Below, piece by piece: positions 1 through 64,000 of a DNA stretch of 64,000 nt (position 1 is its first letter; each line of letters begins with the position of its first letter). Origin of the DNA: Zygnema circumcarinatum SAG 698-1b (Eukaryota; Plantae; Zygnematophyceae). The translations under genes were made by a program, and so were the position numbers. The notes under the pieces were generated by a model. The model saw nothing but the letters and a program-made list of their open reading frames with translations, was not told the DNA's origin and searched no databases. Where the stretch lies: contig CM074808.1 of NCBI GenBank assembly GCA_037447605.1, positions 3,038,001-3,102,000 on the forward strand, read 5' to 3'.

Positions 1-115
1 GCGGCGGGCGCGAGGCGCCGCGGTGGGACGCCGCTCGCGCGGTGGTGACGCGCGTGGCGACAAAACGGAGGGCGGCGGGCGGCGGGCGGCGGAGGGAGCG
101 CGGCGGGGCGAAAAG

Positions 116-289
116 GGGGGAGTCAAACCTGGGCCGGAGATACGAAGGTAAAATAATTGCTTTCTTGAATTCGTGACGCCCGAGCCTGTCGAACGTCCAC
201 TTTTGGCGAAAATGGCCTGCCGTACAGAGCAGAATTGGCGCGAAGGGCTGGCGAAATTGATTTGGCGATGGTCAAGGTCTGACTCCCCC
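116..289. mobile_element. Small MITE-like element with GGGGGAGTCA(A/G)ACCT terminal inverted repeats
   Basis: gggggagtcaaacct (116-130) and aggtctgactccccc (275-289) are inverted repeats with one mismatch. They resemble the GGGGGTGTCAGAC TIR of the MITE at 53536-53692. No TSD on the left flank. Confidence 0.5.
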
Positions 290-294
290 TATTA

Positions 295-790
295 TTGGTT
301 GTCATCATTGGAATAAAGAACAACCCTTTGTTCCGACCATTGGCAATGGCTGGCAACTACTCCAGTGGTTCGATCCTACGGTCCGACCTGTGCAGTTCTG
401 CCGAGGTTTAGGGCTTTCCTGCTTTCCAATTTGTACACTCTGTTGCAATGCCGGCAGATGCCGCTTCAAAAACACCCAAGACACACACTTCAACGCAATG
501 ACGAGCAAGAATTTTTCATCAAATTGCAGTCCACATTTCCTACTTAGCAGGTACAAGGACGACGGGAAGGAGAGAGAAGCACGCGTGCATCAAACTTCAG
601 AGATTTTCCACCATCACAAAAGACTCCAAACCGAAGAGGAGGTCAAGCCTCTCTCCAGCCTCCTTGCACCCTTCTATGGCGTCCACTCTAACACAAGGCC
701 TCAGCCAAGTCTTGCAAAGTGAGACGGACAGGAACCCTCCGCGCAGGACTTCGCCCACGCCCAGCGAAGAGGCGACTGCTTATCACTACA
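295..790. repeat. Duplicated ~500 bp segment, copy of 4675-5180 (3' flank of the WWE-WWE-PARP gene)
   Basis: Colinear by eye with 4675-5180, e.g. tgtcatcattggaataaag, gctttccaatt, gcaggtacaaggacgacgggaaggagagagaa, cagccaagtcttgcaaagtgagacgga. Confidence 0.9.
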
Positions 791-884
791 GCCGTATCTT
801 TTCATTATTCTCCTAAAAAAAAGCTACAGCCCACAAACTATGCAATCCTATGTACAAGAACTTTTTTCTGCACATCTCTTCAAG

Positions 885-3735
885 CTACCTCGTAGAGAAA
901 AGTGACAGGAATGCCTCTCCTCCTCCAAAGTCAACTGCCTTCGCTTTCAGTTCAATCAAGCTCCGGCCAAAGAACATTGTAACTTCGACGGAGCGATCAA
1001 GCCCAAGCCTTGTGTCTGGAATATCGAGGATGAAGTGCCCTTCACGCGTCACACCAGGCTCGTCGACGTAACTCGATTCACAAACTGTACTAAAAAGCTC
1101 AACTAATGCAGTCGTCTGCTGCTCATACGCAGGGTCGACAACGTGCCTGACGCTTTTATCTACCTCAATTCTCTCATTCCTCTTCACGAATGACAAGAAC
1201 ACATCATCGCACAGCAAGAAAGATCCACTGTCCAGAACTATCTTCTTGGAGGCCGGATCTAAAGATGTGAACGGCCTCACAATAGCGATGCCGTAGGTTT
1301 TTCGGGAAATTCATGATGTCACTTGGTATTCAGGCTCAATCACCAAAGAAAGTCCTCCTAAGCAAACCGCACTCCCTGGGTTCTTCGGGAAAATGATTCT
1401 CTCGTCTGCAAATTTGGTCTTGATTCGATGTTGGAGATATGGCGACTCAGAAAAGGTCCAATCTGGCGACTCAGAAAAGCCTCCTACCACAAAGATGCCT
1501 TTACATGCAGGTAGTTGGTGCAGCTGTGCCTCGATCAGGTCGAGGATTTCATCTACGACCGGATCAAACAGGCCCTTCACGTCGGCTGAGGATAGAATCA
1601 GCTCATCATAATTTCCTATGTCAATGCCATTTCTGGCGTCGTGGTCCTCCCATGCACGTGTCAGAGTAGCGTTCACTTCCAATATGTGATCTTGAAGATT
1701 ATCAATACTGCAAGGACAGAAACGGAAAAATGGCTCAAAGATCAGAAAATGGACACTCCCACTTTCCCTCCAAGCATCTGCTAAGAAACCGATACCAGAC
1801 AACCTTTTCCGATAACTTCCAGCAGGGCTCTGCAAGTTCTGCAAGCATTCACCGGTGCAAGTGGTCGCATAAAAAAAAAATACCTAAAAATGACCTTTGT
1901 CTTTTGAAACTCCTTTAAGATGCTTTGTGCAACCCATGGATGGCACTTCCTTATCTCGCGAAAACATCCGATCCTATTCTCCACAAGTTCCATGAAGTTT
2001 TTGTCGACCGCGCCTCCTCCACAACAGCCTCCTGAACTCCTAAAAACCTCTTTTACTCTTTCCCTCCTATTCGTCTGAACCACAATATCAACCGTCCCCC
2101 CTCCCGCATCAACGACCATGAAGGGGTCGCCATCTTTCATCTCGAGGGACTCGCCATTCTCTTGGCAGTAGGCAAAGATTGCCTCTGGTTCCAGAAGTAC
2201 ATGAAGAGGATGCGGGCTTCCAGGACTGTCCGGTTGTCCTGGAATTCGTACAAGGCCTGCATTCTGAGCGATGGACCTCATCTCCTGCTTTGTACGCTCA
2301 CTCCATATAACCGGCACAATTATTGCCCATTCAATGTCCTCGATGCCAATGTCACTCCCAAACCGAACTTTAAGCACGTCCAATATGAAATCTTTTAACT
2401 GCGCCAAGTAGTCAGTGGTGGCTTTCTGAGGGGAAAGACCAGCCGGGAGACGCTGACGCCACTCTTCAATCATTTCAGAAGTGTCTTGACTTTCAAGAGG
2501 CAGCTTGAACATTTCGACCAGGCGTCCTGCAGCTGCCGTCTGCAAAGGCTCATCACTGCCTGTAGCATTTGGGTCACAGAAGGGACGGCCCCTGTTGCCT
2601 AAACTTTGAATGCCTTTAACTGCCGAACGTTCTGCATTTGGAACTGACCTATCGACAGCTTCAAAATACCGTTTGACTGCCGGCCAACCCCAATCCTCCA
2701 GCTTTAGCTGCCCATCTGCGGTATGGGAATACCACAGACTGGTGCTGGTCTTCCAGTACGTTTTCCCGTTTACTGCCACCTCGTCTGGCCATCCTGAGTA
2801 CATCAACTTCTCACCAGGATTTTCCTTGTGGACATATGCGAACCCTGAATACGTGGTCCCGAAATAAATACTCACGATTATTCTCGGCTCAAGAAGAGAG
2901 GGCTGCCATTGCCTGAGGGCTGCCGAGAGCCGCGTAGCTGCTGCAGCTCCCAGTATGGCTTGAGAAGTAGTATCATCGTGCTGATGACGTTTCCCTTCCT
3001 CATCAATCCAATGTACAGATGGCCCGATGTGGGAGATCTATATTCCATACAGATCCACACAAACATTTACAGGACATTGCAGGAGAAATTCACAAAAAAA
3101 TAACAGGAGGTGACGCTAGCAACTATTGGTAGTCTCCAATATCTTTAGACGACGTGAAGTATGAACCGCATGAATGGCTTTAATATGATTTCGGTGTCAT
3201 CTTTTGAAAGCATTCAGTTCAACAAATGTACCACTGACGCATAGACAACTAAGATATCCTGGAGATGTCGAGAAGACGTGTACTTCCTAGGAAAACGACG
3301 ACGAGGACTTGGACTTGGACTTGACAAGGATACAGTTTTTGCATGCTGCTATACAAAAGGATGAGGAGAGTGCTCCCTTGAGGGACTTCTAGTGATCCGG
3401 AAATAAGGATATGGACGAGCTCAACATACCCTTGGCTGGACTGGTGTCACTCCAACTGCTAGGAACTGCGAACTCTGTGCGTTAACAATCTTGATCTCCC
3501 TTGTGTACCCACTTTCGCAATTTTTCTGCTTCAGAGTTTGCACATTCGCGATATAGGGCGCTCCATGGGGATGAACGCGAGATACAATCTTGCCAAGGAT
3601 TACCCTGGGCAAACCTTGGGTAATAGCTGCCCTCAGCAGATTCTCCTCATCTGCAGTGTACTGGCGCCACTTGGCATCGTCTCGCCACCATATCCCTGGC
3701 TGTGTCGGATCTGCACATGGCGATGTTATGCACAT
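885..3735 (-). pseudogene. Chimeric WWE-(half WWE)-Hsp70-like (HSPA12-type) gene, truncated and degenerate
   Basis: Modelled exons 3735-3430, 3037-1884 and 1707-1311 are in phase and give 618 aa. Relative to the intact paralogue at 9230-11255: IDFGTT became IYFGTT, there is a 24-nt in-frame insertion near 1441-1478, CGA became TGA at 1311-1313, and the residual 3' part (885-1310) carries a frameshifting deletion. Confidence 0.8.
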
Positions 3736-4170
3736 GATGTGAAATCCCTGTGAAAAGGTTTGATTTCAGCCTTCGCTTCCACAAGGAAGCTGGTAGTGCC
3801 ACTCAATGGGCCTGTTTCAGATGGGCCAAAATTCTTTGAGCGCAAATGATATATTTTAAATCGAGACAGTTGCTAACTAACTCGTTATCTCTTCTGCAGA
3901 AAGCAACTCTCTCAAAGTACACTGGGATCTCACGACGACGCTTGACAGTGTCAAAAGGCAGGTCGAGCCATGCAGCACTGAAGGGGTTGCCCCTCGACTT
4001 TCATTCTGTAAATGTTTTCAATTTCCTCTCCATGCGTTGGACGGGTGGCAATGCAGAGAAGTGTCCTCAAAAGCCGAGAGTCCACGGCCCTGCATGGCCC
4101 TGCATGCCGCCAGGGAGGCATTTATCGTCGCCTCAAGGTGAAGGCAAACATTTACATTTATATTTCTGCG
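3240..4170. repeat. Duplicate of 7030-7960 (first WWE exon plus upstream and intron sequence)
   Basis: Colinear DNA match by eye. ORFs 3421..3735 and 7194..7508 encode near-identical 104-aa peptides. Confidence 0.9.
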
Positions 4171-4449
4171 GCAAAGCTTGTCCTCGCTCTGCCTACGCGT
4201 TCAGAACAGCGAACACGCGCACAGTTTAACGATCGCAGCCGCCATAGAAACGGCACCTGTTCGGTGTTTCGGTGTCCCGACCGTGCTTGTTGAACGGCGC
4301 GTGAAGTGGCACTGCCGAGCGAGCACGCCAGTTCGCAGTTTAGGGTTGACGTGTCACTGCGCGCTTGTTTCGGTTCCTGTAAGGACCATGTGACGTGTCA
4401 GGAGGACTCAAGAGGTTGTCAAGGCTGTACGGCTTTGATCGACCCACCG

Positions 4450-4730
4450 TTGGTTCGCCAACCATTGGACAACCATTTAGATTGCGCTGCCAACCATTGC
4501 ATACAATGAATGCTGCGCAGCCGATCGAATGATTGGCAACCATTGGCATGTGATGGTTGCCACCATGCGCAATGTTGACTCGGTCCTATGGCAATGTTGC
4601 GAACATGGGAATGGTAGGCAACCATTGAATTGCAATGATTTCAACCATTGTAAAGTTTGGCTGGGTCGCCATCCAATGGTTGTCATCATTGGAATAAAGG
4701 ACAACAGTTTTTCCGACCATTGGCAACGGT
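4450..4730. repeat. Cluster of degenerate CAACCATTG motifs
   Basis: caaccatt(g) occurs at about 4459, 4470, 4492, 4537, 4619 and 4642, with an inverted caatggttg near 4675 and gaccattgg near 4715. Confidence 0.65.
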
Positions 4731-5252
4731 TTGCTACTACTCAAGTGGTTCGATCCAATGCTCCGACCTCTGCAGGTCTGTCAAGGTCAAGGTTTTTCCT
4801 GCTTTCCAATTTTTACACTCTGTTGCAATGCCGACAGCTTCCGCTTCAAAACACCCAAGCCACACACTTCAAAGCAATGTCGAGCAAGAAATTTTCAGCA
4901 AATTGCAGTCCACATTTCCTACGATAGCAGGTACAAGGACGACGGGAAGGAGAGAGAAACACGCGTGCATCGAACTTTGAGAGAAATTCCAATGACGTGT
5001 CCATCATCACAAAAGACTCCAAACCGCAAAAAAGTTGAGCCTCTCTCCAGCCTTCTTGCACCCTTCTATGGCGCCCGCTCTACCACACCCCCTCAGCCAA
5101 GTCTTGCAAAGTGAGACGGATAGGAACCCTCCGTGCAGACCTTCGCCCACGCCCAGCGATGAGGCCACTGCCCATCACTACCGCTCCTTCATATTTACAA
5201 AGGGGGGAAACTGTGACTGTGACTGTGACTGTGACTTCACGGGAATACGCCG

Positions 5253-7508
5253 CTATCCACGATATGCGCGCCGTCGTTTGCTTGGACGAGCCGCAATGCT
5301 TGGACAATACTGACTGCTGACCACGATTTCGAAAATTGAGAGTTGGCACTCCGGTCGCCTATGCACGAGGTAGTTGGGATTATCTTGAAGGATATTTTCT
5401 GCAGTCGTAATGACCACAAAAAGCAACATCTTGAATTCCACGCTCGCTTCAGGCGTGCAGTACTGCTTGCTGACCTCAGCAGTTTTCCCAAACCAATCGC
5501 CGTCCATGTTCGCGCGACGCTTCATTGGGTCCATGCCCTCTTTGAGGATGGGGTCGATGTTGACCTCCGCCGTTCCATGGAACACGAATTTGAACAGTCC
5601 TTCCCTCTCTTCAAATGTATTCCCCGTCCACATACCTGCGTCAACGTGATCATGATAAGAAACCAAGAGAAATTACAGATAGCATGCAAAGGCGAGCACT
5701 GGAGGACCAACATGGGGGGGGGGTTGGGGGGACTTGGCCCTCCCTCAGATATTGAAAAGTAGTCAGCCACTGATCGCCTTTGAAGGTTGAATGGTAGAAA
5801 CACACTCGAATTTCAGTTTCCTTTTACCCAACTCATTGGTCAGCCCCCCCCCAAACTAGAATCCTTGATCCGCCTCTGAAGACGAGCAGTCTTTCCTGAA
5901 CGCAAGATTGCTTTGGTTTCAGGAATACTCAACTCTTCCTCTGAACAGTACGGTCAAGCTGCTCCATCGAGTCGACAAATCGCTCGTATACAAAACTGTC
6001 ACGATGAAGATAGGGGCTTTTCCTCTTTCTTTCAAAGGAGCAGCGTCCCAGTTTTCCCATTGCCAGAGACTGCACGTATGCATCGTCGCACATCGCCTCA
6101 AGGCAGGCATAGAGCAGCTGCAGACAGTTGCAGGTCAAGCGTCCGAAGTCAAGTGGTCACCATGCATCACAAAAATTCAGTATAGAAACTGTTTGAGGAA
6201 AAAAAATGGAAAAGATTGCTACAGAAGGCGTCCAATCTGCACATCATTCCCTCAAGATTCTTCTGTCTTGACGGAAGACGAAGTGGAATGGTTTCAGTAT
6301 GAATCAGACATGCATGGATCTGTACATGTTTCGATGCTTCTGGTGGATAATGATCCAGCCCTTGAAATTGTACGTGCTACAGGGGGCATTCGTGCCTTAA
6401 AGAAAATCTGGTGGATGAAGCAAACTTCAACCCATCGACGAAAAAAGCCTTGACCAGTTTCCATTTTGCAAAAAACACACTTCTATGCAATTTCTCAAAT
6501 GTCCATTCGATGAAGATAGCAAACGATAGAACATCTCCTTTCCCAGAATTCATCCCAGTCATGCCAACTCTAAAAATCCTTTGTTCTGCTGAAAAAGATT
6601 GCCAGCTACCTGTCGCTTGGAGGCGGAGGACGCGCCGGCAGCGAGCTGAAGGAAGGAGCGAGGAGTGCGGGGGAAGTGAATCACTATGTCTCGTTCTCGT
6701 CCTGATTCAAGGTTTTGCTGCTTCATTCGCTTCAAGTTGATGAGGTAGGATTGTTCGGATATCTCGCAAATGAGCGCGTGCTGCCTGGACCTTGCAGCAT
6801 CCAAGATGGCGCCTGCAGTGCTTGGATCGTATTCATGGAGAGTTCCCGAATTACTGCGCCAATGGACAGTTGGTCCCAGCTCTCGATTCGTTTCGGGCTG
6901 GAAAGGAGACTGCGTTCAGACATGGCATCACATCGAAACACATCGTAAGAATGTGAGAAAAAACAGCTACCAGCGATGTTCTTCACAGTACACGAGTTCA
7001 AAATAATGCTTAATGTCTATGGTCTGTATGCTCTATGCACTAAGATATGATCGCGATGACAAAATGACGAGTACTTCCGAAGAAAAGTTGGGGTTGACGA
7101 GGATACAGTTTTTGCATGCTGCTATAAAAAATAATGAGGAGAGTGCTTCCTTGAGGGACTTCTGGTGATCCGAAAATAAGAATATGAACGAGCTCAACAT
7201 ACCCTTGGCTGGACTGGTGTCACTCCAACTGCTAGGAACTGCGAACTCTGTGCGTTAACAATCTTGATCTGCCTTGTGTACCCACTTTCGACATTTGTCT
7301 GCTTCAGAGTTTGCATATTCGCGATATAGGGCGCTCCATGGGGGTGAACTTGAGATACAATCGTGCCAAGGTCGACAGTTTGCAAACCTTGGGTAACAGC
7401 TGCCCTCAGCATATTTTCCTGAGCTGCAGTGTACTGGCGCCACTTGGCATCGTCTCGCCACCATATGCCTGGCTGTGTCGGATCTGCACATGGCAAGGTT
7501 ATGCACAT
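5253..7508 (-). CDS. Tandem WWE-WWE plus PARP-like (ADP-ribosyltransferase fold) protein, ~390 aa, 4 exons
   Basis: Exons 7508-7203, 6909-6610 (or 6897-6610), 6117-5934 and 5635-5253, with GT-AG introns of phase 0, 0 and 1. WWE1 reads GIWWRDDAKWRQY...PYIANMQTLKQTNVESGYTRQI. WWE2 reads GPTVHWRSNSGTLHEY...YLINLKRMKQQNLESGRERDI. The ART region reads FVFHGT...ILKEGMDP...GDWFG...SKQY...NYLVH...QLSIFEI. Confidence 0.75.
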
Positions 7509-9229
7509 GATGTGAAATCCCCGTGAGACGGTTTGAGTTCAGCCTTCGTTTTCCTCAAGGAAGCCGGTAGTGCCACTCAATGGGCCTGTTCCAGATGCGG
7601 CAAAATTCGTTGAGCGCAAATGATGTATTCCAAATCGAGACAGTCGCGAACTAGCTCGTTATCTCGTCTGCAGAAAGCAACTCGCAAATCAGGTGACTGG
7701 GATCTTACGACGACGCTTGACAGTGTCAAAAGGCAGGGCGAGCCTTCCAGCACTGGAGGGGTTGCCCCTCGACTTTCATCCTGTATTGTTTTCAACTCCT
7801 CCCTGCGTTGGACGCGTGGCAATGCACAGAAGTGCCCCTCCCCGTCATGGCGGCTTGTCTCCATGGCGGCCGCGTGGCCCTGCATGCGCCCAGCGAGGCC
7901 GGCCTCCTCACAAGATTTTTTCTCCGCTAAAAATTTACATTTCTGCAGTCAGCATATTCTCCAGGAGAGGACATCGGCATCAGCGCAGAGCTCAACGCTC
8001 GCAGCCCCCATGGAATCGAGTTCCTGTTCGGCGTCTCCATGGTGTACCCCTCCCTCTGGTTAAAACGAAAGCGCGAAGTGGCAGTGTCGAGGAGGAGCTC
8101 ACGCACCGCTCTACGTCCTCCATGATGTTGTTTGCCGACTTTCAGCATTCCTCTCAATTGGCATCATCCTCATAGTTTTTATTGCTGGAACTAAAATGGG
8201 CAGCGAAAGGAGTTGAACCAACAGACGATGTGATCTGCTCAGCAACGAAACAATGCACACCTAAACAAACACAAGTGAAAGCGTTGGCTCAACTGAAGTC
8301 CACATGTCCTACGATTGCCGATAGAAGTAAGGCGGAAAAGAGAGAGAAGCAAGCGTGCGATGCACTTACAGAGAAATTATAGTGCCCTCCCCTTGCAGCG
8401 GAGAAGTTAGTGACCATGCAAATTTCTTGTGATGTAAATGGAAAAGAGAGGAATCCATTTGCTTCCGAATGATCACTCCTAAGAGCATAGAAATGGGAAA
8501 CTTAAAAAAGGGAATGTTTGGGCAAAGACCATTTCAAAGACCCAATTCCTAGTCTTTAGTCCAAAAAAAAATGTCGGGGCATGGCGAAAAATCCTCGTTC
8601 TGGGAACTGAGGTGTGCTGAAATCATTCCAAGCTTTGGCAGGGTTTTCCCACAATCGCTTCCACGCATTGCTGCAGGCGCAGCTTCAAGCAGAGGTAAGG
8701 ACCAATGTTGGGACTAAAGCGGGGCTTGGGAAGCTGAAAACTTGGGATGTGAAGAAGGATGTGAAGAAGAATGAAAAGGGTCGAAAAATCTAAAACATCG
8801 GCAAAAGTAAACAGATAATCTGCATGCATGCATGCAGAGATCAGTGCACAGCAGTAAAATGGACTAGTTCACACAATGGCCATCGTGGGGATGCAGACGT
8901 TCGATTGGATATGACGAGATTAAAGAGTAATCACGTGGGGTTGTGCTCATAATCGACACCCACCGAGCTCAACAAATCGAAAATCAGAGACCACAAAGCT
9001 AGAAGTCAGAATCAGAAATCACACATCCTTTTAAGCATGCATTCAACAATTAGATGAAAAAACAGACATAAAAACACCACACATAGATTCAGGCATTCAA
9101 CAATCAGATCAGAAGCTAACTCGCACACTCATCCATACATCCAACTCCGACAGCCGTATCGTTTCATTAGTCTCCTAAAAAAAAAAACTATGCAATCCTA
9201 TGTACAAGAGCTTTTTTCTGCGCATCTCG

Positions 9230-11255
9230 TCAAGCGACCTCGTAGAGAAAAGTAACAGGAACCATCTGCGCCTCTCCCCCTCCAGAGTCCACTGCCTTCG
9301 CTTTCAGTTCAATCAAGCTCCGGCCAAAGAACATTGTAACTTCGACGGAGCGATCAAGCCCAAGCCTTGTGTCTGGAATATCTAGGATGAAGTGCCCTTC
9401 ACGCGTCACACCAGGCTCGTCGACGTAACTCGATTCACAAACTGTACTAAAAAGCTCAACTAATGCAGTCGTCTGCTGCTCATACGCAGGGTAGACAACG
9501 TGCCTGACGCTTTTATCTACCTCAATTCTCTCATTCCTTTTCACGAATGACAAGAACACATCATCGCACAGCGAGAAAGATCCACTGTCCAGAACTATCT
9601 TCTTGGAGGCCGGATCTAAAGCTGTGAACGGCCTCACAATAGCGATGCCGTAGGTCTTTCGGGAAATTCGGGATGTCACTTGGTATTCAGGCTCAGTCAC
9701 CAAGGAAAGTCCTCCTAAGCAAACCGCACTCCCTGGATTCTTCGGGAAAATGATTCTCTCGTCTTTAAACTTTGACTTGATTCGATGTTGGAGATATGGC
9801 GACTCAGAAAATCCTCCTACCACAAAGATGACTTTACATGCAGGTAGTTGGTGCAGCTGTGCCTCGATCAGGTCGAGGATTTCATCTACGACCGGATCAA
9901 ACAGGCCCTTCACGTCGTCTGAGGAGAGAAGCAGCTCATCATAACTTCCTGTGTCAATGCCGTTCATTTTGTCGTGGTCCTCCCATGCACGTGCCAAAGT
10001 AGCATTCACTTCCAATATGTGATCCTGAAGATTGTCAATACTGCAAGAAAAGAAATGGAAAAATGGCTCGAGGATCAGAAAATTGATACCCCCACTTTCC
10101 CTGCAAGCATCTGCCTGGAAACCCATACTAGACAACCTTTTCCAATAATATCCAGTAGAGCTCTGCAAGTTCTGCAAGCATTCACTGGTGCAAGTGGTCG
10201 GCTAAAAAAAAATACCTGAAAATGAACTTTGCCTTTTGAAACTCCTTTAAGATGTTTTGTGCAACCCACGGGTGGCGCTTCCTTAACTCGCGAAAGCATC
10301 CAATCCTATTCTCCAAAAGTCCCATGAAGTTCTTGTCGACCGCGCCTCCTCCACAATAACCTCCTGAACTCCTCAAAACCTCTTCTACTCTTCCCGTCCT
10401 ATTCGTCTGAACCACAATATCAACCGTCCCCCCTCCCGCATCAACGACCATGAAGGGGTCGCCATCTTTCAACTCGAGGGACTCGCCATTCTTTTGGCAG
10501 TAGACAGAGGCTGCCTCTGGTTCCAGAAGTATGTGAAAGGGATGCGGGCTTCCAGCACTGTCCGGTTGTCCTGGAATTCGTACAAGGCCTGCATTCTGAG
10601 CGATGGACCTCATCTCTTGCTTTGTACGATCATTCCAAATAATTGGCACAGTTATTGCCCATTCAATGTCCTCGATGCCGATGTGAATCCCAAACCGGAC
10701 TTTAAGCACGTCCAATATGAAACCTTTTAACTGCGCCAAGTAGTCAGTGGTGGCTTTCTGAGGAGAAATACCAGCCGGGAGACGCTGACGCCACTCTTCA
10801 ATCATTTCAGAAGTGTCTTGACTTTCAAGAGGCAGCTTGAACATCTCGATCAGGCGACCTGCAGCTGCCGTCTGCAAAGGCTCATCACTGCCTGTAGCAT
10901 TTGGGTCACAGAAGGGACGGCCCCTGTTGCCTAAACTTTGAATGCCTTTAACTGCCGAACGTTCTGCATTTGGAACTGACCTATCGACAGCTTCAAAATA
11001 CCGTTTGACTGCCGGCCAACCCCAATCCTCCAGCTTTAGCTGCCCATCTGCGGTATGGGAATACCACAGACTGGTGCTGGTCTTCCAGTACGTTTTCCCG
11101 TTTACTGCCACCTCGTCTGGCCATCCCGAGTACATCAACTTCTCACCAGGATTTTCCTTGTGGACATATGCGAACCCTGAATACGTCGTCCCGAAATCAA
11201 TACTCACGATTATTCTCGGCTCAAGAAGAGAGGGCTGCCGTTGCCCGTCCGCCAT
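9230..11255 (-). CDS. Hsp70-like protein, HSPA12-type (non-canonical Hsp70 family), ~616 aa, 2 exons
   Basis: Exons 11255-10216 and 10040-9230 with a 175-nt GT-AG intron give 1851 nt in frame. Motifs: IDFGTTYSG, TVPIIW, LEPEAA, VVDAGGGTVD, CGGGAVD, VGGFSESPYL, AVCLGG. It does not resemble canonical DnaK/HSC70 at the C-terminus. Confidence 0.88.
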
Positions 11256-12160
11256 GGCTGAGGTCTGAAAGCTATGCGGCGTGAGCTCGAGCGGGCAAGA
11301 AGGTCAGCGGCCTTGCAGGAGGGAGAGTCTCGCAGGGCCAAAGAGAGCTCGCCGCCGCCTCTTTGTGCCAAGGCTCGGCCGGCGACGCCTTCGACTCGGC
11401 GATGGCTTCCGAGGCAAGCGATGGCCGTGATTGGGTGGTGGAGTCGCAGAGGGACGATCCTGGAGGAGGATGGACGGCTGCGATTGCGCCTGTTGGGATC
11501 GGAAGGCTGTGTGGGGCTTTCTGCTTCGGCGGTTTCCACCGAGAGAGCTGGAGGGGCCTCATGCCGCGGTTTGGGCAGTCCTGCGTTGTCGCGCATGCCG
11601 GGCAGGACGTGGTTGCTTTTTGACCCGCCGAGAAAATTGAGGCACGCCTTCAAGAGGGTTTTTAAGGAATGTTCATATTGTTTTCAGGGCAGTCAGTTTG
11701 AAATAATTTTCTCTGACACCACTCATCGGTTTGGGAGGAGGGATCCTCTGCGACCAGTGGTTCCTCGTGGTTCCCCATGAGGCTGATGTTGTCCATGTAC
11801 ATTTGATGGCATCATCGCCGTCGCGAGATCAATGCGCCATCCATCAGTTTGGTCGAATTGGTAAGCGAGCAAGCGACCCGGTATTGTTGACAAATGTTGC
11901 GAGCAGCAATGTCAGACGGCTGCCCGAAAAATAACATGTACAAATTACATTTTTGGGGTTTCTAAAATGTTGGCCCGGCGGGCCGGGGCAGCTCCCGCTG
12001 TCCAACTGCACATTCTGCAGAGCCTTGCGCATGCATGCATGCACGCGCGTAAGATGGGATCGGTTTGATGTTTCGGGAAGAGCCCCGGCCGAGCGACATG
12101 CGCGGCAAGCTTGGAGCAGCAATGAGCGCCTGAAGGCAGCTGGAGAGCAGTTTGGGTAGG

Positions 12161-12167
12161 TATAAAG
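12161..12167 (+). promoter_or_regulatory. Candidate TATA box of the WWE-only gene
   Basis: TATAAAG about 110 nt upstream of the ATG at 12270, followed by a purine-rich leader. Confidence 0.4.
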
Positions 12168-12269
12168 GGGAGCAGGAGGCATTGCAGAGACGTAGACGAA
12201 GCAACAGAAGCTGAAAGAAAGAAAATCAGAAAGAAGGTATTTTCTTGGTGGTTCTAAGAACTCTATAAC

Positions 12270-12557
12270 ATGTGCTATACGTTTTATCCTTGCAAAGAAC
12301 CAGTTCAAGTGGGAGTCTATTGGAGAGGAAGTCGTCACTGGCATATGTACGACATTTCAGCATGCAAAGCCATTCTGCAGGGTCTACTCGCAGGAAAAAA
12401 TGAAGTGCCCATAGGAAACATCAAGAGCACCGTCTATCCAGATGGTGCTCCGTACTACGTGAATTTGAAGGAATTAAACCAGTACAACGAGCTTTCTGGT
12501 CAAGCGAGAAAGGTCCTTATAGTTTACGATGCGGAAGTCACAGCAGCGACAAAGTGA
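12270..12557 (+). CDS. Small WWE-domain protein, head-to-head with the Hsp70-like gene; 3' end uncertain
   Basis: MCYTFYPCKEPVQVGVYWRGSRHWHMY...GAPYYVNLKELNQYNELSGQARKV aligns with WWE1 from the first Met. A consensus donor AA|GTGAGT at 12553/12554 suggests a further short exon; an acceptor near 12898 would add only ESLQP before a stop. Confidence 0.7.
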   Translation: MCYTFYPCKEPVQVGVYWRGSRHWHMYDISACKAILQGLLAGKNEVPIGNIKSTVYPDGAPYYVNLKELNQYNELSGQARKVLIVYDAEVTAATK

Positions 12558-14080
12558 GTGCGAAATTCAACCAAATTATAGAAGCGCTTTTTCCAAGAGA
12601 TTCGTTTCTGTATGACTGCGTAAGGCTGTCAAGGTCAAATGCGTCTGCAAGTCATAAGCTAATTTAGATGGATTCAGGAACTTGAAGTTCTATAAGCATG
12701 GCTGCATCAAGAAAACCCGAAGCTGCGTCGAGTTTTTGAATGAGAATTTTAAAAAAATTGTTTGGACGATGAGCTACTATGAGGGAATGGACCGTTTGCT
12801 TCTCTTTGACAAGCAGGTTTAGCTCATTAACATCTTCCTGTACTGGACTTTACTTGCATACTGACTCTCCTACTTTGCTTTTGGCTCGTGTTGAACAGGG
12901 AATCGCTTCAGCCATGAAAGCGGGAGGAGCAGAGGGCGGCCAGCTATGATGAGGTCATCTGGAGAGTGAACTGCATTCATTTGACGTTGATGGCAGCCGC
13001 CAATAGACCTTGATGAATCAGGCAGCGGGAGATGCAAAAGCTGCAGCAGGACCGGGGAGGGGTCGCAGGATGGAGGAGCGAATTTCAAGTGACTTTGCCA
13101 TAGATTCTGCAACTTGATTTTACGTTTTACCGGCGGGATTTGGCATGATTTCTTGCGATTTTGTTCCCCGCCCGGTGGGAGGAAGCGTGCATACATGTAC
13201 ATAGGGTCGGTCTGCATTTTTTTTGGTCATTGAACTGCAGCTTGACAGCCATTCCATCACAGAAAATTTCCACACTGAAGGGCTAAATGGGCGCTACGGC
13301 GAGGTTGGATGTCCATGAGACTTTGAGCATGTAAAAAAGGTCCGGTCTGCTGGAAAGGCTTTTGGATTGCTGTGGAATGGCCTTTCACTGCCATGTCAGG
13401 AAACAAAGCTGAGCTTCGGAGCATCTGAACACGCTGAATAACAAGGATCCTGCATGGCGTGGATGATGTGATTGTGGCGTGTATGTTTAGTGGTTTCTCT
13501 AGGGCCAGTTTGTTTTCCTTCTGATGGAAATGTTTGAATTCCGTGCTGTGAGCAAAAGTATAATGTAAAATTCTCTCACAGGCAGTGTTTGCGAACGACC
13601 AAAACTAGCAAAAAAAAAACAACCATGAGAGGACAGCATGTGCGCAAAGTAAAGCAGGGGCCGGAGTGCACAGCGCACAGTGATTCCATAGCAAAAGCTA
13701 CACATAATGAAGCGACAAAATTTGTATTGGAATCTCACTCTAGTTTGCATTGCTCTCACGTGGCAAGGTCAGAGGACGAATAGGAAGACGCTGTTTTACA
13801 GCTCTATTCCTCTCCCTGCTAGCGACAAATAAGTTACAAACGAAGGGAATTTATACCATTGAGTAGGCCCACCTCCAGTATTTGTTTGTTAGTGCGACAA
13901 CCCAAAACATGTACAATATGATTGTATCGCAACCAACACAAATAAAAGAAAAGAAGTGGGGGGGCGACCACTCTGGTAGCCATGCGCCTTTACAGAGGAG
14001 TCTTGGGAACAAAAAAGGCCGTCAAGCTCCCTTGTTTTAGCACTGGAGCTTTGGACCGCTTCTGGCACGCGGGCAGGACG

Positions 14081-24380
<10,300 letters not shown>

Positions 24381-25437
24381 ATAAATCGAAACACGGAGTC
24401 GACCGTTTAGCTATCCTTCACTTTCTTCGCGTTCTTCAGCAAAAAAAACCGTGTCCAAGTGCCTTCTCCCACCTTCCCTATCTCCACATTCCCAGAAAAC
24501 AATCGCCTATAGTCGCCACAGCGAGACCGCCAGCCCTCCCCTCCCCTCCGCCTTCCCCTGCAGCGCCCTCCCCCCCTTCTCCCCTCCGTGGCCTGGCGCC
24601 CCCTCCCCCCTTTTTGGGTTCCAAACTTTTTTCGAAGTTTGAACCTTTGGCGCCGCGCGCGCTTCCAAATTGCGCCAAAACGCGTGGAACCTTACCGTAC
24701 GGTTCGTACATCTCCTCAAGGGCATGCCAAGTGTCCCATAGTGGCATATCAACCGTTGGATGGCCGCGAGCGTGATCTTGTGGACGGTCCAGATTGCAGC
24801 TCAGTAGATTTACGGAACTGCACGATCTTGGATCTATGTGTGATTTGAAAAATATCAACGGTGCGCCGTCCCGTGCAACAGAGAAACTGAGGCGGCACTG
24901 AACTGGCCGGCAGTACATGCAGCGGAGGACGCTGACTGGTTGAAGAGTCGAGGTCGTTCGTCCCCTTGACATGTCTGATGTCCGTCAACGTCCTTCGGAG
25001 AGGTACTGTACTATACTCATTAGGGTACCGTACTGTTGGCAGTTGGTGGGTCAGTCTTTCAGCTTCTGTCAGCTTGCCTACTGCAGTGCCTCCTGGTACT
25101 GCAACTATCGTGCAATAGCACGTAGGTGAAAGGCACAAATGTCATCTCTGCATCTGTTTTTTTTCTCCAATTTCGAGCACCTTTTCCTTTTTGGGTGCAT
25201 TGGTTGTTCTGTACGAGTCCTCGATCCCTAGCTCGCAGCTTATCATCTTTCAATTCAGCATATTTGGTGGTTTGTATTAGCTGAATTTTCGGCTAGAGCA
25301 GTGTCAAATAGCTTTTTAAGGCTTTATGGAGATATTGTACAGTTTTTACTGTTAACAATCATTGCTGATCCGCCCTCGTATACAACAGACTGGGAAGACG
25401 ATTATCTTGGAGGTGAAATTGGAAGGATATTCGTGAA

Positions 25438-28400
25438 ATGAGTGGTCTTGCGATAAAGCGCGGGCTTAGGAGGTGTGGAGCGGCCTCATGGGAGGTCACA
25501 GCATCCGCATTGCTGAATTTGTGGGAGTATCGAAAGTTGATGACGATTGTTGCTGGACCATCTGCTGCCTTCTTCGTTTCAAGGATTGGACAAGGCGATG
25601 TTAATACTGTAAAGGTTTTTAGAATGGCAGGTGTTCTGGTATGGATGGCTATGTGGTGGCTCACTGAGGTACAATACCACTTTTTCCGATAAACTTCTTG
25701 AAGAAAGAGTAAAATAAGGAAATGGATATTCACTTAACACTTTAATCTTTTTGCAATCCTCATTCCATGATGTATTCATTGTTAAGCGAATGGGTATTTC
25801 TCTAATCATGGAACCACTTTATGAATTCTACACTAGCTCAGTGATGAAACACCCTAAAATTACACACGAAATCACACACAAATTAATGCACGTATTCCAC
25901 CATCTTCAAAACGCCTGTCGACTCGTTTAGTTTTCACTTTCTTTTGCTAAAAGAGTACCCTCTTGGTGTAAGGAATCGATAAACTCCTTTAGTATAATGT
26001 TCCTTAGGTCCTGAGCTCTGAACTCACTTCAAGTATGTATAGCGAGTGCTGCTTCAACTAATTACCACTCATTATTCGCAGGCAGTCCCAGCTCCTATCA
26101 CTGCACTTCTTCCCCTTCCCCTGTTCCCTCTTTCAGGAATCCTCGCTCCGGATGACGTCGCAAAAGCATACTGGAATGACATTGTGGTCCTTTACTTTGG
26201 ATCCCTCGTGGTTGCCCTTGCCATTGAAAGGTATGATCCTCCTAATTCAGGTTTAGTATAGCGAAAGGCAGGCCAACTAACGAGATTCCTCCTTGCCCGC
26301 CTGGAATGAGAACATGTCGATGGAAGAAAACAAAATGCAGCCCATTGGAGGTCTGAGTCATCACCAAGCACTGCAAATAAATTGGAAGGCAGAACAGATT
26401 GAACCTTGACCATTATTGCACAGTGGACGTCAGGCTTTGCTGTCTACTTCAAAGCAATGTGTGTTCGATTCGCTCTATGGAGAAAAAGTCGGTTATTGAC
26501 GACTAGGGACTAGCGTAACAGATGATCACACGCACTCCAGCCACTGGGTTTTTTTTTTTTTTTTTTTTTTTTCTTTAGATTGGGTTGTATTGGTTGTGCC
26601 CACATCCCCCTCGGGTGAAATTCTTTGTTTGCAGATGGAAGGTGCATCGGCGGCTCGCTTTGGGACTCTTGCTTTCTCTTGGGTCACGAGTTACAAACCC
26701 CCGGCTCCTTTTGCTTGGTTTCATCAGCTGTACGGGCATTCTTTCCATGTTTATGTCGAACACAGCCACTTCTATCATGTGCGTTATTCTAAGCCTCCCT
26801 TCATCTTTATGTGTTCCCACCTTTTTAACTTTGAAGCTGACACTCGAGTACAGTTAGGGAGCAGCCTGCATTCCTGCCTTTGATTGCTCCGCCCTTCTTT
26901 GCCCGGTTATCTACATGGGGAACCGGAGAGAGGGAGAGGCACCTCAATTCCTTTGTAAGGAGTTGGCGTGTGTTCACGTTTCTGGACAGCATCCATAGCA
27001 TTTGCAGTCAGAGTACGCACCAGATTAGATGTGCTAAGTATATTTTAGCCTGATAATGCCTACACGAGGTCCTGTTGCCTGCCCTTCTCTTTCCTTCGTC
27101 TGACCCTCCTTGTCGTCCCGAATTGTCATCAGGATGGTGCCCATGGCAGTGGCTGTTCTGCATAAAGTTCGGCGCAATGCAAATGGCATCGCCATGCATG
27201 AAATTGCCATTGCGACTCAACCATCCAACAATTCAGGAAGCACCGCAGAGGACGGCGAGACAACCAAGGAACAGATGGATGTGAACCTGGACAGTCCTCT
27301 ACATGCAGCCGTGATTCCGCTCCGTCCTGAGGACAATCTGCAGGTGCATGACCATGGCCCTTACGCCAACAACGGCAACAATTACAAGCACCCATTTGTA
27401 GCGTTGCCGTTTGGGGGCGATGAAGGCTGGCCTGATTCAAAGGAGGAAGGTTTTGAAGAGTCCCCTATGGCTATGTCTGCGGGAGAGCATCTTGAACATG
27501 AGGACGCGGAGGCTGAGACGGGGAATGGTGATCGCCGGCGGACAGGTCGAGCGTCTGATGTCATTGTGAAGAGTCGTTTGGCAGACTTGGATGACCCTGT
27601 AACGCAGTATTGTCGAGCGGTAAGCAGAGCATGGCATTGCTTTGGGTCCCCAAGTAGATCTTTATCTACTCGTGAAAGTAACATGAAGGGGAGTTTTGTC
27701 GAAAGTGGGAGCATTTTTGGCTTCTGGGGCATGTGTTCGATAGGGTTTTCGTGCAACATCGCAGCTCTTGTTTGTACAAGGCCAGGTTGTTATCCTGCAT
27801 TCAATATAATCTTTCGAGACTGGCAGTTTGAGATTCACTTTGATGGATGTATTTTTCCGGCTGCAGATTGTCCTTGGCATCGCATATGCGGCATCAGTTG
27901 GGGGCATGGGTTCGCTCACGGCAGCTGTGAGTGCGTTCTTTGGTCAAATGATCACCCTCAGATGACCAGATCATAGTCAGTTTCCGTTAAGTTTGCCAGC
28001 ACCTGTGAGAAAGAGGGACGCACACTTCCCTATAGCCATGTCAATCCATTCTGCCCTTCCGTTCAGGGAGAGAAAAGAGAGCAAAAGATACAGCAAGAGG
28101 GAATGGGAAGAAATCTGATCGCCCCGGTTACATTCGCCTCCCAAAAAGCCAACCTTTGTCTCCACCCCATCGGGCTGCCCAGGGCCCCAACCTCATCCTC
28201 GCCGGCACCTTCAGCCGCATGTTCCCAGAGGCCCCGCGCATCTCCTATGTCAATTGGCTCGCATTCGGCTTCCCTCTCTGCCTGCTCTTCCTCGTCATTC
28301 TATGGGCAGTCCTCTGCGTTATATACTGCCCGCCTGTCAGTGTGCCCGTCATACGCGCAGCTCTTGATCGTTCGGTTTTGGAGCAAGAATATGCACGGCT

Positions 28401-30945
28401 CGGTATGCCTCAGAGAACCCAACAGACCTGTCATGTAGTCAGTTCTGGATGGAAATGAAGCTGTCAAGTACATAGACCTGTTCTGGATGTTCCCGTTCCT
28501 TCATAGCTAGATCGAAGATGGGTGTATAAATTTCCAGAAGGTCAGCATTCTTCTTCATTGCTTCTCGCATGGAGTGCACGATGTGTGGGAGGCCTTCGAT
28601 TTCGGAAGTGGTGGGGAAAAACTGCGTTTTCTTTTCTCACAGCTGTCCTGAAGCTCAGCAATCTTCCTTGGCTAACCGTTCAGAGTTTTGGACTTGGGGG
28701 GTGGGTTGCAGGCTCAGTCAAGTTTGCGGAGAAAGCAGTCCTTTGCGACTTTGTGGTGCGCTCTTTTCGTCCACGTGGTTTCGCATTTTTAATGACATAC
28801 ATATGTGTGCTATCCCCCTGACATGTATGAAATAGGAGGTTCTGCTTTTGTTTTTACTGCCTGAGAAGGAAGAAAGTGGCAGTGGGGATTAGAGCAATCT
28901 GCTAGCAGCTAAGTGAAACTGCGAATTTTAGTTTTCCTTGTACCTCTTCAACGAGGATCTTTGCACAACATACATTCGACCCTTGTTGTCTCACCTAATC
29001 GTGCCTACTGGGGAGGGAAGCTATTTTTCGGACATTGAATTTGGGCAGGTTTTATCGCTTTTATGGCTGACTCGAAATCCTGGCAGCGGAATGTTTGGGT
29101 GGGCAATGCTCTTTGACAAGGACAAGGTTGCGGGGGACGGTACAGCCAGTGTGAGTTGGCAGCTTTGCGGCTTTGGAGAACTAAGCTTTACCGATTGAAT
29201 TGTCTTTCAAATGCAAGGAAATGGAAGGTCTACTTTCATTCTAAGCTATGAATATCCTTCGCATCGTCCTTTAGCCACGCTAAAGATACTCCAGACATGG
29301 AGCAGGTCATATACCAGCTGTCATTGTTCTTTTCTTGTGCTCTTTCAGTGACCCTCTTATAGCATGTTACCAACCCTGGGAACTTATCGCTGCTTTCTCC
29401 ACCAAAGCGAAAGGTTTTGCAGTGGCTCCCTCTCCTCTTCTCTCCCTCTCCTCTCTGGCCTCACTCCTGCCCTCTGCTCTGCTGCAGGCCCTCTGCGCCA
29501 TCGTGCTGTTTGTGATCCCCTCCCTTTCGGGGAAGCCGCGGCAGATGCTCATGGACTGGGAGACATGCCGGACCATGCCTTGGGACATTGTGCTTCTTCT
29601 CGGAGGAGGTGCACCGCCTTCCCCCTCCGCACCTTGTTGTTTCGTTTAAGGAATGAATGCCCTGACTCAAGATGCCCTTCCCTTCCCTCCCCTTCCCTTC
29701 CTTCCCTTCCCTTCCCTTCTCTTCCCTTCCCTTCCCCTTCCCTTACCCTTATCCTTACCCTTACCCTTACCCTTACCCTTACCCTTACCCTTACCTTTAC
29801 CCTTACCCTTACCCTTACCCTTACCCTTACCCTTACCCTTACCCTTACCCTTACCCTTACCCTTACCCTTACCCTTACCCTTACCCTTACCCTTACCCTT
29901 ACCCTTACCCTTACCCTTACCCTTACCCTTACCCTTACCCTTACCCTTACCCTTACCCTTACCCTTACCCTTACCCTTACCCTTACCCTTACCCTTACCC
30001 TTACCCTTACCCTTACCCTTACCCTTACCCTTACCCTTACCCTTACCCTTACCCTTACCCTTACCCTTACCCCCCCCCCGCGCCTGCGCTCGCCCCCGCC
30101 CTTGCCCTTACCCTTACCCTTACCCTTACCCTTACCCTTACCCTTACCCTTACCCTTACCCTTACCCTTACCCTTACCCTTACCCTTACCCTTACCCTTA
30201 CCCTTACCCTTACCCTTCCCCCTACCCTTCCCTTACCCTTTCCCCTCTCTCCTCCCTCCCCTCTCCCCTCCTGCACAGGGTTCGCTCTCTCAGCCGGCGT
30301 GGCCAGCAGCGGGCTGTCCGCGTGGATAGGCGAGCACCTGTCCTCCCTCCGCCGCGTCCCCGCCCTCTGCATTCCGCCCCTCCTCGCGCTCGCCGTCACG
30401 CTCGGGACGGAGGTCGCCTCCAGCAGCGCCTCCGCCACGGTCCTCCTCCCTCTCCTCGGGGGCCTCTCCCTCTCCGTGGGCCGCCACCCCCTCCTCCTCA
30501 TGCTGCCCGCCACCATCGCCTGCTCCTTCGCCTTCATGCTGCCCGTGGCCACCGCTCAGAACGCGGTGGCGTACTCCACGGGGTTTCTCAAGCTGAGGCA
30601 TCTTCTGCTTCCCGGCATCTTCCTGAACCTTATTGGTGTGTTGTTAATCAGCATCACGGTGCCGTCATTGGGTATGTTTGCAACTACTATGGGGGGCTCT
30701 CTCCTTGGGGTTGGTTTGATTTAGGAAGTCGCTACTCTTTTGGTTGCTGTGTATGGCTTCTTTTGAGCTTCATGATGAGGCTATGGGTGGAGACATGGAG
30801 GTGAGAGAGGCAGAGCATGATGATGGATGTCCGTTTCCTGTATGCAGGACAAGTGATTTTTAGGGTTCTGGACGATCCGTCGCAATATAGCTGGTACGTC
30901 GACGCGAAGGGACTTTTGAGTGCTAATTCGACCGCAGTTCCATAG
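25438..30945 (+). CDS. tDT: DASS/SLC13-family dicarboxylate transporter (tonoplast dicarboxylate transporter-like), multi-exon
   Basis: Exons encode VWMAMWWLTE-AVPAPITALLP, LALAIER-like VALAIER, WKVHRRLAL, MSNTATSIM, LGIAYAASVGGMG, GPNLIL, WLAFGFP, MPWDIVLLLGG-GFAL, ACSFAFMLPVAT. The last exon is modelled at 30848-30945. Confidence 0.85.
29742..30218. repeat. (CCCTTA)n hexamer microsatellite, about 70 units in two blocks, inside a tDT intron
   Basis: Direct reading. Preceded by (CCCTT)n from about 29675 and interrupted by a C-rich/GC island at about 30070-30104. Confidence 0.97.
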
Positions 30946-31299
30946 TTTTTTCAGTTCCTGTAGGTAGAATGGCCCCCCTCAGACACGCACACATTAGGTC
31001 TGTGTGGAGAGGAAAAATATATATATTTATGCGGTGCGACCGCTGCTACGCTTTTTGGCTTTTTGGCTTATTAGGTAAATCTGCGCATGTCCAGCTTAAA
31101 TTAGGAGTGCATTCTGGTTCAGATTTTTTTTTTTTTTGTAATTAGGTCAAAGGAGGTGGAGAGAGTAGGGCGGGCAGGTTCATCTGGAGGCTGATTGTGG
31201 CTTCCCTCCATTCTTTTTTTTCTGTTTTGAACACTCATTTTTTCTTTTTGCGACGTGACCATATACTCGCCGCCTTTAAGTCTGTTGTTGTCCCCAAGC

Positions 31300-31395
31300 T
31301 GAGAATCCTCCTACGAACCCTAAAACCCTGTAACCCTAAAAGCCTGAATTCCTAAATCCCTACAAACCCTATAAACCCTCAAGCCCTAACAAATA
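31300..31395. repeat. Degenerate AAACCCT(A)/telo-box-like tract
   Basis: aaccctaaaaccctgtaaccctaaaagcctg...aaatccctacaaaccctataaaccctcaagccctaac. Similar short tracts lie near 36983-37008 and 63390-63445. Confidence 0.55.
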
Positions 31396-31480
31396 AAAGT
31401 GCAATCGCCTACCACACGCCTGCAGCCGGTGCACCTCCCCCGTACGGACGAGCCCTAAGCTCTAGGCCCTAGGCCATAGA

Positions 31481-31812
31481 CAAGCATTCTTAGATAAGGT
31501 AATTTGTCTTAAGATAAGGAATTTCCCTTAAATTAGTCTTGGGAAAACTTTATGTTGTGATTACCAAATGCACAAGCGTTTTGATTGATTGGTAAAAAAA
31601 CCAATTTATAAGAGCCGAAGAGTTTGCACCAATTTGTAAGGCCGTGTTGCCACCAAGTAGAGTTCCTGTACATGTGATGACATCGCCATCGTGAGTGCAA
31701 TGCCAATTCATCATTAATTCAGCGTTATTTTAGCCCTCCGTAAACATCTCTCAATTCGTCCCTTATACAAGCATTACGATATTTAAGGGACGGCCTTATT
31801 TGACGATGCCTG
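31481..31812. mobile_element. Non-autonomous hAT-type element, 332 bp, 8-bp TSD GCCATAGA
   Basis: TSD at 31473-31480 and 31813-31820. Imperfect TIRs CAAGCATTCTTAGATAAGG and (reverse complement of right end) CAGGCATCGTCAAATAAGG. About 160 bp of the interior matches 52138-52300. Confidence 0.8.
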
Positions 31813-31848
31813 GCCATAGACCCTTAGGCGTGCCGTACCGAGTTCTGT

Positions 31849-32131
31849 CACGTGCTACAGTTTGCTGTAATCTCACCGTTCCCGTCCAACGTGAACTTCA
31901 ACTTCAGAACCACGCGAAATGTGCCATTCGCTGTAAAACAAATTTATCGATCCGTGATGACATGGAACCTCGCCTAGGCGTCGCCTCCAAAGATCGGGTG
32001 ACTCTTCCAAGAAGTGCGCGCGCGGCTGCCACGTGGCAGCGCTGCAAGGTCTGCTTCCGCCCTCGGCCTGCCGCCATGGCGGCATGGCGGCGAGGGAGAA
32101 GCGCCTGCTTGCTTCCGCAATGGCACGTGCC
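31849..32131 (+). promoter_or_regulatory. G-box/ABRE cluster upstream of the vicilin-like gene
   Basis: CACGTG at 31849. Perfect 16-bp palindrome GCTGCCACGTGGCAGC at 32025-32040. GGCACGTGCC at 32122-32131. Confidence 0.5.
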
Positions 32132-32439
32132 TCGTTCTCAGTGTCCGAGACATCGTTGTTTCTGCGCCATGTGGCCCAACCGATCTGCTTTCCTCATTCT
32201 TGGAGCGCGCAAAGAAGATGCTTTGTTGCAAGAGGAATGGCGTCTTGCATGGCGGAGCTTTCGAGGTTCAAGCTCTTGTATTGAATTCTGAAATCGAATG
32301 AAGAGGGAGGTAGGGCTTCGCAGCCTTCCAAGCTCACTATCCTGCTTCAAGTGCTTCAAGTGGTAGGCAGGTGTAGTTATTGCTCTGACAGGCTTAAGAA
32401 GAGTGGAAAAGACTTCCAGTATCCTTGCAGACGAGAGCC

Positions 32440-35027
32440 ATGGCGGTTCTCAGTGTATTTTTTCTTTCTTTTCTCAGCTATGTGGTGACTGCGCATGCGC
32501 TTGTGCCACAAGACGGTGCCAGTTATTCTAGGGAGCCTACTCATTACAACTATTCTCTGCATATCCTTAATAGCCATATGGTGCTGGATAGCTCTGCAGG
32601 CTCTGTTCGAATCTGGCATCCAAAAGACAACCCTGCTTTACGCGAGGAGGGCGCATGTATAGCGCACATATCTTTGGAGTCGCGTGTGCTGACTTTTCCC
32701 GCATACTTCGGCACCAATAATGTGCTTTACGTACTGCACGGTGGGACTCTGTGATTGGAACTGTTCAAAGGATGCGATTCACAAAGAATTTTGAAAATGT
32801 AGAAGTGCTGGATTCAAGTTTCTGCTTGTCCAGCCAACCAAACATGCAAAAATAGCCTAGAAGGTAAAGCTATTCTCGAATGCGGGAAAGTCACCAGGCA
32901 GTCTCCAGGTCGCCGTCTTCGTCAAAAAATGTTTTCTGACGAAATTCGGGGGGTTGATTCAGAAGTTTCATCATTGTGGGTGTTGAACGTTCTCCTTGGC
33001 TCACGGATTCTAACCTTGGGACGTGTCGACTTCGTGCAGGCTCTGGAAGAATTGGTGTGGTTCATAAAACTGGAACATCAGAAAAAGATTTGAAAGAAGG
33101 CGACATTTATGCACTTGGTGCTGGCCAAGTGGCGTACTTGATAAGCACGAATAGCACTGTCCTCTTCCAAGCCTATGTGCTTTTGAAGGCGCCCCTGCAC
33201 AAGCGGCTTGATGAGCGAATTTACCAGGTGCTTGTCATTTCCTTCCCCCCCTGTCTGGCCATTGTATCAAATGACACTCCTAGAGAAGGAAAAGCAGATT
33301 GCATTCTGGCGCTGGATTGGATTTTTTTGTTGGTAGGATGCTATTTTCCTTTATTTATTCATATTGCAACTTAAAGGTTTTTGTATGTGGCAAGTATATT
33401 TTTTAGACTTACCACGCTCTTGGTTGCAATTTTCAGCCATTTTTCTTAGCCGGTGGTCGTGAGCCAAAAGGGATCCTTGGAGCATTCGACGAAGAAATCC
33501 TTTCCCAGTCCTTTAAGGTACATTCTTTACTCTTGTGTGTATCTGCAAGAGACTTCGGAAAACCTTCCGCCACACATGCACGTCACTGTCTGGTTGTATT
33601 TTGACACTGCAGTTAGCTTTACGAGCTCGGTAACCTGTGGATATCTAGCCGTTGATGATTTTTTCATGGCCGATAGGAAAGCTGTTGGATATGTGTTAAG
33701 CATGCATGCTTAGCCTGGTTACAGACCTTGAACCTTTTGTCGTGTGAATAACCGCCGAATATGGTCATGCAGGTCAGGAAAGATGACGTGGACATCCTTA
33801 CATGGCAGAAGAGTGGGCCTTTCATACGGCTGCCTGAAGGCCATCCCCTTTTAAAACCTTCTCCCATTTCACTTTCAACGTGGTTTACGAGTTGGTTGAA
33901 GGTGCAATCAAACTTAATACACCCGCCTGCTTGCCAGTCTGCCTTTCTTAAGGGCTTTACTAGTCGGCTAAGGCCAATCCCATTATGTCTATTTTTCTGG
34001 TTACGCCAGCCATAACCCATCTGATATGATTAGACATCTGAATTTCGTGTTTTTCTTTCCTTTACAATTGCTATTTCTAAGCTTGTGCTCTGTGTAAGAT
34101 TTCACTCTATTTTTTGCTTTTGCCGGTATTCCAGTATGGAGCTGATGATGATGATGATGTGCCGGAGCCATACAATATCCTTGAGGAGGACCATGATGTG
34201 GACAGCGACAGTGGTTGGTCCACTGTTATCCATGCAAAAAAGTTTGGACTTCTTAAGAAAGTGGACCTTGGCGCGTTTGCTGTCTCCCTCAGGCCGGTGA
34301 GGTCTAGTTAACGTGCATCTTGATTCTTCCTTGCCCACTCTGCTGTACAGTTCCTTTCTTGCAAATTGAGCACAACAAAAAGCCGTGGTGTACCACTCCG
34401 GAGGATGTGAGCTGGTCATTCACGGATCGTGGGGAATGTGTTGCAGGCTGCACAAATTGCTCCCCATTGGAATTCTCACACGACAGAAATTGTGATTGTG
34501 ACGAGGGGAAGTGGCTGGTTTGAAGTGGCTCATCCTAATGGCTCTGCCATCCTCAGCAAAGCTCTGAAGAAGGGAGACATCTTTGTTGTGCCTCGATTTC
34601 ATCCCGTTGTAGAACAAGGCTCTCGTGCGGATGTCTTGGAATTTGTAGGCTTTACTACGTCAGCAACATCCAAGCCTCCATCCTTCTTGGCAGGTAGTGC
34701 TGACTTCTGGAGCTCTTTCCGCATTTGCTTTTGTTTTTTGCTTTTTTTATCCCTCCACCTCTTATGTCCTCCTTTCATAAAGGTTTAAATGCGGGTCTGA
34801 GAGATAAATTTCGTTATGATGCATCAGGTTCAAATTCAGTGCTTCGAGGATTCAAGGGAAGTGTGCTTGCTGCCATATTCGACGCTCCCAAGGACCGCAT
34901 CAAGGACTTCCTGAATGCTCAGGACGAAGCGGTCATCATTTCACCAAATGTGACCCGGCGCGGCAATCCAGCAAAAAAGCTTATAGACTGGTTCGGGAAC
35001 GCCTTGCTTGCCGATGCGTACATGTGA
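32440..35027 (+). CDS. Vicilin-like (7S globulin) bicupin protein with signal peptide, multi-exon
   Basis: Hydrophobic N-terminus MAVLSVFFLSFLSYVVTAHA. Cupin 1: PAYFGTNNVLYVLHG-GSGRIG...LKEGDIY, PFFLAGG...ILGAFDEEILSQSF. Cupin 2: APHWNSHTTEIVIVTRGSG...LKKGDIFVVPRFHP, FVGFTTSA, FLAGSNSVL. Confidence 0.85.
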
Positions 35028-37522
35028 AGTGGAGAGGCTAGAACATAGCCGAAGATGGAATGTCCAGTGGTTTCTGGAGATGTTGCTTTTTTGACTCTCG
35101 GCCAGGGAGGGAATTTGTAGACGTGTTCTCCCTTATGGCTATATGCAAAGGAGAGCAGCTCCGTTTTTGAAGGATAACCAGTGGCGTGTGGTTGCTTCTA
35201 ATGCTGTGGGCTGCACTGCTGTCTGACGCAAGTGGTTGCATTGACTGGAGTTTGTGCATGTGTGTATGCATACACAGCGTGAATGTGCGAATGTCATTTG
35301 ATGTGTATCTTTCAGAACCATCCCGCTGTGTTGAAATTCCGCTGAGTTCAAAAGAGGATATATCCTTCTTTCACTCTCAAAGCAGTTCGAACTCCAGTTG
35401 CGTCCTCCCCACCGGGCGAGCGAACGAGGCTGGAAGGGAGGGCGCGTGTTCGTCTTCATCTAAGCATTCAACTAAGAGACAAATCGTGGGAATGATCGTG
35501 GGAAACCGCGAGGGACTGTAGCAAAGAAGCAAAGGACAAAAGAAGTATCCGCTAGGAGTGAACAGTTACGCCCCGCTTTGTTGAGCCTAGACGTAGTTTT
35601 TCGCTCCGAGCTTTTTTTTTTTGTCTTTGGGTCCTTTGCGGCCAGTTTCTCGTGGTTTCCCATGATGTGATGTTGTCCATGCACTTGATGGCATCATCGC
35701 CATCGTGAGATCAATGCCACTCCCTCCCCCGCCTCGCCCCTACGCTTGTCCCCATTAGAATCGAACTCTCGCCCTTCCGGCCCAGAACGGCGCCGTGGCG
35801 CACACACGACCGTCGATTATAGGGGCTGGCCATCGCAAAAAACTAGCGCCAGCCGTCGATGCTTTCTATTTTTTAAACATTTATTTTTTTAAGTGCATGT
35901 TGCAGGTGCAGGAATTTCGTCATCTTGACGTCATCAAATGGCCTCGAGCCCCACAGGGACGTCCCAAAATCTGCGATTTCGCGCGGAGGACCGGCCAAAT
36001 CAGGGCGGATTCGAATGACGTGTCACATAGCCACGTAGGCCCTAATATACCAGCCATCCCTGTACGGCCCCCTGCGCTGTCAGTTGGCGCACGTTTTTTG
36101 TTCGCTTGCCTCGGAACGACTCACGAGGTTCGTACAAATCGTACGGCAACGTCCGTACGGTAAGGTACCCAGCCAATAAGAAGCGCTGATTTGAGGTCCA
36201 GCCAATCAGCGCGAGGTGCAAGCAGCCACGTGGCGGCCCCTGACAACACGGCCGCCGCCCCGGTCTGACCGGCTCCCTTTCCGTACGGATATGTCGGCGC
36301 CTTACAGGAGGCTCCCGCCAGCCGTGGGGCCGTGCGCGGGCGCCGCTACAAAACGACAAGCACACGGCAGTTATTGCAATGTACGGCAATCATGGGGCTT
36401 TCGGAGAATCCCAGGATCGAATCAACGGCCGGAGCGGCTTTTCGCACGCCGCCTGGGCGTCCCTTTTAGGAAAACTGTTCGAAAACGACAAAACGCGGCA
36501 GCTCGGGCGGTTATTCGCCAACAAATCCGTACACTCATTATAGGTCACGCCCCGCCTTCTGCTGCCCCTTCCCGACAATAAAGCGCCGTGGCGTATCTCC
36601 GTACAGAATCCTGCCGCCCTCGCCGCGCGGGAGTCAGCCAGGCTGGGCCGTACGGCAAGACCGTGGCCGCCAGTTGTCCGCGCAGGGCCTCCCGCCACGT
36701 GGGAGCTGCTAGCGGTGCCACCGTTGTGGCCGCCGTACGAAGGCCGTTATTGGGCGGGAGGCCGCATCGGATCGTGCGGGGGAGCGCGGAACCGCGCGGC
36801 CCGCGAGCTGTGGAGTGACGTGGCGCCCTGCGATTGGCAGGGAATGCGAACGGCCAAGCGCGGTGGACACCGGAAATTGGCACAAAGTCAAACCGGCCCC
36901 GCCTGCCTGCAAACCCGGTTTGTGGTTTGCGGTTTGTGAATTTCATGGACAACATTTCCGCAGGGTTCATGGAGACCCTCCGAACCCTAAAACCCCAAAC
37001 CCTAAAAGCGGCCAAGCCCTTGCAGTGAGGCCCAAGTAGGCGCAGGCTTTTAGGGTTTGTCCCCGACCACAACAGGAGAGCCATGGCCACGCCCACACTT
37101 GCACATCGCGAATATCGTCATCGTCATTGTCATCATCATGATCATGATCATTTCCGCCTCCTTCCGCGAGGAGGCGCAGCGCACAGAGTGCGGTTGGCTG
37201 TACACGTTCGAGGGGCCAATTCCTGCTGACTTCGCCTGCCTGCCTGCCTGCCTTACCCTCTCCACTACTACTGCTACTGCTACAAACAGACCACCCTGCC
37301 GGTCCTACACATTATTCGATGACAGTCTAAAGAAATTGCGTTCACAAACAATCAAAAGATTATATTCAACTCCTACCATTTCTGCCTCCCTCCCCATGCC
37401 TACCTCCTCTACCATTACCCCATTGCTTCCAAAACTCCTCCCAACACCTGGTTACCTTCAAATCAAACGCCTACAAACCCTCATCAACATGTAAACCCTA
37501 CCACCATCTAGAGCCCCTATGC

Positions 37523-39842
37523 CTACTTGACCAGCACGCCGCGCTGCCTCGCCCTCCTCTTCTCCTCCACCGCCGTGAACTCCAACACCATCTCCACCAG
37601 CATCTCCTGCATCACCATCGCCTCCAGCTCGAACACCACCTCCGCCCTCTCCTCCCCAATCTCCACCCACTTCTCCAACCCTCGCGTCATGTCCCTCCTC
37701 GCTGCATCATCCAAAATGTCGTAAACTTCATCTGAAGTCGGAACTGGCCAGTCGTGAACCTCCAACCAGACCTCCTGCAGGAGGTCCTTTCCGGTAGGCC
37801 GCGGCCTTATTGTGGGCTTCTCCCTTTTCACCCATGGAGGCGGCGTCACAAAGGGAGCGAGCCTCCTTCCCAACGCTTCATTGACAGCATCAAAGAGAAG
37901 CATGCGCTGCCTGCGCTCCTCACTCCTCCTCGCAGCATCCAAAGAGGGCCTCCCCGAGCTGCCCACCGCGTTCGAAGCACCCAAAGCTATCCCTAATTCG
38001 AGCTGCTCGAACACGGCGGGGTTCATTGGAAGCTGCGCGGAATGCCAGGGTGGGAGCGTCTCTGCACTGAACCCTGAAACCACGAGGATTTGGCGCACGT
38101 ACTCCAAGTCCTGCTCCATGCCCTCCACCTCTCCGATGAAGTCAAGAGAGGCAAACTCGAGCGAGTCTGCCGTGTCGCAGGAGCTCGCCTTCGACTGCGA
38201 CATTGTGAGACGTTCCACCACGTCTCCAAGGTGCCGCTGGAAATCGAGCATGCATGCTTCCCCGTTGCTCCTTCCCTCAATGTTGAGGCCACTCAAAGAC
38301 ATGCTTCCTGCAGAGAGCAAACATTTCCACAGTTTAGAGCCTACTTCGCATTTATCGATACAGCAACCACCATGTTGAGAAATTGAGTATATCAACTCAT
38401 GCCGCGAGGAAGTAATCAGCAATCGGACATCATTCATCTGGTGGAATCAGACTTTCTCGAAGCCTCACCTCCGCCAGTACTGTGTCTCAGCCCATCTTCA
38501 CTGTCGACAGGAGAGACCGACTCGTCTGGCAGAACAAGGTCCAAAGTGGAGACAGGGCTGTACTCTCCTTCGTTCCACCTCCCTCCCTCCTTCCCTCCCA
38601 CCATGTTCCACATCTTCGCTCCGCTGTGGCGAGGTGTGCCGATCATCACATTGCTGTCCCTCTCATCACGCTGCATGTCGTGCAAACACACACATTCTCA
38701 GAAAAATAGTTGGAAAAAGCTGCATTCACAATGGTAAAACGTGGGCACCATGAAACACAGCAACAGAGTACATTCTCGCAAAAAGAGGCACACTCTTCCT
38801 GCCCGAAATCACATCTGCTTTACATAATCTGAAGCGACTTCTGTTATCACAGGTCTCCCAACCCCACCCTGTTGTCAGGAAACAGTACCTGCACTGCCTT
38901 TCCGTGCTCCCCTGATGCATGTCCTCCAGCATCTCTAGCTTTCCCGCTCGGGGGAGATGCAAACTGCCGCCCATTGTCGCTTGAAGAAGTGTTTGAATTT
39001 CCTGCGTTTGTCCTCCTTGCAGAATCATCACTGTGAAGCTTTGATTCCCTTTTGGAACCATCCTGACCCGATCTGCTCTTGGATGCTGCCGAGGACCTCT
39101 CTGAAGGTTTCAACTCCGCAGAACTGACCGCCTCCTGTCCTTTAGGGTTCAAATTCTTTGAAAATTTCACCGGAAAAAGCCGTTCCCTGGCTGTTCCCTT
39201 CACTTCTGAACCAAAAATGTTACCCTTTCCGTCCAAATCTGCCACTTTTTCGTTCCTGCTCGATCCCAGAGAATGACGCCGGACATTCACAGAGGAAGAG
39301 ACCGCCCTGACCTCCTTCTGCTCCACTCTTTTCTCTGAAACTGCAGTAACTTTTTTCGCCGGAGATACCCTCACTGAAGATTCAGGCTCCGCCCAGACCT
39401 TCCCTGAAGTTCTAGCATGTTCCGCTTCCCCTGCAGGCGAGCCTCCCAGACTGCGCCTCCTTCCATCAAAGTCCAGCCTACCACTCCTGCCGTGGCCTCC
39501 TACCTCTCCTCCACTCTCTCCATTTCTCCCTCTCTCTCCACTACCTTCAGTGGCCGGCCTCAGCCTGCCACCTGGAAGGTACTTGGAGGGAGGGGGAGAG
39601 GGAGTGCGCGGAGAAAGAGACCGAGGAGAGGAGTGGCTACCATGGTTGCCGGAAGCTTCCAAGGAAGCGTCCTGCGCGGCGACATGGCCCGAAGGCACAG
39701 CGCTGCCAGCCCGCGACTTGGCGAGCGAGGCCTGCGTTGGAGCCAACAGCCTACTGTTCAGCCCTAAGCGTGCCACGAGTCCCATTCCCCGCCTTCCACT
39801 CCCTGCATCTGCTTGATTCGCATTCTCCCCGTCCCCCTCCAT
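37523..39842 (-). CDS. TRM/LONGIFOLIA-like protein (TON1-recruiting motif, DUF4378 C-terminus)
   Basis: N-terminal LVARLGLNS (VARLMGL-like), basic Ser-rich middle, YSPVSTLD (SPVSVL-like), and C-terminal YVRQILVVSGF...WHS...PMNPAVFEQLE...LLFDAVNEAL...LEAMVMQEMLVEMV. Internal exon boundaries are not fully resolved. Confidence 0.75.
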
Positions 39843-41024
39843 CTCTCTCCCTTCTCCTCACTCTCCCTGCCTATATCTCCCTCCAACCGGACCCCTCCCT
39901 TCTCGCTCCCTCTCCCTCTCCCCCTCTCCCTCTCCTCCTCCCCGTGCATTCACCCCCCCCTAAGGCCTCCCCGGGGCGGCGCGCGGCAGGCGAGCGCAGA
40001 GCGCCGGGGAGCGCTCAAAAGTGGGCTCTGGCGGGCGGGGCGGCTCGCACGTGCGGGAGAGCCGCCCCGCCCGCCATGGCGCGGCGCGCAGCGTCCTTCT
40101 GGCGCCCGCCCACTTGGCCCTCCGCGTCGTACGGACAACCCATCCACGTGGTGCCCTTCGATTCGCCGCCTTGCCAGTTTTGCGCCCACTCGCACGTGCC
40201 AGAGCGGGCCCCCATTAGCCGACTCCGCCCTGACTCCGCCTGGCGCGCGGCCCGCGCGTCAGAGACCGTCGGCGGCATTTGAATTTTTGGGCCCTCCCAT
40301 TGGCCGCCCGGATTGCGCGAAAATGGGAATGGGGGCGCACGTTGGGGCCGCAGGGACGCAGGCGACAAAAAGGTGACGTCATAAGCACCGTCATTGCCGG
40401 GGCCGACGCAGCAGGCGGCCACGTGGCGCCCCTGGGAGGCGCTGACAGGTGGCGCCAGTTGCGCCAGGCTGGCAGGGGAGGCCTGGGAGAGGGGAGGGAG
40501 GGGATGGAACATGGGGATGGTGACGCGCATGGCATGGCATGGCATGACATGGCGTGGCATGGCATGCCATGTGGGGGATGGCATGTGGGGCGATGGGGGG
40601 GGGGATGGAGGGCTCTGATGGTTGAGTCAGGGGCCGCATCCGATGATGCGGACGCGGCACGTGGCCAGAGAGGCCCTCAGCGGAATTCCGCGCTGTCACC
40701 ACTCGTGCGGCGGAGGGCCCAATTGGGGGCCGGGCGGGGGCTAATGATTGCGGGGATGGCGCTTTCAAAGCCCACGTGCTCCGGCCGCGGCTGCACGGTA
40801 AATGCAATTGGCTTCCCACTTTTCCGCTCTCTCCTCTCGCCTGTCTCTCTCCCTCACGTGTCGTTACTTGAGTTTATGAGCCCTCAACACAGCAGCGGGT
40901 GAGAGAGAGAGAGAGAGAGAAAAAGAGGGAGAGAGAGAAGACCGCGAGTCGATCACACCCACTGACAACACACATCAAGGCACATTTTTGCTGTACTGAA
41001 ACACCTTGAAGAGAAATTGCTCCA

Positions 41025-44000
41025 TCAACTGAAAGTCTGGCCGCTGGGCGCGGCCTTGACCGCCAGCCTGAGCCTGAGCACGCCCGTGAGCTTCTTGTCG
41101 TTCACATTCAGCACAGCGCCGCCAAGAGGGCCCTCGACCAGCTCCTGCAGGGGAAGGCTGAGGTTGCCACGTGTCATCTCCTCCAGCACCGGCGGCGCCT
41201 GCATGTAGAGGGTCCGCCCTTGGCAGGAAACGCTGGGCTTCAGCACCTTGCCCTTGAACCGCGGGTCCGCCACTATCTGCCCCATCAACTGTCACCCGCA
41301 CATGAAGGGACAGTCAGCCGTACAGGCTGAAGAATATGACTGTACACCTGACTTGCACTTACGCTCAATTCAATCATGCACGCATGCTGAATGGCTGGAG
41401 GTTCAGGCAACACACATGTAGGGAGCAGGAAGGAGCGGGAGTGAGGAAGAGGCAGGTTAAGGAGAGCAAGTGGGTCGGAAGGGTTCTAGGCAGGTGAAGG
41501 AGAACGTGTCAGGACAACAAAAGAGTAGGTGAAGGAGAGGGAGTGGGAAGGGAGAGGAAGTGGCAGGCGACGGAGAGAGGGCAAGAAGGTGTGGGCAGGA
41601 AGAGGGAGAGGCAGATGCAGGGAAGACGAGAGGGCGACGTGGACCTCAGGGAGAGGCAGATGACAGAAAGGGGTTGCGGAAAGTTGCAGGCGCGGGAGAG
41701 GGATGCGGTTGAAGGATGTAAAACGACAGGAGGTAGAGAAAGGAAACGAGAGAAAGAAAGGTCGGTAAAGTGAGGGAGCCCAAGACGAGAGTGAAAGGAA
41801 GTTGCACATCCAATTTGCCATCCTTTCAGCAGGTTGTCCGTCAGACAATGCGCCAAAATTTGGAATGTGTTGAAAACAATTGTGCGCTTGTTCTGGCCTC
41901 AGTGCAGTGAGGTCTCTGACGTCAAATATGATGCGTGAAGCAGCGGATGCATGACATACCCCCTGCAAGGTGATGTCGGGCTGCACTTCCACCAGCACTC
42001 CTGCGCTGCACATGATGCACTCCGCATCCTTCTCATACGACACCGTGTGCGAGTACACGCCCTGCGTCCCGACATACCTGCACCACTCCACACCTCGCCA
42101 TTTGATCAAAACAAAGGCGTATTAGGGCACATAAAGGTTACCTTTAGGCTATTTCGAATTTGCTGCTTCTATAATCGATGCAAGCAGTGCGAATGGCTTA
42201 CGGAACCACATGAAATGCAGACAACAAACAGTGAAACGTAAAAGCAGGGGCAAAAAAACTGTTGGGTATGACACGATGCATAGTTCATTCAGAAGGCAGG
42301 AGACTCACATCATATAATTGTCCATTCCAGTGCTGCACATTGTTGCAATTTTTAGAGTCTCCAAAGCACAAACTGCAGCTATGATCGCATTTGTTGAGGC
42401 GATTGCTGGAATAATGTTCTTCACCACTCCCTGAACCCCCCCCAAAAGGAGAAGGAAGAAATTGGTCAGCGAGAGTTCCAACTTTTTAACGGTGACTCCA
42501 ACCGTACACTTCTGCACAATGCAGGAGCTTTGCAAAGTACGGATATCTAACTGAATTTCGATAGAATTCGTATAATTTTCAAGCTTGAGTTCAGACAGGA
42601 GAAACCCTAAACTCTTGTCCAAATAGGGTCAACTTTTACAGTTTCCTCAGGGTCTTATGACTTTTTAAATGTTAAGGTTTTGACATATTGTAAGCGTAAA
42701 GCTTGAATAATACCTGAGTGAGGGTGTAAGTCACACCAGAAATGTTAAAATGTTCTGCACGTTTTAAGGCCTGCACCAAAAAAAGGTAAAAAATAACGGG
42801 GTTAAGTTTACAGGACGGGCAAACTATGAAGAGGAAAAGTGCTGCACTTGGGTATACGGTTACGAGATAAACTTCTTCTCATTCAATCAAACAATTTTAC
42901 AAGTTAGCTTTGACGTATGAAGGGAATCAAGGAGAAACTAAGAATCATATTCGAGACTGCTGCTATGACATCTACATACCAAAGACGAGTTTCACAGTGA
43001 GGCTGCATCAATGTTTTAAATTTCATGGTTCACCCTGCATTTAAAGCTAAAGTAACTCATTGTCAGGGCATTCTATGCAGCAATGCATGATTGAGTTGCT
43101 GACAAAGTCCACAGGTATCGAAGCATAGGTCAGCATTTAGGGCTACGGGTTTTCAAGGGAGAGGATCAGGGTTACATTGTATGCTGCATTGCACCTTTTC
43201 ATACATCCACTTCATATGCTCTGGATTGTCCGCGTCAAATGTTTCCCCAGCTCTCTCCTGCGATCTCAGTTGCGTCCCCCTTTCGTGCACGTTAAGCGTT
43301 TACAACGCGCTTCTTTTTAAATTATTAATCTGGTATCAAAATACAAAGGACGGGGTTTCCAAGATGTGCCACACCTACGACTTCCAACTGACAACTAAAA
43401 GCTCAAGTATTCCTAATCAAGTATTCCTCCAACAGAGAGCATATTAAGGAGTAGGGAAAGGAGTATAAGGTGGAATTTCACCTGATCCCAGAGAATGAGG
43501 TGGACATACTCTATGCAGTGGGCGGGAGACCTGGGAGTTTCTGCCAACGTGCATAGGGGGAAGGTGACTTGCGGTGGAAACAGCCAGAGAGTGCACTGGA
43601 AGCAAGGAGTGATCCCAGGAAAAATGACTCGAGCATGACCCTTGAAGCCTTCCGTGCCTCCATCAACCATCGGTTTGATGGTGCTTTGGTCCAACGTGCC
43701 ATCCATGTCATACTCTGCACATGCATGCACATATGTGTGAATGGTTACTTCAGGTTTGTATGGAGCTATATGCAGAGAAAGGATCCCGAAAGGAACTCGA
43801 AACAACAGACGTCCAATAGCCCTAAGTTAAGAGTCGTACCACGTTGCATTTTGATGGGAAAGAAGTCACTTTTGAGTAAGGGTCTAAGATTTGAGGAGCA
43901 ATTTGGTCAAAGTTTTCACGAAAACAGCCACCAATACTTAATCTTTTCAACTACTCGCTACAATTGCGCGATGATATGCGAGGAGAATATGAGGGACACT

Positions 44001-45409
44001 TCTAAATCAAGCGTCTTAACTGAACAGCGAACCGTAAAACCACCCAAAAAACAAAACAGTGAAGAGGCTACTTACCCAGGAAACTGCAGACAATAGAGTT
44101 TATATAACTTCGTGCTTCCAATGAGTCCAATCCAAGTACAATAATTTGGAAATCCCGATAAAAGTCGATTTCTTTGTCCTCTATCCGACAGAAATGGGGC
44201 ACAACTGTGACTCCCTTCACTCTTTTCATCACCTTCTCTGCCGCCACTGTCGCCTTTGGCTTTCCCAGATCTGCCATTCTGCATAGGAGGAGCTGCCAGT
44301 TTTAGGGTTTCCATGACTTCGACTACTTGGTTTCAGAGGTTTCCAAGGGCTGGCTCCAGATAGAAGCTAGATTTCTTTGGGTTTCAAATGTTTCCAGGGG
44401 TTCCAGGTAGAGGTGTATGACACCATTAGGCAACAAAGAGGTAAGAGGAGAACAGTGAGCAAGGGGAGGCTCCACACATCAACAATACATCGTTCGAGTA
44501 GAGTATGAACAATACTCTTCTTTGCTTGTGACTCCACAACTATGTCCAATCTAACCTCTCTTCTTTACCATGCGATTGGCTTACATTAAGCTCGATCTGT
44601 GGCTTTCATAGACAATAAACTCGCCAACCATTTTTTCTACACAAACGATCTAGGGTAAAGAAAAACGCATCATGACGTGAGTCCAAGTTGACGTGAGTAA
44701 CAGTAAGAAAGCACACCTGAACAAGAACTGCCTGTTCAAATTAGAAACATCGATTGTGTCCATGTCAATCACATCGATATGGCCAAAACCTGATAATGCC
44801 AAGTCCTTCAAAAGTTCGCAGCCGAGTCCTCCAGCTCCGATCACCAAAATTCTGCAGTCATTTTGCAAAAAGTCACGCACCTGGACATGATCCACAAGTG
44901 TAAAGGTGCAAATGAGAGTTCCAGAGGTAAAGCACAGCCCTGGTGGACGTCTCGGACCAGATTTACAGGACAATCGCACTATCTTGAAATGAAGGCGGCA
45001 TACCTGCCGCACTACCACGTCAACTTGGAGCCAGATTTCATTACAGTTTAATTTGTAGTGAAGAATTGTAAAGCCAGGGTTCACCAGAAAATACAAAGAA
45101 ACGACGGCTGAATCCCGAGGCTTAGAAAGGCTAAAATTAAAAAATCTGACCCCGTGAACTAAGAGTTGCATGCTGGCAAACTCTCTCTGGTGCCGTTGCT
45201 GGTTTGCCAGTTTTACTTGCTAGTAACGGTTCACAAGGAAGCTTTCCAAACCCTGAAAATCGTTTAAAGTAGGAGAGAGGGCAGATATGGACACTCACTT
45301 CAGGCCCTGGCTCAAATCCTGGTCCGACAATGTTGCCCTGCCGGAGCAGGAGGCGATCCAAATCTTTCCAGCGACCCTCCAAATGTGGTCCGCCTTGGTC
45401 TACCTCCAT
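41025..45409 (-). CDS. UBA3: NEDD8/RUB-activating enzyme E1 catalytic subunit (UBA3/ECR1), multi-exon
   Basis: [84 protein letters not shown], catalytic [43 protein letters not shown]. Confidence 0.95.
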
Positions 45410-45968
45410 GGCTGCCGTAGTAAGGAAAAAGTTCAGGTTCCCCTTCTCCGATGTACTTGATGAGACTGGTTTTCAAGCTTCAAATTACTGCTCCCAAGAT
45501 TAGGGCTGGAACGCCACTAACGGACTGAAACACGATAGATTCACATTGACCTAACGATGGCGACGACATCGGTATGTGCAACCTTGGACAGAATGCTGCA
45601 AGGCACTACTGTCTGTGCAATATCAAATACTGTTGTGCTGAGTAAGATTCCATACTGTCGTTTCATCCAACAGCTTCAGCTGCATAGCAGCCGGACCCAC
45701 TCCAGTACCTCATCCACTGCTAGTTATGTTTACTACGCAGTATCTGTTAGTGTTCAACTGCGGGCGGATAAAACAGCGTGGAGACATATGCCCCTGCGTG
45801 CGCGTTCACGTGCGGCGGTGTAACTGCCGCAGAGCGCGCCATAGAACGGCCCGCGGAGGATGACGGACATGGCTGGAGCCTGCCTGCGTGCGTGCCTCGC
45901 TGTACGTACGCCCGTCACGTCACGTGTGCAGTTGCTGCCATCTTCAAACTCGGCACCTCTATGCAGAG

Positions 45969-46470
45969 GCGGGAAGGAGGGAGGCGGGAGGAGGGAGGGA
46001 GGAGGGAGGAGGGAGGAGGGAGGAGGGAGGAGGGAGGAAGGAGGGAGGAGGAAGGAGGGAGGAGGGAGGGAGAAGGAGGAAGGAGGAAGGAGGAGGGAGG
46101 AGGGAGGAGGGAGGAAGGGAGAAGGAGGAAGGAGGAAGGAGGAAGGAGGGAGGAGGAAGGAGGAAGGAGGGAGTAGGAAGGAGGAAGGAGGGAGGGAGGA
46201 GGAAGGAGGGAGGAGGATGGTGGAAGGAGGGAGGAAGGAGGAAGGAGGGAGGAGGAAGGAGGAAGGAGGAAGGAGGGATGAAGGAGGAAGGAGGGAGGAT
46301 GAAGGAGGAAGGAGGAAGGAGGAAGGAGGAATGAGGGAGGAGGAAGGAGGAAGGAGGAAGGAGGGAGTAGGGAGGAGGAAGGAGGAAGGAGGGAGGAGGA
46401 AGGAGGAAAGAGGAAGGAGGAAGGAGGAAGGAGGAAAGAAGAAAGAGGAAGGAAGAAAGAGGAAGGAGGA
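45969..46470. repeat. ~500 bp polypurine (GGA/GGAA/GGGA) low-complexity tract
   Basis: Almost pure G+A on the + strand, built from ggaggaa and ggaggga units. Confidence 0.95.
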
Positions 46471-47033
46471 AGAAGGAAAGAGCGCGCTGTCATGGCTTCG
46501 AATGCAAAGACGTTGGCCATGAAAGAGCCAGTTGGGCATGACCAATGAGTTTGTCGAACAGTAGCACATTGTAAGTATTTTATATATGAATGTATGTATG
46601 TATGTATCCGTCCGGCAGGCAGGCAGGGGGGTGGGGCCTGAATGCTGCGCTAAAGATTAAGACAGTCGCATCCAAGCACGTTCAGCAGCACCAACAAGCG
46701 AAAAGTGATCACAGAATTCCCTGCCTCTTTTAAATGTCATGGGAACAAATCGCCACTGACAAGATCATTGGTCGAGCTTCGTCAGTTGCGCGGTTACTCC
46801 GAAAAAGTGCGCGCAGAAAATGGCAGGGGGGAAGGGATGGCGTAGGTATTAATCTATGGGGTTCCTGTAATCCCGACATAGTGGACCTTTCTAATTGGCA
46901 CACAAAATGAGGAAATTGCTCTCGACCTGCAGTTCGCGAGATATAGATCTGTGCATCTAATTCTGTCAGAGCTGCGACCTAACGCAGGGCCATCACAGTG
47001 GCGATCACAATTTCCGATGCCGGAGCTTCTGAC

Positions 47034-50000
47034 CTAGGCTGTTATAAACTGCTTCAGCGAATCCTCCGCTGCAACGTCCCGACAGGGCTGCGAAAATCAG
47101 CAACAATAGACGTGTCAGAACAAGGCAAATGAGTCCACATTCCCTGCAAAAAAGCACCAAAATTTTGTAATTTTTTGCGTCGGCATGCGTCCCCTGACCT
47201 TCAGCTTTTGGAAAGCTTCTCGAAGAGCCTCCTGCCGAACCTTTCGTTCCGGTGCCTCTACCACCATCTCCCACACCCGCCCAGTTTTGTAACCACTCTG
47301 AAAGAGCTGTAGGGACCTTAAGGGCCCTCCTCCTTCCTCCCGAGGAACGAGCTCAAGGGCATTATCTGCTCGGGTATTAAGAGACGCCAAGTCCTTCATG
47401 TCCGAATACGACTCGCGGTCCACGAGCAGCTTGCTGCGACCCTCCTTGAAGGCGATTAGCTGCAAAGGGATTCAAAAGGTGCCGTTAACGGTCAGTCCCA
47501 CAACCATTCCAGAGCGCGCTCACTGAACAGAGGCAATTCCCCCCAAACTGCAAGGATACAGTATGTAGAGTGTACAGTTTCAGTGTCCCATGTTCTACAT
47601 TCTTAAAAGCTATCTTTTCTTTAAGGGGTTTAGGGCCTTTATCTCAAGGGTGGTTGCAAGGGGTGTGAAGACTCAGACCTTGGGAGGTCGTCCCATGGCA
47701 TCAGTGTTGTAGATGGACGCTTTGTCCACCAGCTCGGAGTAACGTTCCAACGACTGAGCAAACAGCCGATGGGACCGCAGTTGACCCCCGACCGGAACCC
47801 CTCTTTTGGTCAAAATTGCTCGCCTTCATTGCCAAAAGTCAACAACAAAAAGGTAAAATCAGTTAAACAGTCAGTCATCTTTCAAGTTTTTGACTTCATG
47901 AACACCTATCTCTTCGCACATTTAGACTTTGACGAGATCAAAAAGGCTTTTTAAGCTCTTCAGGAGAAAAGAAACCCCCACATACCTCATCGCCCGCATG
48001 ACGGCCAAGTGCGCATCACACACCACTCCCACCATCTCAATCCTGTACGGAAGCCTCCCCTCCTTCCCGCCCACTATGTGGCCATTCCCGGAAGTTTCCG
48101 CAGTCTCCTCCTCTCCCTCCCCTACCTGCTCCCAGTACTGTTCCTGCACGGTGCCATCTGGCAGCTTCCGATAGCCCGGTCCCAACCGGTATCGGACTTT
48201 GTGCACGTTGCGGGCCATGGCGATGGTTTGGGCGACGAAGGGTTCCCATGACATAGTTCCGTCGAAGATGACATCGCGGCCCTCGTTCAAGGCTGTGACT
48301 AACATAGAAGATGCAGCAGCCGTGGATTCGTCATGCACCTAAACAAGGGGTTGAAGATTTCAGTCCGCAAAGATCAAGTGTTGTATTATTGCCTTGCAGG
48401 ATTTCTTGGGTGTTTTGCAATTGATTGATGGTATCTAAGTCAGCAGGAAGAGGATGAGAACGCAAGGGTAACAATCCTTGTAAGCACCTTAAGAAAAACC
48501 GTAGGGCAACATCCGAAGGACCACAAACATAGCCCAAAACTTGAAAGGAAATCAGTACAAACGCAAGAACGCCTTAAGTTTGCTAATCTGAAAAGGGTAC
48601 AAGCCATACATACCATCTGTGCGACACTCGCAACATCACCGGCGCTTTGTTCCAAAAGTGCCTTGTAGACCACATCTTTCTCCTTAAAAGCGTCCGCTTC
48701 AACAATAACCGCAGTCTGTGCAATCTTCGACCAGAATGGCCTGCCAAAAAAAACGGGGAGGGAAAGCAAGCGAGAAGGAGAGAGAGAGAGAGAGAATGAA
48801 GAGACGAAAAAGATGAGGAAGGAGAAAAATCTCCAATTACGTACTCTTACATTCACGCCTGCTTCTCATCCAGCATCATTCCATTCACCATCATTCAGGT
48901 GACCGTGGAAAAAAGCACCCCATGAACGACTGCTTTTCTCTCACGTCTTCATGACCTCCCCGGCGACGGTCGACTTTCCGGCGCCCATCCCCCCTCCCAG
49001 CATGAGCAGGACGGGGCATCTGACAGAGTCGTCCGCGGGCACCATCACTTCGCCTTCCGTCGGAATGCCGGAGCCCCCTTTGTTGTTTTGGTGGAGCATT
49101 TTCATTTCCTCCAAGAGCACGGAAAGCTTCCTCTGAGGGCCCAAGTGGTCCAGCACCTTCTTGAAACGCTGCGCGCTGCACACACATTCAGCCCGCCCTG
49201 CATTGATATCACGTTTGATAAAGCAAATTTTACAATCGAGGATGTGTTAAACCCAGTGTAGAATGTTCGATGCGCAAAAGCGGTATCCTCGATAACTTTG
49301 GCATACCCTTACTATTCATTTACCGCTTTAGATACTTAAGGGCCTGACAATATTGAAAACCAAAGAAATAACGCACCGTGTTGCTATGAGCACGGCGTCT
49401 TTGAATGAGTATTTCCTTTTTGGTCCTTTGATGATCTGCAAGCCTCCTCAGCCAAAATGTCATGCTCCCAAAACAAAACCTTCACCCTCACGATCTCCGT
49501 CCCTCCTCCGCATTCCAACCCACCAAATACCTCTCACAAGTCCTCGTTTCCATAGCTTCCGACCCTTCCCACTGATCCCCATAGCATTCCCGAGCCCTTC
49601 CCCATTGCTGATTGTATGAACCTCATTTCCAACAAACCCTAGCAGCTACCTGCTCCACCATGATCCCTGCATGTTTCCAATGGAACGCGAAGTAAGTGAG
49701 CATGCACGCGTCGAGCTCCTCCACAAAGTCCCGCACGAGGCGGGCGCTCTCCTCCTGCGAAACTTCCGCGCAGGCGCTGGCCGCGAGCAGCAGGACCTGC
49801 TCCCGGCTCTTGTCCGCCGCCGTCTTGTCGCCCCGCACGTAGTCGTCCGCCGCCTGCGCCACCGCCGCCGCGACGCTCCCCCCGCCGGCGAGCCCGAGCT
49901 GCCGCACTGCGCGCCATGCACCGCCATGCAAGCCGGCGGTTAGGGTTGGGTTTTCCGGCTGGAACCGGGAACTGCCGCCACATGACATGGAACTGCGGCC

Positions 50001-51018
50001 CGTTCGACGGTTCCCGTGGCCAATAACGGGACTGAGCGGGCGAGCGCAGAGCAGGACCGTGAAAAAAGGAAGTGATGAGAAACACGGGTCTGGACAAAAT
50101 CTCTGATCCGTACATTGTCGGCAGCCAATCAGAGAACGAGAAAAGTCCTACAAATAAATCGACCGGCTGACTAACGTCCAATCAAACGGCTTCGGAAGTA
50201 CGAGGATCTCCTGTCCGTACGTGGTCCCCAACCCTCACATCTAGCCGTACGCGTCCGTACAATCTTTCCGACTCGAGGACACCGGTCCAGAAACAGCAAC
50301 AAGACAATGAAAAACGACAAACTAAAGTGACGGTGGGTTTCCAGTTTTGCCCTCCCTCGCTCCCACAAGTTGGAGCACCAACTTAAGAAGATGGTCGCAA
50401 GCATGAAACCATCGATACGGAATTTGTTCAACAAACGGAACTCGTCTAGCGCTCATACGGTTCCACAATTGAGGGTCGAAAAATTTGAAGATTAAGCCCA
50501 TGTTGGAACGCCCTGATGGCAATTCGCGATGTTGGTTTTCAGACTTTCCTGGTTGAGCATGGACAGGGAAGTCTGAGCCTGCTGAGATTGAAGATTTTAC
50601 TGTACTCATTTTCCCTATTTTGAAACCCATCGAACGGCAGACGGTGGAGCATGTCGCACCCTCCAGAACTTCTACTTTCTCCTTTTTCACGCTATCATCA
50701 TCAGCAGATCAAACACAAGAGCATGCGAGAGGGGACTGCAGTGGGCAAAACATAAGAGGAAACTCGACAGATAAGGGAGAGGTAAGGGAACGCTGACGTC
50801 AGCCCTAACCAGAGGCCGAAGCACCCACCGACATATTCACCGAACTTCTCGATGCTCTTCACTTCGCCTCCGCCGCCGCCATCGGCCTTGGGAGATAGCC
50901 TCTGCCTGCTCGCTCGCCACGTGGTCAGCAGCCACCTCCGCGTGAGCTCTACTGCCAGCGCGACACCTGTCAGCCCGAGCAGCAGGGGGCCCCGCCCAGA
51001 CTTGGATCGACCCGCCAT
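47034..51018 (-). CDS. Calmodulin/Ca2+-dependent NAD kinase-like protein (P-loop, zeta-toxin-like domain), multi-exon
   Basis: Exon 1 (51018-50829) gives a TM-like anchor and EKFGEYV, spliced to VRQLGL...ELDACMLTYFAFHW. Then PVLLMLGGGMGAGKST, VIVEADAFKE, GRDVIFDGTMSWEPFV, YRIEMVGVVCD, QLRSHRLFA. The start could be 51051 or 51141; the end could be 47115 if the last intron is not spliced. Confidence 0.85.
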
Positions 51019-51691
51019 GGCCTCAAGCACGTGGAACCCGGATCGGCTCATGCATGCAGGCACGAAGTCGAGCTCCGCCGCCCCCTGGCCATGGCTGCCC
51101 CCCTCTCCCTTGCCCTCCTCCCTTCTCGCCCTCCCCTCCACGCGGGGGGGTTGTACGGTATCGGATCGCCCCTCCGTCAGAGTCCCCGCAGAAAACGGAA
51201 GCTTCGTTTGTACGGGTGTCCGTACCGCCTTGTTATTCCGTTAGGGCCGTAGCGTATCGTATCTTATTGCAAGGCTTTGTCGAAGACGATATGGCGATAT
51301 ATTGGCTTGCGATTTCTCGATGTTTGAGTATGCTCGATGCGATATATTTCGAATATCGATCTCTACCCGGGCCCATCGCATCATGAACCGTCGACAGATG
51401 TCACGTTCACATAGAACTTAACGCTGTTCCGTTTCCGACCCGATTTCCAAATTCCGTGCATGTAGCTGCTGCGTTCAACTGCCGCCCCGGCGCCCGCCGG
51501 TACGGTGACGTCCCCTCCCGCCGGTGCGAGAGATTCGCTCGTGCGAGTCGGACGCCTTTCCCTCACCAGCGCTAGGGATGGATGTTAGCAAAAATTTTTA
51601 GAAGGCAAGCCGTTTTATAAAACACTTTTAGAATGTTCGTACATTCATACGGTCGTGCGATCGTACGGCAGCCTCTTTGACGGGCCAGCTC

Positions 51692-52443
51692 CAGGCCTCC
51701 TCAAATAGGGGAGTTTGACCTAATATAGGGGACTTCCCCTAAACTGGTTTGAAAAAAATCGTAAATAATACATGTACGGACAACAAATACGTACGGTTAT
51801 GTACGCCCTTTTCGCGGGCATGATATTTTTGAGTACTGTAGTTTGAAGCAGTTCTAAAGCTGTCGTCTTGTTGAGCCTCGACCTAGTAGCAACAACAATG
51901 GAGTAAGGACAATTTGTATTTCATTTTCAATTTCAATTCGTATTTCAGATTTTTTTGTTGTTGCTGAAACCAGGGAGGTTATGGTTTGGAATTTAGTTTT
52001 GTGAGGAGGTTTCTATAGTATGATAGGTTCTAAGAAGGTGATGTTTGGAGTAATTCATGATAAATGGAAATAGATGTGAAGAGCTTTGGCTAGGGCCTGC
52101 AAATATTTGATGCAGTTGGGTCTTCGATGAGTAGCTATATGTTGTGATTGCCAAATGCACGTGTGTTCTGATTGATTGGTAAAAAATCCAATCTACAAAA
52201 GTCGAAGAGTTTGCGCCAATTTTTAAAGCCGTGTTGTTAAGCCAACAAGTAGAGTTCATGTACCTGTGATGACATCGCCATCGTGAGTGCAATGCCAATC
52301 CATTTTACGTTTGTTTTAACCAAATGGCTTTTTTTAGAGCCTTTTATGGTGTTTAAGGTAAGACCCCCTAAACTGATGCCTATGTGTCCCTTGAATAAGC
52401 TATTTACGCTATTTGAGGGAGACCCCTTATTTGAGGAAGTCTG
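51692..52443. mobile_element. Non-autonomous hAT-type element, 752 bp, 8-bp TSD GCCAGCTC
   Basis: TSD at 51684-51691 and 52444-52451. Termini CAGGCCTCCTCAAATAGGG and CCCTTATTTGAGGAAGTCTG. Interior related to 31481-31812. Confidence 0.85.
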
Positions 52444-52578
52444 GCCAGCTCCATTCGCAACTGGAACCTAACCTAATTTTGAGATGGCACAACCGTACGA
52501 CCGTACATTCAGTTCAACTTCCATGTTCGTACGAAATTTTAAAAGTGTTCTAAAACTCTAAAACTCCCGATTATTAAA

Positions 52579-53516
52579 GGGTAGTGATATTTCCACCCCT
52601 TTTTTGGATCCAAACACCCCTTCCCGGCCGGGCAGATTTCAAAAAGGATTAAAAACGGAAAATGCTTTTTTCACACCTTTTTGGAATCGATACCCACCCT
52701 CCATCGGCAGATTGTATTTTTGCGAAACAAGGAAAATTATAACCCTTCACTCCATTTGAATATCCCGCTTACCTGATTTTTTTTTCACGCGTGCGGTCAA
52801 TCGCAGCCGTCGATTCCCTCGCAGATCGCAACGAGGCAGATCACTATTTCATCTGCAGCCGGGCTCGGTCACAGCGAATGGCACGGGCCCACGTATCTTG
52901 CCAAAGTCGTCTCAAAAATTTGTCCGTACAAATATCGTACGGTCGTACCAAAAATTTTGTACATTGAGAGTTTGGACCAATCAAAATTTTCCACGTCAAA
53001 AATTTAACACGTGGCAAATGTTGATTGGCTGGGAGCTGACAATAGAACAAGATCTCGGGCCGAGGTACGCGCGCACTCGCAAGTGCGATCCGGCTTTGAC
53101 GGGACTCGTGGGCGCTTTCCATTCGCTGAGATCAAGGCCGGCTGCAGATCGAACGGTGATCTGCAGTGGTGCGATCTGCGAGGGAATCGACAGCTGCGAT
53201 TGACACACACGTGTGAAAGACGGACACCCGCGAACGATCTCGTGGCGAACGGATCTTCCGCTCCGAGCGGATTCGGGCAGGCAGATATTTCTTTCCCTCA
53301 AAAAAAAAATTCAGGTAGGCGGGATACAGTATTCAAAATGCGGTGACGGGGTATCATTTTCCTTGGTTAGCAAAAATAAAATCAGCCGACGGAAGAAGGT
53401 GGGTATCGATTCCAAAAAGGTGTGAAAAAAGCATTTTCCGTTTTTAATCCCTTTTGAAATCTGCCCGGCCGGGAAGGGGTGTTTGATCCAAAAAAGGGGT
53501 GGAAATATCACTACCC
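52579..53516. mobile_element. Foldback/long-TIR non-autonomous DNA transposon (Mutator-like), 938 bp, 8-bp TSD TTATTAAA
   Basis: Near-perfect TIRs of about 120 bp beginning GGGTAGTGATATTTCCACCCC, degenerate symmetry out to about 300 bp, and a central hairpin (52977-52996 with 53009-53028). TSD at 52571-52578 and 53517-53524. No transposase ORF. Confidence 0.9.
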
Positions 53517-56500
53517 TTATTAAAACGTTCTAATAGGGGGTGTCAGACTTAAAAAATTTCAGTACGCGTGTTCGTAAGTTTGACATCAGAACGAGTACTC
53601 CAGCATAATCGCGATCCTTCTGCGGCGGAGTACTTTCGTAACCTTTTTTTTCGTAACGCTTTTCGTAAGATTTTGTTAAGTCTGACACCCCCTAATAGTG
53701 AAATCTAAACTCTAAAAAGTCACTTGTACGGACTTCCGTCCATCCCTAATCGCCTAATCGGCCTCTCGCCCGCCCGCCCGCCCGCCCATCGTACGGCACA
53801 GATCTCTCGCCAGATAAAGTCCACCCACCGACTGACGTCATCCCTTGTCCGGTCAGCAACCTCGGGCACCAAAAGACGTCACTAGCACGTGTGTGGTAAT
53901 GAGATCCGCTCCGTCTTTGTCTGAACGTTTGTCCTCTCCACCCACTCCCTCTCCTCCCCCCTCTCTCCCCCTCTCTCTCTCTGTCTCCCGCCCTTCCTCT
54001 CCCCTTTCTCCTCGGCCTCGGGGCAAACAGAGAGGCGTTTGACAAGAGATTAGGGTTAGGGACGCAGCTCCGGTGATGCCTGGGAGGCGGAATGCTGAAT
54101 AGGTCGCAGAAATCGAAAGATTTTATTCGCAAGGTGTACGTTTCTACATACAAAGATCGCTGGTGGCAGAGTTAGGGCGCGCTTCATAATTGAACCCTGA
54201 GCTCTAGGCGTTGTAGGGCTTGAATAACGGTAAGAACGAGGTTTTTTGGAAAAAATTGTAATGTTTTGACATCAGGAACGCGTTTAGGGTTTTGAGCGAG
54301 CAAGGCGATTGATATATATACTTACCTCCCTCAGTCGTTTCCTAAACAAGTGGATGTTCTGAAGCCATTTTTTCTCAGTCGATCCATTCTTAGCAGATAT
54401 TATTTTTATATCGTTTCTCCTGCAATCGAACGCCCTGTGTGCGCTTGTTGAAAGCTATTGACACGGATACATTTACAATTGTTCCGGGATGCAGGAACAA
54501 TGTTTTCGAGGAGCATGCTAGTCAAACCTCGAGAATCCCAGTGCAGGTATTCAGGTTCATACCATAAAGCTTGAACATTTCTGGCTACAAAGGGTCCCTC
54601 CCTCCCTCCCTCCTGTTCTCGATATAGTATATTGAATTGATACTTCTTCACGTAAAAAGAAGAAGTTTTGCAGCTGTAGCTATCATCCGGATGTTTATGC
54701 GAAACTCGTAATGAATCAAAGTTTCCAATCTGTTTCAATGTCTGACAGCTATAGCTGCTTTCGNNNNNNNNNNTAACACGTGGCAAATTTTGATTGGCTG
54801 GGAGCTGACAATAGAACAAGATCTCGGGCCGAGGTACGCGCGCACTCGCAAGTGCGATCCGGCTTTGACGGGACTCGTGGGCGCTTTCCATTCGCTGAGA
54901 TCAAGGCCGGCTGCAGATCGAACGGTGATCTGCAGTGGTGCGATCTGCGAGGGAATCGACAGCTGCGATTGACACACACGTGTGAAAGACGGACACCCGC
55001 GAACGATCTCGTGGCGAACGGATCTTCCGCTCCGAGCGGATTCGGGCAGGCAGATATTTCTTTCCCTCAAAAAAAAAATTCAGGTAGGCGGGATACAGTA
55101 TTCAAAATGCGGTGACGGGGTATCATTTTCCTTGGTTAGCAAAAATAAAATCAGCCGACGGAAGAAGGTGGGTATCGATTCCAAAAAGGTGTGAAAAAAG
55201 CATTTTCCGTTTTTAATCCCTTTTGAAATCTGCCCGGCCGGGAAGGGGTGTTTGGGATCCAAAAAAGGGGTGGAAATATCACTACCCTTATTAAAACGTT
55301 CTAATAGGGGGTGTCAGACTTAAAAAATTTCAGTACGCGTGTTCGTAAGTTTGACATCAGAACGAGTACTCCAGCATAATCGCGATCCTTCTGCGGCGGA
55401 GTACTTTCGTAACCTTTTTTTTCGTAACGCTTTTCGTAAGATTTTGTTAAGTCTGACACCCCCTAATAGTGAAATCTAAACTCTAAAAAGTCACTTGTAC
55501 GGACTTCCGTCCATCCCTAATCGCCTAATCGGCCTCTCGCCCGCCCGCCCGCCCGCCCATCGTACGGCACAGATCTCTCGCCAGATAAAGTCCACCCACC
55601 GACTGACGTCATCCCTTGTCCGGTCAGCAACCTCGGGCACCAAAAGACGTCACTAGCACGTGTGTGGTAATGAGATCCGCTCCGTCTTTGTCTGAACGTT
55701 TGTCCTCTCCACCCACTCCCTCTCCTCCCCCCTCTCTCCCCCTCTCTCTCTCTGTCTCCCGCCCTTCCTCTCCCCTTTCTCCTCGGCCTCGGGGCAAACA
55801 GAGAGGCGTTTGACAAGAGATTAGGGTTAGGGACGCAGCTCCGGTGATGCCTGGGAGGCGGAATGCTGAATAGGTCGCAGAAATCGAAAGATTTTATTCG
55901 CAAGGTGTACGTTTCTACATACAAAGATCGCTGGTGGCAGAGTTAGGGCGCGCTTCATAATTGAACCCTGAGCTCTAGGCGTTGTAGGGCTTGAATAACG
56001 GTAAGAACGAGGTTTTTTGGAAAAAATTGTAATGTTTTGACATCAGGAACGCGTTTAGGGTTTTGAGCGAGCAAGGCGATTGATATATATACTTACCTCC
56101 CTCAGTCGTTTCCTAAACAAGTGGATGTTCTGAAGCCATTTTTTCTCAGTCGATCCATTCTTAGCAGATATTATTTTTATATCGTTTCTCCTGCAATCGA
56201 ACGCCCTGTGTGCGCTTGTTGAAAGCTATTGACACGGATACATTTACAATTGTTCCGGGATGCAGGAACAATGTTTTCGAGGAGCATGCTAGTCAAACCT
56301 CGAGAATCCCAGTGCAGGTATTCAGGTTCATACCATAAAGCTTGAACATTTCTGGCTACAAAGGGTCCCTCCCTCCCTCCCTCCTGTTCTCGATATAGTA
56401 TATTGAATTGATACTTCTTCACGTAAAAAGAAGAAGTTTTGCAGCTGTAGCTATCATCCGGATGTTTATGCGAAACTCGTAATGAATCAAAGTTTCCAAT

Positions 56501-56534
56501 CTGTTTCAATGTCTGACAGCTATAGCTGCTTTCG
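53005..56534. repeat. 1.76 kb direct duplication (53005-54763 and 54774-56534) across a 10-N gap
   Basis: The two units differ at only a few bases by eye. The N run is at 54764-54773. The ORF track shows identical duplicated peptides. Confidence 0.95.
53536..53692. mobile_element. 157-bp MITE with TIR GGGGGTGTCAGACTTAA, TSD TA (extends to TAATA)
   Basis: Perfect 17-bp TIRs read directly. A second copy at 55307-55463 lies within the duplicated block. Confidence 0.85.
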
Positions 56535-56626
56535 TTTGATCTGGGGGTGCCAGATCGTACAAAACAGCAACTTATTGACCTTGAGCCGACAGCACCTTCC
56601 CTACCGTGGTTGAAAGGCTTAGAAAT

Positions 56627-59446
56627 ATGGAGAAGAAGGCGAAAGGGTCGAAAATTCAGCTTCAGGGATGGCACATTGTGGCATGTTATGCCCTATGCAT
56701 TCTTCTTCACGCTGTTGCAGTTATGGGCGATATCACAACCTTTGGAGTGCTTCTTCTCACTGCGTCCGGAGTTGCAGCATCTCCTAACGCGATGCCGGTT
56801 TTTGGTGGAGGCACAAATATTCGACTGGACGGGAGAGCAGCCGCGACATTCATGCAGCATGGACTCAACAAGAAGGGACTGAACTTCGGTCGGACGTGCA
56901 GTAACTGTGTCCTTTATGAGGGCTGGCGTATGTCTAGGGGTTTGGTTTCATGGCAAGTCATTACAGATTTCATTATTGGAGTGGCATACATCTCCGTTCC
57001 GATACAGCTGTATTTCTTTCTGAAGAAGGTCAAGGTGCGGCCAGGAACTCGTTGTTGGCCCTTTCCTCTTCTGAGAAATAAAACTGCTATGAACTTTCCC
57101 TTATCGCATGAGGAGATTCGGAGAATTCTCGACTCGCGACTTGATCAATTGGAATGAATTTCTGGACTTTCGAAAGCATGATGAATAAATTAGGACTGTT
57201 TCATACAAAAAACATGTTGTCGGTTGTCGAGCTTGCATTTTATTTCTCGTCTGGCAGCTCCTTTTGTGAGCTTTGCTTAAGCGGGTGGGCTTAAGTGGTG
57301 CTATAGTGGGGCTGGGAGGTGCAGTCTGTACCATATGCTCCCATTCTTCTACAGTTCGGTGCCTTTATCACCATGTCTGGGTGAGTTCTCCACTCTCCTT
57401 TCTCTTTCTAGATGTTCAGTCTGTGCGTGAACAGTCCCCTGCTAATGGAGGATGGTGTTACAGGAGTGGGCAACCTGTTTTTAGAGCAGGAGTTGAATTC
57501 AGTAGCAAGGGCAGTTCCAGTGGGGTTAGGTCCGAACAGTTTGGTCACAGAACTGTTACTCTTTTTTGCAGAACCTAGTATGGAGGCTAGGGTGAAGATT
57601 TCGCAGTTCTTCACATTAGCTTTTCAGCTATCTGAGCCTTATCATGGTGGCTTATTTTTTATATCGACATTGTACGTGCATAGTCGAAGCTGAGAAAGGT
57701 CTGTTGCCAATAGATGGCGAGAGAGTGTGTCAGACTTTGTCGTGTTTTATGGGTTCGGGAACGGTCCTGACAGCAGTAGAGCTCATATTCTTCCAGACTT
57801 ATCTAGAACCTTTCAGGTTACAATTTACTTGATAGATATGGTTTGTCCGTGTCACAATATTGCAAATTGATTTTTCAAGAAACAGCTGAACGTTTTGAGA
57901 CTTGTCAGACACTAATGCAAGGGCTCTGCAGCCTCGAAATGGAAGGATAAACCATATCCGAATAAGTTTGAGTTAGCCGATGGAAAGGACATCAATGAAA
58001 CATTGCGCATCTGCCTGTGTCTGAGCACTCATTATATGTATAGGTCTCGCCCATCCTTGACCTCTAAACCGGAAACAACAAGGTATATGAATCTCACGGA
58101 ATCTATTATATCACGCTCTCTTTCGTTGGCCTGTTCTGTATGTACCAGCTCTGTTGTCACCAACTCCTTGAATCCTGCTGTTATCATTTTGCAGAATCTC
58201 TCACTTCCTCAACCTGTGGACCTATGGCGGCCTGCCACGTGTCCTCATGCTAGTCATGACGGGCCTGAAGCTCCTCTCAGCGTTCGTCTCCTGCACTGCG
58301 GCCATCACTCTCGTGGGCCTCATCCCTGACCTCCTCGGAGTACACCAGCGAGAAGTGTTCCTGCAAGAGAAGGTGCCTGTCATCCCTCCACCTCCTCCTC
58401 CTCCTCCTTCTCCTCCTCCTCCTCCTCCTCCTCCTCCTCCTCCTCCTCCTCCTCCTCCTCCTCCTCCTCCTCCTCACATCGTTCAAAACCTCAACCTAGA
58501 CATAGCCTCCAATGCCGGAAGCAGAACATAATTCCTTCTTAATGAGGGGGGAAACGAGTCTGCTTCAGGTAGATGCCCTGGACGAGGAGGTTCTGAGCGT
58601 TCTTGGGCTCGAAGACACGGCTGCAAAAGTGCGAACAATCACAGCCGCCATCCGCAGCACTTTGGACCGCGATGTGATCGGCTCTACCGCCTGTACGGAA
58701 CTGAGGGAGCTTCTGAAGCTGGAGAATGTGGCCCTATGGCTTCCCACCCGGCAGGGGACTGCCTTGGAGTTGGTCTATGAGAGCGAACGGCGGCAGACGC
58801 CGGCACTGGCACAGATTCCCGTCACAGACCCCACTGTTCAGGAGGTGAGAGACACTCATCGCTCTCTGGGAAAGAGAAGATGATGTGCTTCTGTTGTACC
58901 CAGCGCATCACGTTTCTTTCGAAACGTTCCAATAAATACCCAAAAAAAGTAGTCCAATACCTACTTTTGGCTTTTTTTTTTAACATTTCAATCCTGCTGC
59001 AATAACGGCCGGCAGGGTGGAGAAGAGTCTGCTGTTGTTGTTGTTGCGATAAGTTTCATCTTCCCGGGTCCAAAATTTACCGCGTTCGATTAGCGTCCTC
59101 TTCTTCTGAGCCCCCTTCTCCCCTTGTCCCCTCTCTCCCCTCTCTCCCCTCTCTCCCCTTCAGGTAGTCGCGAGCGGCCATGCTTTGGTGATATCGGAGG
59201 CGAGTCAGATTGCTCTTACCAGCTCTCTGTTCGCTGCGGCGGAGGCAGAGTGCGTGGCGGCTGTGGCCGTACCGCTGCTGAGCGGAGTGGAGGTGGCGAG
59301 CAACCCAATGGCCAACCTCGCACACTCGCAGAGCATCTCCTTTGCGCTCATGCTGCTCGTTCTGCCGCCCAAGGGGGGCCGCCATTGGCACCCTGATGTC
59401 CTGGAGGTCGCGGAAATACTAGCGGATCAGGTGACAACAGGACATA

Positions 59447-59530
<84 letters not shown>

Positions 59531-62500
59531 CTGCTCTCACTCTCCCTCTCTCCATCGCTCCAGGCAAGGGGAGTGTGAAGTAGTGGATTGGGATAATAGA
59601 TTAGCCGAATGCCAAGTATAGTGGAGGTTCTACGGTCGAAAGGCTTGATGGGTGGGGCATGAGTTGTTCCAACTTCATCTCTTCTGCACACTGAAGGGAG
59701 AACTGGGATCTGGCAATCTTGTGGAACATTTGCAAGCAAATTTATTTAACAGTGACTACTTCCCAGGTTGCAGTCTACTCTGCCTCCTCACTAGAACTGG
59801 CAGTGGTGCATCGCATGAAAGCCCTCTCACTCTCGACCCCAAATCAAAACCAAACTGCAGTTCTACATTCCCCCATAGCCCTTACCCGCAGCCCCTCGCT
59901 TGCAGGTAGCGATGGCCCTCTCCCACGCAGCCGTTCTGGAAGAGTCACAGCGCATTCGTGAGCAGCTCGCCGAGCAGGGGAAGAGTCTCCGCCTCGCGGA
60001 GTTTGAGGGCAAGTCGGCAGTTCGTGCTCGCGACAATTTTCTCACGGTACAGGCTGCAGTTGCCCTCTCCTCTTTCCTCCTCTTTTTGTATCTCCTTCTC
60101 CCCCTTTCCTCCCCTACCTCCCCTTTCTCCCTTTCCCCCTGCAAACACAAAAAAAATGTAGGTCCTTTGTTTATTCATTTCTTTCTCCGCAACCTGTCCA
60201 TAGCCCATTCGTTGAAGTGGCAAGGGAGCTCCGGTTTTCTGCAGGTGATGAAACACGAGATGCGGACTCCCATGCATTCTATTACAGCTCTTTCGTCCCT
60301 TTTGGCTGAAGCCGATCTGGAGGAAGAGCAGCACTCCATGGTGGAAACCATGGCGAGAAGCTCCGCCCTCCTCTCCACTCTCGTCTCCGACATTTTGGAT
60401 TTTTGGCGGCTCGAGGACGACAGTGTGAGCCTGAAGGTGGAAGCATTTGAGCTCACGCTTGTGGTGAAGGAGGCTGAGACTCTAGTGGCTCCCATTGCAA
60501 AGGATAAGGGTTTGACTCTCACCTTCAAGTCGGAGACGAACCTCCCTTCGAAGGTCACCGGTGACAGCAATCGACTCCTGCAAGTGTTGCTCAATGTGGT
60601 ACGTCAGTCCTCGTTCCCTCTCCCTCTCCCCTCCCTCTCTACCCCCCTTCGCTCTCCCCCCCTTTTCCCCCTCCCCCTCCCTTTCTCCTCTCCCTCACTC
60701 CTCTCCCTCTCTCTTCATGTCATGAAGCCGCACAAGAGAAGAAAAACTCCTCCAAAGGTCCACCGCTTTCCGTCACCCTACACACCACACTAAATCACTA
60801 GAACCCAGAAGAGCTAATGAATCCACTCTCATGCCCCTTCCACCTTTGTGCGTTCACCTCCATTTTTTCCAGATCGGCAATGCTATCAAATGCACTGCCA
60901 GCGGGGGCTCGGTGACGGTGTCAGCCTCTCTGGAGAAGATGGAGAGTGCCCGCGACGGGTTTGTTCTGAAGGCGGAGGCAGGACACGTGTTTGTGCGCTT
61001 TGAGGTGAAGGACACGGGAGTGGACCTGCTGGAGAAGGACATTCCTCGCCTCTTCGAGAAGTTTCAGGACGATGATGGCACGGTTTCGAGGACGGGTTTA
61101 GGTCTTGCGCTCTCTCGGAAGTTTGTGCAGGTGGGCTGCCCTCACTTTCTCTTTGGAAGTCATGGAGGGGTCGTGAAGGGCCTCAGTAATGGATGAACTT
61201 TTTCTTGAAGGAAGTGAAGATGGCATTGACTTTAAATTCATCCGAGGTGGTCAGTTTCTTTGTGGATGGGAAATTGTGGCTGCATTCTATATCTAATGAT
61301 GCTCAGGCCCGAAGGAAGGAGGTTTTGCATTCAGCGTAGGTTTACTCGGCATGGTAAGACCTGAATAACAGTCCCAGAGGTTTATGCGCTTACGGGACAG
61401 AAAGAGAGCGGACGATGCCATCCCCATAAAAATGTGCAACAGTTTAATGTGAGAGAACTAAAGTTCTGAACAGTCTTCTGTTGGCGGTGCAGCTGAGCGA
61501 AGGACACATGTGGATCGAAAGTGGAGGGCCGGGAGGAGGGGCAGCATGTAAATTCATTGTGCGGCTGAAGCTGGAGGAGGATGATGGGAAGGAGGAGGAG
61601 AAGGAGGACGAGTGGGACGTGCCAGACGTCAACTTTTATGCCTTGAGGGTGTGTTTTTCTTTTTTGTGAATTTCGGCTCTGTTGTTAGGTTTCTTGAGGT
61701 GTTTTAGCTCTTTCTTTTCGTTTTCTCTTTCTTTTTCTTCTTTTTCTTTTTCATTTCTGTTTTTCTGTGCGAGTTTAAGTAGTGGGCCTTGTCGACAGAT
61801 TCTTCCAGTGGTCCAATCCTCTCATGCTCCTCACTCTTCCGTTCGTTCTGCCTCCCGCTCCCTCCTTCTGTCCTTCTCATTCTCCATTCTCAGTGCACTT
61901 CTAATGCAAGGAGCGCTTGCAAGGAAAATGGGCAAGTGGCGAGTAGTCATTCTGCTGCACTGTCTGATTCATGTCCATAATTCATGTACCGCTTTGCTTA
62001 TCTGCAGATCATGGTGGTGGACGATAACATGATCAACCGGCTGGTGACAAAACGCCTCTTGGAGAGCATAGGCAGCAGCACAAAGGTGGTGGACTCTGGG
62101 AAGGAGTGTCTGCGGCTGCTGAAGGAGCGGTCAGATGAGGAGGACCCATATGATGTCCTCCTCCTTGACCTCATGATGCCGGAGGTTGACTTTTTTCCTT
62201 TCCCACTTGCTGTTGCCTCGTTAGTCTCTTACATTGATGTGATGAAGATTCTGCTTGTGATCGATAACCGAAGATTTTGTTAATGAACGCAGAAGTATGA
62301 TACCGTGTGTCGGTGTCCTGTTGTGGGCTAAGCAGAGTTGGGTTGTACATGGTGCTGCAGATGGATGGATACACTACGGCGAAGAAAATTCTGGAGGAAG
62401 TTCCCGAAAAGAACCGGCCTGTCATAGTTGCCCTTACTGCAAATGCAGACGAAACCACGAAGGAACGATGTTTAGAGCACGGAATGGTGGGAATGATCAC

Positions 62501-62570
62501 GAAGCCCATCTCTCTCAACCCTCTTCGTGACATTCTCGGGAAGATGTTGGACAGCAATGCAAGGAAGTGA
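56627..62570 (+). CDS. ETR: Ethylene receptor-like hybrid histidine kinase (N-terminal extension, 3 TM, GAF, HK, receiver), multi-exon
   Basis: QVITDFIIGVAYISVPIQLYFF, QFGAFITMSGISHFLNLWT, VSCTAAITL, IRSTLDR, VAMALSHAAVLEES, KHEMRTPMHSI, GDSNRLLQVLLNVVGNAIK, KDTG, LFEKF, TGLGLALS, MVVDDN, LLDLMMPEMDGY, IVALTAN, ITKP. Confidence 0.92.
58389..58475. repeat. (CCT)n microsatellite in an ETR intron
   Basis: Direct reading. It lies just after the GAGAAG|GTGCCT donor. Confidence 0.9.
59447..59552. repeat. (CT)n microsatellite in an ETR intron
   Basis: Direct reading. Confidence 0.9.
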
Positions 62571-63452
62571 GGAGCCAAACCCGGAAAAGCACGGGGAAAA
62601 CAAAATTAAATAAATGTGACTTGTTGTTCTGCTAGAATAGGACTTGTTTAGGAACTTAAATCAGCTAAAACAAATATGGTTCTCGCCACGTAGCCGTGGA
62701 GGGGGGGCTCCGGCAGAGTAGGTATTGGCTCTGGGGAATTGGAGAACAAAATGCAGAAAGAGGCAACTTGGTAGGTATGCAGGTGGAAGAGGGTTCGCTA
62801 GGGTTACTGGTGTATGTTAGGACCAAAGGCATGAAAGGACGGGCGATTTGTGGTCTCTCCCTCTCCCTCTCCCTCTCGCTCCACCCCCATCGCTCCCCTT
62901 CTCCTCCCCACCCCCCACCACCCCCACCCCTACCCTCGCCCAGCCCCTACCCTCGCTCCTCTCCACTCCTTCCCCTCGTTTCAAAATTTTGAATTTTGAA
63001 AGCCTTCAAAAAAACTCGAAAACAGACAAGGTCTTTCATGGACTTCGTGTCGGCATCACCAGTTAAGCAGCTGGAGCATCCGAGTCTGCTGAAGCATGGC
63101 ACGAATTATAATGGACGCTTAATCAGATGGAAGTGTCAACGGTCACATGTATGTACACGCGCCAAGAAAGTGAAGCGCTTGTCACTACAACTCACAAAGC
63201 GACTCCTTCCCCACATCAAATAACGAGACCATTAACGCGCCTATTCCTTCCACAGAACTGGACAGCAGCAGTACTTCCCCGCCCCTTTTTCTACTTCACA
63301 TCCTATCCCTCTTTCTGCGTCACCTCTCCAAACCAACCCTCAGCCACGCCTATCAACACTTCAACTGTACAATGCAACCGACCAGCCTCAAACCCTGATC
63401 TGAAATCCTAATCCCAGACCCTCAGTCTGAACCCTAACAGCCCTGCCTGAGT

Positions 63453-63728
63453 CTATGGCTCCCCCCCCCTCCCCTCCTGCCCTTGCACCCCGTACCGCCT
63501 CCGCAGCGTGCGGTACTTGTGGAGCCGTGCGAGCGCCTGGAGCTCCCTCACCACGTGCTCGCCCCGCTGCAGGGCGGCGACACGTGGCGCCTCCCCGTCC
63601 TCCAGCGGCCGCCGGAAGGCCTCCTTGGCCCGCCGCCGGACCTCCGCCAGGCCGCCCGCCCCGGGGTACTGCCGCCCGGCCAGGAGCAGCCGCTTGTACA
63701 GCTGGCGGGCCGCGGGGCTCAGCGCCAT
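63453..63728 (-). CDS. LYRM5: LYR-motif protein, LYRM5/ETFRF1-like (electron transfer flavoprotein regulatory factor), 91 aa, intronless
   Basis: MALSPAARQLYKRLLLAGRQYP...RRRAKEAF...RGEHVVRELQALARLHKYRTLRRRY matches the LYRM5 pattern LYKxLLxxGRxYP...GEFVxKELEALxxLRKYRAMKxRY. Confidence 0.85.
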   Translation of the reverse strand: MALSPAARQLYKRLLLAGRQYPGAGGLAEVRRRAKEAFRRPLEDGEAPRVAALQRGEHVVRELQALARLHKYRTLRRRYGVQGQEGRGGEP

Positions 63729-63965
63729 GGCCGGGGTGCGCGACACGTGGCGTTCAGCGTGGACGAGGAAGGAGAGGGCGCTTGGGAAGCCGACACGTGG
63801 CGGTCGGTGGCGGAACGTCGGGGGGAAACCCGGAAAAGGCTTTCCATGAGGTCTCTCAGGCGACAAAATCAGTTCGCCGTTTTACGGAGCGGGAACGAAG
63901 CAGATTCCAGAGGAGGGACCCGATTTGCTTTTTTTCCTCTTTGAAGGATTTTGATCTTTAAAATT

Positions 63966-64000
63966 GGGTAGTGATATTTCCACCCCTTTTTTGGATCCAA
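63966..64000. mobile_element. Left terminus of another copy of the GGGTAGTG long-TIR element, running off the window
   Basis: gggtagtgatatttccacccctttttt ggatccaa is identical to the start of 52579. The flank ttaaaatt is AT-rich. Confidence 0.85.

Follow-up and report, generated by a model that had tools for sequence, protein, structure and literature searches.

A natural ethylene-receptor homologue with serine at the Cys65 copper-ligand position is expressed in the alga Zygnema circumcarinatum and has Thr65 relatives in other algae

A gene for an ETR1-type ethylene-receptor homologue in the zygnematophyte alga Zygnema circumcarinatum encodes serine at the position of Cys65, the textbook copper ligand of ethylene receptors, and is expressed as a correctly spliced mRNA. 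The genome, the spliced transcripts and the alignment with known receptors agree on a natural Cys65-less receptor. As the corresponding genes of Closterium and another alga have threonine at this position, the substitution is not a one-off mutation, and the three loci from which position 65 is known probably belong to an old, conserved Cys65-less branch of the family. Comparison of domain identities indicates that the usual pattern of constraint is inverted in this branch, with a loosened membrane domain and a tightened receiver domain relative to canonical receptors. Together, these features lead us to favour, with some reservation, a model in which the branch represents a paralogue that binds neither Cu(I) nor ethylene and signals hormone-free through its receiver.

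In ethylene receptors, Cys65 and His69 coordinate Cu(I), and the C65Y mutation abolishes copper and ethylene binding and confers dominant insensitivity (PMC10266040). The C65S mutation disrupts ethylene binding by ETR1, as cited in a preprint (bioRxiv 10.1101/2025.10.20.683334), and C65S versions of ETR1 and of a Klebsormidium receptor are described there as keeping a basal Ca2+ current while losing its ethylene-induced enhancement. Surveys of homologues from plants, algae, fungi, amoebae and diatoms found the essential residues to be retained (PMC6324907, PMC5285503, PMC10266040), and a set of 1,221 sequences shows high conservation of Cys65 (PMC10266040). In the literature searched, we found no earlier report of a natural Cys65-less receptor lineage.

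The initial annotation of a 64-kb stretch of the Z. circumcarinatum genome (contig CM074808.1; hereafter referred to as the window, with positions counted from its first letter) had described an ethylene-receptor homologue with an intact reading frame and Ser in place of Cys65. Here we analysed the structure, expression and relatives of this gene. Our comparisons indicate that the first reading understated the case, as the substitution is accompanied by further changes in the binding pocket, a degenerate G1 motif and a conserved, syntenic Ser/Thr65 clade.

Gene structure and domain organization

In the local gene model, a single ETR1-type gene on the plus strand occupies the 56.4-62.6 kb region of the window and consists of 11 exons (56627-62570), with introns that are all GT..AG and a reading frame that is open over 826 residues, in agreement with the intact frame described initially. 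The joined 826-aa model was used in the local translation, local blast, alignment and tree analyses, and the database searches were performed with single exons. Exon 1 (56627-57034) contains the start codon, an N-terminal hydrophobic segment (amino acids 12-50), a lumenal stretch that is conserved in the clade and ends in RTCSNC, and helix I of the ethylene-binding domain (EBD), in which D114, Y121, P125 and Q127 occupy the D25, Y32, P36 and E38 positions of ETR1, respectively. Exon 2 (57325-57380) is 56 nt long, is bordered by AG at 57323-4 and GT at 57381-2, and encodes SVPYAPILLQFGAFITMS and two bases of Gly66, forming the first half of EBD helix II. Across the 814-nt, GT..AG intron 2 (57381-58194), it joins exon 3 (58195-58372), which provides the remainder of helix II (ISH; H158 corresponds to H69), helix III and His205 at the Lys116 position. 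The GAF domain is encoded by exons 4 and 5 (58569-58844 and 59164-59430), the coiled linker and HisKA domain (E value of 5e-13) by exons 6 and 7 (59906-60046 and 60245-60598), the HATPase_c domain (E value of 7e-10) by exons 8 and 9 (60873-61130 and 61493-61648), and the receiver domain (Pfam Response_reg) by exons 10 and 11 (62008-62184 and 62361-62570), the latter of which includes the stop codon. All of these exons lie on the plus strand, and transcript contigs cover exon 1 and support the assignment of exons 4 to 9.

An exon-by-exon Pfam scan detected ETR1_N, GAF, HisKA, HATPase_c and Response_reg in the order found in ETR proteins. ETR1_N was matched by exon 1 (profile positions 2-30, E value of 2.6e-5) and exon 3 (profile positions 52-95, E value of 1e-5), with exon 2 filling the gap between them; the scores obtained with these single exons, 24.8 and 26.2 bits, lie just below the curated cut-off of 27. 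In a local blastp comparison, the window protein is 42% identical over 745 columns to the Erythranthe ETR1 orthologue (P0015) that served as our reference with ETR1 numbering. Judged by the ETR1_N matches and this alignment, the homology to ethylene receptors is far beyond chance. An Rfam scan of the 64-kb window, a PDB search with exon 3 and a word search with the exon-1 open frame yielded no match.

Relative to Arabidopsis ETR1 and its orthologues, the window protein has the same domain order, comprising a three-helix membrane domain, GAF, HisKA with its His, HATPase_c and a receiver with its Asp; the EBDs align without gaps, and paired N-terminal Cys residues are present in both. The two differ in that the window protein has Ser for Cys65, Gln for Glu38, His for Lys116 and an N-terminal extension of ~90 aa with a hydrophobic segment. 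They also differ in the kinase region: the window protein contains the phospho-acceptor His in its H box (KHEMRTPMH), an N box and a TGLGL G2 motif, whereas its G1 motif is degenerate, reading DTGVD rather than DxGxG. In the receiver, the DD, D, T and K residues are all there.

Serine at the copper-ligand position

Exon 2 joined to exon 3 reads ...SVPYAPILLQFGAFITMSGISHFLNLWTYGG... (also given as ...PYAPILLQFGAFITMSGISHFLNLWT...), in which the codon at 57376-57378 is TCT and encodes Ser154 of the model. As this stretch aligns without gaps to the reference receptor, Ser154 corresponds to position 65 of ETR1. The same gapless alignment bears out the initial observation that the equivalents of D25, Y32, I62 and H69 are kept: the copper-site residues Asp25 and His69 are retained as D114 and H158, and Y32 and I62 as Y121 and I151. 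P36, F58, F61 and G66 are likewise kept in a gapless membrane-domain alignment of 20 receptors. Met directly precedes Ser65 in the window protein and is a possible Cu(I) ligand, which counts against an ethylene-blind reading.

The substitution at position 65 is one of several. Of the 46 columns of the EBD and its linker to the GAF domain in which the other receptors show at least 90% conservation, 14 differ in the window protein (S24T, A29G, F33I, I35V, E38Q, Y41F, W53P, L64M, C65S, T68S, T101A, K116H, A126V and E141D). Glu38, Trp53, Leu64, Thr101 and Lys116, all altered here, are near-invariant in canonical receptors, and Glu38, which is replaced by Gln, is invariant in 20 of 20 canonical sequences. 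The mutants etr1-1 (C65Y) and ETR1 C65S are altered at the same position, and C65S introduces the same residue. However, each of those mutants has one induced change in a receptor that is canonical in all other respects, whereas the change described here is natural, occurs as Ser or Thr in three genomes, and is found together with other pocket changes and a different selection pattern.

A search of 1.84 billion representative proteins with exon 4 as the query returned 75 proteins, 20 of which include the membrane domain. Cys65 is present in 19 of these 20, and the sole exception, a 467-aa Craigia protein, has Trp at this position. The five best exon-4 matches (47-58% identity) are fragments of predicted genes in algal DNA, and a Closterium fragment is annotated as an 'unnamed protein product'. 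The full-length protein of the window itself appears to be absent from the representatives, the closest match to exon 4 being 58% identical. Two metagenome scans, one with exon 4 alone and the other with the clade alignment A2, gave no matches.

The transcript contains no alternative Cys exon

Eight transcript runs were returned, five of which contain the stretch, and four, from two studies, were aligned to positions 56600-62580. The share of words of the stretch found in the runs is 0.40-0.56, consistent with exon-only coverage. Contig joints match 8 of the 10 modelled introns, including 57034/57325 and 57380/58195; the splicing of the 56-nt exon at 57325-57380 to 58195, as proposed initially, is thus seen as exact joints in contigs from four runs and two studies. 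Introns 3 and 5 are unlisted as joints, as intron repeats were skipped, and successive contig positions from run X1 span introns 3, 4 and 5. In this run, a single 3059-nt contig represents the whole mRNA, with 234 contig positions between exon 1 and exon 4. This equals the 56 + 178 nt of exons 2 and 3, so there is no further exon between exons 1 and 4.

The sole letter difference listed over the 6 kb is at position 61254, so Ser is also read in the RNA; the contigs give no variant letter at 57376-57378, where a TGT codon would have restored Cys, and the Ser assignment of the initial annotation stands. A six-frame scan of the whole window, including the intron, found neither an alternative exon supplying CGxxH in an EBD-like context nor a second copy of exon 2 or of the gene. 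Intron 2 is partly retained in low-depth contigs, splicing to 58195 also occurs from minor cryptic donors after 58037 and 58043, and read-through from exon 2 into intron 2 leads to an immediate stop (GGG TGA). These minor isoforms, with intron 2 retained or cryptic donors used, were rejected as a source of Cys, as they are of low depth, stop at once and encode no Cys.

Ser/Thr65 relatives in other algae

Among the contigs carrying the five best exon-4 matches, we identified a complete homologous gene on a 24.8-kb metagenome contig (L003) and another homologous gene on a 1-Mb contig of Closterium sp. Naga37s-1 (L004), and determined their structures by tblastn and splice-site reading. The 56-nt exon 2 is in the same place in both genes and in the window gene. 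The exon 2/3 junction reads KLAYPHVMLLFVAFALLTG followed by LSH in L003, in which position 65 is Thr (ACC), and KFPYHLLILQFGAFVTTTG followed by LTH in L004, in which position 65 is Thr (ACG). The codon steps fit an ordered change from TGY (Cys) through TCT (Ser) to ACN (Thr). All three genes encode Gln at position 38 (PxQLY), His at position 116, Asp25 and His69, and a conserved lumenal N-terminal extension of ~40 aa ending in SRxCxNC, and Y32, I62 and W74 vary among the clade members. The retention of Asp25 and His69 in all three members may indicate that the site still serves a function, perhaps with a metal, which counts against an ethylene-blind reading. In the L003 protein, Ala replaces the phospho-acceptor His (NAKMRTP) and the G1 motif reads STGVD; since this member thus has neither the phospho-acceptor His nor DxGxG, autokinase activity does not appear to be conserved in the clade.

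A maximum-likelihood tree was calculated for 18 sequences over the EBD and the start of the GAF domain, including 15 canonical sequences of angiosperm ETR1-type, gymnosperm ETR2-type, lycophyte, liverwort and zygnematophyte receptors, among others. In this unrooted tree, the window gene, L003 and L004 group together with 100/99 support, apart from the 15 canonical receptors, and the window gene falls in neither canonical subfamily I nor subfamily II. As the tree is unrooted, it accommodates alike a clade that is an ancient sister group and one that is a fast-evolving offshoot. Subfamily II receptors (ETR2, ERS2 and EIN4 type) resemble the window protein in having an extra N-terminal hydrophobic segment and a tendency towards degenerate kinase motifs. 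However, Cys65 and ethylene binding are retained in subfamily II, and in the tree the subfamily II-type sequences sampled (P0019, P0051, P0056 and P0074) fall among the canonical receptors rather than in the Ser/Thr65 clade.

The genomic neighbourhood is also shared. The upstream neighbour of the window gene (47215-51542, minus strand) shows 50-76% tblastx identity over many exons to the neighbour of the Closterium gene. This counterpart, an AAA_33/Zeta_toxin-domain gene at 588-6866 of L004, lies upstream of the receptor homologue in the same orientation. Because the upstream neighbours are homologous and have the same orientation, the window and Closterium receptor genes can be regarded as positional orthologues. 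Within the 21 kb examined, the Closterium copy ends past the start of exon 5 and is surrounded by local tandem duplications; this copy may be decaying or misassembled, and the duplications may be assembly artefacts.

Canonical Cys65 receptors are present in the same algal class, in Mesotaenium endlicherianum (ME000022S03647), Spirogloea muscicola (SM000176S03138) and Closterium sp. NIES-53 (partial sequence), and differ from the window protein in having both Cys65 and Glu38. The canonical Closterium NIES-53 gene has an intron within the Gly66 codon, one base off the intron of the clade, and the presence of a Gly66-codon intron in both is consistent with the clade having arisen when a canonical receptor gene was duplicated in algae. 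On present sequence evidence, we consider it reasonably likely that zygnematophyte-type algae possess an old, conserved branch of paralogous ethylene-receptor genes, to which the Ser/Thr65 genes belong.

Inverted constraint between membrane domain and receiver

Within the Cys65-less clade, amino-acid identity is 39-49% in the EBD, 46-66% in the GAF start and 74% in the receiver (window versus L003), as compared with 51-64%, 48-71% and 27-45%, respectively, among canonical receptors from alga to angiosperm. The EBDs of canonical zygnematophyte receptors are 54-57% identical to that of the sampled angiosperm ETR1, and only 32-39% identical to those of the clade. Thus, by these identities, constraint in the clade is inverted relative to canonical receptors. 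This inversion argues against a dead gene and for a membrane domain freed from holding copper and ethylene. The role of the receiver in land-plant receptors is still debated, and the combination of a loose membrane domain with a tight receiver in the clade points to the receiver as the functional output.

Discussion

Our favoured reading, which we hold to be somewhat probable by analogy with characterized receptors, is that the branch comprises paralogues that bind neither Cu(I) nor ethylene and would signal hormone-free via the receiver. In this branch, Cys65 has been exchanged for a hydroxyl residue, Ser in the window protein and Thr in its two relatives, Asp25 and His69 are kept, and a conserved lumenal N-terminal extension has been gained. 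Since the copper cofactor depends on the thiolate of Cys65, such a protein most likely binds no Cu(I) and no ethylene, and the absence of ligand binding would leave it in the ligand-free signalling state at any ethylene level. The conservation pattern suggests an output through the conserved receiver and partner-protein contacts. The histidine autokinase would not provide this output, because G1 is degenerate in both members with a known kinase domain and one relative has no phospho-acceptor His. Receptor activity might then depend on how much of the protein is present or on some other input instead of the hormone, and the receptor may act alone or in mixed complexes with canonical Cys65 receptors, which are known in the same algal class. 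One conceivable role would be to set a floor on the repression of the ethylene response. Another would be an ethylene-independent job, such as the activation of Raf-like kinases under osmotic stress, as in moss, where ETR kinases have an ethylene-independent role in ABA and osmotic-stress signalling, upstream of the Raf-like kinase ARK (bioRxiv 10.64898/2026.05.21.726866).

The clade may instead have been neofunctionalised, although we think this unlikely. The protein would then be a re-purposed sensor that receives another metal or small molecule at the altered Asp25/His69/Ser-Thr65 site, or an input through the lumenal extension, and signals via the receiver; alternatively, it would work mainly as an ethylene-independent, Ca2+-permeable channel. 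The presence in all three members of D25, of H69 and, at position 65, of a hydroxyl residue is consistent with such a site, as is the clade-wide conservation of the ~40-aa lumenal extension with such an input, and the tight constraint on the receiver implies that a regulated output is still needed. However, the low EBD identity within the clade (39-49%) and the variation at Y32, I62 and W74 look more like relaxed constraint than like a newly tuned pocket, and the extension matches no domain family in Pfam. The channel version draws on the basal Ca2+ current that ETR1 C65S retains without ethylene enhancement (bioRxiv 10.1101/2025.10.20.683334), a preprint observation on other receptors that would extend to this clade by analogy. 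If true, neofunctionalisation would reveal an ancestral function of the family that does not depend on ethylene, such as Ca2+ entry or the relay of osmotic stress to Raf-like kinases.

Retained ethylene binding, perhaps with a lower affinity, is quite improbable. It would require Cu(I) to be held by His69, Asp25 and Met153 (position 64) together, or by a partner subunit. The thioether of Met serves as a Cu(I) ligand in other proteins, and Met153 directly precedes Ser65 in the window protein. Receptors form dimers and higher-order complexes, and the two N-terminal Cys residues (CSNC) are present in the window protein. However, position 64 is Leu in L003 and Thr in L004, and we therefore rejected Met64 as a substitute copper ligand across the clade. 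Moreover, Glu38, found in all 20 canonical sequences, is lost as well, and the same Cys-to-Ser exchange is reported to disrupt ethylene binding by ETR1 (bioRxiv 10.1101/2025.10.20.683334).

That the gene has recently become a pseudogene, or that the observation reflects a polymorphism of the strain or an error of sequencing or assembly, is very improbable and largely refuted, for although many near-invariant EBD residues are altered and the Closterium homologue looks truncated at the locus examined, the eleven exons are intact and bounded by canonical splice sites, transcript contigs from two studies are spliced correctly and match the letters of the genome, the receiver is 74% identical to that of a distant homologue, and synteny and the common 56-nt exon point to old, maintained orthologues.

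A naturally Cys65-less, expressed, syntenic and conserved branch would be the natural counterpart of the classic dominant-insensitive mutants. As such, it may offer a handle on two questions: the roles of ethylene receptors beyond ethylene sensing, and the tuning of ethylene sensitivity in early streptophytes.

Transcripts and non-coding regions of the receptor gene

Parts of intron 2 of the receptor gene (window 57617–58043, forward strand) remain unspliced in transcript contigs of low depth, and these contigs use two cryptic GT donors within this intron, one after 58037 in RNA run X3 and the other after 58043 in run X5, both of which are spliced to the usual acceptor at 58195. These retention and cryptic-donor forms are probably unproductive isoforms. 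The 5′ leader contains an upstream open frame of 43 codons with an ATG start (56482–56613, forward strand), directly ahead of the main start at 56627. The transcript contig from run X1 extends 197 nt upstream of 56600 and, provided that contig and genome are colinear here, would thus span this frame.

Intron 3 contains a long (CCT)n run (58379–58483) and intron 5 a (CT)n run (59437–59559), both of which were passed over as repeats in the transcript-contig comparison. Introns 6 and 7 are filled with comparable CT-rich tracts, as is the 3′ flank (62860–62990).

Further open frames in the window

Directly downstream of the receptor gene, the reverse strand encodes a small LYR-family (Complex1_LYR) protein (63453–63866). 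The same strand carries a DUF4378 protein (37523–38437; E = 1e-32) and a chromodomain-bearing frame (23175–24380), the latter probably part of a retroelement.

Homologues in other assemblies

Local tandem duplications of exon fragments were observed in both Closterium assemblies. In the contig from Closterium sp. Naga37s-1 (L004; 8975–9483 and 10283–10742), there are three copies of the 5′ part of exon 3, spaced 160 bp apart, and two copies of part of exon 4, and numerous partial exon copies occur throughout the contig from the other assembly (L005). These duplications may be real or assembly artefacts.

The homologue on the metagenome contig L003 has NAKMRTP (9402–9440) in place of the KHEMRTP of the window gene, and lacks the phospho-acceptor His, yet it retains a receiver domain with 74% identity to that of the window gene. 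In P0057, a 467-residue ETR1-like protein from the angiosperm Craigia yunnanensis, position 65 is occupied by Trp (FIILWGATH), and the rest of the membrane domain is canonical. This protein could be an annotation fragment, or it could stem from a pseudogene or from a naturally occurring insensitive allele.
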